DNA from: Escherichia coli | GTDB lineage: Bacteria > Pseudomonadota > Gammaproteobacteria > Enterobacterales > Enterobacteriaceae | Strand: one strand, 5' to 3' | Assembly: GCF_030384885.1 (NCBI RefSeq) | Contig: NZ_CP128613.1 | Length of the DNA stretch: 64,000 nt | Shown here: positions 1 through 64,000 of the stretch, piece by piece | Numbering within the stretch: position 1 is the stretch's first letter | Layout of the letters: the number at the start of each line of letters is the position of its first letter | Notes under the pieces: model-generated | Seen by the model: the letters and a program-made list of their open reading frames with translations, nothing else | The model's database searches: none | What the model was told of the DNA's origin: nothing | Position numbers and translations under genes: made by a program

Positions 1-510
1 GCGTGTTGCCAGTTCTCTGGCGCGGTTTCTAACCCCTGATAAACCACTCCGCGATACTTTTCTTCGGCGACAAGCTGACGAAATGCATATTCGCGTTCAG
101 TGGCCCAACGTTTGCCGCTGGATTCCGGAAGACCATAAAAAGCAAAGCGGTTAACGCCTTTCTCTTTTAAATGCAAAAATGCGCTTTCAACCAGTGCATA
201 GTTATCGGTGGCAATGTAATGAACGGGTGGGTAACTTTCGGCAAGGTGATACGAGCCACCAACCCCAACAATGGGGACGTCGACATCAGCTAGCGCTTGC
301 TCGATTTGTTTGTCGTCGAAGTCGGCAATGACGCCATCTCCTAACCAGTCCTTGATTTTATCAATGCGGGCGCGGAAATCTTCTTCAATGAAAATATCCC
401 ATTCCGATTGTGACGCCTGTAAATATTCCCCTACGCCTTCTACTACCTGACGGTCATAGGCTTTATTAGCATTGAACAGCAATGTGATGCGGTGACGTTT
501 AGTAAACATG
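1..510 (-). CDS. xylR: XylR xylose operon transcriptional activator (AraC family), N-terminal part; 3' end lies beyond window start
   Basis: Minus-strand ORF starting at ATG 510 with recognisable XylR N-terminus (MFTKRHRITLLFNANKAYDRQVVEGVGEYL...); position downstream of xylH as in xylFGHR. Confidence 0.85.
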
Positions 511-586
511 GTTCTTTTCCTGCTGAATCATGCAAAAACTCAAAACCGGTAATAAGTTACCGGTTTTGAGAAAATTTTTATCAAAA

Positions 587-1768
587 TCAAGAACGGCGTT
601 TGGTTGCGGAGTCCATCCATACTGCCAGCAACAGAATCGCACCTTTAACGATATACTGCCAGAAGGTCGGTACATCCATCATACTCATGCCGTTATCCAG
701 TGAAGCCATGATGAATGCCCCCATTACCGCTCCAGCCACGCTCCCGACGCCGCCTGCCAGACTGGTGCCGCCAATCACACATGCTGCAATTGCGTCCAGC
801 TCGGCGATATTTCCCGCAGAAGGTGAACCAGCGCCAAGTCGAGAACTGAGGATTAATCCGGCGATGGCTACCATTAATCCGTTAATAGCGAACACGGCAA
901 GTTTGGTGCGTTCAACGTTAATCCCGGAGAGCCGTGCTGCTTCCAGATTGCCGCCGATGGCATAAATGCGTCTTCCAAATGCCGTCCGCGTTGCCATAAA
1001 CATTCCGCCGAGTAACAGCAACGTCAGCAGCAGAACAGGAGTGGGAACGCCACGGTAATCATTCAAAAGCCAGATTGCGCCTAAGACGATAATCGCCGTT
1101 AATGCCTGGCGGCCGACAACTGCGGTAGAGGCCGGAGACTGCAAACCCAAAGCCTGACGGCGCATTCTTCCGCGCCATTGCCAGCCAACAAAAGCCATTA
1201 AGCCAAGCGCGCCAATGATGAAGCCGGTGCTTGCAGGTAGATAGCTTTGCCCAATTTGTGACATCGCGGCACTGGTGGGGGAAACCGTCGTGCCGTTGGT
1301 GATGCCAATGAGTATGCCGCGAAATGCCAACATGCCCGCAAGGGTGACAATAAATGAAGGGACTTTGCGGTACGCGACCCACCATCCGTTCCAGGCACCG
1401 AGAAGCAGTCCCAGAACCAACGTCACAATGATGGTAAGTGGCAAAGGCCAGCCTAGCCAGACGTCACAAATCGCCGCGACGCCACCTAATAGCCCCATCA
1501 TTGAGCCGACGGAAAGGTCGATTTCAGCAGAAATTATGACGAACACCATTCCTACCGCGAGGATGCCGGTAATCGCGGTCTGGCGTAACAGGTTGGAGAC
1601 GTTACGGGCGCTTAAGTAGGCACCATCGGTGGTCCAGGTAAAGAACAGCATGATTGCGATGATAGCTGCAATCATCACGAAGACCTGCAAATTCAGTGAC
1701 TTCAGCCCGGAAAAGCCACCGGATGTCGGTACGGCCAATTTCACTTCAGACGGATTGCTTTTCGACAT
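587..1768 (-). CDS. xylH: Xylose ABC transporter permease
   Basis: 393 aa polytopic membrane ORF; synteny xylF-xylG-xylH; overlaps xylG 3' end by 23 nt. Confidence 0.95.
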
Positions 1769-3287
1769 GATGTTCGCTCCTCAATGCGGCTTCCATCACC
1801 TGCTCCTGAGTCAGGTTATGATTTATCAGGTTGGCTTTTAGTTTCCCTTCATGCATCACCAGTACACGATCGCTAAGGCCGAGCACTTCAGGTAATTCGG
1901 AAGAGATGACAATAACGGCAATACCCTGCTGGACGAGTTGGTTAATTAATTTGTAGATCTCGTATTTCGCGCCAATATCGATACCCCTGGTAGGTTCATC
2001 AAGAATGAGAATGCGCGGGTTGAGTAACAGACAGCGAGCGAGGATCGCTTTTTGCTGATTGCCGCCGCTCAAACGTCCAATAGCAAGGTCGGGGGACGAC
2101 GTTTTAACTTTGAGTTGCTGGATTGATTCCAGAATACATTTTTGCTCTGCCGCGTCATCAAGCTGGCTAATACCGCCGGTAAATTTATTGAGTGCGGCGA
2201 GGGTAATATTTTTACCAACCGCCATTACCGGAACGATGCCGTCGCGCTTTCTGTCTTCGGGTACCATCGCAATCCCCTGGGCGATGGCTTGCTGACAGTT
2301 ACGAATATCTACCTGTTTGCCATCAATATAAATTTTTCCTTCCCATTGTCCGGGCCACACGCCAAACAGGCACTGAATGGTCTCGGTACGTCCGGCACCA
2401 ACGAGTCCGGCAATACCCAGTATTTCGCCACGTTTCAGGGAAAACGAGACATCATTAACTCGTTTAATATGACGATTAACCGGATGCCATGCCGTCAGAT
2501 GTTCAATACGTAATATTTCATCTCCGGTGGTATGTGGTTCATTAGGGTAAAGCGCGGTTAACTCTCGCCCGACCATCATGGTGATAATATCGTCTTCACT
2601 CATTCCGGCAGCATCACGCGTACCAATGTGCTGACCGTCGCGAATAACGCAAATCGTATCGGAAATCGCTTTGACTTCGTTGAGCTTGTGCGAAATATAA
2701 ATACAGGCGATACCGTGCTGTTGTAGATCGCGAATAATATCCAGTAAAACCGACGTTTCCTGCTCAGTTAATGAGGCTGTCGGCTCATCGAGAATTAACA
2801 AGCGCACCTGTTTATTAAGTGCCTTAGCAATTTCAACCAGTTGTTGTTGCCCTAGCCCTAAATCGCCAACGCGGGTATCTGGTGAAATAAGTAAACTGAC
2901 CTGTGCGAGCAGCTTCTGACAGCGTAGCGTCATCAGATCATAGTCCATAATACCATTGTGGGTTATTTCGTTACCCAGGAAAATATTTTCCAGTACGGTC
3001 AATTCTTTCACCAGGGCCAATTCCTGGTGAATGATAGCGATACCTTTGCGTTCGGTATCGCGGATGTGACTCGCCTGAATCTCTTCTCCCGCAAAAATAA
3101 TGTCGCCTTCGTAGGAGCCATGGGGATAAATACCACACAGCACTTTCATCAGCGTTGATTTACCAGACCCATTTTCCCCGCAGAGTGAGACGATTTCGCC
3201 GGCATTCAACCGCAAGCTAACGTTATCAATTGCCTTCACACTGCCGAAGGTTTTGGTAATGTTCTTCATTTCAAGTAGATAAGGCAT
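1746..3287 (-). CDS. xylG: Xylose ABC transporter ATP-binding protein (tandem ABC domains)
   Basis: ORF 1746..3323; start placed at internal ATG ([15 protein letters not shown]...) giving 513 aa; two Walker A GxxGxGKST motifs. Confidence 0.95.
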
Positions 3288-3363
3288 AACGACTCCACCT
3301 AAGCCAATTAATTTACACGGCATGGAGAGAAATCACGCCCCGCTCTGTGCCGGGGCGTAACGC

Positions 3364-4356
3364 TTACAGCTCGCTCTCTTTGTGGAATCCGTCTTTAACT
3401 ACCGTATCTTTGATGTTGTTTTTATTCACATCGATCGGTGTCAGCAGGCGGGAGGGAACATCTTTCAGACCATTATTCAGTGTGGTATCTGCTTTTGGTT
3501 CCTGACCATTGCCCAACTCAACGGCAATTTCTGCGGCAGTATTTGCCAACAATGTAATAGGTTTATACACCGTCATAGTTTGCGTACCGGCAGCAATACG
3601 TTTAATACCTGCGAGATCCGCATCCTGGCCGGATATTGCTACTTTCCCTGATAAACCTTGCGCACTTAATGCCTGAATTGCCCCACCTGCGGTGGCATCG
3701 TTTGAGGCAACTACAGCATCAATTTTGTTATTATTGGCGGTTAGCGCGTTTTCCATAATTTTCAATGCGTTTTCCGGTAACCAGCCATCAACCCATTGGT
3801 CACCAACGACTTTAATTTTTCCGGAATCAACGTAAGGTTTTAACACTTTCATTTGTCCGGCGCGGAACAGCTTAGCGTTGTTATCTACCGGCGAACCGCC
3901 CATCAGGAAGTAATTACCTTGCGGAACAATATCGACCAGGGCTTTTGCCTGCAGTTCACCGACTTTTTCATTATCGAAAGAAATATAAAAATCGATATCC
4001 GCATCGTTAATCATACGGTCGTAAGCTAATACTTTAATACCTTCTTGTTTGGCTTCTTTTACAACGTTACTTAATACCTGACCGTTATACGGAATAATGA
4101 CAAGAACATCGACACCCCGGTTAATCATGTTTTCAATCTGCGACATTTGTGTTTCTTCATTGCCATTTGCAGACTGTACAAATACTTTCGCGCCGAGAGA
4201 TTCTGCCTTTTTCACAAAGATATCTCGATCTTTTTGCCAGCGTTCAAGACGGAGATCATCAATCGCCATACCTATTTTGACTTCTTTGGCGTGCGCCGCA
4301 ACGTTGGTAAGCAGAAGTGAGGTGCAAAGGGTGAGTAGAATGTTCTTTATTTTCAT
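3364..4356 (-). CDS. xylF: D-xylose periplasmic binding protein
   Basis: ORF 3364..4434; start placed at MKIKNILLTLCTSLL (signal peptide) giving 330 aa. Confidence 0.95.
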   Translation of the reverse strand: MKIKNILLTLCTSLLLTNVAAHAKEVKIGMAIDDLRLERWQKDRDIFVKKAESLGAKVFVQSANGNEETQMSQIENMINRGVDVLVIIPYNGQVLSNVVKEAKQEGIKVLAYDRMINDADIDFYISFDNEKVGELQAKALVDIVPQGNYFLMGGSPVDNNAKLFRAGQMKVLKPYVDSGKIKVVGDQWVDGWLPENALKIMENALTANNNKIDAVVASNDATAGGAIQALSAQGLSGKVAISGQDADLAGIKRIAAGTQTMTVYKPITLLANTAAEIAVELGNGQEPKADTTLNNGLKDVPSRLLTPIDVNKNNIKDTVVKDGFHKESEL

Positions 4357-4434
4357 GGTGTAGGGCCTTCTGTAGTTAGAGGACAGCTTTAATAAGTAAC
4401 AATCACCGCGATAAACGTAACCAATTTTTAGCAA

Positions 4435-4721
4435 CTAAACAGGGGAAAACAATTACAGATTTTTATCTTTCGATTACGATTTTTGGTTTATTTCTTGATT
4501 TATGACAGAGATCTTACTTTTGTTGCGCAATTGTACTTATTGCATTTTTCTCTTCGAGGAATTACCCAGTTTCATCATCCCATTTTATTTTGCGAGCGAG
4601 CGCACACTTGTGAATTATCTCAATAGCAGTGTGAAATAACATAATTGAGCAACTGAAAGGGAGTGCCCAATATTACGACATCATCCATCACCCGCGGCAT
4701 TACCTGATTATGGAGTTCAAT
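4435..4721. promoter_or_regulatory. Divergent xylA / xylF control region (XylR and CRP dependent promoters by established knowledge)
   Basis: 287 bp AT-rich intergenic region between divergently oriented xylF and xylA; individual operator positions not resolved by eye. Confidence 0.6.
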
Positions 4722-6044
4722 ATGCAAGCCTATTTTGACCAGCTCGATCGCGTTCGTTATGAAGGCTCAAAATCCTCTAACCCGTTAGCATTCCGTCACT
4801 ACAATCCCGACGAACTGGTGTTGGGCAAGCGTATGGAAGAGCACTTGCGTTTTGCCGCCTGCTACTGGCACACCTTCTGCTGGAACGGGGCGGACATGTT
4901 TGGTGTGGGGGCGTTTAATCGTCCGTGGCAGCAGCCTGGTGAGGCACTGTCGTTGGCGAAGCGTAAAGCAGATGTCGCATTTGAGTTTTTCCACAAATTA
5001 CATGTGCCATTTTATTGCTTCCACGATGTGGATGTTTCCCCTGAGGGCGCGTCGTTAAAAGAGTACATCAATAATTTTGCGCAAATGGTTGATGTTCTGG
5101 CAGGCAAGCAAGAAGAGAGCGGCGTGAAGCTGCTGTGGGGAACCGCTAACTGCTTTACAAACCCTCGCTACGGCGCGGGCGCAGCGACGAACCCAGATCC
5201 TGAAGTCTTCAGTTGGGCGGCGACGCAAGTCGTTACGGCGATGGAAGCAACCCATAAATTGGGCGGTGAAAACTATGTTCTGTGGGGCGGTCGTGAAGGT
5301 TACGAAACGCTGTTAAATACCGACTTGCGTCAGGAGCGTGAACAACTGGGCCGCTTTATGCAGATGGTGGTTGAGCATAAACATAAAATCGGTTTCCAGG
5401 GCACGTTGCTTATCGAACCGAAACCGCAAGAACCGACCAAACATCAATATGATTACGATGCTGCGACAGTCTATGGCTTCCTGAAACAGTTTGGTCTGGA
5501 AAAAGAGATTAAACTGAACATTGAAGCTAACCACGCGACGCTGGCAGGTCACTCTTTCCATCATGAAATTGCCACCGCCATTGCGCTTGGCCTGTTCGGT
5601 TCTGTCGACGCCAACCGTGGCGATGCACAACTGGGCTGGGACACCGACCAGTTCCCGAACAGTGTGGAAGAGAATGCGCTGGTGATGTATGAAATTCTCA
5701 AAGCAGGCGGTTTCACCACCGGCGGTCTGAACTTCGATGCCAAAGTACGTCGTCAAAGTACTGATAAATATGATCTGTTTTACGGTCATATCGGTGCGAT
5801 GGATACGATGGCGTTGGCGCTGAAAATTGCAGCGCGCATGATTGAAGATGGCGAGCTGGATAAACGCATCGCGAAGCGTTATTCCGGCTGGAATAGCGAA
5901 TTAGGCCAGCAAATCCTGAAAGGCCAAATGTCACTGGCAGATTTAGCCAAATATGCTCAGGAACATAATTTGTCTCCGGTGCATCAGAGTGGTCGCCAGG
6001 AGCAACTGGAAAATCTGGTAAACCATTATCTGTTCGACAAATAA
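4722..6044 (+). CDS. xylA: Xylose isomerase
   Basis: ORF 4710..6044; start at second ATG ([17 protein letters not shown]...) with GGAG RBS 5 nt upstream; 440 aa. Confidence 0.97.
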
Positions 6045-6115
6045 CGGCTAACTGTGCAGTCCGTTGGCCCGGTTATCGGTAGCGATACCGGGCATTTTTT
6101 TAAGGAACGATCGAT

Positions 6116-7570
6116 ATGTATATCGGGATAGATCTTGGCACCTCGGGCGTAAAAGTTATTTTGCTCAACGAGCAGGGTGAGGTGGTTGCTTCGCAAACGG
6201 AAAAGCTGACCGTTTCGCGCCCGCATCCACTCTGGTCGGAACAAGACCCGGAACAGTGGTGGCAGGCAACTGATCGCGCAATGAAAGCTCTGGGCGATCA
6301 GCATTCTCTGCAGGACGTTAAAGCATTGGGTATTGCCGGCCAGATGCACGGTGCAACCTTACTGGATGCCCAGCAACGGGTATTACGCCCTGCCATTTTG
6401 TGGAACGACGGGCGCTGTGCGCAAGAGTGTACTTTGCTGGAAGCGCGAGTTCCGCAATCACGGGTGATTACCGGTAACCTGATGATGCCCGGATTTACTG
6501 CGCCTAAATTGCTATGGGTTCAGCGGCATGAGCCGGAGATATTCCGTCAAATCGACAAAGTATTATTACCGAAAGATTACTTGCGTCTGCGTATGACGGG
6601 GGAGTTTGCCAGCGATATGTCTGACGCAGCTGGCACCATGTGGCTGGATGTCGCAAAGCGTGGCTGGAGTGACGTCATGCTGCAGGCTTGCCACTTATCT
6701 CGTGACCAGATGCCCGCATTATACGAAGGCAGCGAAATTACTGGTGCTTTGCTACCTGAAGTTGCGAAAGCATGGGGTATGGCGGCAGTGCCAGTTGTCG
6801 CAGGCGGTGGTGATAATGCAGCTGGTGCGATTGGTGTGGGAATGGTTGATGCTAATCAGGCAATGTTATCGCTGGGGACGTCGGGGGTCTATTTTGCTGT
6901 CAGCGAAGGGTTCTTAAGCAAGCCAGAAAGCGCCGTACACAGCTTTTGCCATGCGCTACCGCAGCGTTGGCATTTAATGTCTGTGATGCTGAGTGCAGCG
7001 TCGTGTCTGGATTGGGCCGCGAAATTAACGGGCCTGAACAATGTCCCAGCTTTAATCGCGGCTGCTCAACAGGCTGATGAAAGTGCCGAGCCAGTTTGGT
7101 TTCTGCCTTATCTTTCCGGCGAGCGTACACCACACAATAATCCCCAGGCGAAGGGGGTTTTCTTTGGTTTGACTCATCAACATGGCCCCAATGAACTGGC
7201 GCGAGCAGTGCTGGAAGGCGTGGGTTATGCGCTGGCAGATGGCATGGATGTCGTGCATGCCTGCGGCATTAAACCGCAAAGTGTTACGTTGATTGGTGGC
7301 GGGGCGCGTAGTGAGTACTGGCGTCAGATGCTGGCGGATATCAGCGGTCAGCAACTCGATTACCGCACGGGGGGGGATGTGGGGCCAGCACTGGGCGCAG
7401 CAAGGCTGGCGCAGATTGCGGCGAATCCAGAGAAATCGCTCATTGAGTTGTTGCCACAACTGCCGTTAGAACAGTCGCATTTACCAGATGCGCAGCGTTA
7501 TGCCACTTATCAGCCACGACGTGAAACGTTCCGTCGCCTCTATCAGCAACTTCTGCCATTAATGGCGTAA
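6116..7570 (+). CDS. xylB: Xylulokinase
   Basis: 484 aa ORF, FGGY sugar kinase N-terminus MYIGIDLGTSGVK; directly downstream of xylA. Confidence 0.95.
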   Translation: MYIGIDLGTSGVKVILLNEQGEVVASQTEKLTVSRPHPLWSEQDPEQWWQATDRAMKALGDQHSLQDVKALGIAGQMHGATLLDAQQRVLRPAILWNDGRCAQECTLLEARVPQSRVITGNLMMPGFTAPKLLWVQRHEPEIFRQIDKVLLPKDYLRLRMTGEFASDMSDAAGTMWLDVAKRGWSDVMLQACHLSRDQMPALYEGSEITGALLPEVAKAWGMAAVPVVAGGGDNAAGAIGVGMVDANQAMLSLGTSGVYFAVSEGFLSKPESAVHSFCHALPQRWHLMSVMLSAASCLDWAAKLTGLNNVPALIAAAQQADESAEPVWFLPYLSGERTPHNNPQAKGVFFGLTHQHGPNELARAVLEGVGYALADGMDVVHACGIKPQSVTLIGGGARSEYWRQMLADISGQQLDYRTGGDVGPALGAARLAQIAANPEKSLIELLPQLPLEQSHLPDAQRYATYQPRRETFRRLYQQLLPLMA

Positions 7571-7737
7571 ACGTTATCCCCTGCCTGACCGGGTGGGGGA
7601 TAATTCACATCTATATATATCAGTAATTAATTAATATTTAGTATGAATTTATTCTGAAATCATTTGTTAATGGCATTTTTCAGTTTTGTCTTTCGTTGGT
7701 TACTCGTAATGTATCGCTGGTAGATATGGAGATCGTT

Positions 7738-8079
7738 ATGAAAACCTCAAAGACTGTGGCAAAACTATTATTTGTTGTCGGGGCGCTGGTTTATCTGCTT
7801 GGGCTATGGATCTCATGCCCATTGTTAAGTGGAAAAGGCTATTTTCTTGGCGTGTTAATGACGGCAACTTTTGGCAACTATGCATATCTTCGTGCTGAAA
7901 AACTCGGGCAACTGGATGATTTTTTTATCCATGTCTGCCAGTTGGTAGCGTTAATCACAATCGGTCTCTTGTTTATCGGTGTTTTAAATGCGCCTATCAA
8001 TGCTTATGAAATGGTGATTTATCCCATCGCCTTTTTTGTTTGCTTGTTTGGTCAAATGCGTTTGTTTCGCTCGGCATGA
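7738..8079 (+). CDS. yiaB: Inner membrane protein YiaB (YiaA/B two-helix family)
   Basis: ORF 7696..8079; start at internal ATG with GGAGA RBS gives 113 aa; hydrophobic helices; adjacent to xylB. Confidence 0.8.
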   Translation: MKTSKTVAKLLFVVGALVYLLGLWISCPLLSGKGYFLGVLMTATFGNYAYLRAEKLGQLDDFFIHVCQLVALITIGLLFIGVLNAPINAYEMVIYPIAFFVCLFGQMRLFRSA

Positions 8080-8124
8080 GCAACATAAAGCTCTTACACA
8101 TTCAGGAATGAAAGGAATACTGTG

Positions 8125-8562
8125 ATGGACAACAAAATATCAACCTATTCTCCGGCATTTAGTATTGTGTCATGGATAGCTCTTGTTGGTGGTATCGTTA
8201 CCTATCTATTAGGGCTATGGAATGCAGAGATGCAGTTAAATGAAAAAGGATATTATTTTGCCGTGCTGGTGCTAGGACTGTTTTCTGCGGCATCTTATCA
8301 AAAGACCGTTCGGGACAAGTATGAAGGCATACCGACCACCTCCATTTATTATATGACCTGCCTGACTGTCTTTATTATCTCTGTTGCGTTATTGATGGTA
8401 GGTCTGTGGAATGCGACGTTATTACTCAGCGAAAAAGGTTTTTATGGGCTGGCTTTCTTCTTAAGCTTGTTTGGTGCAGTAGCGGTGCAGAAGAATATTC
8501 GTGATGCCGGAATAAACCCACCAAAAGAAACACAGGTTACCCAGGAAGAATACAGCGAATAA
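8125..8562 (+). CDS. yiaA: Inner membrane protein YiaA (paralog of YiaB)
   Basis: ORF 8122..8562; ATG at 8125 gives 145 aa; tandem paralog of preceding gene. Confidence 0.8.
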
Positions 8563-8603
8563 TTCACATAAGCCCGGTCAGTCCAATGTGACCGGGCTTT
8601 TAT

Positions 8604-9599
8604 TTAACTCACTAGTCTGTTTCTGTCGATTCGTTGTACCAGCATAGAAAGTAACAAACTCGCTGCCAACGTCGCGCAAAAGAGCCAAATAATATCGAGT
8701 ATTGGCCAGTTTTTAAGCTCAATCCCCCGGGTACGCAGTGCATGGATAATCAAGGCGTGGAATCCGTATATACCCAACGAATGGCGGGAGATTAAGCCAA
8801 GTCCGCGAATGGTACGCGTATCCAGCATGTTTTTAACCAGAGTCAATAGCGTGATTGCGCAGATAAAAACCATCGGCCCACAGTAAAGATACCAGGTATC
8901 GGCAAAATTTCCGCGCCACTGCAATTCATATAATGTCCCGCGAGAGATAATAAAAACCCCCGTCGCAAACAGTGCGGCGCACACCCACGACAGTGCTTTA
9001 TGCTGTGTGTCCATCATGCCAACGGCGCGCCCCAACATGCCATACAGGATGTAGTAAAAAGTATCGCCATTGATATATAAGTTAATTGGCAGCCATTCAA
9101 AACCGTCAATTTTCTGCGGCACTGTGTTTGGGTTAGCGATAATACCAATCACCACCATTAGTACCAGCAACATTTTTCCGCCGACGTTCTTCACCTGAAT
9201 CAGCGGTGAAACCAGATAAATCACCGCAATCGCGAAGAAAAACCATAAGTGGTAAAACACTGGCTTTTGCAGCAGGTTTTTCAGCGCTAACTCCACATTG
9301 ATGGAGGTAAACAGCGCAATGTAGAGCAGTGCGATTGCGCTATAAAAAAGCAGACATAAGCCGATACGTAAGAAATGGCGCGGCTGGGCGCTGCGTTCGC
9401 CAAAAAAGAGATAGCCGGAAATCATGAAAAATAGCGGCACGCTGACACGAGAGGCAGAATTCAGAACATTGGCGATATCCCAGGTGACGGGGCTAACACT
9501 ATGAGCATTGGTCACATACCAGGTAGTGGTGTGAATCATCACCACCATTAAACACGCTATACCTCGCAGGTTATCAATCCAGTAAATTTTGGGCTGCAT
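8604..9599 (-). CDS. wecH: O-acetyltransferase WecH (acyltransferase-3 family membrane protein)
   Basis: 331 aa polytopic membrane ORF; synteny between yiaA and ysaB. Confidence 0.85.
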
Positions 9600-9773
9600 C
9601 TGTGTCTCTGTATCTGGTTAAAAAAAGTCTGACCGATAAATCATTCGGTTGGCGCACTGGAATAATCTGAGTTTTATCACTACAGCTTATAGAGGCTTAA
9701 GGAAATTCGTAAGATATCAGCCACTATACCGATATAAATAATAAGACTCACCTGCAAACCAGACGGTAATTTA

Positions 9774-10073
9774 ATGATGATGAACTCTTTCTTTCTGGCA
9801 ATGGCGCTTGTAGTGTTAGTGGGATGCTCGACACCGCCACCCGTGCAGAAAGCACAACGGGTAAAGGTTGATCCTCTGCGTTCGTTGAATATGGAAGCGT
9901 TATGCAAGGATCAGGCGGCAAAACGTTATAACACCGGCGAGCAAAAAATCGACGTCACCGCCTTCGAACAGTTCCAGGGAAGCTACGAAATGCGCGGTTA
10001 TACCTTCCGGAAAGAGCAGTTTGTCTGTTCTTTTGACGCGGATGGCCATTTTTTGCATCTTTCCATGCGTTAA
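9774..10073 (+). CDS. ysaB: Small lipoprotein YsaB
   Basis: 99 aa ORF with signal peptide and lipobox-like LVGCS; upstream of glyQ. Confidence 0.75.
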   Translation: MMMNSFFLAMALVVLVGCSTPPPVQKAQRVKVDPLRSLNMEALCKDQAAKRYNTGEQKIDVTAFEQFQGSYEMRGYTFRKEQFVCSFDADGHFLHLSMR

Positions 10074-10167
10074 GCCCTGCTTTTTCCCGTTTCGTACTGT
10101 ATATCTTCCATCCAGCGGGTATACTGATCCCTTCCTTTAAATCCACACGTATCCAGCACGAAATAAT

Positions 10168-11079
10168 ATGCAAAAGTTTGATACCAGGACCTTCCAGGGC
10201 TTGATCCTGACCTTACAGGATTACTGGGCTCGCCAGGGCTGCACCATTGTTCAACCATTGGACATGGAAGTCGGCGCGGGAACCTCTCACCCAATGACCT
10301 GTCTGCGCGCGCTGGGGCCAGAACCGATGGCGGCTGCTTATGTTCAGCCTTCTCGTCGCCCGACCGATGGTCGCTACGGCGAAAACCCCAACCGCTTACA
10401 GCACTACTATCAGTTCCAGGTGGTCATTAAGCCATCGCCGGACAATATTCAGGAGCTGTACCTCGGTTCCCTGAAAGAGCTGGGCATGGATCCGACTATC
10501 CACGATATCCGTTTCGTGGAAGATAACTGGGAAAACCCGACTTTGGGTGCCTGGGGGCTGGGCTGGGAAGTGTGGCTGAACGGCATGGAAGTGACGCAGT
10601 TCACTTACTTCCAGCAGGTTGGTGGTCTGGAGTGTAAACCGGTTACCGGCGAGATCACCTACGGTCTGGAACGTCTGGCCATGTACATTCAGGGCGTAGA
10701 CAGCGTTTACGACCTGGTCTGGAGCGACGGTCCGCTGGGTAAAACCACCTACGGCGACGTGTTCCATCAGAACGAAGTGGAGCAGTCCACTTACAACTTC
10801 GAATACGCGGATGTGGACTTCCTGTTCACCTGCTTCGAGCAATACGAGAAAGAAGCGCAGCAGCTGCTGGCGCTGGAAAATCCGCTGCCGTTGCCAGCCT
10901 ACGAGCGTATTCTGAAAGCCGCCCACAGCTTCAACCTGCTGGATGCGCGTAAAGCCATCTCCGTCACTGAGCGTCAGCGCTATATTCTGCGCATTCGCAC
11001 CCTGACCAAAGCAGTGGCAGAAGCATACTACGCTTCCCGTGAAGCCCTCGGCTTCCCGATGTGCAACAAAGATAAGTAA
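10168..11079 (+). CDS. glyQ: Glycyl-tRNA synthetase alpha subunit
   Basis: 303 aa [28 protein letters not shown]... Confidence 0.97.
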
Positions 11080-11088
11080 GAGGCGGCT

Positions 11089-13158
11089 ATGTCTGAGAAA
11101 ACTTTTCTGGTGGAAATCGGCACTGAAGAGCTGCCACCAAAAGCACTGCGCAGCCTGGCTGAGTCCTTTGCTGCGAACTTTACTGCGGAGCTGGATAACG
11201 CTGGCCTCGCACACGGCACCGTTCAATGGTTTGCTGCTCCGCGTCGTCTGGCGCTGAAAGTAGCTAACCTGGCGGAAGCGCAACCGGATCGTGAAATCGA
11301 AAAACGTGGCCCGGCAATTGCTCAGGCGTTCGATGCTGAAGGTAAACCGAGTAAAGCGGCAGAAGGTTGGGCGCGTGGTTGCGGTATTACCGTTGACCAG
11401 GCTGAGCGTCTGACTACCGATAAAGGCGAATGGCTGCTGTATCGCGCCCACGTGAAGGGCGAAAGCACTGAAGCACTGCTGCCGAATATGGTCGCCACTT
11501 CGCTGGCGAAGCTGCCGATCCCGAAACTGATGCGTTGGGGCGCAAGCGACGTGCACTTCGTGCGTCCGGTTCACACCGTGACCCTGCTGCTGGGCGACAA
11601 AGTCATTCCGGCAACCATTCTGGGCATTCAGTCCGATCGCGTGATTCGCGGCCACCGCTTTATGGGCGAGCCGGAATTTACTATCGACAATGCCGATCAG
11701 TATCCGGAAATTCTGCGCGAGCGCGGGAAAGTTATCGCCGATTACGAAGAACGTAAGGCGAAGATTAAAGCCGATGCCGAAGAAGCCGCGCGTAAGATTG
11801 GCGGTAACGCTGACTTAAGCGAAAGCCTGTTGGAAGAAGTCGCTTCGCTGGTGGAATGGCCGGTTGTGCTGACCGCAAAATTCGAAGAGAAATTCCTCGC
11901 GGTGCCGTCTGAAGCGCTGGTTTACACCATGAAAGGTGACCAGAAATACTTCCCGGTGTATGCGAACGACGGCAAACTGCTGCCGAACTTTATCTTCGTT
12001 GCCAATATCGAATCGAAAGATCCGCAGCAAATTATCTCTGGTAACGAGAAAGTCGTTCGTCCACGTCTGGCGGATGCCGAGTTCTTCTTCAACACCGACC
12101 GTAAAAAACGTCTGGAAGATAATCTGCCGCGCCTGCAAACCGTGTTGTTCCAGCAACAGCTGGGTACACTACGCGACAAAACTGACCGCATCCAGGCGCT
12201 GGCTGGCTGGATTGCTGAACAGATTGGCGCTGACGTTAACCACGCAACCCGTGCGGGCCTGCTGTCTAAGTGTGACCTGATGACTAACATGGTCTTCGAG
12301 TTCACCGACACTCAGGGCGTTATGGGTATGCACTACGCGCGTCACGATGGTGAAGCGGAAGATGTCGCAGTGGCGCTGAACGAGCAGTATCAGCCGCGCT
12401 TTGCCGGTGATGACCTGCCGTCTAACCCGGTAGCCTGTGCGCTGGCGATAGCTGACAAGATGGATACTCTGGCGGGTATCTTCGGTATCGGCCAGCATCC
12501 GAAAGGCGACAAAGACCCGTTTGCGTTGCGTCGTGCCGCACTTGGCGTGCTGCGTATTATCGTTGAGAAGAACCTCAATCTTGACCTGCAAACCCTGACC
12601 GAAGAAGCAGTGCGTCTGTATGGCGATAAGCTGACTAATGCCAACGTGGTTGATGATGTTATCGACTTTATGCTCGGTCGCTTCCGCGCCTGGTATCAGG
12701 ACGAAGGTTACACCGTTGACACCATCCAGGCGGTACTGGCGCGTCGTCCGACTCGTCCGGCTGATTTCGATGCCCGAATGAAAGCGGTATCGCACTTCCG
12801 TACCCTGGATGCAGCTGCAGCACTGGCGGCGGCGAACAAGCGTGTATCTAACATTCTGGCGAAATCTGACGAAGTGCTGAGCGACCGCGTGAATGCCTCT
12901 ACTCTGAAAGAGCCGGAAGAAATTAAACTGGCGATGCAGGTTGTGGTGCTACGTGACAAGCTAGAGCCGTACTTTGCTGAAGGTCGTTACCAGGATGCGC
13001 TGGTCGAACTGGCTGAGCTGCGTGAACCGGTTGATGCCTTCTTCGATAAAGTGATGGTCATGGTTGATGACAAAGAATTGCGAATCAACCGTCTTACCAT
13101 GCTGGAGAAACTGCGCGAATTATTCCTGCGAGTTGCGGATATTTCGCTGTTGCAGTAA
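11089..13158 (+). CDS. glyS: Glycyl-tRNA synthetase beta subunit
   Basis: 689 aa ORF immediately downstream of glyQ. Confidence 0.97.
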
Positions 13159-13175
13159 TAACGTCGTTATTAAAA

Positions 13176-13201
13176 AGCCTGCCATCTGGCAGGCTTTTTT
13201 A
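13176..13201 (+). terminator. Rho-independent terminator of glyQS
   Basis: Hairpin agcctgcc-atct-ggcaggct followed by T6 run directly after glyS stop. Confidence 0.6.
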
Positions 13202-13479
13202 TCGCTAAATAATAGAGCAACCTTTAATAATCTTCTGATGAATAAAGATTGTCTCATATATTAATTTTATGAGATTTTTTTAGGATTATATCAAGGAGAA
13301 GAAAAGAACTTATTAAGCTAGAATAGCTGCGGGTGCTTGAGACTGTTTGTCTCAGGTATTCACCGAAAGGCAGACAGAGAAAAGCCCCACCTGACTATAA
13401 ATCAAAGTGAGGCTACCCTATGCCTGAACACCATAAGGTTAGCCTCTTACTCGTTAGAAATCAACACAGGAGGCTGGGA

Positions 13480-13632
13480 ATGCCGCAGAAATATAGATTA
13501 CTTTCTTTAATAGTGATTTGTTGCACGCTTTTATTTTTCACCTGGATGATAAGAGATTCACTGTGTGAATTGCATATTAAACAGGGGAGTTATGAGCTGG
13601 CGGCATTTTTAGCCTGCAATTTGAAAGAGTAA
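13480..13632 (+). CDS. hokA: Hok-family type I toxin (50 aa), locus intact
   Basis: MPQKYRLLSLIVICCTLLFFTWMIRDSLCELHIKQGSYELAAFLACNLKE; in-frame upstream extension present in ORF track (mok-like leader region). Confidence 0.85.
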   Translation: MPQKYRLLSLIVICCTLLFFTWMIRDSLCELHIKQGSYELAAFLACNLKE

Positions 13633-13762
13633 GAGTCTTCGGCGGGAAGTTATTCCCGCCTTTCTTACGGCGTTGCGCATTCTCATTGCACCCAAATTTA
13701 TTCTTCACAAAAATAATAATAGATTTTATTACGCGAACGATTATTTATTTCCTGAATAAACA

Positions 13763-13793
13763 AATAAAAAAATCCCCGCCATTTGGCAGGGAT
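13763..13793 (-). terminator. Rho-independent terminator downstream of cspA
   Basis: Hairpin ccctgcc-aaat-ggcgggg followed by U-run on minus-strand transcript. Confidence 0.6.
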
Positions 13794-13820
13794 CTTAGAT
13801 TCTGTGCTTTTAAGCAGAGA

Positions 13821-14033
13821 TTACAGGCTGGTTACGTTACCAGCTGCCGGGCCTTTAGCGCCGCTTTCGATGGTGAAGGACACTTTCTGACCTTCGTCCA
13901 GAGATTTGTAACCATCGTTCTGGATAGCAGAGAAGTGTACGAACACGTCTTTAGAGCCATCGTCAGGAGTGATGAAGCCGAAGCCTTTGTCAGCGTTGAA
14001 CCATTTTACGATACCAGTCATTTTACCGGACAT
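13821..14033 (-). CDS. cspA: Major cold shock protein CspA
   Basis: 70 aa [70 protein letters not shown]. Confidence 0.97.
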
Positions 14034-14192
14034 AGTGTATTACCTTTAATAATTAAGTGTGCCTTTCGGCGATATGGCGTGCTTTACAGATTTTGAAGCG
14101 TTAAAGGAATGTGCACTACGAGGGGTATCAACGATAACTCTTGAAGGGACTTGCCTTACTACACTGCTTTAATGGTCTGTACGTCAAACCGT
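14034..14192 (-). promoter_or_regulatory. cspA long 5' UTR (cold-responsive leader, by established knowledge)
   Basis: Region immediately upstream of cspA start on minus strand; extent taken from known ~159 nt leader, not resolved from sequence alone. Confidence 0.45.
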
Positions 14193-14313
14193 TGATGTGC
14201 ATTAAGCCACGCATTGGCGGGTGATGCAACAATTATTTTTCATATTTATGATTAATCGGTTGGAAAACGGTCCTGTCATCAGGACCGTAAACAGCAATAA
14301 AGTGGATAAAAGT

Positions 14314-14604
14314 CTATTCCATCAACTGCTTACTTAACGCTGGGTTAGCTTGAATCAGACGCATCAATTTTAGTTCGGCACTTGAAGGCTTAACGCGTCG
14401 GGATTCCCATTCCTTTACCATGGCGACGGAAACGCCCAAAACCCGAGCGAAATCATCGATTTTTAACCCCGTACCTTTACGTAACTGCTCAATCTCGGTA
14501 CAGGACGTTGTTCTATGCGTCAGAGTAATCTTCTGCGTTTCATCTTTAAAAACAATCTGTTCCAGGCTGCTCAACAGCTCATGCATGGGATCTTTATATT
14601 CCAT
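14314..14604 (-). CDS. yiaG: HTH (XRE-type) transcriptional regulator YiaG
   Basis: 96 aa ORF with helix-turn-helix segment LGVSVAMVKEWESRRVKP. Confidence 0.85.
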   Translation of the reverse strand: MEYKDPMHELLSSLEQIVFKDETQKITLTHRTTSCTEIEQLRKGTGLKIDDFARVLGVSVAMVKEWESRRVKPSSAELKLMRLIQANPALSKQLME

Positions 14605-15037
14605 TGAAAACTCCTCAAATCACACTGCGGGATCGTGAATTGCATCGAAGCTCATTAAGAATAGTCGGGAAAAGCAGACACAGCGGGAGTAAGGCAGGGC
14701 ATGCTCTGCCTGTGATTCGATTCAGCCTGACACTTAGCGTGACTTATAGCGACCTAACGATCTGATAAATGCCGATATATCTTTTACCACTCCGGGATTG
14801 TAAAGATTTCGAAAATATGGCGTTCTGTAAAGACGTAAATCTCTGGCTAGAAAAAAGGCAACTGCAATGTCATTTTTTATCAATGAAACAACAAATTAAC
14901 CTTGTTTCGTTTTCTCCATTATTTTACCAGGAAGATTACGTAGAAAGGGTATCCTGCAAGCCTGTCCTGGACTATCCTTGTCACGTCAGACACGCGTGTG
15001 TCGTTGTGCGCTTTTTTTGGGTGAAAGGAGTAAGAAA

Positions 15038-15748
15038 ATGGCGACAGGAAAGTCCTGCTCTCGCTGGTTTGCGCCTCTTGCGGCGTTATTAATGGTAGTT
15101 AGCCTGAGTGGGTGTTTTGATAAAGAAGGCGATCAGCGTAAAGCGTTTATCGACTTCCTGCAGAATACAGTGATGCGTAGCGGTGAACGTCTACCAACCC
15201 TGACTGCCGATCAGAAAAAACAGTTTGGTCCTTTTGTCTCTGATTACGCGATTCTGTATGGTTATTCACAGCAGGTGAATCAGGCGATGGATTCCGGTCT
15301 GCGCCCGGTTGTAGACAGCGTTAACGCAATTCGCGTACCGCAGGATTACGTTACGCAAAGCGGCCCACTGCGTGAAATGAACGGTTCTCTGGGTGTGCTG
15401 GCGCAACAGCTGCAAAATGCGAAGTTGCAGGCCGATGCTGCGCACTCTGCGCTAAAACAGAGCGATGACCTGAAACCGGTCTTTGATCAGGCATTCACCA
15501 AAGTGGTAACGACGCCAGCTGATGCTTTGCAACCGTTGATTCCGGCGGCACAAACTTTCACGCAACAACTGGTGATGGTTGGAGATTACATTGCTCAGCA
15601 AGGTACTCAGGTGAGTTTTGTCGCAAATGGCATCCAGTTCCCGACTTCGCAGCAGGCAAGTGAATATAACAAACTGATTGCGCCATTACCGGCACAGCAT
15701 CAGGCGTTTAATCAGGCCTGGACTACAGCAGTCACTGCAACCCAATAA
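15038..15748 (+). CDS. yiaF: Lipoprotein YiaF (DUF3053-type)
   Basis: ORF 14978..15748; start at ATG 15038 with AAGGAG RBS gives 236 aa; signal peptide and lipobox LSGC. Confidence 0.85.
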   Translation: MATGKSCSRWFAPLAALLMVVSLSGCFDKEGDQRKAFIDFLQNTVMRSGERLPTLTADQKKQFGPFVSDYAILYGYSQQVNQAMDSGLRPVVDSVNAIRVPQDYVTQSGPLREMNGSLGVLAQQLQNAKLQADAAHSALKQSDDLKPVFDQAFTKVVTTPADALQPLIPAAQTFTQQLVMVGDYIAQQGTQVSFVANGIQFPTSQQASEYNKLIAPLPAQHQAFNQAWTTAVTATQ

Positions 15749-15796
15749 AGAGTAAAAGCCCGAGCGATTATCGGGCTTTACTTCCCGCAGTCGCGG

Positions 15797-16771
15797 TTAT
15801 TCCGCGACGTGCGGATTCACACAGTTCTTCTCAACTTTTCCCTGTAACGCATTAATCAAATTATCCACGGCGCAGGCGGCCATGCCATAACGCGTCTCAT
15901 GAGTGGCTGAACCAATATGCGGTACCGCGACGACATTTGCCATTGAGAGCAACGGCGAATCTACAGACAGTGGCTCTTGTTCGAATACATCCAGCCCGGC
16001 AGCGTGAATTTCCCCTTTCTGCAATGCTGCAATCAGTGCATTTTCGTCAACCACTGGACCACGTCCGGCATTAATGAAAATGGCGGAGGATTTCATTTTG
16101 GCGAATTGTTCTGCGCCAAACAGATGATGCGTTTCATCAGTTAACGGCAGGATCAGGCAAACGAAATCTGACTCTTGTAACAGTGTATCCAAATCGCAGT
16201 AGCGGGCGTTGAAGCGTTCTTCTGCTTCTTTATGGTGGCGGCGCGCGTTATAGAGGATGGGCATATTGAAGCCAAAGTGCGCACGTTGTGCCAGCGCCAT
16301 GCCGATCCGTCCCATCCCGATAATGCCCAGTGTTTTATGGTGAACGTCAGTGCCGTACCAGTCCGGGCCTATGCTCGCGGTCCATTCGCCTGCTTTTACC
16401 CGTTCTGCTACCTCCACAACCCGACGAGCGGTAGACAACACCAGCGCCATCAGCGTATCGGCGACGGTTTCCGTTAATACGGTTGGCGTGTGCATCAGCA
16501 GGATTTTTCGAGCATTAAGGGCATCGACATCAAAATTGTCATAGCCTACGGAGATCGTTGATGTGGCCCGCAGTTTCGGCATTTTTTCCAGCAATGCGGC
16601 ATCAACATTCTCATTTGAACCCAGTAAACCTTCAGCTTCGGCAAAAATTGCTGCATTTTGTTCGATGGTTTGTGGGCTGAGGTTTGCCACCTGATGAACG
16701 GTGAAATGCTCTTGCAGGCGTTGCAGTAAATCATCAGGTAAGGCTTTGTAGAGGATAACGGACGGCTTCAT
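15797..16771 (-). CDS. ghrB: Glyoxylate/hydroxypyruvate reductase B (2-hydroxyacid dehydrogenase)
   Basis: ORF 15797..16783; start at MKPSVILYK gives 324 aa; NAD-binding GxGxxG motif GIIGMGRIG. Confidence 0.9.
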
Positions 16772-16874
16772 TCTTCTCTCCATTCACTGATAAGGCGATC
16801 ACCTTAGCCTGAAATATGATGAAGGAAAACTGAAGAATGCCAGGTGATTTTTGCATCACCTGGCATGAAAGGGA

Positions 16875-17534
16875 TTACAGCGGGCTTAAGGTAATTTCTA
16901 CACGGCGGTTTTGCGCCTTACCTTCTGCGGTGCTGTTGCTGGCGATTGGGTTAGCCGGGCCAAGGCCCTGAGTACGGATGCGGCTGGCGTCCACGCCCTG
17001 GGTGATCAACGCGCTGGCAACGGAATCCGCACGCTGCTGGGAGAGACGCATGTTCAGGTCGTGACCACCCGTGCTGTCGGTATAACCAATCACGTTAACC
17101 GCCGTTTTCGGATACTCTTTCAGCACCATTGCCACGCCGGTTAGGGTGTTAGCGCCTGCCGGTTTCAGGGTCGCGCTGCTGCTGTCGAAGGTTACATTGT
17201 TCGGCATATTGAGGATAATGTTATCCCCGCTGCGGGTTACGCTAACACCAGTGCCGCGCATTTTGTCACGTAGCTTCGCTTCCTGCACATCCATGTAATA
17301 ACCAACGCCGCCGCCCAGAGCTGCACCCGCTGCTGCGCCAATCAGCGCGCCTTTACCGCGATCTTTCTTCGAAGAAGAGAGCGCACCAATACCCGCGCCA
17401 ACGAGAGAGCCCAGACCTGCACCGATAGCAGATTTACCTGCTTCGCGTTCACCTGTGTAAGGGTTAGTGGTGCAGCCAGATACCGCCAGAGCGCCACTCA
17501 CTACGGCGGCAATAAGATAAACACGTTTCTTCAT
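16875..17534 (-). CDS. yiaD: OmpA-domain outer membrane lipoprotein YiaD
   Basis: 219 aa; lipobox VSGC; C-terminal OmpA-like peptidoglycan-binding region. Confidence 0.9.
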   Translation of the reverse strand: MKKRVYLIAAVVSGALAVSGCTTNPYTGEREAGKSAIGAGLGSLVGAGIGALSSSKKDRGKGALIGAAAGAALGGGVGYYMDVQEAKLRDKMRGTGVSVTRSGDNIILNMPNNVTFDSSSATLKPAGANTLTGVAMVLKEYPKTAVNVIGYTDSTGGHDLNMRLSQQRADSVASALITQGVDASRIRTQGLGPANPIASNSTAEGKAQNRRVEITLSPL

Positions 17535-17686
17535 TGTTAATCCTTAATAACCTTTTTATTCTTTGCCACGGGTTCCGTGGCGGGAGATTATGCCGCGTGA
17601 ACATGAAGATTATTCCTGGGAATACTCGGAAATTTGTAAGTAATATTTAACTGCTCAATACATCTAACCTTTCAGGAGCCTTCGGT

Positions 17687-20020
17687 TTGGCCAACTCATC
17701 CTCACGATATTCCGTTCTGACTGCCGCTCACTGGGGGCCCATGCTGGTTGAAACCGACGGCGAAACCGTGCTTAGCTCGCGTGGCGCGTTAGCCACAGGA
17801 ATGGAAAACTCCTTGCAGAGCGCGGTTCGCGACCAGGTTCACAGTAATACGCGGGTACGATTTCCAATGGTGCGCAAAGGCTTTCTTGCGTCACCGGAAA
17901 ACCCGCAAGGCATTCGTGGGCAGGATGAATTTGTTCGTGTGAGTTGGGATGAGGCGCTGGAGCTTATTCACCAACAACATAAACGTATTCGTGAGGCTTA
18001 TGGTCCGGCATCGATTTTTGCTGGTTCCTACGGCTGGCGTTCAAACGGCGTGCTGCATAAGGCCTCGACATTATTACAACGCTATATGGCGCTGGCAGGC
18101 GGTTATACCGGGCATCTGGGGGATTATTCGACCGGTGCAGCACAGGCGATCATGCCGTATGTCGTGGGGGGCAGCGAAGTTTATCAACAGCAAACCAGTT
18201 GGCCGTTGGTATTGGAACATAGCGATGTCGTGGTGCTATGGAGTGCTAACCCACTCAATACGCTGAAAATTGCGTGGAATGCATCCGATGAGCAGGGGCT
18301 TTCTTACTTTTCCGCACTGCGTGACAGCGGGAAAAAGCTGATCTGCATTGATCCAATGCGATCGGAAACCGTCGATTTCTTTGGCGATAAAATGGAGTGG
18401 GTGGCACCGCACATGGGCACCGATGTTGCGCTGATGCTGGGGATCGCCCATACGCTGGTGGAAAATGGCTGGCACGACGAAGCGTTTCTGGCGCGTTGCA
18501 CCACAGGTTATGACGTCTTCGCCTCTTATTTGCTGGGCGAGAGTGACGGAATAGCGAAAAATGCCGAATGGGCGGCAGAGATTTGTGGGATTAACGCAGA
18601 GAAAATCCGCGAACTGGCGGCTATTTTTCATCAAAATACCACCATGCTGATGGCTGGCTGGGGAATGCAGCGCCAGCAGTTTGGTGAGCAAAAACACTGG
18701 ATGATCGTCACCCTGGCAGCAATGTTAGGGCAAATCGGCACGCCTGGCGGGGGCTTTGGTCTTTCTTACCATTTTGCCAATGGTGGTAACCCTACGCGCC
18801 GCGCTGCGGTGCTTTCATCTATGCAGGGCAGCTTGCCAGGTGGCACCGATGCGGTAGATAAAATCCCTGTAGCCCGTATGGTTGAAGCTCTGGAAAACCC
18901 TGGCGGTGCATACCAACACAATGGCATGAACCGTCACTTCCCGGATATTCGTTTTATCTGGTGGGCGGGCGGCGCCAACTTTACTCATCATCAGGATACC
19001 AATCGCCTGATTCGTGCCTGGCAAAAACCGGAGCTGGTGGTGATCTCCGAATGCTTCTGGACGGCAGCGGCGAAACACGCCGATATCGTCCTCCCTGCAA
19101 CCACCTCGTTTGAGCGTAATGACCTCACCATGACCGGCGATTACAGTAATCAGCATCTGGTGCCGATGAAGCAAGTGGTGCCTCCACGTGATGAAGCGCG
19201 TAATGATTTTGCTGTCTTTGCCGAGTTGAGTGAACGTTGGGAGAAGGGCGGCTATGCGCGGTTTACGGAAGGAAAAAGTGAGCTGCAATGGCTGGAAACG
19301 TTTTATAACGTTGCACGGCAGCGCGGGGCAAGCCAGCAGGTTGAATTGCCGCCATTTGCTGAGTTCTGGGAAGCCAACCAGTTAATTGAGATGCCGGAAA
19401 ACCCGGACAGCGAGCGGTTTATTCGCTTCGCCGATTTTCGCCGCGATCCGCAGGCGCATCCATTAAAAACCGCCAGCGGCAAGATTGAAATCTTCTCGCA
19501 GCGTATTGCCGATTACGCTTATCCGGATTGCCCTGGGCATCCAATGTGGCTGGAGCCGGACGAATGGCAGGGCAATGCCGAACCGGAACAGTTGCAGGTA
19601 CTTTCTGCTCATCCGGCACATCGTCTGCACAGCCAGCTGAATTACAGTTCTCTGCGCGAATTGTACGCGGTGGCAAATCGTGAGCCTGTCACCATTCATC
19701 CTGACGATGCCCAGGCGCGCGGCATACAAGATGGCGATATTGTTCGGTTGTGGAACGCACGCGGGCAAATTCTTGCCGGAGCGGTCATTAGCGAGGGAAT
19801 TAAACCTGGCGTGATTTGCATTCATGAAGGGGCATGGCCGGATCTGGATTTAACCGCTGACGGTATTTGTAAAAACGGCGCGGTGAACGTTCTGACCAAA
19901 GATCTCCCCAGCTCGCGGCTGGGGAATGGCTGTGCGGGTAATACGGCGCTGGCATGGCTGGAAAAATACAACGGTCCGGAACTGACACTTACAGCGTTTG
20001 AACCACCGGCCAGCTCATAA
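17687..20020 (+). CDS. bisC: Biotin sulfoxide reductase (molybdopterin oxidoreductase)
   Basis: 777 aa ORF beginning at TTG with AGGAG RBS; [19 protein letters not shown]... Confidence 0.9.
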
Positions 20021-20429
20021 TCCAGGTGGGTAGTTGGGTTTCATCCTGCCATGCGCAGTCGACAATGTGAAAACCCTGCGCATGGTAAAAATCTATCGCC
20101 GGTTGATTTTTTTGATAAACCTCCAGCATCAGATGGGGATGGCGCTGCTGCACATACTGCATTAGCGCCTTACCAATACCGCGTCTGACGGCCTTCGGTG
20201 CGACAAACATTGCAGCCAGAAATCGGCCTTCCATAATGCTGACAAAACCGAGAAGCTTACCGTCTTCTTCCCAGACCCAGTTTTGCGCGTTGGCAAGATA
20301 GGCATCCCGCACCAGCGGAATGCAATCACGCCAGTAATTCGCTTTTATAAAGGGATGCCCCCAGGTTGTACTTTCCAGCCACAATTCGAGGATCGCGGGG
20401 AGTTCTGAACGTTGCGCTTCCCGAATCAT
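19989..20429 (-). CDS. yiaC: GNAT family N-acetyltransferase YiaC
   Basis: 146 aa ORF; 3' end overlaps bisC 3' end convergently by 32 nt; start overlaps tag stop (ATGA). Confidence 0.85.
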
Positions 20430-20989
20430 GGTTTATTTCCCGGATAGCAACAGCAGCCAACCACATGATCATTCACCAGCCCACATGCCTGCATAAAGGA
20501 GTAACAGATTGTGGTACCAACAAACTTAAAACCACGCTTTTTCAGGGCTTTAGATAGAGCGTCGGAGGCGGGCGTAGATGTAGGGATTTCGCTCAACGTT
20601 GTGGCTTGTGTCACCTGTGGTTGATGATTGACAAACGACCAAACAAAGTCGGCAAACGGTTCGCCGTTCTGTTCCATTTGCAGGTACGCTCGCGCATTGC
20701 CAATAATTGCCTGAATTTTCCCGCGATGGCGGATAATCCCGGCGTCCTGTACCAGTCTTTCGACGTCCTCTTCCTGCATTGCAGCCACCTTCACCGGATC
20801 GAACTGATGAAAGCTGGCGCGATAGTTTTCGCGTTTTTTGAGGACGGTGATCCACGATAATCCAGCCTGCTGCCCTTCAAGGCAGATCATTTCGAACAGT
20901 TTTTTACTGTCAGTTTCAGGCACGCCCCATTCATTATCATGGTAGGCAATATAAAGCGGGTCCTGACTCACCCAGCCGCAACGTTCCAT
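20426..20989 (-). CDS. tag: 3-methyladenine DNA glycosylase I
   Basis: ORF 20426..21226; start at internal ATG (MERCGWVSQDPLYIAYHDNEWG...) gives 187 aa. Confidence 0.9.
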   Translation of the reverse strand: MERCGWVSQDPLYIAYHDNEWGVPETDSKKLFEMICLEGQQAGLSWITVLKKRENYRASFHQFDPVKVAAMQEEDVERLVQDAGIIRHRGKIQAIIGNARAYLQMEQNGEPFADFVWSFVNHQPQVTQATTLSEIPTSTPASDALSKALKKRGFKFVGTTICYSFMQACGLVNDHVVGCCCYPGNKP

Positions 20990-21146
20990 ACTTTCCCTCG
21001 CTATGTACCCGATCGTAAAAATTTCAGCCGCTTTTCTTGACGCATCGGTGAAAAAGTCAATATTTAATACAGGGCTACTATGCCCGATATCCTTCATACA
21101 ATGACAATAATATTGCCGAATTCGGCTCTTCCCTGGAGTCGTGTTA

Positions 21147-21845
21147 ATGATCATAAAAAAAAGCGGTGGTCGCTGACAGTTAAGCCTGCTGGCGAGCGTG
21201 GTAATCAGTGCCTTTTTTCTCAACACAGCTTACGCCTGGCAACAAGAATATATCGTTGATACGCAACCCGGACATTCCACAGAGCGCTACACCTGGGATA
21301 GCGATCATCAACCTGATTACAACGATATTCTGTCGCAACGTATTCAAAGTAGCCAAAGGGCGCTGGGACTGGAAGTCAATCTGGCGGAAGAAACCCCTGT
21401 GGATGTGACCAGCAGTATGAGTATGGGCTGGAATTTTCCTTTATATGAACAGGTTACAACCGGCCCGGTCGCGGCATTACATTACGATGGTACAACCACC
21501 TCGATGTATAACGAGTTTGGCGACAGTACTACTACACTGACTGATCCGTTATGGCATGCCAGTGTGAGTACCTTAGGCTGGCGTGTTGACTCCCGGCTTG
21601 GCGATCTCCGACCCTGGGCGCAAATCAGCTATAACCAGCAATTTGGCGAGAATATCTGGAAGGCGCAATCAGGCTTAAGCCGGATGACGGCGACAAACCA
21701 GAACGGCAACTGGCTGGATGTCACGGTAGGTGCTGATATGTTGCTCAATCAAAATATTGCCGCCTACGCTGCGTTATCTCAGGCAGAAAATACCACGAAC
21801 AATAATGACTATCTGTATACGATGGGGGTTAGTGCCAGATTTTAA
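21147..21845 (+). pseudogene. yhjY: yhjY (autotransporter-like beta-barrel protein) interrupted by in-frame TGA at codon 10 (21174..21176); downstream GTG-initiated ORF 21198..21845 remains
   Basis: ATG 21147 to stop 21845 is 232 codons, matching the recalled YhjY length, but reads MIIKKSGGR-TGA-QLSLLASVVISAFF; ORF track restarts at GTG 21198 without the n-region of the signal peptide. Confidence 0.5.
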
Positions 21846-22073
21846 CGTTATAGAAACAATTGAAACCCATAAATAACAACTAATGTGGCGATAGTGGGGA
21901 CTAACTTACTAAATAATAAATTTGGTGAATAATTGTCGAGTCATTCATTCCTGAACTAATGCATTTCATTCCGTTCTGATGGCATTTCATGCCGTTTTTC
22001 CCCAGGCATAAAGTGCACTTCGTTATGGTTGTCAGCAGAGATTTTTCCTTTTTATTACTGCAGGAATACTGCC

Positions 22074-23282
22074 ATGACACCTTCAAATTATCAGCGTACT
22101 CGCTGGCTGACACTCATCGGTACTATCATTACCCAGTTTGCCCTGGGGTCGGTTTATACCTGGAGTCTGTTTAACGGCGCGCTTTCTGCCAAGCTGGGGG
22201 CTCCGGTAAGCCAGGTTGCTTTCTCTTTCGGCTTGTTAAGTCTGGGGCTGGCAATTTCGTCTTCTGTTGCGGGCAAATTGCAAGAACGTTTTGGTGTTAA
22301 ACGCGTCACTATGGCTTCCGGCATTTTGCTGGGATTAGGTTTCTTCCTGACAGCACATTCCAACAACCTGATGATGCTGTGGTTAAGCGCCGGTGTGTTG
22401 GTTGGTCTGGCGGATGGTGCGGGTTACCTGTTGACGCTCTCTAACTGCGTGAAGTGGTTCCCGGAGCGTAAGGGACTCATCTCTGCTTTCGCTATTGGTT
22501 CTTATGGACTTGGTAGTCTGGGTTTCAAATTTATCGATACGCAACTGTTGGAAACGGTCGGTCTGGAAAAAACCTTTGTTATTTGGGGCGCGATTGTACT
22601 GGTGATGATTATCTTTGGCGCAACGTTAATGAAAGATGCGCCGAAACAGGAAGTGAAAACCAGCAATGGTGTGGTGGAGAAGGATTACACGCTGGCAGAG
22701 TCGATGCGTAAACCGCAGTACTGGATGTTAGCAGTTATGTTCCTGACTGCCTGCATGAGTGGCCTGTATGTGATTGGCGTGGCGAAAGATATCGCTCAAA
22801 GTCTGGCGCATCTTGATGCAATTTCCGCAGCCAATGCTGTGACGGTTATTTCCATCGCCAACCTTTCTGGTCGTCTGGTGCTGGGCATTCTGTCTGACAA
22901 AATCGCCCGTATCCGTGTTATCACCATTGGTCAGGTCATTTCGCTGGTGGGCATGGCGGCCCTGCTGTTTGCACCATTGAATGCAGTGACGTTCTTTGCA
23001 GCGATTGCCTGCGTGGCATTTAACTTCGGCGGCACTATCACGGTGTTCCCGTCACTGGTCAGTGAGTTCTTCGGCCTAAATAATCTGGCAAAAAACTACG
23101 GTGTGATTTACCTCGGTTTCGGAATCGGCAGCATTTGTGGTTCGATTATCGCTTCACTGTTTGGCGGATTCTATGTGACATTCTACGTGATTTTCGCCCT
23201 GCTGATTCTGTCACTGGCGCTTTCTACGACGATTCGCCAGCCAGAGCAGAAAATGTTGCGTGAGGCGCATGGCTCCCTTTAA
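22074..23282 (+). CDS. yhjX: MFS transporter YhjX (oxalate/formate antiporter family)
   Basis: ORF 22029..23282; start at MTPSNYQRTRWLTLIG gives 402 aa; polytopic membrane protein. Confidence 0.9.
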   Translation: MTPSNYQRTRWLTLIGTIITQFALGSVYTWSLFNGALSAKLGAPVSQVAFSFGLLSLGLAISSSVAGKLQERFGVKRVTMASGILLGLGFFLTAHSNNLMMLWLSAGVLVGLADGAGYLLTLSNCVKWFPERKGLISAFAIGSYGLGSLGFKFIDTQLLETVGLEKTFVIWGAIVLVMIIFGATLMKDAPKQEVKTSNGVVEKDYTLAESMRKPQYWMLAVMFLTACMSGLYVIGVAKDIAQSLAHLDAISAANAVTVISIANLSGRLVLGILSDKIARIRVITIGQVISLVGMAALLFAPLNAVTFFAAIACVAFNFGGTITVFPSLVSEFFGLNNLAKNYGVIYLGFGIGSICGSIIASLFGGFYVTFYVIFALLILSLALSTTIRQPEQKMLREAHGSL

Positions 23283-23605
23283 TGACCTGCCGCGAGCTAC
23301 TGGGCTTTAGCCTTAGTGTGAATCAAACGCTTCAACGCAATGTATAAACAATGACGCGTAAAATTTGGGCCAGTGAACTGGCCCTTTTTACTGCTTTTTG
23401 TAACGCTAAAGTCTCTTTTCAAACTTGCATTTTTGTAAATTTGTGCTTCATGCACACTCTTTCCCCACACTTTTTCCCTTTGCTGTGGTCTACTTATTCG
23501 CGCGTGTAGATTTTACTTATCTGACTACCTCCGCACTTTTCCCCTGCCGGGCCTGAAAAGCCACTAAGCAGGGTGTTATCACCTGTTTGTCCAGGGTTTG
23601 TTTGC

Positions 23606-25297
23606 ATGAGATACATCAAATCGATTACACAGCAGAAGCTGAGCTTTTTGCTTGCAATCTATATTGGCCTTTTTATGAATGGCGCGGTTTTTTACCGCCG
23701 CTTCGGCAGCTATGCGCACGATTTTACCGTCTGGAAAGGCGTTTCTGCTGTTGTTGAACTGGTCGCTACCGTACTGGTGACCTTCTTTTTACTGCGTCTG
23801 CTTTCGCTGTTTGGCCGCCGCAGCTGGCGAATTCTGGCATCGCTGGTGGTGCTCTTTTCTGCAGGTGCCAGCTATTACATGACTTTCCTTAATGTGGTCA
23901 TTGGTTATGGCATCATCGCATCCGTCATGACCACCGATATCGACCTGTCAAAAGAAGTTGTTGGTCTGAACTTTATTCTCTGGTTAATCGCCGTAAGCGC
24001 ATTGCCTCTTATCCTTATCTGGAATAACCGCTGTCGCTACACCTTGCTCCGACAACTGCGAACCCCAGGGCAACGTATTCGGAGTCTGGCGGTCGTCGTA
24101 CTGGCAGGTATTATGGTTTGGGCACCGATTCGTTTGCTGGATATCCAGCAGAAGAAAGTGGAGAGGGCGACAGGTGTTGATTTGCCGAGTTATGGTGGCG
24201 TTGTCGCGAACTCTTATCTGCCATCAAACTGGCTTTCGGCGTTAGGTCTTTATGCCTGGGCGCGGGTCGATGAATCTTCCGATAACAATTCTCTCCTTAA
24301 CCCTGCGAAGAAGTTTACGTACCAGGCTCCACAAAACGTTGATGATACATATGTCGTTTTCATTATTGGTGAAACCACGCGCTGGGATCATATGGGCATT
24401 TTCGGCTATGAACGCAATACCACACCGAAACTGGCTCAGGAGAAAAATCTGGCGGCGTTTCGTGGCTATTCTTGTGACACGGCGACCAAACTTTCTCTGC
24501 GTTGCATGTTTGTGCGTCAGGGTGGAGCAGAAGATAATCCGCAGCGCACATTAAAAGAACAGAACATTTTCGCGGTATTGAAGCAGTTAGGATTCAGTTC
24601 TGATCTCTACGCTATGCAAAGCGAAATGTGGTTCTACAGCAATACGATGGCGGACAATATTGCTTATCGTGAGCAGATTGGTGCGGAACCGCGTAACCGC
24701 GGCAAGCCGGTAGATGATATGTTGCTGGTAGACGAAATGCAGCAATCGCTGGGGCGTAACCCGGATGGTAAGCATCTGATCATTCTGCATACCAAGGGGT
24801 CGCACTTTAACTACACCCAGCGTTACCCGCGCAGCTTTGCGCAGTGGAAGCCAGAATGTATTGGTGTTGATAGCGGCTGTACCAAAGCGCAGATGATCAA
24901 CTCCTACGACAACTCGGTGACCTATGTGGATCACTTTATTTCCAGCGTGATTGATCAGGTTCGCGATAAGAAAGCGATTGTGTTCTACGCAGCTGACCAC
25001 GGTGAGTCAATTAATGAACGCGAGCACCTGCACGGCACACCGCGTGAACTGGCACCGCCGGAGCAGTTCCGCGTACCGATGATGGTCTGGATGTCGGATA
25101 AATATCTGGAAAATCCAGCCAACGCGCAGGCATTTGCGCAGCTGAAAAAAGAAGCCGACATGAAAGTGCCACGCCGTCACGTAGAGCTGTACGACACCAT
25201 CATGGGTTGTCTTGGCTATACTTCACCGGACGGTGGTATTAACGAAAACAACAACTGGTGCCACATCCCGCAGGCAAAAGAGGCAGCGGCTAACTAA
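23606..25297 (+). CDS. eptB: Phosphoethanolamine transferase EptB (Kdo-specific)
   Basis: ORF 23573..25297; start at [16 protein letters not shown] gives 563 aa; N-terminal membrane domain plus sulfatase-like domain. Confidence 0.9.
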
Positions 25298-25388
25298 GAA
25301 GCCTGCTGACTTTCTCGCCGATCAAAAGGCATTTTGCTATTAAGGGATTGACGAGGGCGTATCTGCGCAGTAAGATGCGCCCCGCATT

Positions 25389-25465
<77 letters not shown>

Positions 25466-25474
25466 AATTCGAAA

Positions 25475-25501
25475 AGCCTGCTCAGCGAGCAGGCTTTTTT
25501 G
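25475..25501 (+). terminator. Rho-independent terminator after proK
   Basis: Hairpin agcctgctc-agcg-agcaggct followed by T6. Confidence 0.6.
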
Positions 25502-25790
25502 CATTTGAAGCCCATGAGGATGAGAACCTCCGGGGGCGGGGAGGTTCGACTCGAGCGAAGCGAGAGAACGTTGCGCCAGCAACGGCCCGCAGGGCGAGCC
25601 ACGAAGTGGCGAGTAATCCTCTATCACCGACCAATTTAGAAAAACCAGCCTACGGGCTGGTTTTTTGCTTTCTGCGACCTGAAGAGGATAAGAACCTCCG
25701 GGGGCAGGGAGGTTCGACTCGAGCAAAGCGAGAGAACGTTGTGGCAGCAACGGCCCGCAGTGGCGAGTAATCCTCTGGCACCGACCAAAA
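25502..25790 (+). repeat. Two tandem ~155-170 bp repeats, each ending in a copy of the proK 3' terminal 19 nt and containing a degenerate T-arm-like segment
   Basis: aatcctctatcaccgacca at 25615..25633 is identical to the tRNA 3' end (25447..25465); aatcctctggcaccgacca at 25769..25787 has 2 mismatches; gggaggttcgactcgagc occurs in both units. Confidence 0.6.
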
Positions 25791-26380
25791 CGGCCCCGCA
25801 TTCATTGTCGGATACAGCGTACCTGTCTTATCCGATCTAAACGGCAACACACCACATATTTCCCTGCCAAATTTGCGCCCCACATCTCACTATCCATTAA
25901 CGGATTTGTGACAGAATCCATTGTCTTTTTTTATATTTGCTTAAATCTTTTTTTGCGTTACTTATGGCTGGCGCTGGCATTTTCCGCTGTGCGTTTTAGC
26001 GTTCATGGTATTAATCGCTCAGATATCCATCTTTTCCTCAGATTTTTTTCATTAAATGCATAAAACTTAATCACCAAATGTTGCTAAATATTAAGCTGAT
26101 TGTTCTGGTTATGTTGGCGTAGCACAAATTTCTCTGCTGCAAATAGCTGTTTGAAGTTTTTTTAATCTTTGTTTGTGGATTCTCACCGTTGGTGTAAATC
26201 CCGGTTGGCTGTATTGACGTTTTCACATTCTGTTGACAGATTGTAGGTCACGAGGGGCATTTTATGGAGGATCCGCACTGTTACACTGATGTTAATTAGT
26301 ACGGCATCCCCACCTCATAACGTTGACCCGACCGGGTAAAAAACAAAAAAGGTCAGGCAGCGACAACCCACTGCAAAGGG

Positions 26381-26402
26381 TTAAAACAACAAACATCACA
26401 AT
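26381..26402 (+). promoter_or_regulatory. C/A-rich element in dppA leader just upstream of RBS (candidate GcvB sRNA target, by established knowledge of dppA regulation)
   Basis: ttaaaacaacaaacatcacaat immediately upstream of GGAG RBS and dppA ATG at 26415. Confidence 0.4.
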
Positions 26403-26414
26403 TGGAGCAGAATA

Positions 26415-28022
26415 ATGCGTATTTCCTTGAAAAAGTCAGGGATGCTGAAGCTTGGTCTCAGCCTGGTGGCTATGACCGTCGCAGCAAGTGTTCAGGCTAA
26501 AACTCTGGTTTATTGCTCAGAAGGATCTCCGGAAGGGTTTAACCCGCAGCTGTTTACCTCCGGCACCACCTATGACGCCTCTTCCGTACCGCTTTATAAC
26601 CGCCTGGTTGAATTTAAAATCGGCACCACTGAAGTGATTCCGGGCCTCGCTGAAAAGTGGGAAGTCAGCGAAGACGGTAAAACCTATACCTTCCATCTGC
26701 GTAAAGGTGTGAAGTGGCATAACAACAAAGAATTCAAACCGACGCGCGAACTGAATGCCGATGACGTGGTGTTCTCGTTCGATCGTCAGAAAAACGCACA
26801 AAACCCGTACCATAAAGTTTCTGGCGGCAGCTACGAATACTTCGAAGGTATGGGCTTGCCGGAGCTGATCAGCGAAGTGAAAAAGGTGGACGACAACACC
26901 GTTCAGTTCGTGCTGACTCGCCCGGAAGCGCCGTTCCTTGCTGACCTGGCAATGGACTTCGCCTCTATTCTGTCAAAAGAATATGCTGACGCGATGATGA
27001 AAGCCGGTACGCCGGAAAAACTGGACCTCAACCCAATCGGCACCGGCCCGTTCCAGTTACAGCAATATCAAAAAGATTCCCGTATTCGCTACAAAGCGTT
27101 TGATGGCTACTGGGGCACCAAACCGCAGATCGATACGCTGGTCTTCTCTATTACTCCTGACGCTTCCGTGCGTTACGCTAAATTGCAGAAGAACGAATGC
27201 CAGGTGATGCCGTACCCGAACCCGGCAGACATCGCTCGCATGAAGCAGGATAAATCCATCAACCTGATGGAAATGCCGGGGCTGAACGTCGGCTATCTCT
27301 CGTATAACGTGCAGAAAAAACCACTGGATGACGTGAAAGTTCGCCAGGCACTGACCTATGCGGTGAACAAAGACGCGATTATCAAAGCGGTGTATCAGGG
27401 CGCTGGCGTATCAGCGAAAAACCTGATCCCGCCAACCATGTGGGGCTATAACGATGATGTTCAGGACTACACCTACGATCCTGAAAAAGCGAAAGCCTTG
27501 CTGAAAGAAGCGGGTCTGGAAAAAGGCTTCTCTATCGACCTGTGGGCAATGCCGGTACAACGTCCGTATAACCCGAACGCTCGTCGCATGGCAGAGATGA
27601 TTCAGGCAGACTGGGCGAAAGTCGGCGTACAAGCGAAAATCGTTACCTACGAATGGGGTGAGTACCTCAAGCGTGCAAAAGATGGCGAGCACCAGACGGT
27701 AATGATGGGCTGGACTGGCGATAACGGGGATCCGGATAACTTCTTCGCTACCCTGTTTAGCTGCGCTGCCTCTGAACAAGGCTCCAACTACTCAAAATGG
27801 TGCTACAAACCGTTTGAAGATCTGATTCAACCGGCGCGTGCTACCGACGACCACAACAAGCGTGTTGAACTGTACAAACAAGCACAGGTCGTGATGCACG
27901 ATCAGGCTCCGGCACTGATCATCGCTCACTCCACCGTGTTTGAACCGGTACGCAAAGAAGTTAAAGGCTATGTGGTTGATCCATTAGGCAAACATCACTT
28001 CGAAAACGTCTCTATCGAATAA
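26415..28022 (+). CDS. dppA: Dipeptide ABC transporter periplasmic binding protein
   Basis: 535 aa with signal peptide; followed by dppBCDF. Confidence 0.97.
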   Translation: MRISLKKSGMLKLGLSLVAMTVAASVQAKTLVYCSEGSPEGFNPQLFTSGTTYDASSVPLYNRLVEFKIGTTEVIPGLAEKWEVSEDGKTYTFHLRKGVKWHNNKEFKPTRELNADDVVFSFDRQKNAQNPYHKVSGGSYEYFEGMGLPELISEVKKVDDNTVQFVLTRPEAPFLADLAMDFASILSKEYADAMMKAGTPEKLDLNPIGTGPFQLQQYQKDSRIRYKAFDGYWGTKPQIDTLVFSITPDASVRYAKLQKNECQVMPYPNPADIARMKQDKSINLMEMPGLNVGYLSYNVQKKPLDDVKVRQALTYAVNKDAIIKAVYQGAGVSAKNLIPPTMWGYNDDVQDYTYDPEKAKALLKEAGLEKGFSIDLWAMPVQRPYNPNARRMAEMIQADWAKVGVQAKIVTYEWGEYLKRAKDGEHQTVMMGWTGDNGDPDNFFATLFSCAASEQGSNYSKWCYKPFEDLIQPARATDDHNKRVELYKQAQVVMHDQAPALIIAHSTVFEPVRKEVKGYVVDPLGKHHFENVSIE

Positions 28023-28057
28023 TTAAAAGCCATACAAGGTTGATGGCAAACGCAAAA

Positions 28058-28238
<181 letters not shown>

Positions 28239-28329
28239 TTAATTCCTTGTCCTATAAGGGCGGGAATTGATTTGTGAGCAATACAGACTCGCAGTTCCAG
28301 GCTGCGGGTCACTACAGAGAATCCGGGTT

Positions 28330-29349
28330 ATGTTGCAGTTTATTCTCCGACGTTTGGGACTCGTCATCCCCACGTTTATCGGTATTACCCTTCTCACATT
28401 TGCCTTTGTCCACATGATCCCGGGCGATCCGGTGATGATCATGGCGGGTGAACGTGGGATCTCCCCAGAGCGTCACGCACAATTGCTGGCAGAACTCGGC
28501 TTGGATAAACCGATGTGGCAGCAGTATCTCCATTACATTTGGGGTGTAATGCACGGTGATTTAGGCATTTCGATGAAAAGCCGCATCCCGGTTTGGGAAG
28601 AGTTCGTGCCGCGCTTCCAGGCCACGCTGGAACTTGGCGTCTGCGCGATGATTTTTGCGACCGCGGTCGGTATTCCGGTTGGTGTGCTGGCTGCGGTTAA
28701 ACGCGGTTCTATTTTCGATCACACGGCGGTTGGTCTGGCGCTGACCGGCTACTCCATGCCGATCTTCTGGTGGGGCATGATGTTGATCATGCTGGTTTCG
28801 GTGCACTGGAACCTGACGCCTGTCTCCGGTCGCGTGAGCGACATGGTGTTCCTCGATGACTCCAATCCGTTAACCGGTTTTATGCTAATCGACACCGCCA
28901 TCTGGGGTGAAGACGGTAACTTTATCGATGCCGTCGCCCATATGATCCTGCCCGCCATTGTGCTGGGTACTATCCCGCTGGCGGTCATTGTACGTATGAC
29001 GCGCTCCTCGATGCTGGAAGTGCTGGGCGAGGATTACATCCGCACCGCGCGTGCCAAAGGGCTGACCCGCCTTAGGGTGATTATCGTCCATGCGCTGCGT
29101 AATGCCATGCTGCCGGTGGTGACCGTTATCGGCCTGCAGGTGGGAACATTGCTGGCAGGCGCGATTCTGACCGAAACCATCTTCTCGTGGCCAGGTCTGG
29201 GGCGCTGGTTGATTGACGCGCTGCAACGCCGCGATTATCCGGTAGTGCAGGGAGGCGTATTACTGGTGGCGACGATGATTATCCTCGTCAACCTGCTGGT
29301 CGATCTGCTGTACGGCGTGGTGAACCCGCGTATTCGTCATAAGAAGTAA
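28330..29349 (+). CDS. dppB: Dipeptide ABC transporter permease
   Basis: ORF 28267..29349; start at MLQFILRRLGLVIPTF gives 339 aa. Confidence 0.95.
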   Translation: MLQFILRRLGLVIPTFIGITLLTFAFVHMIPGDPVMIMAGERGISPERHAQLLAELGLDKPMWQQYLHYIWGVMHGDLGISMKSRIPVWEEFVPRFQATLELGVCAMIFATAVGIPVGVLAAVKRGSIFDHTAVGLALTGYSMPIFWWGMMLIMLVSVHWNLTPVSGRVSDMVFLDDSNPLTGFMLIDTAIWGEDGNFIDAVAHMILPAIVLGTIPLAVIVRMTRSSMLEVLGEDYIRTARAKGLTRLRVIIVHALRNAMLPVVTVIGLQVGTLLAGAILTETIFSWPGLGRWLIDALQRRDYPVVQGGVLLVATMIILVNLLVDLLYGVVNPRIRHKK

Positions 29350-29358
29350 GGGGACATC

Positions 29359-30261
29359 ATGTCACAGGTTACTGAAAATAAAGTGATTAGCGCACCGGTG
29401 CCGATGACCCCGTTACAGGAGTTCTGGCACTATTTTAAACGCAACAAAGGCGCGGTTGTCGGGCTGGTTTACGTCGTCATCGTGCTGTTTATCGCGATCT
29501 TTGCCAACTGGATTGCACCCTATAACCCAGCGGAACAGTTCCGCGATGCACTGCTCGCCCCGCCAGCCTGGCAAGAAGGCGGCAGTATGGCGCACTTGCT
29601 GGGCACCGATGACGTAGGTCGTGATGTGCTGTCGCGGCTGATGTACGGCGCGCGCTTGTCGCTGCTGGTTGGCTGTCTGGTAGTGGTGTTATCGCTGATT
29701 ATGGGCGTTATTCTCGGCCTGATCGCTGGTTACTTTGGCGGCCTGGTCGATAACATCATCATGCGCGTGGTCGATATCATGCTGGCGCTGCCAAGTCTGC
29801 TGCTGGCGCTGGTGCTGGTGGCGATTTTCGGCCCGTCGATTGGTAACGCCGCGCTGGCGCTAACCTTCGTTGCGCTGCCGCACTATGTGCGCTTAACCCG
29901 CGCCGCCGTGCTGGTGGAGGTGAATCGCGATTACGTCACCGCGTCTCGCGTGGCGGGGGCCGGGGCGATGCGTCAGATGTTTATTAACATCTTCCCGAAC
30001 TGCCTTGCGCCGCTGATTGTTCAGGCGTCGCTCGGTTTCTCTAACGCCATTCTCGATATGGCTGCTCTTGGTTTCCTCGGCATGGGAGCGCAGCCGCCAA
30101 CACCGGAGTGGGGCACCATGCTCTCCGATGTGTTGCAGTTCGCGCAAAGCGCCTGGTGGGTCGTAACCTTCCCCGGTCTGGCGATCCTGCTGACGGTGCT
30201 GGCATTTAACCTGATGGGTGACGGTCTGCGTGACGCGCTCGATCCCAAACTGAAGCAGTAA
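29359..30261 (+). CDS. dppC: Dipeptide ABC transporter permease
   Basis: 300 aa membrane ORF. Confidence 0.95.
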
Positions 30262-30271
30262 GAGGTTCGAG

Positions 30272-31255
30272 ATGGCGTTATTAAATGTAGATAAATTATC
30301 GGTGCATTTCGGCGACGAAAGCGCACCGTTCCGCGCCGTAGACCGTATCAGCTACAGCGTAAAACAGGGCGAAGTGGTCGGAATTGTGGGTGAGTCTGGC
30401 TCCGGTAAGTCGGTCAGTTCACTGGCGATTATGGGGCTGATTGATTATCCGGGCCGCGTGATGGCAGAAAAGCTGGAGTTTAACGGCCAGGATTTGCAGC
30501 GTATCTCGGAAAAAGAGCGCCGCAACCTGGTGGGTGCCGAAGTGGCGATGATCTTTCAGGACCCGATGACCAGCCTCAACCCGTGTTACACCGTAGGTTT
30601 CCAGATTATGGAAGCAATTAAAGTGCATCAGGGCGGTAATAAGAGCACTCGCCGTCAGCGGGCGATTGATCTGCTGAATCAGGTCGGTATTCCCGATCCG
30701 GCATCGCGTCTGGATGTTTACCCGCATCAGCTTTCTGGCGGCATGAGCCAGCGTGTGATGATCGCCATGGCGATTGCCTGTCGGCCAAAACTGCTGATTG
30801 CTGATGAGCCGACCACCGCGCTGGACGTGACCATTCAGGCACAAATCATCGAACTGCTGCTGGAGCTGCAGCAGAAAGAGAACATGGCGCTGGTGTTGAT
30901 TACCCATGACCTGGCGCTGGTGGCGGAAGCGGCGCATAAAATCATCGTCATGTATGCAGGCCAGGTGGTGGAAACGGGCGATGCCCACGCCATCTTCCAT
31001 GCACCGCGTCATCCGTATACTCAGGCATTGCTGCGCGCGCTGCCGGAATTTGCCCAGGACAAAGAACGTCTGGCGTCATTGCCTGGCGTCGTTCCTGGCA
31101 AATACGACCGACCGAATGGCTGCCTGCTTAACCCGCGTTGCCCCTATGCCACTGACAGATGCCGTGCTGAAGAACCGGCGCTGAATATGCTCGCTGACGG
31201 GCGTCAGTCCAAATGCCATTACCCACTTGATGATGCCGGGAGGCCCACACTATGA
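30272..31255 (+). CDS. dppD: Dipeptide ABC transporter ATP-binding protein
   Basis: 327 aa; Walker A GESGSGKS. Confidence 0.95.
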
Positions 31256-32256
31256 GTACGCAAGAGGCCACCCTGCAACAACCGCTGTTGCAGGCTATCG
31301 ACCTGAAAAAACATTATCCGGTGAAGAAAGGCATGTTCGCGCCGGAACGTCTTGTAAAGGCGCTGGATGGCGTTTCGTTTAATCTTGAACGTGGCAAAAC
31401 GCTGGCAGTAGTGGGTGAATCTGGCTGCGGTAAGTCGACCCTCGGTCGGTTGCTGACGATGATTGAAACGCCCACCGGCGGCGAACTGTATTACCAGGGG
31501 CAGGATCTGCTCAAGCACGATCCGCAGGCGCAGAAGTTGCGTCGGCAGAAAATCCAGATCGTCTTTCAGAATCCCTATGGCTCGCTGAATCCGCGTAAAA
31601 AAGTCGGGCAAATTCTTGAAGAGCCGCTGCTTATTAACACCAGTTTAAGCAAAGAACAGCGTCGGGAAAAAGCGTTGTCGATGATGGCAAAAGTTGGCCT
31701 AAAAACCGAGCATTACGACCGCTACCCGCATATGTTCTCCGGCGGTCAGCGTCAGCGTATCGCCATTGCCCGTGGTCTGATGCTCGACCCGGATGTGGTG
31801 ATTGCCGATGAACCGGTTTCCGCGCTGGACGTTTCAGTGCGTGCGCAGGTGCTGAATCTGATGATGGATTTGCAGCAGGAGTTGGGGCTGTCTTATGTCT
31901 TTATCTCGCACGACCTGTCGGTGGTGGAGCACATTGCTGATGAAGTGATGGTGATGTACCTGGGCCGCTGCGTGGAGAAGGGAACGAAGGACCAAATCTT
32001 CAATAACCCGCGTCATCCGTACACCCAGGCGCTACTCTCCGCAACGCCGCGCCTGAACCCGGACGATCGCCGCGAGCGCATTAAGCTCACCGGTGAACTG
32101 CCAAGCCCGCTCAATCCACCGCCGGGCTGCGCGTTTAACGCCCGCTGTCGTCGGCGCTTCGGCCCCTGCACCCAGTTGCAGCCGCAGCTAAAAGACTACG
32201 GCGGTCAACTGGTAGCTTGTTTTGCTGTTGATCAGGATGAAAATCCGCAGCGGTAA
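31252..32256 (+). CDS. dppF: Dipeptide ABC transporter ATP-binding protein
   Basis: 334 aa; Walker [10 protein letters not shown]; start overlaps dppD stop. Confidence 0.95.
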
Positions 32257-32285
32257 CTCACAAAACCGGGGCCATGCGCTCCGGT

Positions 32286-33557
32286 TTACTCAATCAGCTT
32301 CAACAGTGGCGACAAGCATAACAAAATGCCGTACAGCAGAATCATCCAGGCTTTAAACCCGCGAAGTTTTTCCAGTTGTGAGACTTTTGAGATCAGGAAA
32401 AACGGAATGAGGCACGACACAATGCCATATAACGGGCTTCCCAACTGAAAGAACACCAGCACCGATACACGAAACGAAACCCAAATCGTCAACGTAATGA
32501 CGATAAAAGCGCAGATCGCCAGAGTCAGCATACGTGAGTTAATTTTCTGGGTATCAATAATTCGGCTTAACAGATTGAGAATAATGCCTTTAATGGCCTC
32601 GTGGAAACCGAGATAAATGCCAAAGAATGCGGTCAGTACGGCAAAGATATTCAGCACCGTAGAGGTGATATGAATGATATGCCCAGGGATCACCTGCGCG
32701 GCCAGTGCCAGTGCCGAGATATTTTGTTCAAAGGCAGAAACGGCTTCTTCGTGGCTAATTGAGAAGGTAAACGAAAAGGCAAAAAACAGGATCACCGCGA
32801 TGAGCGTGACATAACTAATTCGGTGGGTGCGCAGCGCGAGCCGGGTTGCCAGTACTTTATCCGCTTCCCGTTTACGATAGGCAATATTCATTGGGTTAAG
32901 TACCTGAATAAATACCGCAGAAAAGAAGCAAAAGGGAATGGTAAGCAGGACATCGCGGAAAAAGACGGAGGCTTGCGGGAAGGCGGTTATATTGGCGAAA
33001 TTCCAGTGCGGGATCATCGCAAAACCGAACACGACGATAATCCCTACTTTGACCACCACCATTGGCCCGGAAATCTTAAACAGTAATCGTTCACCACCAG
33101 ACGCAATTGCCACCAGTACGGCGAAAATGGCGACTTTATAAAGTAGAGATTGTGAAAGATCGGCATCGGTTAAACCGAAGGTTTTCAGGTACGAGGCGCT
33201 GTCGAAAACCACGGAGAGAGAGTAGATAAAAATCCCGTGGATAATCATCAAAAAGTAGATAACCCCGAGGAAAATTCCCCAGTTCTTCCCCAGGTAATGA
33301 CTGATAATATCGGTGTAGTCATTACAGGAATCGCTTTCAGAAAGGGTTTTTAAATAAATGTCCTGCACTACCCAGGTGGCAGGATAAGCAATGATCGCTG
33401 CGGTAATAAATACCCAAATTCCCTTCAAGCCAATTTGTACTGGCATCAGCACGGTTCCGGCACCAATCGCCATGCCTATGCATAATAAAACCCAGCCGAA
33501 GTCGTAGCGTGTAAACGGCATTTTCTGATCGTGTTTCGGTAGTGTGTTGTGCTGCAT
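32286..33557 (-). CDS. yhjV: Amino acid permease-like transporter YhjV
   Basis: ORF 32286..33620; start at [15 protein letters not shown] gives 423 aa; polytopic membrane protein. Confidence 0.85.
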
Positions 33558-33914
33558 AAAGTCCTGTCCAGAAAGAAGTCGGCCTCGCAAAAATGAATAA
33601 ACCCAGTTTCTCTTGCGCAACAGGTGGAGAAGTCGAATACGCAGTATGTAAAAAATGAGGCAACAGATTCACTGGGGAGGTCGCGAGGAGGCGCAATTCT
33701 ACAAAATTGCGCATTTCACTACCAGTCTGGAGTCAGCCCGGATATGAACTGCAACTATTGCAAATAAAGAAATTAAGCTGGAAGGCATCACGCAATGAGG
33801 AAGATTGCCGGGTGCTGACGGTAAAAAGCAATCGTAAAAGCAGCGGCAAGCCGGAAAGGTTCCGGTGAGGCGCAATGTTGCGAGGGCTTAATCCCTGGTG
33901 GCATTGGTTGCTGG

Positions 33915-33984
33915 AGAGAGAAAACCCCCGCACGTTGCAGATATTCACCTGACAACATCACGGGGGCTAATCTTGAACCTAGAC
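33915..33984 (-). ncRNA. rdlD: Rdl-like antisense RNA (copy 1), approximate ends
   Basis: Minus-strand gtctaggttcaagattagcccccgtgatgttgtcaggtgaatatctgcaacgtgcgggggttttctctctcc with terminal hairpin cccccgc/gcggggg plus U-run, upstream of ldr ORF; boundaries estimated. Confidence 0.45.
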
Positions 33985-34032
33985 CACTCAAGAATAGCCG
34001 CGAAACGTTGTCATTACAACACAGGCGGCTAT

Positions 34033-34140
34033 ATGACGCTCGCAGAACTGGGCATGGCCTTCTGGCATGATTTAGCGGCTCCGGTCATTGCTGGCATTCT
34101 TGCCAGCATGATCGTGAACTGGCTGAATAAGCGGAAGTAA
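34033..34140 (+). CDS. ldrD: Ldr-family type I toxin peptide (35 aa), copy 1
   Basis: MTLAELGMAFWHDLAAPVIAGILASMIVNWLNKRK. Confidence 0.85.
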   Translation: MTLAELGMAFWHDLAAPVIAGILASMIVNWLNKRK

Positions 34141-34190
34141 CGTGTCAGACGGGCGTCAGGCTGCCGTAATGGCAATTTGCGCCCGGACCA

Positions 34191-34223
34191 GGCCGCAGGG
34201 ATAAAACTCTGCGGCCTTTTTCG
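34191..34223 (+). terminator. Rho-independent terminator after ldr copy 1
   Basis: ggccgcag-ggataaaact-ctgcggcc followed by T5. Confidence 0.5.
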
Positions 34224-34397
34224 TAAGAAAAATGCAACGGTTGCAAGCGGATAATATTCTGCGGAATGCGCAGCACAGAGTGAAGAAGTGATGGATTCCG
34301 GAACAGAAAAACAGTCGTAGAATCAGCGGCAAGCCGGAAGGGTTCCGGTGAGGCGCAATGTTGCGGGGGCTTAATCCCTGGTGGCATTGGTTGCTGG

Positions 34398-34467
34398 AGA
34401 GAGAAAACCCCCGCACGTTGCAGGTATGCACCTGACAACATCACGGGGGCTAATCTTGAACCCAAAC
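34398..34467 (-). ncRNA. Rdl-like antisense RNA (copy 2), approximate ends
   Basis: Duplicate of copy 1 offset by 483 bp with a few substitutions. Confidence 0.4.
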
Positions 34468-34515
34468 AACTCAAGAATAGCCGCGAAACGTTGTCATTAC
34501 AACAGAGGCGGCTAT

Positions 34516-34623
34516 ATGACGCTCGCAGAACTGGGCATGGCCTTCTGGCATGATTTAGCGGCTCCGGTCATTGCTGGCATTCTTGCCAGTCTGATCGTGA
34601 ACTCGCTGAATAAGCGGAAGTAA
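34516..34623 (+). CDS. Ldr-family type I toxin peptide (35 aa), copy 2 (variant)
   Basis: MTLAELGMAFWHDLAAPVIAGILASLIVNSLNKRK; differs from copy 1 at two positions (M26L, W30S). Confidence 0.8.
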   Translation: MTLAELGMAFWHDLAAPVIAGILASLIVNSLNKRK

Positions 34624-34709
34624 CGTGTCATGCGGGCGTCAGGCTGCCGTAATGGCAATTTGCGCCCGGATCAGGCCGCAGGGGTGAAACTCTGCGGCCT
34701 TTTTCGTTC

Positions 34710-36389
34710 TTATTGCGGGTAAGGCACCCAGTCGCCGCCGTTCAGGCGAACGTACGGTTTATCCTGGTATTGAATAACTACTGCATTTGAGTTCTCGGAG
34801 ACCGGTGCTGTTTGTGGCAACCCACTGGTGAGTTTTTTCCAGTCAACATTGTCTTCGGTGAAAATCTTACCATCAAGAACGCGAACCACCAGATCGGAGA
34901 TAGCCAGGAAGCTGCTCGGTTGGTTGATGACAATCGGTGCCCCCTGATGTGGTGCCTTCATGCCGAAGAATTTCACCCCAACGGGGACGTCTGTGATAGA
35001 CGGGCTAGGGATATCACGTAGGCCAGATACCTGCATTCTGTCGCCCTTCAGCGCGCCACCGTGTTCCGGCACCACTACCACCATCACTTTACGACCCGAT
35101 TTCTCCAGTTCAGTAAAGAAGGCGTCCAGCTCATCAAAGAATTTCTGCGCTCGCGCTTTGTAATCCGCTGTTTTGCTGACGCCCGGATAATGGTTGCCGT
35201 CATGCAGTGGAAGCGTGTTGTAGAACGTGGCACTACGGCTGTTTTTATCTTTTTCGGTAACGTCCAGCCAGCGGTTAAGCACGGCGGTATCGTCATAAAC
35301 CGGCGAACCATCAAAGCCCAACAAAATAACCGGCAGATTTGTTTGATCCATCAATTCGGTCTGCATGCCGCCATTTTCGCGAACTTCTTTCAAAAAACCG
35401 CCGAACTGGCCGTTATGTCCCATCATCAGGTGCTGGGTAAAGCCCAGTTTCGACAGGTTATCAAACAGATAGCAGTCGTTATTTGCCGGTTGATACAGAT
35501 TAGTGTGCGAAGTCTGCCCGCAGCTGGCGCGCAGTAAACGGATCGCTGCCGGGCCACTGTAGGAGGTGGCGGAGTTAAAGTTCTTGAACTCAATATCGAA
35601 ATGCGACCACAGCGGATGCGACATCAACCCGGCGGCTTCAATATCCGACCAGGAAAGCGAACAGATATTAATCACCAGTAGTTCAAATGGCTGAGCATCA
35701 GCGGGCAGCGAAGACGGGAAGGTCGATTTACGTTTCGCCTCCGCGTTATAGAAATTATTCAGCCAGGCGTTAAGGTTCGCCGTTGTTGGCGGTGCAGTTT
35801 GTGCGGGCATATCACCCACTACCGGTGCGCCACCCGTCGCCGCAACGGTTGCCGCTGCGTTACCACCCGTCGTTGTTACAGTGGTCGTCGGTTGACCGGC
35901 AGGCCACAAGGAGAAACTTGGTCCCGCCAGGGTAAGTACGTTCAGCCATAGCAGAATGGCAACCACAAAAACGGTAATGCGAATCCATTGTGATAGGAAT
36001 AACCAGGCCACTAATAAAACAAAAATGGCCCCAATCATCTGCCAGTTAATAAAGCGTGTGACAAGGTCGATTAAATAATCGGTACTGAACCCCGCCACCT
36101 GCGAACCCTGGCTCATTATGCTTTCCGGGCCAGGCAACCAGGTGTCATGCCAGAACAAAGCAAAGCCGATCGGCAGGGCAATCCAGTGGCGTAAGCGATG
36201 CAGGCTGTAGCGCGGAATGGGCATCAGCAGAAACGCGGCAAACACCAGATTGAGGAGCGGATGGAAGTTAAGATATCCCGCCCACAACAGGCCGAACTTA
36301 ACCAGAAAATAGAAGTTCCAGCCGGAAAGGCCGCGCCAGTATTGCCAGAGGGAAGAAGGCATGGCGGTATTTTGCGTAAATTGAGTCAT
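34710..36389 (-). CDS. bcsG: Cellulose biosynthesis protein BcsG (phosphoethanolamine transferase for pEtN-cellulose)
   Basis: 559 aa; N-terminal membrane helices plus periplasmic alkaline-phosphatase-like domain; last gene of bcsEFG. Confidence 0.95.
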
Positions 36390-36577
36390 TTTTTGGTTGC
36401 CCTGGCTTTTTCCGTGCGGCGTAACGTCCCGGCCGGTTTAACATAACGAGGTTTAGCAAAGAACAAACGTAAGGTGTCGCGAATGCGTCGCAAAGAGTGC
36501 CGCGCCAGATAGCCCAGCGGGAAAAATATCAGTGCGCAAACGACAATAATTTCAATGATATCGCTGATGGTCATCAT
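36386..36577 (-). CDS. bcsF: Cellulose biosynthesis protein BcsF (small membrane protein)
   Basis: 63 aa single-helix ORF; overlaps bcsE stop and bcsG start. Confidence 0.85.
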
Positions 36578-38145
36578 GATGAGCGCTCCACAGTATCATC
36601 TAACAGTCGCATTGGTTCTGGTATTCTTCGCCAGTGGCGACCATCGTGCTCGGCATTGATGACCGGTTTAGAACTTTGCGTTAAAGGCAGCGGCATGCCC
36701 CATTGTTCTGGAGCAAGCAGGCGCATCTGCACCAGCTCGGCACTGATTTGATCATCTTCAAACCAGACCATACGGTTTGAGAAAATGTCGCCAGTCGGCA
36801 ATGGGAAAATATGATTCAACGCGGTATCCAGATCGTTAATCCGACAGAATGAGAGAAACAGCACCAGCCGATTACCGCCAATGGTCATGATATCGCCGGT
36901 ACGGTTAGGGCGACACAGCGTCAGGGCTTGCTCAACGCGGATACCCGGTACCGGACGTAGGGCAACCAGAACGCCTTTACCATGTGCAGGCAAGAGAGGG
37001 TTATTCATCATGTTGTTAACGGCATTACAGAACACATCCCACTTCTGGAAACCACGTAGTTTGAGCGGCTGGGTCATTGACAGCAAGGTAGTGATATCTT
37101 CCGGCACATAGCGACTAAACTTCTGCCCTTGCACGCTTTCGATCATCGTCAGACAGCGGGAGAGTGGCGCATTCCACGGGATAACCATATTTGCACCGCA
37201 GGCCAATAACAAACGTTCATCGGTGGCGCGCAAGCTTGCGGTATTTTCCCGTACGAGGATTTTCATCGCACTACCGCGCTGGCGACGCAGAGTATGAATG
37301 CTGCGGGCCAGTGGCTCGATTTGCGCATTTTGCTGTAAAGAAAAGACCACCGTTGCCGCCTGAGCGGTACGGGCTTCATTGAACAGAATTTCGTTATTGT
37401 TGAACAGTTGCCAGTGTTCCGATAGCGGCGGCGCACCTTCCAGTACAGCAACATTACTCAGAATGCGTTTTTCGTCGCTGCGTGGTTGGATCTCCGCCTC
37501 TTCGCTTTGAACTAATGTCCAGATACCTTTTTGTTGCTGAACGCTAAGCTGCTGACGGGCGCTGACCCCTTTTTCGTTGCACCAGAAGGCAATATCCAGC
37601 AAATGTTGGTCGCCCTGAAAACGCAAACTGGCAAGACCAAAAAGTGAACGGTATTCCTCAAGCAACAATGAAAATTGTTTATCGTTATTATTTCCGGGAT
37701 TAATTACCAAAAGCGAACAATGGTTTAACCTGCTCCATTTATTCATTTTATCCAACCATGAGCGAAGCCGCTCGGCAGGAATGTTTTGCCATGCGTTATT
37801 TGCGCAAACAAGAATAAAAAGGTAATTATTGGGAACAATAGAACACTGCAAATCACGGGCCAAATAGTATAGACCTTTTTCATGATTTAGCATTGAAAAT
37901 AATTTTATTTTTTCCGGCCCTTGAGAATCATCTAATTGAAAGATTTTCGCCGGATCGCTGTCCATGCTAATGACCGCGACGTGTGCGGTTTCAGCCTGGG
38001 ATGCAATTGTTTGATTCGCCAGACTGATAGCATCTTCATGGCGATCGACGTTAAACCACCAGACGCCGCCTGCTGGCATATGTCGCAGCTCATCCCATAA
38101 TGATGAGATACCGATAGAGAATACAGGGTCCACAATGTCCCTCAT
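36574..38145 (-). CDS. bcsE: Cellulose biosynthesis protein BcsE (c-di-GMP binding, GIL domain)
   Basis: 523 aa; divergent from bcsR. Confidence 0.95.
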
Positions 38146-38416
38146 GTCACCATTTTGTCTGATTATCAGTTTACTAGCGAAAGCTAAGAAATAAACCTAC
38201 CATTGAAATTAAAACTTATCAGATTTAGCATGTGAATCAATTTAGCAGGTCACAAGACGTGTGATTTTAGTCTTTTCGTTTTTAACTTTTTTTGTTGCGT
38301 AACGGAAAGTCAAAAAGTGAGCAAATTCCCGTCTCGCCGTAAACAATAAACCGGCGAAATGCTCACGGTTAGAATTGTCTCATGAACGGTGCGGTTATTT
38401 CATAGGGATCAAGCAA

Positions 38417-38605
38417 ATGAATAACAATGAACCAGATACTCTGCCTGATCCCGCGATAGGCTATATCTTCCAGAATGATATTTTGGCGTTAAAGCAGGCG
38501 TTTTCACTGCCTGATATTGATTATGCCGATATTTCCCAACGCGAACAGTTGGCCGCGGCATTAAAACGCTGGCCGTTGCTGGCAGAGTTTGCGCAACAAA
38601 AGTAG
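38417..38605 (+). CDS. bcsR: Cellulose biosynthesis regulator BcsR
   Basis: ORF 38375..38605; start at MNNNEPDTLPD gives 62 aa. Confidence 0.85.
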   Translation: MNNNEPDTLPDPAIGYIFQNDILALKQAFSLPDIDYADISQREQLAAALKRWPLLAEFAQQK

Positions 38606-38616
38606 GGGATTGGTGA

Positions 38617-39369
38617 ATGGCCGTACTGGGATTGCAGGGGGTGCGGGGAGGCGTGGGAACAACAACCATCACTGCCGCATTAGCCTGGTCATTACAAATG
38701 TTGGGAGAAGATGTCCTGGTGGTCGATGCCTGCCCGGACAACTTGTTGCGCCTGTCATTTAACGTTGATTTTACCCACCGTCAGGGCTGGGCCAGAGCCA
38801 TGCTGGACGGTCAGGACTGGCGTGACGCCGGGTTGCGCTATACCTCGCAACTCGATTTGCTGCCTTTTGGTCAGTTATCCATTGAAGAACAAGAAAATCC
38901 ACAGCACTGGCAAACCCGGCTGAGCGATATTTGCTCCGGCTTACAGCAACTAAAAGCCAGCGGGCGTTACCAGTGGATTTTAATCGACTTACCGCGTGAT
39001 GCCTCGCAGATAACCCACCAGCTGCTGAGTTTGTGCGATCACTCGCTGGCAATCGTCAATGTGGATGCCAACTGCCATATCCGGCTGCATCAGCAGGCGC
39101 TGCCGGATGGCGCGCATATTTTGATTAATGACTTCCGCATTGGCAGTCAGGTTCAGGACGATATTTACCAGCTTTGGTTGCAAAGCCAGCGCCGATTACT
39201 GCCAATGCTCATTCATCGTGATGAAGCGATGGCTCAATGCCTGGCGGCTAAGCAACCAGTCGGTGAATACCGCAGTGATGCGCTGGCGGCTGAAGAGATA
39301 CTGACGCTGGCTAACTGGTGCCTGTTGAACTATTCCGGGCTGAAAACGCCAGTCGGGAGTGCATCATGA
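38617..39369 (+). CDS. bcsQ: Cellulose biosynthesis protein BcsQ (ParA/MinD-like ATPase), intact reading frame
   Basis: 250 aa uninterrupted ORF MAVLGLQGVRGGVGTTTITAALAW; codon 6 is TTG (Leu). Confidence 0.9.
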   Translation: MAVLGLQGVRGGVGTTTITAALAWSLQMLGEDVLVVDACPDNLLRLSFNVDFTHRQGWARAMLDGQDWRDAGLRYTSQLDLLPFGQLSIEEQENPQHWQTRLSDICSGLQQLKASGRYQWILIDLPRDASQITHQLLSLCDHSLAIVNVDANCHIRLHQQALPDGAHILINDFRIGSQVQDDIYQLWLQSQRRLLPMLIHRDEAMAQCLAAKQPVGEYRSDALAAEEILTLANWCLLNYSGLKTPVGSAS

Positions 39370-41984
39370 GTATCCTGACCCGGTGGTTGCTTATCCCGCC
39401 GGTCAACGCGCGGCTTATCGGGCGTTATCGCGATTATCGTCGTCACGGCGCGTCGGCTTTCAGCGCGACGCTCGGCTGTTTTTGGTTGATCCTGGCCTGG
39501 ATTTTTATTCCGCTGGAGCACCCGCGCTGGCAGCGTATTCGCGCAGAACATAAAAACCTGTATCCGCATATCAACGCCTCGCGTCCGCGTCCGCTGGACC
39601 CGGTCCGTTATCTCATTCAAACATGCTGGTTACTGATCGGTACATCGCGCAAAGAAACGCCGAAACCGCGCAGGCGGACATTTTCAGGTCTGCAGAATAT
39701 TCGTGGACGTTACCATCAATGGATGAACGAGCTGCCTGAGCGCGTTAGCCATAAAACACAGCATCTCGATGAGAAAAAAGAACTCGGCCATTTGAGCGCC
39801 GGGGCGCGGCGGTTGATCCTCGGTATCATCGTCACCTTCTCGCTGATTCTGGCGTTAATCTGCGTTACCCAGCCGTTTAACCCGCTGGCGCAGTTTATCT
39901 TCCTGATGCTGCTGTGGGGTGTAGCGCTGATCGTACGGCGGATGCCGGGGCGCTTCTCGGCGCTAATGTTGATTGTGCTGTCGCTGACCGTTTCTTGCCG
40001 TTATATCTGGTGGCGCTACACCTCTACGCTGAACTGGGACGATCCGGTCAGTCTGGTGTGCGGGCTTATACTGCTGTTCGCTGAAACGTACGCGTGGATT
40101 GTGCTGGTGCTCGGCTACTTCCAGGTGGTATGGCCGCTGAATCGTCAGCCAGTACCGTTGCCGAAAGATATGTCGCTGTGGCCGTCGGTAGATATCTTTG
40201 TCCCGACTTACAACGAAGATCTCAACGTGGTGAAAAATACGATTTACGCCTCGCTGGGTATCGACTGGCCGAAAGACAAGCTGAACATCTGGATCCTCGA
40301 TGACGGCGGCAGGGAAGAGTTTCGCCAGTTTGCACAAAACGTGGGGGTGAAATATATCGCCCGTACCACTCATGAACATGCGAAAGCAGGCAACATCAAC
40401 AATGCGCTGAAATATGCCAAAGGCGAGTTCGTGTCGATTTTCGACTGCGACCACGTGCCGACGCGCTCATTCCTGCAAATGACCATGGGCTGGTTCCTGA
40501 AAGAAAAACAGTTGGCGATGATGCAGACGCCGCACCACTTCTTCTCACCGGATCCGTTTGAACGTAACTTGGGGCGTTTTCGTAAAACGCCAAACGAAGG
40601 CACGCTGTTTTATGGTCTGGTGCAGGACGGCAATGATATGTGGGATGCCACTTTCTTCTGCGGTTCCTGTGCGGTGATTCGTCGTAAGCCGCTGGATGAG
40701 ATTGGCGGCATTGCTGTCGAAACGGTAACCGAAGATGCGCATACTTCTCTGCGTTTGCACCGTCGTGGCTACACCTCTGCATATATGCGTATTCCGCAGG
40801 CGGCGGGGCTGGCGACCGAAAGTCTGTCGGCGCATATCGGTCAGCGTATTCGCTGGGCGCGCGGGATGGTGCAAATCTTCCGTCTCGATAACCCGCTCAC
40901 CGGTAAAGGGCTGAAGTTTGCTCAGCGGCTGTGCTACGTCAACGCCATGTTCCATTTCTTGTCGGGCATTCCACGACTGATCTTTCTGACTGCGCCGCTG
41001 GCGTTCCTGCTGCTGCATGCCTACATCATCTACGCGCCTGCGTTAATGATCGCTCTGTTTGTGCTGCCGCATATGATTCACGCCAGCCTGACCAACTCGA
41101 AGATTCAGGGTAAATATCGCCACTCTTTCTGGAGCGAAATCTACGAAACGGTACTGGCGTGGTATATCGCACCACCGACGCTGGTGGCGCTGATTAACCC
41201 GCACAAAGGCAAATTTAACGTCACCGCCAAAGGTGGACTGGTGGAAGAAGAGTACGTCGACTGGGTGATCTCACGGCCCTACATTTTCCTGGTATTGCTC
41301 AACCTGGTCGGTATTGCGGTCGGTATCTGGCGTTACTTCTACGGCCCGCCAACCGAGATGCTCACTGTCATCGTCAGTATGGTGTGGGTGTTCTACAACC
41401 TGATTATTCTCGGTGGTGCGGTAGCGGTATCGGTAGAAAGCAAACAGGTTCGCCGATCGCACCGCGTGGAGATGACGATGCCCGCGGCAATTGCCCGCGA
41501 AGATGGTCACCTCTTCTCGTGTACCGTTCAGGATTTCTCCGACGGTGGTTTGGGGATCAAGATCAACGGTCAGGCACAGATTCTGGAAGGGCAGAAAGTG
41601 AATCTGTTGCTTAAACGCGGTCAGCAAGAATACGTCTTCCCGGCCCAGGTGGCGCGCGTGATGGGTAATGAAGTTGGGCTGAAATTAATGCCGCTCACCA
41701 CCCAGCAACATATCGATTTTGTGCAGTGTACGTTTGCCCGTGCGGATACATGGGCGCTCTGGCAGGACAGCTATCCGGAAGATAAGCCGCTGGAAAGTCT
41801 GCTGGATATTCTGAAGCTCGGCTTCCGTGGCTACCGCCATCTGGCGGAGTTTGCGCCTTCTTCGGTGAAGGGCATATTCCGTGTGCTGACTTCTCTGGTT
41901 TCCTGGGTTGTATCGTTTATTCCGCGCCGCCCGGCGCGGAGCGAAACGGCACAACCATCGGATCAGGCTTTGGCTCAACAATGA
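39366..41984 (+). CDS. bcsA: Cellulose synthase catalytic subunit (GT2, PilZ domain)
   Basis: ORF 39318..41984; start at MSILTRWLLIPPVNARL gives 872 aa; overlaps bcsQ stop (ATGA). Confidence 0.95.
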   Translation: MSILTRWLLIPPVNARLIGRYRDYRRHGASAFSATLGCFWLILAWIFIPLEHPRWQRIRAEHKNLYPHINASRPRPLDPVRYLIQTCWLLIGTSRKETPKPRRRTFSGLQNIRGRYHQWMNELPERVSHKTQHLDEKKELGHLSAGARRLILGIIVTFSLILALICVTQPFNPLAQFIFLMLLWGVALIVRRMPGRFSALMLIVLSLTVSCRYIWWRYTSTLNWDDPVSLVCGLILLFAETYAWIVLVLGYFQVVWPLNRQPVPLPKDMSLWPSVDIFVPTYNEDLNVVKNTIYASLGIDWPKDKLNIWILDDGGREEFRQFAQNVGVKYIARTTHEHAKAGNINNALKYAKGEFVSIFDCDHVPTRSFLQMTMGWFLKEKQLAMMQTPHHFFSPDPFERNLGRFRKTPNEGTLFYGLVQDGNDMWDATFFCGSCAVIRRKPLDEIGGIAVETVTEDAHTSLRLHRRGYTSAYMRIPQAAGLATESLSAHIGQRIRWARGMVQIFRLDNPLTGKGLKFAQRLCYVNAMFHFLSGIPRLIFLTAPLAFLLLHAYIIYAPALMIALFVLPHMIHASLTNSKIQGKYRHSFWSEIYETVLAWYIAPPTLVALINPHKGKFNVTAKGGLVEEEYVDWVISRPYIFLVLLNLVGIAVGIWRYFYGPPTEMLTVIVSMVWVFYNLIILGGAVAVSVESKQVRRSHRVEMTMPAAIAREDGHLFSCTVQDFSDGGLGIKINGQAQILEGQKVNLLLKRGQQEYVFPAQVARVMGNEVGLKLMPLTTQQHIDFVQCTFARADTWALWQDSYPEDKPLESLLDILKLGFRGYRHLAEFAPSSVKGIFRVLTSLVSWVVSFIPRRPARSETAQPSDQALAQQ

Positions 41985-41994
41985 TGATAACGCG

Positions 41995-44334
41995 ATGAAA
42001 AGAAAACTATTCTGGATTTGTGCAGTGGCTATGGGGATGAGTGCGTTCCCCTCTTTCATGACGCAGGCGACGCCAGCAACGCAACCACTGATCAATGCTG
42101 AGCCAGCTGTAGCCGCCCAGACGGAACAAAATCCGCAGGTGGGGCAAGTGATGCCGGGCGTGCAGGGCGCTAATGCCCCCATCGTGGCGCAGAACGGTCC
42201 TTCGCGTGATGTGAAGCTGACCTTTGCGCAAATTGCGCCACCGCCGGGCAGCATGGTGCTACGTGGCATTAACCCGAACGGCAGCATTGAGTTTGGTATG
42301 CGCAGCGATGAAGTGGTGACGAAGGCGATGCTCAACCTCGAATACACGCCATCGCCATCGTTACTGCCTGTCCAGTCGCAGTTAAAGGTTTATCTCAATG
42401 ATGAACTGATGGGCGTGCTGCCAGTGACCAAAGAACAGTTGGGTAAAAAAACGCTGGCACAAATGCCAATTAACCCACTGTTTATTACCGACTTCAACCG
42501 TGTGCGGCTGGAGTTTGTCGGTCATTATCAGGACGTGTGCGAAAACCCGGCCAGCACCACGCTTTGGCTGGATGTTGGGCGGAGCAGTGGACTGGATCTG
42601 ACCTATCAGACCCTGAATGTGAAGAATGATCTGTCACACTTCCCGGTACCATTCTTTGACCCGCGTGATAACCGCACCAACACCTTGCCGATGGTCTTTG
42701 CGGGTGCGCCGGATGTTGGGCTGCAACAAGCATCTGCCATTGTCGCCTCGTGGTTTGGTTCGCGTTCTGGCTGGCGTGGGCAGAACTTCCCGGTGCTCTA
42801 TAACCAACTGCCGGATCGCAATGCCATCGTTTTTGCCACTAATGACAAACGCCCGGACTTCCTGCGCGATCATCCGGCGGTAAAAGCCCCGGTGATTGAG
42901 ATGATCAACCATCCACAGAATCCTTACGTCAAACTGCTGGTGGTCTTTGGTCGTGACGACAAAGACCTGTTGCAGGCAGCAAAAGGTATCGCTCAGGGTA
43001 ACATTCTGTTCCGTGGTGAAAGCGTGGTAGTGAATGAAGTAAAACCGCTGCTACCGCGTAAGCCGTACGATGCGCCGAACTGGGTGCGTACCGATCGCCC
43101 GGTCACCTTTGGTGAACTAAAAACCTATGAAGAACAGTTACAATCCAGCGGTCTTGAGCCAGCAGCGATTAACGTTTCGCTAAACCTGCCGCCGGATCTC
43201 TACCTGATGCGCAGTACCGGCATTGATATGGATATCAACTATCGCTACACCATGCCGCCGGTGAAAGACAGTTCGCGGATGGATATCAGCCTGAATAACC
43301 AGTTCCTGCAATCCTTCAACCTGAGCAGTAAACAGGAGGCGAACCGCCTGCTGCTGCGTATTCCGGTATTACAAGGTTTGCTGGATGGCAAAACGGATGT
43401 CTCTATTCCGGCGCTGAAACTGGGCGCGACCAACCAGTTGCGGTTCGACTTTGAGTATATGAACCCGATGCCGGGCGGTTCGGTGGATAACTGTATTACC
43501 TTCCAGCCGGTGCAGAATCATGTGGTGATTGGTGACGACTCCACCATCGACTTCTCGAAGTATTACCACTTCATCCCGATGCCGGATCTACGCGCCTTTG
43601 CTAACGCGGGCTTCCCGTTCAGCCGGATGGCGGATCTGTCACAAACCATCACCGTGATGCCGAAAGCGCCTAACGAAGCACAGATGGAAACCTTGCTGAA
43701 TACCGTTGGCTTTATCGGTGCGCAGACGGGCTTCCCGGCGATTAACCTGACGGTGACCGATGATGGCAGCACCATTCAGGGCAAAGATGCCGACATCATG
43801 ATCATCGGTGGTATCCCGGACAAACTGAAAGACGACAAGCAGATCGACCTGTTGGTGCAGGCGACCGAAAGCTGGGTGAAAACGCCGATGCGCCAGACCC
43901 CGTTCCCCGGCATTGTGCCGGACGAGAGCGATCGCGCGGCAGAAACTCAATCAACGCTGACCTCTTCCGGTGCGATGGCAGCGGTGATTGGCTTCCAGTC
44001 GCCGTATAACGACCAGCGTAGCGTGATTGCGCTGCTGGCAGATAGCCCACGCGGTTATGAAATGCTTAACGATGCGGTGAACGATAGCGGCAAACGCGCC
44101 ACCATGTTCGGCTCGGTCGCGGTGATCCGCGAGTCCGGTATCAATAGCCTGCGTGTTGGCGACGTCTATTACGTTGGCCATCTGCCGTGGTTCGAACGCT
44201 TATGGTATGCGCTGGCAAACCATCCGATTCTGCTGGCAGTGCTGGCGGCAATCAGCGTCGTGCTGCTGGCCTGGGTACTGTGGCGTTTGCTGCGTATTAT
44301 CAGCCGTCGTCGTCTTAACCCGGATAACGAGTAA
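41995..44334 (+). CDS. bcsB: Cellulose synthase periplasmic subunit BcsB
   Basis: ORF 41908..44334; start at MKRKLFWICAVAMGMSA (signal peptide) gives 779 aa. Confidence 0.95.
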   Translation: MKRKLFWICAVAMGMSAFPSFMTQATPATQPLINAEPAVAAQTEQNPQVGQVMPGVQGANAPIVAQNGPSRDVKLTFAQIAPPPGSMVLRGINPNGSIEFGMRSDEVVTKAMLNLEYTPSPSLLPVQSQLKVYLNDELMGVLPVTKEQLGKKTLAQMPINPLFITDFNRVRLEFVGHYQDVCENPASTTLWLDVGRSSGLDLTYQTLNVKNDLSHFPVPFFDPRDNRTNTLPMVFAGAPDVGLQQASAIVASWFGSRSGWRGQNFPVLYNQLPDRNAIVFATNDKRPDFLRDHPAVKAPVIEMINHPQNPYVKLLVVFGRDDKDLLQAAKGIAQGNILFRGESVVVNEVKPLLPRKPYDAPNWVRTDRPVTFGELKTYEEQLQSSGLEPAAINVSLNLPPDLYLMRSTGIDMDINYRYTMPPVKDSSRMDISLNNQFLQSFNLSSKQEANRLLLRIPVLQGLLDGKTDVSIPALKLGATNQLRFDFEYMNPMPGGSVDNCITFQPVQNHVVIGDDSTIDFSKYYHFIPMPDLRAFANAGFPFSRMADLSQTITVMPKAPNEAQMETLLNTVGFIGAQTGFPAINLTVTDDGSTIQGKDADIMIIGGIPDKLKDDKQIDLLVQATESWVKTPMRQTPFPGIVPDESDRAAETQSTLTSSGAMAAVIGFQSPYNDQRSVIALLADSPRGYEMLNDAVNDSGKRATMFGSVAVIRESGINSLRVGDVYYVGHLPWFERLWYALANHPILLAVLAAISVVLLAWVLWRLLRIISRRRLNPDNE

Positions 44335-44340
44335 TTGAAG

Positions 44341-45447
44341 ATGAATGTGTTGCGTAGTGGACTCGTGACGATGCTGCTGCTGGCTGCCTTTAGTGTTCAG
44401 GCAGCCTGCAACTGGCCTGCCTGGGAGCAGTTCAAAAAGGATTACATCAGTCAGGAAGGGCGCGTCATCGACCCCAGCGACGCGCGCAAAATCACCACCT
44501 CCGAAGGGCAAAGTTACGGCATGTTCTTTGCCCTGGCGGCTAACGACCGTGCAGCTTTCGATAATATTCTCGACTGGACGCAGAACAATCTCGCTCAGGG
44601 TTCTTTAAAAGAACATTTGCCCGCCTGGCTGTGGGGCAAGAAAGAGAACAGTAAGTGGGAAGTGCTGGACAGCAATTCGGCCTCTGATGGTGATGTCTGG
44701 ATGGCCTGGTCACTGCTGGAGGCGGGGCGTTTGTGGAAAGAGCAGCGTTATACCGACATCGGCAGCGCGTTGTTAAAACGTATTGCGCGGGAGGAAGTGG
44801 TGACGGTGCTTGGGCTGGGTTCCATGTTGTTGCCGGGCAAAGTGGGATTTGCTGAGGATAACAGCTGGCGTTTTAACCCCAGCTACCTGCCGCCGACGCT
44901 GGCGCAGTATTTCACCCGCTTTGGCGCGCCGTGGACTACGCTGCGCGAAACCAATCAACGTTTATTGCTGGAAACCGCCCCGAAAGGCTTTTCGCCAGAC
45001 TGGGTGCGCTATGAGAAAGACAAAGGCTGGCAGCTAAAAGCCGAAAAAACATTGATCAGCAGCTACGACGCTATCCGTGTTTACATGTGGGTAGGCATGA
45101 TGCCTGACAGCGATCCGCAAAAAGCGCGGATGCTCAACCGGTTTAAACCGATGGCGACATTCACCGAGAAAAACGGCTATCCGCCGGAAAAAGTCGATGT
45201 GGCTACGGGGAAAGCGCAGGGTAAAGGACCGGTCGGTTTTTCTGCCGCCATGCTGCCCTTTTTACAAAACCGCGATGCACAGGCCGTTCAGCGCCAGCGC
45301 GTGGCCGATAACTTTCCCGGCAGCGATGCCTATTACAACTATGTGCTGACCCTGTTTGGACAAGGCTGGGATCAACACCGTTTCCGCTTCTCGACAAAAG
45401 GTGAGTTATTACCTGACTGGGGCCAGGAATGCGCAAATTCACACTAA
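44341..45447 (+). CDS. bcsZ: Endo-1,4-beta-glucanase (GH8) BcsZ
   Basis: ATG at 44341 ([21 protein letters not shown] signal peptide), 368 aa. Confidence 0.95.
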
Positions 45448-48400
45448 ACATATTCACGCTTTCCCTCGGTCTGGCCGTCATTCCGATGGTTGAGGCAGCA
45501 CCAACCGCTCAGCAACAGTTGCTGGAGCAAGTTCGGTTAGGCGAAGCGACCCATCGTGAAGACCTGGTGCAACAGTCGTTGTATCGGCTGGAACTTATTG
45601 ATCCGAATAACCCGGACGTCGTTGCCGCCCGTTTCCGTTCTCTGTTACGTCAGGGCGATATTGATGGCGCGCAAAAACAGCTCGATCGGCTGTCGCAGTT
45701 AGCGCCGAGTTCAAATGCGTATAAATCGTCGCGGACCACAATGTTACTTTCTACGCCGGATGGTCGTCAGGCACTGCAACAGGCAAGATTGCAGGCGACT
45801 ACCGGTCATGCAGAAGAAGCTGTGGCGAGTTACAACAAGCTGTTCAACGGTGCGCCGCCAGAAGGTGATATTGCCGTCGAGTACTGGAGTACGGTGGCGA
45901 AAATTCCGGCTCGCCGTGGCGAAGCGATTAATCAGCTAAAACGCATTAATGCGGATACGCCGGGCAATACGGGCCTGCAAAACAATCTGGCGCTATTGCT
46001 GTTTAGTAGCGATCGGCGTGATGAAGGTTTTGCTGTACTGGAGCAGATGGCGAAATCGAACGCCGGGCGCGAGGGAGCCTCTAAAATCTGGTACGGGCAG
46101 ATTAAAGACATGCCTGTCAGCGATGCCAGCGTGCAGGCGCTGAAAAAATATCTCTCTATCTTTAGCGATGGCGACAGCGTAGCTGCTGCGCAATCGCAAC
46201 TGGCAGAACAGCAAAAACAGCTGGCCGACCCTGCTTTCCGCGCTCGTGCGCAAGGTTTAGCGGCAGTGGACTCTGGCATGGCGGGTAAAGCCATTCCCGA
46301 ACTACAACAGGCAGTGCGGGCGAACCCGAAAGACAGTGAGGCACTGGGGGCGCTGGGCCAGGCGTATTCTCAGAAAGGCGATCGCGCCAATGCGGTGGCG
46401 AATCTGGAAAAAGCCCTCGCACTGGACCCGCACAGCAGCAACAACGACAAATGGAACAGTCTGCTGAAAGTAAACCGCTACTGGCTGGCGATCCAGCAGG
46501 GTGATGCCGCGCTGAAAGCCAATAATCCTGACCGGGCAGAACGCCTGTTCCAGCAGGCGCGTAACGTTGATAATACTGACAGCTATGCAGTGTTGGGGCT
46601 GGGCGATGTGGCGATGGCGCGAAAAGATTATTCCGCCGCCGAACGCTATTACCAGCAGACCTTGCGTATGGACAGCGGCAACACTAACGCCGTGCGCGGG
46701 CTGGCGAATATTTACCGCCAGCAGTCGCCAGAAAAAGCAGAAGCGTTTATCGCCTCGCTCTCTGCCAGCCAGCGGCGCAGCATTGATGATATCGAACGTA
46801 GCCTGCAAAACGATCGTCTGGCACAGCAGGCAGAGGCACTGGAAAACCAGGGCAAATGGGCGCAGGCAGCAGCACTTCAGCGGCAACGACTGGCACTGGA
46901 CCCCGGCAGTGTATGGATTACTTACCGACTTTCGCAGGATCTCTGGCAGGCCGGACAACGCAGCCAGGCTGATACATTAATGCGCAATCTGGCACAGCAG
47001 AAGCCGAACGACCCGGAGCAGGTTTACGCTTACGGGCTGTACCTCTCAGGTCACGACCAGGACAGAGCGGCACTGGCTCATATCAACAGCCTGCCGCGCG
47101 CGCAGTGGAACAGCAATATTCAGGAGCTGGTTAATCGGCTGCAAAGCGACCAGGTGCTGGAAACCGCTAATCGCCTGCGAGAAAACGGTAAAGAGGCAGA
47201 AGCAGAAGCGATGCTGCGCCAGCAACCGCCTTCCTCGCGTATTGATCTGACGCTGGCTGACTGGGCGCAACAACGACGTGATTACGCTGCTGCCCGTGCT
47301 GCATATCAGAATGTCCTGACGCGGGAGCCAACTAACGCTGATGCCATTCTTGGCCTGACGGAAGTGGATATCGCTGCCGGTGACAAAGCGGCGGCACGTA
47401 GCCAACTGGCGAAACTGCCTGCCACCGATAACGCCTCCCTGAACACACAGCGGCGCGTGGCGCTGGCGCAGGCGCAGCTTGGCGATACCGCAGCGGCGCA
47501 GCAGACATTTAACAAGCTGATCCCGCAGGCAAAATCTCAGCCACCGTCGATGGAAAGCGCGATGGTACTGCGCGACGGTGCGAAGTTTGAAGCGCAGGCG
47601 GGCGATCCAAAGCAGGCGCTGGAAACCTACAAAGACGCGATGGTCGCATCCGGTGTGACCACGACGCGTCCGCAGGATAACGACACCTTTACCCGGCTGA
47701 CCCGTAACGACGAGAAAGATGACTGGCTGAAACGCGGCGTGCGCAGCGATGCAGCGGACCTCTATCGCCAGCAGGATCTTAACGTCACCCTCGAGCACGA
47801 TTACTGGGGGTCGAGCGGCACCGGTGGTTACTCCGATCTGAAAGCGCACACCACCATGTTGCAGGTGGACGCACCGTATTCTGACGGGCGGATGTTCTTT
47901 CGCAGTGATTTCGTCAATATGAACGTCGGCAGTTTCTCCACTAATGCCGATGGCAAATGGGATGACAACTGGGGCACCTGTACATTACAGGACTGTAGCG
48001 GCAACCGCAGCCAGTCGGATTCCGGTGCCAGCGTGGCGGTCGGCTGGCGAAATGACGTCTGGAGCTGGGATATCGGCACCACGCCGATGGGCTTCAACGT
48101 GGTGGATGTGGTCGGCGGCATCAGTTACAGTGATGATATCGGGCCGCTGGGTTACACCGTTAACGCCCATCGTCGGCCCATTTCCAGTTCTTTGCTGGCC
48201 TTTGGCGGGCAAAAAGACTCCCCGAGCAATACCGGGAAAAAATGGGGTGGCGTGCGTGCTGATGGCGTAGGACTAAGCCTGAGCTACGATAAAGGTGAAG
48301 CAAACGGCGTCTGGGCATCGCTTAGCGGCGACCAGTTAACCGGTAAAAATGTTGAAGATAACTGGCGTGTGCGCTGGATGACGGGCTATTACTATAAGGT

Positions 48401-48902
48401 CATCAACCAGAACAATCGCCGCGTGACAATCGGCCTGAACAACATGATCTGGCATTACGACAAAGACCTGAGTGGGTACTCACTCGGTCAGGGCGGTTAC
48501 TACAGCCCGCAGGAATACCTGTCGTTTGCCATTCCGGTGATGTGGCGTGAGCGGACAGAAAACTGGTCGTGGGAGCTGGGGGCGTCTGGTTCGTGGTCGC
48601 ATTCGCGCACCAAAACCATGCCGCGGTATCCGCTGATGAATCTGATCCCGACTGACTGGCAGGAAGAAGCTGCGCGGCAATCCAACGATGGCGGCAGCAG
48701 TCAGGGCTTTGGCTATACGGCGCGGGCATTACTTGAGCGTCGCGTCACATCCAACTGGTTTGTCGGTACGGCAATTGATATCCAGCAGGCGAAAGATTAC
48801 GCGCCCAGCCATTTCCTGCTCTACGTACGTTATTCCGCCGCCGGATGGCAGGGTGACATGGATTTACCGCCGCAGCCGCTGATACCTTACGCCGACTGGT
48901 AA
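45429..48902 (+). CDS. bcsC: Cellulose synthase outer-membrane subunit BcsC (TPR repeats plus beta-barrel)
   Basis: 1157 aa; signal peptide; TPR-rich N-terminal region; start overlaps bcsZ 3' end. Confidence 0.95.
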
Positions 48903-48983
48903 GTTTTCAGATAGCGCCTCTCTTAATGCCGCTGCGATCGGGTATACTCGGGCGGCAATCTGGGATTTCCGGGGGGAGACAAT

Positions 48984-50972
48984 TTGCGCGTAAGTCGCTC
49001 GTTAACAATCAAGCAGATGGCAATGGTGGCAGCCGTTGTCCTGGTGTTCGTTTTTATTTTTTGCACCGTTTTGCTGTTCCATCTGGTCCAGCAGAATCGC
49101 TATAACACGGCTACGCAACTGGAAAGCATTGCTCGCTCTGTCCGCGAACCCTTATCTTCTGCCATTTTGAAAGGCGATATTCCCGAAGCGGAAGCTATTC
49201 TTGCCAGCATTAAACCGGCAGGCGTGGTCAGCCGTGCCGATGTGGTGCTGCCTAACCAGTTCCAGGCGCTGCGTAAAAGTTTTATTCCAGAGCGTCCGGT
49301 GCCGGTAATGGTTACTCGCATGTTTGAGCTACCGGTGCAAATCTCGCTGGGCGTTTACTCGCTGGAACGTCCGGCAAACCCGCAGCCAATTGCCTATCTG
49401 GTGCTACAGGCGGATTCCTTCCGCATGTATAAGTTCGTGATGAGCACCCTCTCAACGTTAGTGACCATTTACTTACTTTTGTCGTTAATATTGACGGTGG
49501 CGATTAGCTGGTGCATTAACCGCCTGATTTTGCATCCGTTACGCAATATTGCTCGTGAACTTAACGCCATCCCAGCCCAGGAGCTTGTTGGTCACCAACT
49601 GGCATTACCACGTCTGCATCAGGACGATGAAATCGGTATGCTGGTGCGCAGTTACAACCTCAACCAGCAATTGCTGCAGCGCCATTATGAAGAACAGAAC
49701 GAAAATGCGATGCGCTTCCCGGTGTCGGATTTGCCGAACAAAGCCTTGCTGATGGAGATGCTGGAGCAGGTTGTCGCGCGTAAACAAACCACCGCGCTGA
49801 TGATTATCACCTGTGAAACCCTGCGTGATACTGCGGGCGTGCTGAAAGAGGCGCAACGAGAAATTCTGCTGCTGACGCTGGTGGAAAAACTCAAATCGGT
49901 ACTGTCGCCACGTATGATCCTCGCGCAAATTAGTGGTTATGACTTTGCTGTCATTGCCAACGGTGTACAGGAACCGTGGCATGCTATTACTTTAGGTCAG
50001 CAAGTGCTCACTATCATGAGCGAGCGCCTGCCGATTGAACGTATTCAACTTCGTCCGCACTGTAGCATTGGCGTGGCGATGTTCTACGGCGATCTCACCG
50101 CCGAACAGCTTTACAGTCGCGCTATTTCTGCGGCATTTACCGCTCGCCATAAAGGTAAGAATCAGATTCAGTTCTTTGATCCGCAGCAGATGGAAGCCGC
50201 CCAACAGCGGTTGACGGAAGAGAGCGATATCCTTAATGCACTGGAAAATCATCAGTTTGCGATTTGGTTACAGCCACAGGTCGAGATGACCAGCGGTAAA
50301 CTGGTCAGTGCGGAAGTGTTACTGCGTATCCAGCAACCGGATGGCAGTTGGGATCTGCCGGATGGCTTAATCGATCGCATTGAGTGCTGTGGGCTGATGG
50401 TTACCGTCGGTCACTGGGTGCTGGAAGAGTCCTGTCGACTGCTGGCTGCCTGGCAAGAGCGCGGCATTATGTTGCCCTTGTCGGTAAACCTCTCAGCGCT
50501 GCAACTGATGCACCCGAATATGGTAGCGGATATGCTGGAACTGTTAACCCGCTATCGCATTCAGCCGGGAACACTGATTCTGGAAGTGACAGAAAGCCGA
50601 CGTATTGACGACCCTCATGCAGCGGTGGCAATCCTCCGCCCGTTGCGTAATGCCGGCGTTCGGGTGGCGCTGGATGATTTCGGCATGGGCTACGCAGGGC
50701 TGCGTCAGCTGCAGCATATGAAATCGTTGCCAATCGACGTGTTAAAAATCGACAAAATGTTTGTTGAAGGCTTGCCGGAAGATAGCAGCATGATTGCTGC
50801 AATTATCATGTTGGCGCAAAGCCTGAACTTACAAATGATTGCCGAAGGCGTGGAGACTGAAGCACAACGCGACTGGCTGGCAAAAGCGGGCGTTGGTATT
50901 GCCCAGGGCTTCCTTTTTGCTCGCCCACTCCCTATTGAAATCTTCGAAGAGAGTTACCTGGAAGAAAAGTAG
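48984..50972 (+). CDS. pdeK: c-di-GMP phosphodiesterase PdeK (HAMP-GGDEF-EAL membrane protein)
   Basis: 662 aa from TTG with strong GGGGGGAG RBS; alternative ATG 31-37 nt downstream lacks RBS; EAL domain in C-terminal half. Confidence 0.88.
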
Positions 50973-51118
50973 CTACCCCAAACTGATTACAAAACTTTAA
51001 AAAGTGCTGGTTTGTGCGAGCCAGCTCAAACTTTTTAACCTTTTTGTTTCAATTATGATCCAGGTACATTTCTGTGATGTTGTCTGGGTGTTATTTTAAG
51101 GCCGCAGGTACCCCATAA

Positions 51119-52441
<1,323 letters not shown>

Positions 52442-52455
52442 TCTCACCACTTATG

Positions 52456-52487
52456 CCCGCACTCCCTTCCCCGAGTGCGGGTGTTTG
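52456..52487 (+). terminator. Candidate rho-independent terminator after dctA
   Basis: Hairpin cccgcactc-ccttcccc-gagtgcggg followed by tgtttg. Confidence 0.5.
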
Positions 52488-52660
52488 CGCATAATTGACC
52501 CCTGTGCCTGAACTTACCACCTGGGTGAGTTCAGGTTTATTTCACTTCTTCCGTGACATTTTCATGTTCTTGCGGTCTAACACGAAGTGTTTTTAATGTC
52601 ATTTAGACTGACCGACAACGGGCAGTTTTTTATTACCAGGATAGTTGATCAGGGGTTCAC

Positions 52661-54157
52661 ATGCAGGGCACAAAAATTCGACTTTTAGCGGGCGGTTTGC
52701 TGATGATGGCCACTGCTGGCTATGTGCAGGCAGATGCGCTCCAGCCTGATCCAGCATGGCAACAGGGGACGCTTTCCAACGGTTTACAGTGGCAAGTGCT
52801 GACCACGCCCCAGCGTCCCAGCGATCGCGTTGAAATTCGCCTGCTGGTTAATACCGGTTCGCTCGCCGAAAGTACACAACAGAGCGGTTACAGTCACGCC
52901 ATCCCTCGTATTGCGTTAACGCAAAGCGGTGGCCTTGAAGCAGCACAGGCGCGTTCATTGTGGCAGCAGGGGATCGACCCTAAACGCCCGATGCCGCCGG
53001 TAATTGTCTCTTATGACACCACGCTGTTTAATCTGAGTTTGCCCAATAACCGTAACGACTTGCTGAAAGAAGCGCTCTCTTATCTGGCAAATGCCACTGG
53101 CAAACTGACTATCACGCCAGAAACCATCAACCACGCGCTGCAAAGTCAGGACATGGTGGCAACCTGGCCTGCCGATACTAAAGAGGGCTGGTGGCGCTAT
53201 CGTCTGAAAGGATCAACCTTGTTAGGTCACGATCCTGCCGATCCGCTGAAACAACCCGTTGAAGCGGAAAAGATTAAAGATTTCTATCAGAAATGGTACA
53301 CCCCGGATGCAATGACGCTGCTGGTGGTGGGAAACGTGGATGCGCGCTCGGTTGTCGACCAAATCAACAAAACGTTTGGCGAACTGAAAGGCAAACGTGA
53401 AACACCGGCTCCGGTGCCGACGCTTTCTCCGCTGCGTCCTGAAGCGGTGAGTATTATGACCGATGCGGTACGTCAGGACCGGTTATCTATCATGTGGGAT
53501 ACGCCGTGGCAGCCTATTCGTGAATCAGCCGCACTGCTGCGCTACTGGCGTGCGGACCTGGCCCGTGAGGCGCTGTTCTGGCACGTTCAGCAAGCGTTAA
53601 GCACCAGTAACAGCAAAGACATCGGTCTTGGATTTGACTGCCGTGTGCTGTATCTGCGTGCGCAGTGTGCCATCAACATCGAATCACCAAACGACAAGCT
53701 GAACAGCAACCTTAATTTGGTAGCGCGTGAGCTGGCAAAGGTTCGCGATAAAGGTCTGCCGGAAGAAGAGTTCAATGCGTTAGTGGCGCAAAAGAAACTG
53801 GAGCTGCAGAAACTGTTTGCCGCCTATGCGCGAGCTGATACCGATATTTTGATGGGTCAGCGGATGCGTTCGTTGCAAAATCAGGTCGTTGATATCGCGC
53901 CGGAGCAATATCAGAAACTGCGCCAGGACTTCCTTAACAGCCTGACGGTGGAGATGTTAAATCAGGATCTGCGTCAGCAGTTGTCGAACGATATGGCGTT
54001 AATTCTTCTGCAGCCGAAAGGCGAGCCAGAATTTAACATGAAAGCGTTGCAGGCGGCCTGGGATCAAATCATGGCCCCATCTACTACTGCTGCCACAACC
54101 TCAGTTGCCACGGATGACGTACATCCTGAAGTGACGGATATTCCACCCGCACAGTAA
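52661..54157 (+). CDS. yhjJ: Periplasmic zinc-peptidase-like protein YhjJ (M16 family-like)
   Basis: 498 aa with signal peptide; synteny after dctA. Confidence 0.9.
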   Translation: MQGTKIRLLAGGLLMMATAGYVQADALQPDPAWQQGTLSNGLQWQVLTTPQRPSDRVEIRLLVNTGSLAESTQQSGYSHAIPRIALTQSGGLEAAQARSLWQQGIDPKRPMPPVIVSYDTTLFNLSLPNNRNDLLKEALSYLANATGKLTITPETINHALQSQDMVATWPADTKEGWWRYRLKGSTLLGHDPADPLKQPVEAEKIKDFYQKWYTPDAMTLLVVGNVDARSVVDQINKTFGELKGKRETPAPVPTLSPLRPEAVSIMTDAVRQDRLSIMWDTPWQPIRESAALLRYWRADLAREALFWHVQQALSTSNSKDIGLGFDCRVLYLRAQCAINIESPNDKLNSNLNLVARELAKVRDKGLPEEEFNALVAQKKLELQKLFAAYARADTDILMGQRMRSLQNQVVDIAPEQYQKLRQDFLNSLTVEMLNQDLRQQLSNDMALILLQPKGEPEFNMKALQAAWDQIMAPSTTAATTSVATDDVHPEVTDIPPAQ

Positions 54158-54360
54158 TAAATCACCCGGCAGCGTTTCTTCTGCGCTGCCGGGATTAACG
54201 GTAATAAATTAGTTACCGTGATATAACCGCAGATATTTTTCCTGGCACGGCGGTAGCGCGCAGATAACCATTCATTATTAAAATAAACTTACCGTAGAGT
54301 GGGTTTAATTATTTATTAGCTGAATAAATTATACCGGTGCCTCCTGGAAGGAGTGAGTTT

Positions 54361-54786
54361 ATGCTTGTGTTAAAATCACAATCGATTGGATTCAGGATTT
54401 CCACAGCTTATTTATCTTTAACATATACAGAGTCTGATGGCGTCAAGATTAAAGTAGATGCTCTGGAGTTAATATCAACAGAGAGAGATTATGTTCAAAT
54501 TGAACTGGTCTTCACTACTGTTGCTGAAGTTAAGTGTGCTACCGTCAATTTTTATGAAGCCAACTATAACAATATTGTTATTAAGAAGGTTGATGGTGAA
54601 AATCTGGACTCCGGTATATATCAAGTAATGAATTCTGTACCGCTTGAAGAAAAAGAGAAATTATATGATCCTAAAAAACGGTTGAAGTTAAAACATTATA
54701 TTATAGCAGGTTATGATAGTTATGTTGAGATTTTAGCTACTGGTTTTAGCTGTATACGATGCCAGGCAATAGATGGTGTTAAATAA
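54361..54786 (+). CDS. Hypothetical protein (141 aa), first gene of AT-rich accessory cassette; no signal peptide or TM segment
   Basis: ATG with AGGAG RBS 7 nt upstream; about 33 percent GC; stop overlaps next start (TAATG). Confidence 0.6.
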   Translation: MLVLKSQSIGFRISTAYLSLTYTESDGVKIKVDALELISTERDYVQIELVFTTVAEVKCATVNFYEANYNNIVIKKVDGENLDSGIYQVMNSVPLEEKEKLYDPKKRLKLKHYIIAGYDSYVEILATGFSCIRCQAIDGVK

Positions 54787-55040
54787 TGGCCTATCATATA
54801 GAAATATTGAAAATTGAAGAAACTGATAAAGTAGTAAAATATGAATTTGGACCTACATCTTCTGACTATTGTAGATCTGATTACGGCGAATTCGTGATAG
54901 ATAAAAGAACGGGTGAGATGACATTAGTCAGAATGGTTAAAAACGATTCAGCTAATAAATTTTATTTGCGAGCGAGTTTTAAGATTCTGACCTGTTGGCG
55001 AAAGGGCTATTTGCCAAAAAATGAGGAATGGGCTTCTTAA
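54786..55040 (+). CDS. Hypothetical small protein (84 aa), translationally coupled to upstream ORF
   Basis: ATG overlaps upstream stop by 1 nt; AT-rich; no recognisable motif. Confidence 0.55.
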   Translation: MAYHIEILKIEETDKVVKYEFGPTSSDYCRSDYGEFVIDKRTGEMTLVRMVKNDSANKFYLRASFKILTCWRKGYLPKNEEWAS

Positions 55041-55139
55041 TAAGTAACTTTGCAGAATAAGTGAATTTTCCCATTTTTTTGGGGGCAGTCGTTGATTCTT
55101 ACACAGTTTATGTTATGGGTGCCAAATTTAGGATAGGCT

Positions 55140-55619
55140 ATGGATTTTCACTTGGATATTTTGCTCCCTACACAATTCGCTCCAGAGGAACTAGATCTAC
55201 AAGAGGTTATGATTCACTGGGGTGGGGAAACCTTTCATCGCGACCCTCCGGTATACGCCTGGTGTAATCATCATCTTTTGCAGAGATGCAATCTACCGAT
55301 TACTTATGGCCCACCTTTAGATGAGCACATAGACTTTAATGAATATCATGTTTACAACTTCAATGGTTCTTTAGTCGATGACCTGGAAATGGCTGTGAAT
55401 AAAGGAAAGGATATTTCAACCAATCCTATAATTAAATTTATTAACAACCTGGTTAGCAAAAATTACGGGGGGTGGGTAATCTTGTCATTAGATGATGAAA
55501 AAATAGAAGTGATTAAAAATATAAGCTTCCAGTATTCTTTTCTATCATTATTAGTTGATGGACTAAAATGGGAAAGACCGCATGGGGTGGCAATATTATA
55601 TAATTCACACTTAATTTAA
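55140..55619 (+). CDS. Hypothetical protein (159 aa), cytoplasmic-type
   Basis: ATG with AGGATAGG RBS; AT-rich; no TM. Confidence 0.6.
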   Translation: MDFHLDILLPTQFAPEELDLQEVMIHWGGETFHRDPPVYAWCNHHLLQRCNLPITYGPPLDEHIDFNEYHVYNFNGSLVDDLEMAVNKGKDISTNPIIKFINNLVSKNYGGWVILSLDDEKIEVIKNISFQYSFLSLLVDGLKWERPHGVAILYNSHLI

Positions 55620-55640
55620 TTAATTAATGAATGGAAACAT

Positions 55641-55943
55641 ATGTATCGTGTAAAGGTTGTTTGGCTTACAGAAAATGAAGGTGGCAGAAGGAGCGCACCT
55701 CCTATCGGTAGATATTATCCCGTCTCCAGGTTTCCAGAGGAGAAAACTGACTGGCAAAATAATGCATGGAGTGTTGTTTTTGAATTGGAAAAACCTAATG
55801 TAACCGATGGACGTATCGTTTCAATGGGGTGCGTTCAGTTCCTTTTCGATACCGCCCCTGAACAATGGATGACTAAGTACGAGGCATTTGAGATCTACGA
55901 AGGACCAAGAAAAGTCGCAGATGTATTATTGATAGGGAATTAA
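55641..55943 (+). CDS. Hypothetical small protein (100 aa) with apparent similarity to the C-terminal beta-barrel (domain 3) of EF-Tu-type translational GTPases
   Basis: By-eye alignment to E. coli EF-Tu domain 3: VKVVWLTENEGGRR vs EVYILSKDEGGRH, RYYPV vs GYRPQ, C-terminal AFEIYEGPRKVADVLL vs RFAIREGGRTVGAGVV. Confidence 0.55.
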   Translation: MYRVKVVWLTENEGGRRSAPPIGRYYPVSRFPEEKTDWQNNAWSVVFELEKPNVTDGRIVSMGCVQFLFDTAPEQWMTKYEAFEIYEGPRKVADVLLIGN

Positions 55944-56004
55944 TTTTATTTATGTCAGGCTATTTAATTATATTTGCGACCTCAACGCATTTTCAGGAGT
56001 ATAA

Positions 56005-56538
56005 ATGCGTAACAAAAAACGCATACTATTCTTGCTAACAGTCATTTTTTGCTTAACAGGTCTTTATTCCTGCAACAAAAATTTTCTCTTACTCTGGGAT
56101 GCCAATAATATGTATGTCAGCACAAGAAATAATATCGATAAAGACAAGGTAAAAATAGAATTCGGTATCAGCGTCAACACGATCAACCGAGAAACGGATG
56201 CCGAATTATTTGCTGACAGAGATAAGTATGCAGTGCTCTTCGATGGTAGCCTGAAAAATAAGATGATAAGCGAATACGGAGAAAATGATTTTTTAATTAC
56301 CTACGATAACCGCTGCTATTTATCATTTCGTCAATTTAAAACAAATCGTCGTCATCAACATGACTATTATTTTGACTTCTTTAACAAGGATGGGAATGTC
56401 TTCGTCACGGTCGAAATTAAAGGTGAGAACCCGCTTAAATTTACGCGTAGTTTTAATGATATGCGTCAGCAGTTTTCACCATTCCGTAAGGGTAGCCCTT
56501 CTCACTCCTGCAAGGTTATTTCTTCAGATCCTTCTTAA
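56005..56538 (+). CDS. Hypothetical lipoprotein (177 aa)
   Basis: AGGAG RBS; N-terminus MRNKKRILFLLTVIFCLTGLYSC resembles lipoprotein signal peptide; 3' end overlaps convergent gene by 23 nt. Confidence 0.6.
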   Translation: MRNKKRILFLLTVIFCLTGLYSCNKNFLLLWDANNMYVSTRNNIDKDKVKIEFGISVNTINRETDAELFADRDKYAVLFDGSLKNKMISEYGENDFLITYDNRCYLSFRQFKTNRRHQHDYYFDFFNKDGNVFVTVEIKGENPLKFTRSFNDMRQQFSPFRKGSPSHSCKVISSDPS

Positions 56539-58510
56539 ACACTGGTTCTGGACAATCACGACCAAAATGCGCCGCCCAGTCAAAAGATTTACCGTTTTTC
56601 ACGTAGCGTTGATAAATTAATGCACCGGTTTCTGGATCAAGATATCTGATCCAACTTGCAGCATGGCATAACACGGCAGCCCAAGCCTGGGTTTTAGGGT
56701 GAAGTAAATCGGCTGATTGTCCGGCCCATTCCGCAGCCTGCCAGCGGTAATGCAAAAAATGCTCATCAACAGTGGGGATTGCGTGGCGGAAACGTTGTTT
56801 TTCTTTACGACTTATCCACTGATCGTTATTGCTGTATTCAAAGGGTTCTGAATACTGCCCGCTGGTAATGGCATAATCGGGATACATTTCATAAGCCGCC
56901 AATTCGATACCACTGAAACGCAAAAGCCGCGCAGCTTCGTATTGCGCCTGGGCGCGTTGCTTATCAGGGATGTTTTTATTTTTTGCTATCGCCATTAAAT
57001 CAGCCAGTTTTTGTGCGGCCTGGCGATAATTGGGAATATCAAACCAATTGATGGCCTGCTGGTACTGGCCATGACGAATTAATCGTCTACCCAATAACGC
57101 CCGTAATTTAACATCCGTTGGAATGATATCTGGCGAAAGATAATAACCGTCATTGTTATTATTTAAATCTACAGGTTTTAAAGGGTGCTGAGGTACCGGT
57201 ACGTTTTTTTCAACAAACGCCTGTAACTCCGGTAAGGTCAAAACGTTTTCTGCAACCCAGGCTAAATCGGCCCAATAGAGATCTTTGGCCTGGTAAAACA
57301 ATGCGGTGGCCTGAAGATAATCATCGCGTTTTAATGCCAAAATCGCCTGCTCACTGGCAATACGGCAAGATGGGATAATAACTTTATCTCCATGATAATA
57401 AGGACTTTCCGGGTCCATACTTCCCCACACTTCATCGGTCGGGAACATCGGGGCTGCGCGAGCATAGTGACGCGTTGCCAGTGGAATATCTCCGGCTCGT
57501 AATGCCATTTTTGCTTTTAACCATTCGCTTAATCCACTTTCTGGCGCATCCTGCAACAGCGTTTGTGCTAACGAATAATTTCCTGCCCGATACGCCAGTG
57601 CTGCCAGGCGATCGCTATAACTAAATCCTTTAACTCTGTGTTGACTTAGCAACTTAATTAAACGGTCGCGATGCGTTGGACAGGTATAATCTACAAGGTC
57701 CTTAGTACAGGCTTCGCTAACATACCCCCAGTCATGACGAATAAAGAGCTCTGCGATTACCAGTTGCTGAACCAGAGAATCATTAATAACCGACTCCAGC
57801 AGTGGTAAATTTTTCTCCCTGGTTATATACAGCGAAATCATCCGTAGCGACGCTTTCCCGGAGGGCGAACCCTGGGCCGCTTGCCGGGCATACATTTTTA
57901 CTGCCGCAGCGACATCACCTTTTTTCAGATAATAATGCCCAATCTGACCGAGACTGGCGAGAGAGAGCAATTCAGGATCGGCTGCGCCATTACGCACTTC
58001 TTCAATGATTTGCTGATAACGCTGTATGGCCTGCTCAGCAAGTTCCTGATTAAAGCCACCTTTATTGATTATAAGATCGAGATCGTCGTCAGAGGCATCA
58101 AATCCCCCCCTTGCCAGACTATATAGCGCAGCCAGCCGCCATTCTCCTTGCTCTGTTTTCGGCAAGGCTAATAATTGCTGAAAGTATGGGCTATCGTATT
58201 TTCCCTGATGGAAATCCTTAGCTCCTGAATAATAAAGTTCCAGTGCCCGATTTTGCACAGGAGGTTCAGCATCTGTATCTGTCTGCGTTGCCTCTTCAGG
58301 CGTATTTTCTTGCCATACTGGTAAACCAGGATCGCGTTTAACCAACTGTTGTACTTCAAAGACAAAACTGCCATTTGGCATTTCCAGCAGTGCGCTATTG
58401 CGGTCAGTTAACAGATGATTGGGAATAAATGGTCCACAGGCATTAACGTTGGCGCTAATTAGCGAGAGAAATACAACAACGGAAAGCCGCGATATTTTAG
58501 GGGATAACAT
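56516..58510 (-). CDS. Hypothetical large lipoprotein (664 aa) with helical repeat (TPR/Sel1-like) character
   Basis: ORF 56516..58735; start placed at ATG 58510 (MLSPKISRLSVVVFLSLISANVNAC, lipobox) with AGGAGAG RBS; near-native GC; start overlaps upstream gene stop by 14 nt. Confidence 0.75.
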   Translation of the reverse strand: MLSPKISRLSVVVFLSLISANVNACGPFIPNHLLTDRNSALLEMPNGSFVFEVQQLVKRDPGLPVWQENTPEEATQTDTDAEPPVQNRALELYYSGAKDFHQGKYDSPYFQQLLALPKTEQGEWRLAALYSLARGGFDASDDDLDLIINKGGFNQELAEQAIQRYQQIIEEVRNGAADPELLSLASLGQIGHYYLKKGDVAAAVKMYARQAAQGSPSGKASLRMISLYITREKNLPLLESVINDSLVQQLVIAELFIRHDWGYVSEACTKDLVDYTCPTHRDRLIKLLSQHRVKGFSYSDRLAALAYRAGNYSLAQTLLQDAPESGLSEWLKAKMALRAGDIPLATRHYARAAPMFPTDEVWGSMDPESPYYHGDKVIIPSCRIASEQAILALKRDDYLQATALFYQAKDLYWADLAWVAENVLTLPELQAFVEKNVPVPQHPLKPVDLNNNNDGYYLSPDIIPTDVKLRALLGRRLIRHGQYQQAINWFDIPNYRQAAQKLADLMAIAKNKNIPDKQRAQAQYEAARLLRFSGIELAAYEMYPDYAITSGQYSEPFEYSNNDQWISRKEKQRFRHAIPTVDEHFLHYRWQAAEWAGQSADLLHPKTQAWAAVLCHAASWIRYLDPETGALIYQRYVKNGKSFDWAAHFGRDCPEPVFKKDLKK

Positions 58511-59705
58511 TGAACTCTCCTTGTAAATTTGGGGTGCATCGCGCCCATCCCAGCGCACTGCTTTCACCAGCACGCAACTGCCTGGTACTGATGCGAATAA
58601 AACGTAACGAGGATGCGTTGGTTTGTGCCTGATAATGGCCTGCGCCATCAGCATATGTGCATTGAGCAGCAGGCAGCTCGATCTGTTGTGGCAATGGCGC
58701 GTCAATATCACCATTGTTTTTAATGGCCAAATCAATAAGTTGCTTGTCAGCCTGTGGCGAAATTATCAAAGACCAGCGCGGCGTCAAAGGTTTATGGTGA
58801 ATAACGGCATCTAAAGTAGACAGGGACCAGGCGCGGCGATCATTTGCCAGCGGGAGTCGGAACCAGATAAATCCCTGTAACCCTGAGGGCGGTTTTTGTT
58901 CCAGCTGTTGGGTAAAATCAGCCAACGTTTGTGGCGCCACACTCAGCTCCCGCAACTCTTGTGCAATATACAGTGGGGCTTCGCTTTCAATACGGTTATC
59001 GCGCGTCAGCGCAGAACCGTAAGCCGGCAGAGCGATGTAAAAAGGATGGGGAGAAATACGTGCATATTGCGTGCTCCAGCGCTTAGCCAGTTTACTGTCG
59101 AATAATCCCTGTTGCGGCGATAACACCGTATGCACCTGCAAAACAGAAATATCGGCGTCAGCCAGCAGCGCAGGCAGATGTGGTGAATTCAGCCAGTCAG
59201 GTAATGCAGTAATACTGAGTTTTAATTCTGCAGGAAGATTCTGGCGCAATGTCCTTAGCAACTGTTGGTATTCCACCAGTTTTGCCGTTGGCGCATCGAA
59301 ATCAATTTCAATGCCAGCCAGCTTAATACCCGCCTCTTTCCACTCATTCATTGTTCGTACAATGTTCTGCACAACATTTTGTTGATTAATATGAGAGAGC
59401 TTACCGTCCAGTCGCGCAACCAGCCAGACGGGGCGATCATCTTGTTTTATAAATGTTTTATTAACGGCGGTGTAGCGTATACCTTCCTGAGGATGAACTT
59501 GTAGCTCCAGAATGCGTAGCGTTGAGAACAGATTACGGCTCTGTTTTAGTGCGTGCTCATGTTGCGCGGTCCACAAACGCTGCCAGATATAGACTTGTTG
59601 ATCGAGGGGGCGTGTTTTTTGCGGCATAAGCCGGGTCAGCAGCCCATATCCAGAGCCGATAAAAACGATGAGTGAAATGGCAAAAATCCATTTGCGAGAG
59701 GGCAT
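58497..59705 (-). CDS. Hypothetical membrane-anchored periplasmic protein (402 aa); alternating beta-strand/helix pattern and GIEIDFD motif suggest a TIM-barrel glycosidase-like fold (inference)
   Basis: N-terminal TM helix IFAISLIVFIGSGYGLL; motifs VWLVARLDG, AGIKLAGIEIDFDAP, ISVLQVHTV; translationally coupled to downstream lipoprotein gene. Confidence 0.75.
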   Translation of the reverse strand: MPSRKWIFAISLIVFIGSGYGLLTRLMPQKTRPLDQQVYIWQRLWTAQHEHALKQSRNLFSTLRILELQVHPQEGIRYTAVNKTFIKQDDRPVWLVARLDGKLSHINQQNVVQNIVRTMNEWKEAGIKLAGIEIDFDAPTAKLVEYQQLLRTLRQNLPAELKLSITALPDWLNSPHLPALLADADISVLQVHTVLSPQQGLFDSKLAKRWSTQYARISPHPFYIALPAYGSALTRDNRIESEAPLYIAQELRELSVAPQTLADFTQQLEQKPPSGLQGFIWFRLPLANDRRAWSLSTLDAVIHHKPLTPRWSLIISPQADKQLIDLAIKNNGDIDAPLPQQIELPAAQCTYADGAGHYQAQTNASSLRFIRISTRQLRAGESSALGWARCTPNLQGEFNVIP

Positions 59706-59758
59706 TTGAACCCGGAATCCATGTGGTCAATAACAGAAAGTATACTGCGGAACTATTT

Positions 59759-59790
59759 AGCGGAGAAATTATTCCATTAATTTCTCCGCT
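59759..59790. terminator. Perfect 13-bp-arm hairpin between kdgK stop and the downstream operon (candidate terminator/attenuator)
   Basis: agcggagaaatta-ttccat-taatttctccgct; no canonical U-tract on the kdgK transcript side. Confidence 0.4.
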
Positions 59791-59806
59791 ATGATTGATG
59801 TGTTAT

Positions 59807-60736
59807 TTACTGAGGCATGGCTTCGCGAGGAATAATCGCGCCGCGATACTGAATAACGGTACTTGCGGTCAGGTGCCCGCGTTTCGCCGCATTTTCCGCA
59901 CTGGCGCCCGTCAAACGTACCGCCAGATAACCGGCACTGAAAGAGTCGCCAGCTGCAGTGGTATCGATCACTTTTTCTTTTGGCAGTTTCACCGCCGGAA
60001 CATCCACTAACCCCTCGCCAGCAATGGACACCAGGCAAGAATCCGCCCCGCGTTTCACCACCACTTCTTTCACGCCCGCGTTATGGGTGCGCGCAATGAC
60101 GTCTTCCACCGGTTGTTGACCCCACAGCGCGTCTTCGTCGTCCAGCGTCAGGAAGGCGATATCCGTGCATTCCAGCATTTGCTGGTACATCTGCTGTGTC
60201 TCTTCTTTGCTGGCCCACAAGCGCGGACGGTAGTTATTGTCGAAAATCACTTTTCCACCGTTAGTGCGGCATTCGCGCAGCAGGGAAAGCAGCTTTTCGC
60301 GGCTGGTCGGGCTTAAGATTGCCAGGCTAATCCCGCTCAGGTAGAGATAATCAAAATTCGCCAGCTCTGCACAAATCGCTGCGGATTGCTCACTCTCCAG
60401 CCAAAATTTGGCGGCGGCTTCGTTACGCCAGTAGTAGAACGTACGTTCGCCAGTGCTGTCGGTTTCAATGTAGTAAAGACCCGGCAGACGGTTTTCCATC
60501 CGCTGGGTCAGGGAAGTATCAACGTTCTCGCCGTGCCAGGCGTCCAGCATCTGCTGACTAAAACTGTCCGTTCCCAGCGCCGTCACGTAATGAACGGTTA
60601 ATGCCGCAGGATCGACCTGACGGGCGATATAGACGGAAGTGTTCAGGGTATCGCCGCCGAAACCGCGCTTAACGTCCGCGCCTTTCTCGGAAAGCTCAAT
60701 CATGCATTCGCCAATCACGGCAATCTTTTTGGACAT
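59807..60736 (-). CDS. kdgK: 2-dehydro-3-deoxygluconokinase
   Basis: 309 aa; MSKKIAVIGECMIELSEKGADVKRGFGGDTLNTSVYIARQV; PfkB family. Confidence 0.95.
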   Translation of the reverse strand: MSKKIAVIGECMIELSEKGADVKRGFGGDTLNTSVYIARQVDPAALTVHYVTALGTDSFSQQMLDAWHGENVDTSLTQRMENRLPGLYYIETDSTGERTFYYWRNEAAAKFWLESEQSAAICAELANFDYLYLSGISLAILSPTSREKLLSLLRECRTNGGKVIFDNNYRPRLWASKEETQQMYQQMLECTDIAFLTLDDEDALWGQQPVEDVIARTHNAGVKEVVVKRGADSCLVSIAGEGLVDVPAVKLPKEKVIDTTAAGDSFSAGYLAVRLTGASAENAAKRGHLTASTVIQYRGAIIPREAMPQ

Positions 60737-60800
60737 AGTCGTGAACCTGATCTGTAAAAATTAGCGTTAGTTTGCGCTGTGGTGGTTTGCTGGTCAACCA

Positions 60801-60822
60801 TATTAAAACAGTGTTCCATTAT
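60801..60822. promoter_or_regulatory. Candidate KdgR operator upstream of kdgK
   Basis: Imperfect palindrome ttaaaacagtgttccatt resembling the KdgR box (AAAACA n TGTTTC-like half sites). Confidence 0.35.
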
Positions 60823-60891
60823 TTTTTTGAGCCAGAACGTATTCCTGAAAGATTCCGTAGTGGAGTGGGGAAATTTAACCCGGTCAGGCGG

Positions 60892-60918
60892 TAAAGTTCT
60901 GCTCTTGCGCGCCGATAA
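60892..60918 (+). promoter_or_regulatory. Sigma-28 (FliA) class 3 flagellar promoter for pdeH
   Basis: TAAAGTTC - 11 nt - GCCGATAA, matching FliA consensus TAAAGTTT-N11-GCCGATAA, about 50 nt upstream of pdeH ATG. Confidence 0.65.
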
Positions 60919-60966
60919 TCTTTGTCAAGTCCGGGCAGCATCACTTTTAAACACAGGACATCTTTG

Positions 60967-61734
60967 ATGATAAGGCAGGTTATCCAGCGAATAAGCAACC
61001 CTGAAGCAAGCATCGAGAGCTTGCAGGAACGGCGTTTTTGGTTGCAGTGTGAGCGTGCTTACACCTGGCAGCCGATCTATCAAACCTGCGGACGGTTAAT
61101 GGCCGTGGAGCTATTAACGGTGGTCACGCATCCCTCGAACCCTTTACAACGTCTGCCGCCGGATCGCTATTTTACTGAAATCACCGTCAGCCATCGGATG
61201 GAGGTTGTGAAAGAGCAGATTGATTTGCTGGCGCAAAATGCCGACTTCTTTGTCGAGCACGGCCTGCTGGCATCGGTCAATATTGATGGTCCTACGCTCA
61301 TCGCCCTGCGTCAGCAACCAAAAATCCTGCGCCAGATTGAGCATCTTCCCTGGCTGCGTTTCGAACTGGTAGAACACATCCGCCTGCCAAAAGACTCAAC
61401 CTTTGCCTCGATGTGTGAATTTGGTCCGCTGTGGCTGGATGATTTCGGCACTGGGATGGCAAATTTCTCTGCGCTAAGTGAAGTACGTTACGACTACATC
61501 AAAATCGCCCGTGAGCTGTTTGTGATGCTGCGTCAGTCGCCGGAAGGACGCACGCTCTTTTCTCAGCTTTTACATCTAATGAATCGCTATTGTCGCGGGG
61601 TGATTGTCGAAGGTGTGGAAACGCAGGAAGAGTGGCGCGATGTACAAAATTCGCCTGCATTTGCCGCACAAGGCTGGTTTCTTTCACGCCCGGCACCGAT
61701 AGAAACGCTGAATTCGGCAGTTCTGGCGCTATAA
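60967..61734 (+). CDS. pdeH: c-di-GMP phosphodiesterase PdeH (EAL domain)
   Basis: ORF 60922..61734; start at MIRQVIQRISNPEAS gives 255 aa. Confidence 0.92.
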   Translation: MIRQVIQRISNPEASIESLQERRFWLQCERAYTWQPIYQTCGRLMAVELLTVVTHPSNPLQRLPPDRYFTEITVSHRMEVVKEQIDLLAQNADFFVEHGLLASVNIDGPTLIALRQQPKILRQIEHLPWLRFELVEHIRLPKDSTFASMCEFGPLWLDDFGTGMANFSALSEVRYDYIKIARELFVMLRQSPEGRTLFSQLLHLMNRYCRGVIVEGVETQEEWRDVQNSPAFAAQGWFLSRPAPIETLNSAVLAL

Positions 61735-61789
61735 GCTGCCTCATTTTCTGCCTGGCTGGACTATCTTTAGGACTGGCACAGGAAGAAAT

Positions 61790-63865
61790 ATGAGGAAGCG
61801 AATGATGAGCAAGGCAGGCAAAATAACCGCTGCGATTTCAGGGACTTTCTTGTTGTTGATTGTCGTGGCGATCATTTTGATTGCAACATTTGACTGGAAT
61901 CGACTCAAACCGACCATCAACCAGAAAGTCTCTGCGGAGTTGAATCGTCCATTCGCTATCCGTGGCGATCTGGGCGTGGTGTGGGAGCGGCAAAAACAAG
62001 AAACCGGCTGGCGCAGCTGGGTGCCGTGGCCTCATGTGCATGCAGAAGACATCATTCTTGGCAATCCGCCGGATATTCCCGAAGTAACAATGGTGCATTT
62101 GCCGCGGGTAGAAGCGACGCTGGCCCCGCTGGCGTTGCTGACCAAAACGGTCTGGCTGCCGTGGATAAAACTGGAGAAGCCCGACGCGCGTCTGATTCGT
62201 CTCTCTGAAAAGAACAATAACTGGACCTTTAATCTCGCCAATGATGACAACAAAGACATGAATGCAAAGCCGTCTGCGTGGTCGTTTCGACTGGATAATA
62301 TTCTGTTCGATCAAGGGCGGATCGCTATTGATGACAAAGTAAGCAAAGCGGATCTGGAAATTTTTGTCGATCCGTTAGGCAAGCCGCTGCCGTTCAGTGA
62401 AGTTACCGGATCGAAAGGTAAAGCGGACAAAGAAAAGGTGGGCGATTACGTTTTTGGTCTGAAGGCGCAGGGACGTTATAACGGTGAACCGCTCACGGGC
62501 AAAGGTAAAATCGGCGGTATGCTGGCACTACGCGGCGAAGGTACACCGTTTCCGGTACAGGCTGATTTCCGCTCCGGGAATACTCGCGTCGCTTTTGATG
62601 GCGTCGTGAATGACCCAATGAAGATGGGCGGTGTCGATTTACGGCTTAAATTTTCTGGCGATTCGCTGGGTGATCTCTATGAACTGACGGGCGTTCTGCT
62701 GCCCGATACCCCGCCGTTTGAAACGGATGGTCGGCTGGTAGCGAAAATCGACACTGAAAAATCGTCGGTCTTTGATTATCGCGGTTTTAATGGGCGCATT
62801 GGCGATAGCGATATCCACGGTTCTCTGGTCTACACCACCGGCAAGCCACGACCAAAACTGGAAGGTGATGTCGAATCGCGGCAATTGCGGCTGGCAGATT
62901 TAGGGCCATTGATTGGCGTTGATTCTGGAAAAGGTGCAGAAAAGTCGAAACGGTCTGAGCAGAAGAAAGGCGAAAAAAGCGTTCAGCCTGCGGGCAAAGT
63001 GCTGCCTTATGACCGCTTCGAAACCGATAAATGGGACGTCATGGATGCCGATGTCCGCTTCAAAGGTCGGCGCATTGAACATGGTAGTAGCTTGCCGATT
63101 AGCGATCTCTCTACCCATATCATTCTCAAAAATGCTGACCTGCGCCTGCAACCGCTGAAATTTGGCATGGCAGGCGGCAGCATTGCGGCGAATATTCATC
63201 TGGAAGGCGATAAAAAGCCGATGCAAGGGCGGGCTGATATTCAGGCGCGTCGGCTGAAACTCAAAGAACTGATGCCCGATGTAGAACTGATGCAGAAGAC
63301 GCTGGGGGAAATGAACGGTGACGCGGAACTACGCGGTAGCGGTAACTCGGTGGCGGCGCTTTTAGGCAACAGTAACGGCAACCTGAAACTGTTGATGAAT
63401 GACGGGCTGGTGAGCCGCAACCTGATGGAGATTGTCGGCCTGAATGTCGGCAACTACATTGTCGGTGCGATATTTGGTGATGATGAGGTGCGGGTGAACT
63501 GCGCGGCAGCGAATCTGGATATTGCCAACGGTGTAGCGCGTCCGCAGATTTTTGCTTTTGATACTGAGAATGCGTTGATCAATGTTACCGGCACGGCAAG
63601 TTTTGCTTCGGAGCAACTGGATTTGACTATCGATCCAGAAAGTAAAGGGATTCGGATTATCACACTGCGTTCGCCGCTGTATGTGCGTGGGACATTTAAA
63701 AATCCGCAGGCTGGGGTGAAAGCCGGACCGTTGATTGCTCGCGGAGCCGTCGCGGCGGCACTGGCAACGCTGGTAACACCGGCGGCGGCGTTACTGGCGC
63801 TGATCTCTCCTTCCGAAGGGGAGGCTAATCAGTGTCGGACGATTTTGTCGCAGATGAAGAAGTGA
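61790..63865 (+). CDS. yhjG: AsmA-family protein YhjG
   Basis: 691 aa from first ATG (alternative starts at 61802/61805 give 687/686 aa); N-terminal TM helix. Confidence 0.88.
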   Translation: MRKRMMSKAGKITAAISGTFLLLIVVAIILIATFDWNRLKPTINQKVSAELNRPFAIRGDLGVVWERQKQETGWRSWVPWPHVHAEDIILGNPPDIPEVTMVHLPRVEATLAPLALLTKTVWLPWIKLEKPDARLIRLSEKNNNWTFNLANDDNKDMNAKPSAWSFRLDNILFDQGRIAIDDKVSKADLEIFVDPLGKPLPFSEVTGSKGKADKEKVGDYVFGLKAQGRYNGEPLTGKGKIGGMLALRGEGTPFPVQADFRSGNTRVAFDGVVNDPMKMGGVDLRLKFSGDSLGDLYELTGVLLPDTPPFETDGRLVAKIDTEKSSVFDYRGFNGRIGDSDIHGSLVYTTGKPRPKLEGDVESRQLRLADLGPLIGVDSGKGAEKSKRSEQKKGEKSVQPAGKVLPYDRFETDKWDVMDADVRFKGRRIEHGSSLPISDLSTHIILKNADLRLQPLKFGMAGGSIAANIHLEGDKKPMQGRADIQARRLKLKELMPDVELMQKTLGEMNGDAELRGSGNSVAALLGNSNGNLKLLMNDGLVSRNLMEIVGLNVGNYIVGAIFGDDEVRVNCAAANLDIANGVARPQIFAFDTENALINVTGTASFASEQLDLTIDPESKGIRIITLRSPLYVRGTFKNPQAGVKAGPLIARGAVAAALATLVTPAAALLALISPSEGEANQCRTILSQMKK

Positions 63866-63871
63866 TGGAAA

Positions 63872-63975
63872 CTGCCGGATGCGGCGTGAACGCCTTATCC
63901 GGCCTACAAATCCTTGCGAATTCAATATATTTTATGGAAATTCAGGCCTGATAAGCGTAGCGCATCAGGCTTTTC
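63872..63975. repeat. REP elements (two inverted REP-like units) downstream of yhjG
   Basis: tgccggatgcggcgtgaacgccttatccggcctac and aggcctgataagcgtagcgcatcaggc. Confidence 0.65.
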
Positions 63976-64000
63976 ACTCTTATTACAACGACTGATGTCG

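Follow-up and report, generated by a model that had tools for sequence, protein, structure and literature searches.

Why do two genes of unlike base composition run into each other tail to tail, and does their meeting point mark a recent event? In the stretch of DNA analysed here (the window, 64,000 nt of the Escherichia coli contig NZ_CP128613.1), a plus-strand gene, ORF5, and a minus-strand gene for a 664-aa protein with TPR repeats share their 3' ends over 23 nt (Table 1). A sequence-only reading had taken this convergent overlap for the junction of two modules, an AT-rich cassette that includes ORF5 and an operon of native GC content, and had proposed that it might record the insertion point and lead to transcriptional interference. 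Our analysis places the overlap differently. It is very likely an old, inherited and passive by-product of a segment boundary within a mosaic island, not a structure made in this genome, and we infer that it has no function of its own.

Table 1. Positions of genes, island segments and junction features in the window
Feature	Position	Strand	Basis or content
ORF5, 177-aa protein	56005..56538	+	RefSeq WP_001244697.1, family alignment, pN/pS, AlphaFold2
Hypervariable ORF5 tail	56476..56515	+	codons 158-170; breakpoint 56475/56476
Convergent overlap	56516..56538	.	ORF list and sequence
664-aa TPR-containing protein gene	56516..58510	−	RefSeq WP_074500958.1, family alignment
402-aa DUF3142 protein gene, first in DUF3142→TPR operon	58497..59705	−	PF11340
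S1, four AT-rich small genes	54314..55994	+	RefSeq genes 54361-54786, 54786-55040, 55140-55619, 55641-55943
S2, ORF5 body with 10-nt leader	55995..56515	+	common to all ORF5-bearing alleles
S3, ~3.2-kb indel carrying DUF3142→TPR	56516..~59758	−	junction sequences
Palindromic hairpin downstream of kdgK (AGCGGAGAAATTA…TAATTTCTCCGCT)	59759..59790	.	inverted repeat 59758-59791

Two coding genes with shared 3' ends

On the plus strand the overlap holds the final ORF5 codons, …V I S S D P S, with the stop TAA at 56536-56538. On the minus strand it holds the final six sense codons of the TPR gene, …K K D L K K, and the stop TAA, which appears as TTA at 56516-56518 on the plus strand; the start ATG of this gene lies at 58510. 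The overlap itself is confirmed, with the ORF list, the sequence and the RefSeq annotation agreeing that ORF5 ends at 56538 and the TPR gene at 56516. The RefSeq annotation of E. coli 2013C-4282 (NZ_CP027579.1), whose locus is identical to that of the window except at 59506 and 60927, gives both genes the same ends (WP_001244697.1 and WP_074500958.1). The earlier statement that no intergenic terminator separates the two genes also stands. A terminator scan of both strands found no terminator-like site out to about 400 nt from the junction, scan and folding gave no GC-rich hairpin with a T-run at or between the two 3' ends, and the RNA across the junction folded no better than its shuffles (z = +0.6 and +1.0 for the two strands). 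A search of 53500-61000 against Rfam returned no match. The GC step across the junction is likewise real, with values of 36.7% for ORF5, 46.0% for the TPR gene, 49.0% for the DUF3142 gene and 53-55% for the flanking genes yhjJ and kdgK.

Both partners are genuine coding genes, as judged from their relatives, the pN/pS of the ORF5 body, the conserved motifs of the TPR protein and the RefSeq annotation. The ORF5 family comprises 169 database relatives and has 28 invariant alignment columns. Between alleles, pN/pS was 0.11-0.22 for the ORF5 body (codons 25-157) and about 0.6-1.5, from few sites, for the tail, in which 38% of the columns are variable; the tail codons upstream of the overlap thus seem weakly constrained at the protein level. 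The AlphaFold2 model (mean pLDDT 79.6) has an N-terminal helix and a beta-rich core, and its pLDDT drops to 50-63 beyond residue 150 and to under 50 at residues 174-177. ORF5 gave no significant fold match (best E = 0.15), no sequence match in the PDB and no family in Pfam, NCBIfam or PADLOC. Its N-terminus forms a hydrophobic helix or signal, and Cys23 in the motif …CLTGLYSC would make the product a putative lipoprotein; the UniRef name is 'Lipoprotein'. A lipobox is a signal peptide ending in [LVI][ASTVI][GAS]-C, of which the PROSITE PS51257 rule is a looser version. Judged by eye, …CLTGLYS-C23 meets the loose rule and not the strict lipobox, and the cysteine is absent from most aligned relatives outside Escherichia.

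These relatives are 41-60% identical to ORF5, and every one with a named organism comes from Bacteroidota (Riemerella, Tenacibaculum, Cyclobacteriaceae and several MAGs). At the two non-Escherichia loci inspected, one in Riemerella and one on a metagenome contig, the relative of ORF5 is a solitary gene in a housekeeping-type setting. Since the C-termini of the Bacteroidota relatives align with the Escherichia ORF5 tail and finish only a few residues further on, ORF5 is essentially full length. The relatives, the low GC content of 36.7% and the patchy distribution together suggest that ORF5 may have been acquired from Bacteroidota. As an observation in its own right, ORF5 is a Bacteroidota-type gene that has become fixed in Escherichia by purifying selection.

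The TPR protein belongs to a proteobacterial family with 55 detected relatives (Pseudocitrobacter 61%, Serratia 44-46% and Xanthomonadales 33-36% identity). It has a signal-like N-terminus, where by eye …ANVNA-C carries N at -2 and so is not a canonical lipobox, while ACGP is invariant in the family; at the other end, the conserved motif FGRDCPEP(V)F is followed by a short variable tail. The 3' end of the DUF3142 gene overlaps the start of the TPR gene by 14 nt. Its 402-aa product matches Pfam PF11340 with 247 bits (cut-off 30; E = 2.1e-73) and has a weak sequence match to PDB 8y6t, a 'DUF3142 domain-containing protein'. A DUF3142 structure is deposited as 8y6t/9vtv, and our literature search found no paper on DUF3142 or on 8y6t. 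At the three loci inspected, in Pseudocitrobacter, Escherichia sp. E4385 and Serratia, the TPR gene likewise follows a DUF3142 gene and overlaps it by 14 nt. The Pseudocitrobacter and Serratia loci carry the pair without ORF5, and our summary of the segments lists the operon without ORF5 in Xanthomonadales as well. The idea that the operon once had a native terminator and lost it in Escherichia was set aside: when the region 3' of the TPR gene was scanned in Pseudocitrobacter, Serratia and the contig L018, the sole match was a palindromic hairpin in Serratia, on the opposite strand and ~260-280 nt downstream of the TPR stop. In the window, the uncharacterised DUF3142→TPR operon adjoins a cellulose (bcs) and c-di-GMP gene neighbourhood.

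A mosaic island in the yhjJ–kdgK gap

Two convergent core genes, yhjJ (52661-54157, +) and kdgK (59807-60736, −), border the gap that the island occupies. Base-level comparison of alleles divides the island into three independently assorting segments, S1, S2 and S3. Our survey of E. coli covered 5,426 complete genomes; together with the other loci compared, these show the gap in six allelic states. About 5,200 genomes have an empty, K-12-like gap with a 95-nt spacer. ORF5 stands alone in E. whittamii. S1 with ORF5, and with neither TPR nor DUF3142 gene, forms the 042-type, which includes JSWP006 and accounts for about 170 genomes. ORF5 with S3 forms the SMS-3-5-type (SMS-3-5, TUM13936 and FDAARGOS_943/944), and the full set of S1, ORF5 and S3, with all seven genes, occurs only in the window strain and GF4-3. 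In the sixth state S3 is accompanied by an ORF5 remnant (E4385) or by no ORF5 (L018). The E4385 remnant is ~90 nt long and lies beside an operon whose TPR allele is 72% identical (nt) to that of the window; on contigs L018-L020 the operon faces another convergent neighbour beyond a 99-nt spacer. On the metagenomic contig L009, ORF5 lies within a longer array of small genes.

The left array varies in content. GF4-3, L009 and L018 carry a different set of genes there that includes TriTu (PF24689) genes, with scores of 61-66 bits (cut-off 27) for the array genes of GF4-3 and L009 and a precomputed match for L018/L019. ORF1-5 of the window gave no match to PF24689 even at E <= 5, and ORF1-4 of S1 matched no model in Pfam, NCBIfam or PADLOC. 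Considered by itself, the gap is a multi-state hotspot with immunity-like arrays, and our literature search found no publication that describes it as a variable locus.

The 23-nt overlap recurs at every locus that carries both ORF5 and S3, namely in 30 of the 5,426 complete E. coli genomes, on the metagenomic contig L021 and in Escherichia sp. E1V33. In complete E. coli genomes with S3, ORF5 was present and overlapping in 30/30, and most of the 30 lack S1. A search of 100,044 species-representative genomes for the junction sequence gave E1V33 alone, with the same layout and the same overlap. The view that the 177-aa gene forms a unit with the four other AT-rich genes does not survive this distribution, as the overlap persists at loci that lack those four (SMS-3-5, TUM13936, FDAARGOS_943/944, L021 and E1V33). 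Nor is the operon native, as had been supposed from its GC content. The module is accessory: it is carried by ~0.6% of E. coli genomes (30/5,426) and by other genera, and its GC content is 46-49% against the 53-55% of the flanking genes.

The left edge of ORF5 tells where the AT-rich array ends. S1 stands in place of a ~69-nt native ORF5 leader that is seen in TUM13936 and E. whittamii. With a slash at the junction, these two read …GGGTTTAATTATT/GCTGTGG…ATG(ORF5) and the window reads …GGGTTTAATTATT/TATTAGC…. Loci of the SMS-3-5-type, which lack S1, align with the window again from 55995, 10 nt ahead of the ORF5 start. The true boundary of the 'cassette' is therefore 55994/55995, 520 nt from the overlap. 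S2, the part of ORF5 that follows, probably serves as an anchor for homologous recombination.

The results above bear directly on the proposal that the overlap is the scar of a five-gene AT-rich cassette inserted at the 3' end of a native operon in this genome. The GC step, the lack of a terminator between ORF5 and the TPR gene, and a segment boundary at the TPR stop codon are all features that fit such a scar, yet we consider it very improbable: the overlap is present in the S1-less loci named above, the four-gene array stops short at 55994/55995, the supposed recipient operon is itself accessory, and the island holds no integrase or transposase domain in any ORF and no long terminal repeats. 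Secondary deletions that each spared exactly ORF5 are argued against by the native-looking leader in TUM13936 and E. whittamii. An insertion recorded in this genome is also at odds with the 30 genomes that carry the same overlap and with E4385, where the operon lies beside an ORF5 remnant.

S3 has its left edge at the TPR stop codon and its right edge just before the kdgK terminator hairpin. In TPR-bearing loci the left junction reads AAGG/TTATTTCTTCAG and the right junction GAAAC(T/G)ATT/AACGGAGAACG…, and in ORF5-only loci a single junction reads AAGG(CG)ATT/AACGGAGAACG…. In longer form, the ORF5-only loci have …TGCAAGG(CG)ATT/AACGGAGAACGAATATCTACCCGTTCTCCGT…kdgK, and the left side of the TPR-bearing loci has …TGCAAGGTTATT/TCTTCAG…. 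The right junction of the window is a diverged one, CTATTT/AGCGGAG at 59753-59765. S3-bearing and ORF5-only states accordingly differ by one precise indel of ~3.2 kb, whose left edge comes within a few bases of the TPR stop codon. Similarity between the ends of S3 amounts to only 3-5 nt (ATT / TATT), which fits a microhomology-mediated deletion or insertion. S3 may have been inserted beside ORF5 or deleted from the ORF5-only loci, and neither the junctions nor the outgroup-like allele L009 nor the Bacteroidota tails polarise the indel: L009 and the ORF5-only loci have just 'ATTAA' in common, and the likeness of KAINGERI to KVLYNGIEL is too weak.

The sequence-only reading had proposed a comparison with genomes that carry only one of the two modules, and this comparison confirmed a boundary at the overlap. 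In the ORF5-only loci (042, JSWP006 and E. whittamii), recognisable similarity to the window ends at ~56515-56520 and is followed by the kdgK hairpin. The hairpin that lies directly 3' of ORF5 in these loci is the one that TPR-bearing loci have beyond the operon, and the window has a diverged version of it; in 042, where it falls inside the ORF5 tail, its folding is strong (z = -3.3 and -2.9). L018, which has the TPR gene and no ORF5, gives the opposite edge of the overlap: it diverges from the window at 56536-56539, just past the conserved …CPEPVF codons. Because the ORF5-only loci break at ~56515 and L018 at 56536-56539, the boundary between S2 and S3 is fixed from both sides, and the last 23 nt of ORF5, stop codon included, are therefore DNA of the TPR segment. 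The tail of the TPR protein is native: E4385 keeps …FKKDLKK before the stop beside its ORF5 remnant, and the TAVIKR ending of L018 has the same length. Since the TPR gene ends at its native position, all 23 nt represent read-through of ORF5. The module junction was thus correctly placed in so far as compositionally distinct segments do meet between 56515 and 56516, but the edge of the five-gene cassette lies instead at 55994/55995. The same comparison also turned up the overlap at loci without the rest of the cassette, close to what that reading had named as evidence against itself.

The window itself carries a mixed history. Starting at yhjJ and as far as 56475, its identity to 042-type loci is 98.2-98.5%; from 56476 it has the ORF5 tail haplotype with which S3 is always linked. 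The nearest S3 to its own is that of L018 (TPR gene 92% identical), and the other S3 alleles of E. coli reach only 83-88% identity. On the simplest reading of these alignments, the window would have arisen by homologous recombination inside ORF5, one parent having S1+ORF5 and the other ORF5+S3, with the breakpoint at 56475/56476.

Read-through, chance and selection at the overlap

The proposed origin follows from what each right-hand segment offers to an ORF5 frame that lacks its own stop. Some Escherichia have the low-GC ORF5 in the yhjJ–kdgK gap; its specific sequence breaks off at ~56515 without a stop codon, and the frame runs on into the DNA on its right. Where S3 is present, the frame reaches a stop after 7 codons (…VISSDPS, then stop) in the antisense of the TPR gene, giving the 23-nt overlap. 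Where S3 is absent, as in the about 170 E. coli genomes that include 042 and JSWP006 and in E. whittamii, it stops after 24 codons (…INGERISTRSPSKTIIPALPHAG, then stop), having crossed the kdgK hairpin, and overlaps kdgK by 29 nt. In L009, where another small gene comes next, the stop follows after 2 codons (…SSCEIK, then stop). Because the model gives the borrowed tail low confidence and the codons just before that tail are little constrained, the arrangement can be tolerated and inherited. Homologous recombination in ORF5 and in the flanking core genes would then reshuffle the left arrays and the right operon around it.

The length of the overlap agrees with this origin. A stop-free frame entering the antisense of the TPR gene has a median run of 11-20 codons, with P(run <= 6) = 0.23, and six sense codons plus a stop is an ordinary length for chance read-through. 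Overlaps of this size are not confined to the island: the 64-kb window has six further convergent pairs, and two of these overlap, bisC/yiaC by 32 nt and hokA with a small ORF by 24 nt.

Conservation of the 23 nt was equally ordinary. The overlap sequence is identical in five E. coli alleles, E4385 and E1V33, and L021 carries three substitutions in it, which change D to V in ORF5, turn its stop from TAA to TGA in place and give the TPR tail FRKELKK. In the six-allele alignment 3/23 overlap columns vary, and 33% of 23-nt windows of the module are at least as conserved. Nothing in these alignments points to nucleotide-level selection on the overlap. A 38-nt block that is invariant in five alleles was considered as a sign of special conservation of the overlap and set aside, as it ranks only eighth among the invariant runs. 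Around the overlap, ~53 nt are identical between the window and E4385, which elsewhere is 72% identical; recombination may explain this identity, and nucleotide-level selection also could. Both stop codons hold their position in all ORF5+S3 alleles, and the in-place change from TAA to TGA in L021, a single event, could hint at selection on length. Transcriptional interference, which had been raised as a consequence of the overlap, is possible and gained no support here, as the overlap is no more conserved than the module around it and has no RNA structure.

A further reading makes the overlap a selected device resembling an excludon. ORF5, with its upstream array, and DUF3142→TPR would repress each other through antisense 3' ends or polymerase collision. 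The absence of a terminator or hairpin at the junction, the retention of the overlap and of both stop positions in all ORF5+S3 alleles, and the fact that ORF5 overlaps its convergent neighbour in both contexts (TPR gene 23 nt, kdgK 29 nt) would suit such a device. We nevertheless judge it improbable. The conservation of the 23 nt is unexceptional and L021 departs from it at three positions, each partner occurs without the other, and the overlap is as long as chance read-through would make it. The ORF5 promoter region also varies, S1 having replaced the leader, which is unexpected of a tuned circuit. Untranslated antisense RNA is, moreover, normally terminated by Rho.

Alternatively, ORF5 and the TPR and DUF3142 genes could work together as a three-gene module, such as an envelope complex or an enzyme plus its inhibitor or immunity protein, whose tight packing reflects co-inheritance. 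The trio is the commonest S3-bearing layout (30/30 complete E. coli genomes and E1V33) and all three products have signal-like N-termini, but the operons of Pseudocitrobacter, Serratia and L018 manage without ORF5, the ORF5 of E4385 is a pseudogene remnant, and some 170 E. coli genomes, E. whittamii and Bacteroidota have ORF5 but no operon. ORF5 and the operon also differ in phyletic origin and GC content, and a module of this kind seems unlikely to us, with little probability left to it.

A bolder reading takes in the gap as a whole. Tentatively, and with rather less than even confidence, the yhjJ–kdgK gap may be an undescribed Escherichia recombination hotspot built around ORF5 as an anchor, at which arrays of small orphan genes of immunity-like kind, from TriTu and unknown families, are exchanged on the left and DUF3142→TPR, as an envelope operon, on the right, and the overlaps are the trace of that exchange. 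ORF5 would, as part of this same tentative picture, be a Bacteroidota-type membrane-anchored protein held by purifying selection. A more speculative version would add that the ORF5 overlaps are also a selected antisense coupling.

Two points follow for the reading of such junctions. The locus offers an example of a short convergent overlap that arises passively when a gene without a stop meets another segment and that then survives recombination. It also advises caution, in that an overlap with a GC step across it is no pointer to where a recent insertion took place.

Comparison with known systems

What defines excludons, described in Listeria, is the mapping of long antisense transcripts together with reciprocal expression. 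The ORF5/TPR pair resembles them in having neighbours that face each other with no terminator between them; its sequence shows no extra conservation or structure. Orphan immunity arrays with TriTu (PF24689) genes offer a second comparison, which concerns S1. The likeness is that allelic left arrays carry TriTu and vary in content by strain. The difference is that ORF1-5 of the window match no immunity or defence model and have no toxin gene nearby.

Closer parallels come from overlaps of the same kind. The bisC/yiaC pair in the same window consists, like ORF5/TPR, of real genes on opposite strands with an overlap of similar length, no terminator and stable inheritance. It is, however, a core-genome pair, whereas the ORF5/TPR overlap lies at a segment boundary and has its ORF5 stop supplied by the partner segment. 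The nearest counterpart is the ORF5/kdgK overlap of 042, JSWP006 and E. whittamii, which involves the same gene, the same breakpoint and the same read-through mechanism. It differs from ORF5/TPR in its tail of 24 codons rather than 7, which crosses a strong hairpin and reaches 29 nt into a core gene.

Allelic states of the yhjJ–kdgK gap

Across Escherichia, the gap between yhjJ and kdgK occurs in at least six allelic states. It may be empty, hold ORF5 (the 177-aa putative lipoprotein gene) alone, hold a small-gene array with ORF5 or ORF5 with the two-gene DUF3142→TPR operon, or contain all of these together; in the remaining state the operon is present and ORF5 has been lost. The K-12 spacer and the intergenic DNA flanking the island share no homology, so one state replaces another instead of arising by simple insertion. 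In some strains the island also contains IS insertions, namely E. coli E22 (match H34) and LP-26-E1-261 (matches H62/H63), with an IS5-like element of the ISKpn26 family and IS1A as the types found. These insertions are further evidence of the plasticity of the locus. Our literature search found no published description of the yhjJ–kdgK gap as a variable locus.

Coordinates of the island features, their counterparts in comparison loci (L-numbers) and other convergent overlaps in the window
Feature	Window	Comparison loci
yhjJ–kdgK gap	54158-59806	L002-L012, L016, L018-L021, L023
ORF5 and relatives	56005-56538	L013 8001-8549; L014 8001-8585
ORF5 of operon-free loci		L007 4356-4940 (E. coli 042); L012 6001-6582 (E. 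whittamii)
ORF5 3' remnant, ~90 nt, from codon ~150		L016 reverse complement 5877-6000 (Escherichia sp. E4385)
DUF3142→TPR operon	56516-59705	L015, L016, L017
Split DUF3142 gene, 170-aa and 209-aa ORFs		L018 3806-5014; also L019, L020
Pfam TriTu (PF24689) immunity-family genes, allelic left-hand arrays		L003 2029-2277; L009 3315-3611; L018 9587-9886
bisC/yiaC convergent overlap, annotated, 32 nt	19989-20020	
hokA/small hypothetical ORF convergent overlap, annotated, 24 nt	13609-13632	

The presence of TriTu genes in allelic left-hand arrays suggests that the small-gene array is of an orphan-immunity type. The window's own array genes, ORF1-4 (54361-55943), gave no matches to Pfam, NCBIfam or PADLOC models.

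Compared with RefSeq NZ_CP027579.1, the window has two base differences, T rather than C at 59506 and A rather than G at 60927. By manual codon count, the first of these alters codon 67 of the DUF3142 gene, a Gly codon in NZ_CP027579.1 but a Glu codon in the window. Both differences could stem from a different version of the assembly or from a variant of the strain.

Origin and 3' end of ORF5

All organism-named relatives of ORF5 outside Escherichia are from Bacteroidota (Riemerella, Tenacibaculum and Cyclobacteriaceae), at 41-60% identity, and at the two loci compared the gene is solitary in housekeeping surroundings. Escherichia ORF5 has a GC content of 36.7%, and pN/pS values of 0.11-0.22 for its body indicate purifying selection. 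The gene appears to have been acquired across phyla and then kept. Neither fold nor family matches were obtained for ORF5.

In E. coli 042 and E. whittamii, which lack the operon, ORF5 encodes 193-194 aa. A strong terminator-type hairpin (ACGGAGAACG-N9-CGTTCTCCGT, z about -3) lies inside the translated tail of ORF5 at these operon-free loci and, past the hairpin, the tail shares 29 nt with the core gene kdgK.

In E4385, the ORF5 remnant is fused with the yhjJ terminator region. The neighboring TPR allele is only 63% identical to that of the window at the amino acid level and 72% at the nucleotide level, yet ~53 nt around the ORF5/TPR overlap are identical, a pattern suggestive of a recombination tract at the TPR gene's 3' end.

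The DUF3142→TPR operon

The allele closest to the window's operon is the metagenomic L018 type, in which the TPR gene has a different seven-codon tail and is separated by a 99-nt spacer from a convergent 292-aa gene. The split DUF3142 gene of L018-L020 is probably a frameshift or pseudogene.

In the window the operon lies next to cellulose (bcs) and c-di-GMP genes. For DUF3142, a structure has been deposited (PDB 8y6t/9vtv), and our literature search found no publication on it. The two-gene arrangement, with its 14-nt start/stop overlap, is conserved across Escherichia, Pseudocitrobacter and Serratia. Within the TPR protein, ACGP is invariant directly after the signal-like N-terminus, and an FG..CP.P.F motif is conserved close to the C-terminus. 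Xanthomonadales contain protein-level relatives of the TPR protein, and these versions carry an extra C-terminal extension that is hydrophobic and Arg-rich.

Follow-up and report, generated by a model that had tools for sequence, protein, structure and literature searches.

A conserved palindrome between kdgK and a DUF3142/TPR-like island of Escherichia coli most likely serves as an ordinary RNA hairpin ending the kdgK transcript

Introduction

Between kdgK and a downstream gene for a DUF3142-domain protein, both on the minus strand, the stretch of Escherichia coli DNA analysed here (64,000 nucleotides, hereafter the window) carries a perfect palindrome. The locus raises the question of whether this palindrome ends or protects the kdgK message, or whether it couples kdgK to the expression of the island genes that follow. 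The initial annotation had offered three readings: a partial terminator or attenuator, a site of RNA processing, and a palindromic protein-binding site through which the two are coupled.

Efficient intrinsic termination in E. coli requires a U-tract, and the multi-copy REP sequence of malE-malF acts as an intra-operon stabiliser. For Rho-dependent transcripts of E. coli, steady-state 3' ends have been located at stable stem-loops that lack a U-tract and protect against PNPase and RNase II (Dar & Sorek 2018, PMC6061677), and protective structures within operons contribute to differential decay of mRNA (Dar & Sorek 2018, PMC5927463).

Results

A perfect 14-bp palindrome in the kdgK 3' untranslated region

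Read on the plus strand, the palindrome is tAGCGGAGAAATTA-ttccat-TAATTTCTCCGCTa; on the minus strand it is TAGCGGAGAAATTA-ATGGAA-TAATTTCTCCGCTA. The 13-bp arms (59759-59771 and 59778-59790) and the 6-nt loop of the initial annotation were correct, and one further T/A pair extends the arms to a perfect 14 bp (59758-59771 and 59778-59791; Table 1). The distance from the kdgK stop codon (59809..59807) had been given as 17 nt and is in fact 16 nt with the 13-bp arms or 15 nt with the 14-bp arms, while the distance to the ATG of the DUF3142 gene, put at about 55 nt, is 53 or 52 nt, respectively. The hairpin lies within the kdgK 3' untranslated region.

Table 1. Features at the junction of kdgK and the island, in window coordinates
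Feature	Position	Strand	Evidence
Perfect palindrome / RNA stem-loop	59758..59791	-	14/14 pairs kept in 7 sequences; -19.7 kcal/mol (hairpin folded alone as RNA)
5' arm (kdgK-sense strand), UAGCGGAGAAAUUA	59791..59778	-	
3' arm of the palindrome	59771..59758	-	
Hairpin loop AUGGAA, 6 nt	59777..59772	-	
-35-like TTCTCC, inside the palindrome 3' arm	59762..59767	-	Conservation in alignment A2
-10-like TATACT, 13 nt past the hairpin and 33 nt before the ATG	59739..59744	-	Conservation in alignment A2
kdgK, 2-dehydro-3-deoxygluconokinase, 309 aa	59807..60736	-	RefSeq WP_000037561.1
DUF3142-domain protein gene, 402 aa, first in the two-gene island operon	58497..59705	-	PF11340, E = 2e-73
TPR-like protein gene, 664 aa, overlapping the DUF3142 gene stop	56516..58510	-	RefSeq

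By chance, perfect 14-bp arms are expected at ~0.002 per window (64,000 positions x 8 loop sizes x 4^-14), so the palindrome is not a chance occurrence. Two perfect 14-bp-arm hairpins with loops of 3-10 nt were present in the window, the one studied here and another at 539-570. The latter (CTCAAAACCGGTAA/TTACCGGTTTTGAG) is the canonical terminator of a minus-strand gene (587..1768), with UUUUUG after the stem, the U-run being on the minus strand, and an A/T-rich run at the opposite side.

The stem has a GC-rich base (GCGGAG/CUCCGC) and an AT-rich top, and the 131-nt region around the hairpin folded with a z-score of -4.5 relative to shuffled sequences. Among Rfam families, the best matches, at 15.4 and 9.8 bits, fell far below the respective gathering scores (80 and 382) and were not meaningful. 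When 5,426 E. coli genomes were searched by BLAST with the 46-nt region, its own locus alone was returned, so the palindrome is single-copy.

The island replaces the yhjJ-kdgK spacer

The window sequence is identical to that of E. coli 2013C-4282 (NZ_CP027579.1), which was also the single genome among 5,426 complete E. coli genomes to match the junction between kdgK and the 402-aa gene. The stop codons of yhjJ and kdgK lie 95 bp apart in ordinary E. coli; here, an island of ~5.5-5.6 kb (54158-59806) takes the place of this whole spacer, from stop codon to stop codon. Its cargo consists of five small hypothetical genes on one strand, and the DUF3142 and TPR-like genes on the kdgK strand. The exact window-type DUF3142 protein was found on at least 24 further contigs; one of these was inspected, and its intergenic region was identical.

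Neither RefSeq annotation nor a domain search revealed an integrase or transposase in the island. Its two ends shared no direct or inverted repeat beyond chance (longest common substring 7 nt, shuffle mean 7.7), and no DNA-binding domain or regulator gene was found among the seven island proteins with Pfam and NCBIfam.

The last ~25 nt of kdgK (59807-59835) diverge from ordinary E. coli more than the remaining gene does. The encoded C-terminus ends in AMPQ here and in AMPA ordinarily, and megablast homology stops at ~59814, which suggests that the recombination junction delivering the island may lie inside the kdgK 3' end. At the yhjJ-side edge of the island (54164-54191), a second hairpin without a U-tract stands right after the yhjJ stop; it reads CCCGGCAGCG-N8-CGCTGCCGGG, followed by ATTAACGG.

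The hairpin is conserved in a second island type

The same position next to kdgK is taken by a second island type in 29 complete genomes of E. coli, SMS-3-5 among them, as well as in E. marmotae and Escherichia sp. E1V33. It carries fewer small genes, and its DUF3142 protein is 66-67% identical to that of the window. The spacer between kdgK and the DUF3142 gene has the form TAA-N8-(G/A)CGGAGAACGGG(T/C)AGATATTCGTTCTCCGTT-N11-(T/C)(A/G)GTA(T/C)ACT, and its hairpin aligned in register with that of the window (alignment A1). A scan of GTDB genomes with the DUF3142 protein returned 14 loci, with the kdgK context in Escherichia sp. E1V33 alone. Three matches were obtained in a metagenome scan for the 3' arm plus the -10 pattern, from which the common island type was excluded; all were chance matches lacking the hairpin.

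In alignment A1, all 14 pairs were standard in all seven distinct sequences (100% of 98 cells), and this fraction fell to 36-54% when the partners were slid against each other. Four pairs had changed at both partners, reading AUUA/UAAU in the window and CGGG/AUUCG elsewhere; these double changes represent essentially one lineage split, between the window type and the second type. In a shuffle control for this covariation the observed value was reached in 2 of 500 trials, a count that is not a probability.

The changes were also asymmetric between strands. In the second type, 3-4 pairs are G·U on the kdgK-sense strand alone and become C·A mismatches on the opposite strand. The sense RNA had a folding energy of -20 to -22 kcal/mol across all variants, and the second-type antisense strand reached only -14 to -15.5 kcal/mol, 5-6 kcal/mol weaker. 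Resting on 3-4 pairs, this asymmetry has a chance of ~0.06-0.12 if transitions only are assumed. Compensatory and wobble changes preserve the hairpin on one strand, across what is essentially one lineage split.

Variable positions within the second type were concentrated outside the hairpin (3 of 36 hairpin columns vs 25 of 57 columns of non-coding DNA beside it; Fisher p = 2e-4). In both island types, the outer half-sites CGGAGAA and TTCTCCG were invariant and always 14 bp apart. The palindrome is a real, conserved feature.

E. coli N3 (NZ_CP031609.1; locus L030, 5040-5100) has lost the DUF3142 and TPR genes together with the -10 region. The deletion begins 4 nt past the hairpin, which stays attached to kdgK. 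A convergent gene of the 177-aa type, left without its own end, is now annotated as a 194-aa ORF running through the hairpin into the kdgK 3' end, and a neighbouring gene is annotated as encoding a TriTu-family immunity protein.

The hairpin lacks a U-tract

A stable stem-loop is present 15 nt past the kdgK stop and co-directional with kdgK, as in an intrinsic terminator, but no U-rich tract follows the stem. The lack of a U-tract remarked on in the initial annotation was confirmed on both strands: a terminator scan called 0 sites, and the tail AAUAGUUCC scored -1.94 (d'Aubenton-Carafa-type), a value that 48% of window positions reach. Real terminators in the window had tail scores of -4.4 and -5.2. 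The second-type tail was mildly U-richer (-2.7 to -3.3). As no U-run follows the hairpin, it is unlikely to be an efficient intrinsic terminator of the classical kind. The sequence before the hairpin, AUCAAUCAU, contains no A-tract, as expected of a protective stem-loop without a U-tract.

In the first 53, 78 and 100 nt downstream of the hairpin, the C/G ratio was 1.1, 1.2 and 1.5, respectively, a mild C>G bias in a stretch that lies mostly inside the DUF3142 ORF, and the untranslated gap for Rho loading is small (52 nt before this ORF). Published K-12 3'-end tables (PMC7815308 supplements) list no kdgK 3' end, and K-12 is without the hairpin anyway.

Attenuation through alternative structures was not supported. 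Long-range helices that a single-sequence fold places between the kdgK 3' end and the DUF3142 leader were not conserved; each of their pairs failed in 1-2 of the 7 sequences, and the covariation term was ~0. Of the options originally put forward, the partial terminator and the processing site, both acting through RNA, gained from the kept pairing and the sense-only G·U pairs, whereas the attenuator found no support and coupling was weakened.

Promoter-like elements are conserved with or without the hairpin

Twelve upstream regions of DUF3142 genes were aligned (alignment A2). They come from 4-5 genomic contexts, namely kdgK, tynA (L023), Pseudocitrobacter-like ones (L004, L026, L027) and L028. 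The element TAnnCT was invariant in 12 of 12 sequences, and a TTCnCC hexamer was found in which TT was invariant and CC nearly so. The spacing between the -35-like and -10-like elements was 17 nt and gap-free, while the distance from the -10-like element to the ATG varied by a few nt owing to indels in the 5' untranslated region. A consensus promoter scan of the region called no promoter, because the -35-like TTCTCC has only 3 of its 6 bases in common with the consensus TTGACA.

From this conservation we infer a promoter of the DUF3142 operon at TTCTCC/TATACT, with a transcription start near 59732. The island genes would then have their own weak sigma-70-type promoter, whose -35 element is the inner part of the 3' arm. 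Because the transcript would start downstream of the hairpin, the hairpin would not be part of the island transcript.

The 5' arm, and hence the hairpin, was present only where kdgK ends just upstream of the promoter. In L023, the co-directional tynA carries a canonical terminator instead, and in L026, where the upstream gene is divergent, there is no hairpin. The 5' arm thus looks like an addition complementary to a pre-existing -35 region, made only where the promoter abuts the kdgK end. The idea that the palindrome couples kdgK to the island is weakened by the -35-like and -10-like elements, which are conserved in every context, with or without kdgK. With the 5' arm confined to kdgK and the island apparently having its own promoter, the element looks like an insulator or a 3'-end structure rather than a coupler.

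The non-kdgK contexts share a GCACAATTCCGAAWT motif (a near-palindrome, AATTC-N-GAATT) upstream of the DUF3142 promoter. It lies ~75 nt upstream of the -10-like element in L026, L027 and L004 and also occurs in L023. Escherichia loci with the kdgK context lack this motif, which could be the binding site of a regulator.

Discussion

Most likely, the palindrome works as an ordinary RNA hairpin that closes the kdgK message and is placed over the putative promoter of the next operon. We give a probability of roughly 0.55 to a kdgK 3'-UTR stem-loop, acting as a weak terminator and/or 3'-end protector, that overlaps an independent island promoter. Transcription of kdgK would form a 14-bp stem-loop of about -20 kcal/mol 15 nt past the stop codon. 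Most likely, this hairpin would mark the 3' end of the kdgK mRNA and protect it against 3'-to-5' exonucleases. The 3' end itself may arise by leaky or factor-dependent termination, or by endonucleolytic cleavage just downstream of the hairpin, so that read-through into the island would be lowered and not abolished. These roles in transcription, termination and stability are deduced from sequence, and on this basis the hairpin appears to be an ordinary regulatory element of a known sort rather than a new kind.

The closest comparison is with the U-less stem-loops of Rho-dependent transcripts (PMC6061677). The kdgK hairpin resembles them in being stable, a few nt past the stop and of terminator-like energy and size, with neither a U-run nor an A-tract. 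It differs from them in overlapping a promoter -35 and in having only a mild downstream C-over-G bias and only 52 nt to the next translated ORF. With canonical intrinsic terminators, the hairpin shares its position, strand and GC-rich stem base, but its stem top is AT-rich and it lacks the U-tract, their defining second half. If kdgK transcription reads through, the hairpin could, after cleavage, stabilise the kdgK mRNA relative to the downstream genes, like intra-operon protectors (PMC5927463). Those structures are mostly within coding regions, and REP is multi-copy, whereas the kdgK hairpin is intergenic and single-copy.

The main rival, unlikely though with several features in its favour, is a DNA operator or activator site, at which a dimeric or tetrameric regulator would bind CGGAGAA-N14-TTCTCCG over the island -35. 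A symmetric protein-binding site would preserve dyad symmetry just as an RNA stem does. The spacing of the outer half-sites is fixed at 14 bp whichever island type is considered, and within the second type conservation is high over the full 36 bp, including the loop. The weak -35-like hexamer is consistent with activator dependence, and the palindrome is centred at about -42.5 from the inferred start, where class II activators typically bind if the -35 of a promoter is poor. Sites of this class (CRP/FNR type) are centred near -41.5 with half-sites ~11 bp apart, whereas the half-sites of the palindrome are 21 bp apart centre to centre, which is atypical for a simple dimer, and there is no sequence resemblance. 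Against a DNA-level role, the inner arms of the second type pair only as RNA, through G·U, leaving a DNA dyad of 10 bp. Nor does the palindrome travel with the island promoter: the promoter-like elements are conserved without the palindrome or its 5' arm in L023, L004, L026, L027 and L028. Pfam and NCBIfam identified no regulator gene among the island proteins that could be cognate to it.

KdgR was considered as the regulator and rejected. An imperfect palindrome resembling a KdgR box, AATAATGGAACACTGTTTTAATAT, lies at 60823..60800 on the minus strand, in the kdgK-pdeH divergent promoter region, and has only the 8-mer TAATGGAA in common with the hairpin. The 8-mer falls in the loop and the stem top, which differ in the second type, and it is not conserved there; its sharing is probably a coincidence. 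A KdgR consensus (AAAYRNYRTTT) missed the kdgK upstream region, a failed positive control that makes this a weak test of KdgR.

The palindrome is quite improbably functionless, whether as an incidental sequence or as a relic of island junction formation. The island boundary does coincide with the kdgK stop and is no more than 15 nt from the palindrome, and the deletion endpoint in N3 is 4 nt away from it, as expected if palindromes promote rearrangement. However, pairing, register and energy were kept across two island types with just 66% protein identity, the hairpin was seven-fold less variable than its flanks, and an expectation of ~0.002 per window speaks against an incidental origin.

It is very improbable that the hairpin is an efficient Rho-independent kdgK terminator by which the island is fully insulated. 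The location of a stable, co-directional stem-loop straight after the stop codon and the mildly U-richer tail of the second type fit such a terminator, but the scan found no site and the window tail scored at the median of random positions, far from the range of true terminators.

A dual use of the element is equally hard to credit. Here, the RNA would end or stall kdgK transcription on the island promoter, and the same DNA dyad would be read by a regulator or by supercoiling; the dyad of the window variant has an AT-rich core prone to cruciform extrusion, again centred at about -42.5. If this were true, KDG-driven kdgK induction would actively gate the promoter of the island, either occluding or activating it, and a terminator-operator hybrid would have been made by adding a complement to an existing -35.

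A repeat or mobile-element sequence (REP/BIME-like, a MITE, the end of an IS, or a recombinase site through which the island came in) is extremely improbable and already largely refuted: the palindrome sits at the edge of a strain-variable island, but it occurs at one place in 1 of 5,426 E. coli genomes rather than in many copies, a 13-mer search of the window (<=2 mismatches) gave scattered intragenic matches with no second copy and none near the other island end, and no terminal repeats, integrase, transposase or Rfam match was found.

For a kdgK 3'-UTR stem-loop over an independent island promoter, the value of the finding lies mainly in annotation: the rare DUF3142/TPR island is probably a transcription unit of its own, separate from the kdgK message that KdgR controls. 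The hairpin is a further conserved case of a 3' stem-loop without a U-tract, and the current understanding of termination is left unchanged. There is also an evolutionary point. As the 3' arm is the putative -35 region of the island promoter, a 3'-end structure can, it seems, be built from existing promoter sequence.

The DUF3142/TPR-like pair in other genomes

The TPR-like gene is a constant companion of the DUF3142 gene. A DUF3142 gene and a gene for a TPR-like protein of ~680 aa form a portable two-gene module whose overlap is always 14 nt (L023, L039-L041, L005-L006). The module was found after tynA and, as part of a three-gene operon, behind an M28 peptidase gene; in Serratia it overlaps the upstream gene, and Pseudomonas and Moraxellaceae carry it too. 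A literature search on DUF3142 returned nothing relevant, and no paper was found on the protein of PDB 8y6t/9vtv, a solved DUF3142 protein structure (weak match, E = 1e-6). For the TPR-like gene of the window, the mechanical ORF list gave 739 aa from a TTG (56516-58735), and RefSeq gives 664 aa. The start of the 664-aa form sits 14 nt before the DUF3142 stop, and its N-terminus (MLSPKISRLSVVVFLSLISANVNAC...) is signal-peptide-like.

Follow-up and report, generated by a model that had tools for sequence, protein, structure and literature searches.

The kdgK/pdeH intergenic region of an Escherichia coli strain carries the FliA-recognised class 3 flagellar promoter of pdeH

A near-consensus FliA promoter upstream of pdeH

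Positions 60892-60918 of the window (the whole 64-kb stretch of E. coli DNA analysed here) are almost certainly a class 3 flagellar promoter of pdeH that is recognised by FliA (sigma-28). A FliA-dependent promoter of this gene is already known, at textbook level, for E. coli K-12, and we describe no new biology. The preliminary description of this DNA had regarded the site as explained by known biology and as serving mainly as a sanity check, and that view is borne out: the site is the known K-12 FliA promoter of pdeH.

The gene served by the promoter, pdeH (yhjH), encodes a c-di-GMP phosphodiesterase and occupies 60967-61734 on the + strand, as judged by its match to NF008617 (459.5 bits, with a cut-off of 190) and by the RefSeq annotation of pdeH both in the closest strain and in K-12; it is followed by yhjG, which begins at 61790. 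Its divergent neighbour, annotated as kdgK, lies on the - strand at 59807-60736 (NF052444, 526 bits). The two start codons, at 60736 (-) for kdgK and at 60967 (the ATG of pdeH), delimit a shared intergenic region of 230 bp (60737-60966).

Read directly from the + strand, the promoter consists of the -35 octamer TAAAGTTC (60892-60899), an 11-nt spacer, tgctcttgcgc (60900-60910), and the -10 octamer GCCGATAA (60911-60918), the end of which precedes the pdeH ATG by 48 nt. When compared with the sigma-28 consensus given by Hollands et al. (2010, PMC2859248), TAAAGTTT-N11-GCCGATAA, the window agrees at 15 of the 16 specified positions (7/8 against TAAAGTTT in the -35 octamer and 8/8 in the -10 octamer), the sole mismatch being a C for T at the last position of the -35 element, and the N11 spacing is kept. 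The motif, its spacing and its strand had been given exactly in the preliminary description; its further statements, that the promoter is near-consensus and that kdgK and pdeH diverge from a 230-bp spacer, agree with the comparison to the published consensus and with the gene identities and coordinates given above.

Such a match is rare. When both strands of the 64-kb window were scanned with at most one mismatch allowed, the pattern was found once, and none of 100 dinucleotide-preserving shuffles contained it; raising the tolerance to three mismatches left the pdeH promoter as the sole match in the window. The same position stood out when we scored the window with a FliA weight matrix, trained on 24 other FliA ChIP-seq sites with yhjH excluded to avoid circularity: 60892-60919 reached 22.35 bits, which is the window maximum, as compared to 15.84 bits for the next position and 19.47 bits for the best of 100 shuffled windows. 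The runner-up, AAAAATGCCCGGTATCGCTACCGATAAC at 6072-6099 on the - strand, is located antisense between xylA and xylB; it is probably a chance match, since its score falls within the range of the shuffles (mean per-window maximum of 14.7 bits, highest 19.5).

Upstream of the -35 element the window has an A/T tract, AAATTTAA (60871-60878, + strand, at about -54 to -47), and a similarly placed A/T-rich tract is present in most of the aligned species; it may act as a UP-like element. A CRP site at -49.5, of the kind present at the aer promoter, was looked for by eye, and nothing resembling TGTGA-N6-TCACA was seen around 60864-60885.

Both octamers and their spacing are conserved across Enterobacteriaceae

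We collected pdeH loci from representatives of 80 Enterobacteriaceae species, 78 of which came with upstream DNA; these were aligned with the motif as anchor, and dereplication left 78 distinct sequences. The genera sampled include Escherichia, Citrobacter, Salmonella, Enterobacter, Lelliottia, Leclercia, Kosakonia, Atlantibacter, Franconibacter, Siccibacter and Pseudocitrobacter. All 78 loci with upstream DNA contain TAAAGTT(C/A)-N11-GCCGATAA. The -35 octamer is invariant save for a C/A alternation at position 8 (1.95 bits per column over the 78 sequences), and the -10 octamer is identical in every one of them (2.00 bits per column). The spacer, while 11 nt long in 78/78, is variable in sequence except for its first T, carrying 0.59 bits per column, and the 60-nt flanks on the two sides carry 0.46 and 0.53 bits per column. 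The distance from the end of the -10 element to the start codon is 47-57 nt in 77 of the 78 species, and between the KdgR-type box described below and the Shine-Dalgarno sequence the two FliA octamers are the only strongly conserved blocks. The contrast between 1.95 and 2.00 bits in the octamers on the one hand and 0.59 bits in the spacer and about 0.5 bits in the flanks on the other is the pattern expected of purifying selection that acts on both recognition elements and on the spacing between them, but not on the spacer sequence.

Several smaller features of the alignment are not part of the two octamers as such. The base directly 3' of the -35 octamer, T60900, is invariant in the 78 species. 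At its position 8 the -35 octamer has C, replaced by A in some genera, and the consensus T is found in 0/78. A GA(C/G)GAGTCC block is conserved across genera at about +1 to +10 of the predicted transcript (60924-60933). Finally, GAAC directly adjoins the -35 octamer on its upstream side in 47 of the 78 species, no Escherichia among them; in those 47 species the result is a GAAC-aTAAA-GTTC inverted repeat that overlaps the -35 element, and the window has GGCGG instead.

Taken as a pattern in the alignment, T60900, the non-T position 8 and the GA(C/G)GAGTCC block could mark the site of a second factor, or else an mRNA element, located at the 5' end, through which the output of PdeH is adjusted; put more generally, the conserved features of the promoter and leader could be a site for a protein or an sRNA. 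We give only a slender chance to the broader proposition that the pdeH promoter region holds regulatory information beyond the two FliA octamers, with coupling to the KdgR/PlaR site discussed in the next section among the options.

A KdgR-type box on the kdgK side of the intergenic region

The preliminary description had also placed a candidate KdgR operator for kdgK in the shared spacer, and such a box is indeed present. As predicted from the operator pattern and from conservation, a KdgR-type box, ATTAAAACAGTGTTCCATT, occupies 60802-60820 (no strand assigned), 66-84 nt upstream of the kdgK ATG. The search pattern, AATRAAAYRNYRTTTYATT, is a 19-bp imperfect palindrome which we take to be the KdgR operator consensus. 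The box is the window's sole site within two mismatches of this pattern; it carries two, and 0.13 such sites are expected by chance. As a check of the pattern we scanned 48 kb of K-12 DNA, in which sites with at most three mismatches were found solely upstream of kduI (two sites), kdgT and kdgK. The core of the box, TTAAAAC-N3-GTTCCA, is located 64-70 nt upstream of kdgK, a position shared by most of the 76 species with a divergent kdgK (the arrangement is retained in 76 of 78), and the three central bases vary.

The E. coli KdgR operators of kduI and kdgT are built on the same 19-bp palindrome, with 0 mismatches for kduI and 1 for kdgT as compared to 2 for kdgK. The kdgK box differs from them in having a weaker right half-site, GTTCCA in place of GTTTCA, although GTTCCA itself is conserved across genera. 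All three genes, kduI, kdgT and kdgK, are reported to be repressed by KdgR (PMC6958661); known KdgR targets include kduD, kdgT and kdgK, and kdgK mRNA is increased in a K-12 kdgR mutant (Shimada et al. 2019, PMC6958661). The PlaR-box string as printed, ATnTGAAACnnnGTTCAnTT, was considered as an alternative description of the site and rejected, as it has no match within three mismatches in the kdgK/pdeH spacer; the KdgR-type pattern fits instead.

The 60802-60820 box appears to serve the divergent kdgK promoter, separately from the FliA promoter. A gap of 72 bp lies between its end and the pdeH -35 element downstream, so that the two are physically distinct. One could nevertheless imagine that KdgR or PlaR, bound at 60802-60820, modulates the FliA promoter, or that transcription by FliA modulates kdgK, which would connect hexuronate catabolism with c-di-GMP and motility. 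Both PlaR and KdgR are reported to target the kdgK/pdeH spacer (PMC6958661), the divergent arrangement is kept in nearly all of the species compared, and the box and the -35 element are mostly 68-74 bp apart. However, about 105-123 bp separate the box from the predicted pdeH +1 downstream, too much for steric repression; its distance from the -35 element, which varies by 6 nt over 72, is held no more closely than the length of the leader (10 nt over about 50), and it shrinks to 41 bp in Pseudocitrobacter. Since the spacing is no more constrained than other lengths in the intergenic region, we see no sign of coupling between the KdgR-type box and the FliA promoter: conserved synteny accounts for the arrangement, and a literature report of an effect of KdgR or PlaR on pdeH was not found. 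We therefore regard such coupling as very improbable.

FliA occupancy and FliA-dependent expression of the K-12 orthologue

The promoter in the window is the counterpart of the K-12 promoter yhjHp / pdeHp (RegulonDB ECK120009896), with which it shares both octamers, the 11-nt length of the spacer, the 48 nt between the -10 element and the ATG, and a divergent kdgK. The differences are two substitutions in the spacer (T for C at 60903 and G for A at 60907), one in the leader (A for G at 60927) and a few changes further upstream; in addition, the window's strain has an extra 5.5-kb island beyond kdgK. The alignment with K-12 MG1655 has no indels from the -35 element to the ATG, and coordinates were converted by equating window position w with NC_000913.3 position 3679187 + (60967 - w). 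Because the alignment is indel-free and the octamers are identical, the K-12 data can be transferred directly to the window.

Binding of FliA at this site in K-12 has been documented by ChIP-seq, in which a peak with the motif TAAAGTTCTGCCCTTACGCGCCGATAAT was assigned to yhjH with a fold-above-threshold (FAT) value of 67 (Fitzgerald et al. 2014, PMC4183435), one of the higher values for the 52 FliA sites reported there. Converted to our coordinates, the centre of the peak falls at 60933, i.e. 29 nt downstream of the centre of the motif (60904); the median offset of a ChIP peak is 25 nt for a holoenzyme-bound promoter (PMC4183435). ChIP-qPCR at yhjH gave 10.1 +/- 3.5 for FliA-FLAG as compared to 0.31 for the untagged control (p = 0.004; PMC4183435). 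A correction to Fitzgerald et al. 2014 alters a footnote only and leaves the yhjH row intact.

Normalised RNA-seq expression of yhjH drops from 511 in motile MG1655 to 2 when fliA is deleted, and by qRT-PCR, with the K-12 wild type set at 1.0, the transcript is at 0.027 in the fliA deletion and at 2.73 when the deletion strain carries pBAD-fliA (PMC4183435). In an earlier microarray study yhjH was down 9.6-fold in a fliA deletion (Zhao et al. 2007, PMC1935009). More recently pdeH has been termed a class 3 flagellar gene, with pdeH::gfp serving as a reporter of sigma-FliA activity (Klauck et al. 2018, PMC6119863). The assignment of pdeH to class 3 in the preliminary description is thus in line with ChIP-seq and ChIP-qPCR, with the fliA dependence seen by RNA-seq and qRT-PCR, and with the label used in PMC6119863. 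FliA occupancy and FliA-dependent expression are established for the K-12 orthologue, the octamers and geometry of which are identical to those in the window, and by analogy the pdeH promoter is presumably active in the window's strain too.

The kdgK/yhjH spacer is not named in the in vitro genomic SELEX list of the RpoF holoenzyme (Shimada et al. 2017); since that screen recovered only 14 of the 144 RegulonDB RpoF promoters at its cut-off, its low sensitivity makes the absence uninformative. A full-text literature search with the promoter sequence returned Fitzgerald 2014 and its correction, and no others.

The K-12 data also bear on whether pdeH belongs to both class 2 and class 3, with FlhDC acting directly in the spacer in addition to FliA, as it does at flgM, flgK, fliD and fliL. 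Several late flagellar operons are dual-regulated in this way (PMC4183435). However, yhjH is absent from the FlhDC sites named in the text of that study and in the part of its Table 1 covered here, which fits class 3 better than class 2; the targets tested there by FlhD/FlhC ChIP-qPCR did not include yhjH. Moreover, the residual expression of yhjH in the fliA deletion, in which FlhDC is present, is about 0.4-3%, whereas dual-regulated genes keep 20-90%. Direct control by FlhDC is therefore, in our estimate, very improbable, and FliA recognition of a class 3 promoter is the reading that we retain.

Predicted transcription start and 5' leader of pdeH

The start of the pdeH transcript is predicted at G60924 or T60925 on the + strand, from the RegulonDB +1 and from sigma-28 geometry. 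For yhjHp RegulonDB lists +1 at 3677252 on the minus strand of NC_000913.2, within ...gccgataatctttgTcgag... (Table S3, PMC4183435). This nucleotide corresponds to T60925 of the window, and the entry bears the codes HIPP and AIPP (human and automated inference) and not TIM (transcription initiation mapping). We calibrated the geometry on seven TIM-supported sigma-28 promoters, in which transcription begins at the 7th base beyond the -10 octamer in six cases (fliC, tsr, tar, fliAp2, fliLp2 and ves) and at the 6th in one (aer). In addition, transcription start sites determined by dRNA-seq at well-characterised flagellar promoters lie 18-22 bp downstream of the centres of the FliA motifs (Fitzgerald et al. 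2017), an offset that, applied to the pdeH motif centre, gives 60922-60926. A +1 at G60924 or T60925 would be consistent with the promoter, though it is not independent of the motif. A mapped pdeH start had no entry under the gene name or the coordinate prefix in the supplements, possibly incomplete, of Kim 2012, Ettwiller 2016, Cho 2014 and Ramachandran 2012; the only +1 located was that of RegulonDB, and the comparison with a mapped start suggested in the preliminary description was made indirectly, through this +1 and the sigma-28 geometry.

As these sources yielded no base-resolution start, a second start is formally possible, and pdeH might be transcribed mainly from another promoter in the spacer, dependent on sigma-70 or sigma-S, with the FliA motif playing a minor part. 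We consider this extremely improbable: in K-12 without fliA, yhjH RNA is at 0.4-2.7% of the wild type and is restored by plasmid-borne fliA; a search of 60650-61050 for a sigma-70-type promoter or a terminator found no match anywhere in that interval; and, as described above, nothing from the KdgR-type box to the Shine-Dalgarno sequence is strongly conserved apart from the two FliA octamers. Just as improbable is a chance match with no function in the window's strain, such as a relic in a non-motile lineage, for while the window contains none of fliA, flhDC and flgM, no shuffle out of 100 produced a match with at most one mismatch, the octamers are intact, the same as in K-12 and maintained in 78 species, and the region is present at 95% identity or more in 5,416 of 5,426 complete E. 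coli genomes.

Transcription from the FliA promoter at the predicted start would yield a 5' leader of 42-43 nt (60924-60966, + strand) with a Shine-Dalgarno sequence, AGGA, at 60955-60958. An in-frame TTG at 60922 is upstream of the predicted start and thus outside the predicted transcript, in agreement with the annotated ATG at 60967. At 60927, which would be +3 or +4 of the transcript, the window has A, and K-12 and E. coli 2013C-4282 have G; it is the single difference from 2013C-4282 across the 301 bp compared.

The leader also offered a candidate for an RNA structure, which we rejected. A conserved GAGTCC, located at about +6 to +11, shows complementarity to GGAC in the Shine-Dalgarno region, and pairing of GAGUCC with GGAC would form a hairpin that sequesters the ribosome-binding site. 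The fold of the window's leader, at -7.9 kcal/mol, is no stabler than that of shuffled sequences (z = +0.69); RNAalifold predicted no consensus pairs in 40 orthologous leaders; and the proposed GAGUCC/GGAC helix has one-sided changes only, with no compensatory changes and no excess over shuffles. An apparent A-U / G-U / G-C series at leader position 4 is seen in Escherichia only.

In one genome, Citrobacter amalonaticus S646 (L010:1766-2000), the pdeH leader contains an insertion of about 187 nt, which lies downstream of the FliA -10 element and ahead of the Shine-Dalgarno sequence. The -10 element is intact, and 235 nt separate it from the ATG, as compared to 48 nt in the window. The insertion matches no Rfam family at gathering score.

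The surrounding locus

The window is collinear with the closest strain, E. coli 2013C-4282, through xyl, glyQS, dpp, bcs, pdeK, dctA, yhjJ, a 5.5-kb island, kdgK, pdeH and yhjG. The kdgK/pdeH spacer region is nearly universal in the species (5,416/5,426 complete E. coli genomes at >=95% identity). The island, which lies between yhjJ and kdgK at about 54360-59705, is 100% identical to that of 2013C-4282; the segment 54000-59800 is covered to at least 80% in 2 of the 5,426 complete E. coli genomes, and in K-12 the gap between yhjJ and kdgK is just about 95 bp. On its + strand the island has five small hypothetical ORFs, and on its - strand two large ones, a hypothetical ORF (664-739 aa, according to which start codon is taken) and a DUF3142 ORF of 402 aa; neither of these two matches NCBIfam. 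In other strains, the annotations of island variants include a TPR protein and an 'immunity protein TriTu family protein', and it is these annotations that hint at a variable island of the toxin/immunity type between yhjJ and kdgK.

Elsewhere in the window, Rfam matches at gathering score (13331-14193, 25389-25787, 28081-28123 and 33919-34467) agree with the RefSeq annotation of the closest strain. They comprise a sok antitoxin beside hokA, a full-length cspA thermoregulator and a tRNA-Pro followed by two RtT repeats, as well as ES036 (CssrF) and two rdlD antitoxins paired with ldr toxin genes.

Proposed regulation and relation to known systems

In the mechanism that we propose, region 4 of FliA would read the -35 octamer TAAAGTTC and regions 2/3 the -10 octamer GCCGATAA, the two being held at a fixed distance by the 11-bp spacer. 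Initiation would take place 6-7 nt downstream of the -10 element, at G60924 or T60925, and the resulting leader, about 43 nt long, would have a normal ribosome-binding site (AGGA) ahead of the ATG at 60967. Expression of FliA itself is driven by a class 2 promoter that depends on FlhDC, and FlgM keeps the protein inactive until completion of the hook-basal body. As a consequence of this timing, pdeH would be turned on at the same time as the late flagellar, motor and chemotaxis genes. PdeH is the main c-di-GMP-degrading enzyme of E. coli, and the logic of FlgM and YcgR belongs to the established knowledge of the flagellar cascade. By keeping c-di-GMP low, PdeH would prevent the YcgR brake from slowing the motor, and the production of curli and cellulose would stay off. 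Placing pdeH under FliA would in this way couple low c-di-GMP, and with it free motor rotation and the absence of curli and cellulose, to the completion of the flagellum.

For the window as such, the promoter confirms the strand, the coordinates and the gene calls at the kdgK/pdeH locus. It also documents an intact regulatory region in a strain whose neighbouring DNA departs from that of K-12, and the conservation of the promoter across the family.

The architecture is that of the canonical class 3 promoters of E. coli (tar, tsr, flgM, motA and fliC), all of which share the two octamers with N11 between them. In its agreement with the consensus the pdeH promoter, at 15/16, ranks just below that of tar (16/16) and level with those of tsr and flgM. 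Unlike the structural, motor or chemoreceptor genes served by canonical class 3 promoters, pdeH encodes a signalling enzyme. A parallel is provided by bifA of Pseudomonas putida: there too a flagellar sigma factor is reported (PMC5300878) to be what drives a c-di-GMP phosphodiesterase that favours swimming, although the protein is non-orthologous, the bacterium belongs to a different family, and control by FliA is described as only partial.
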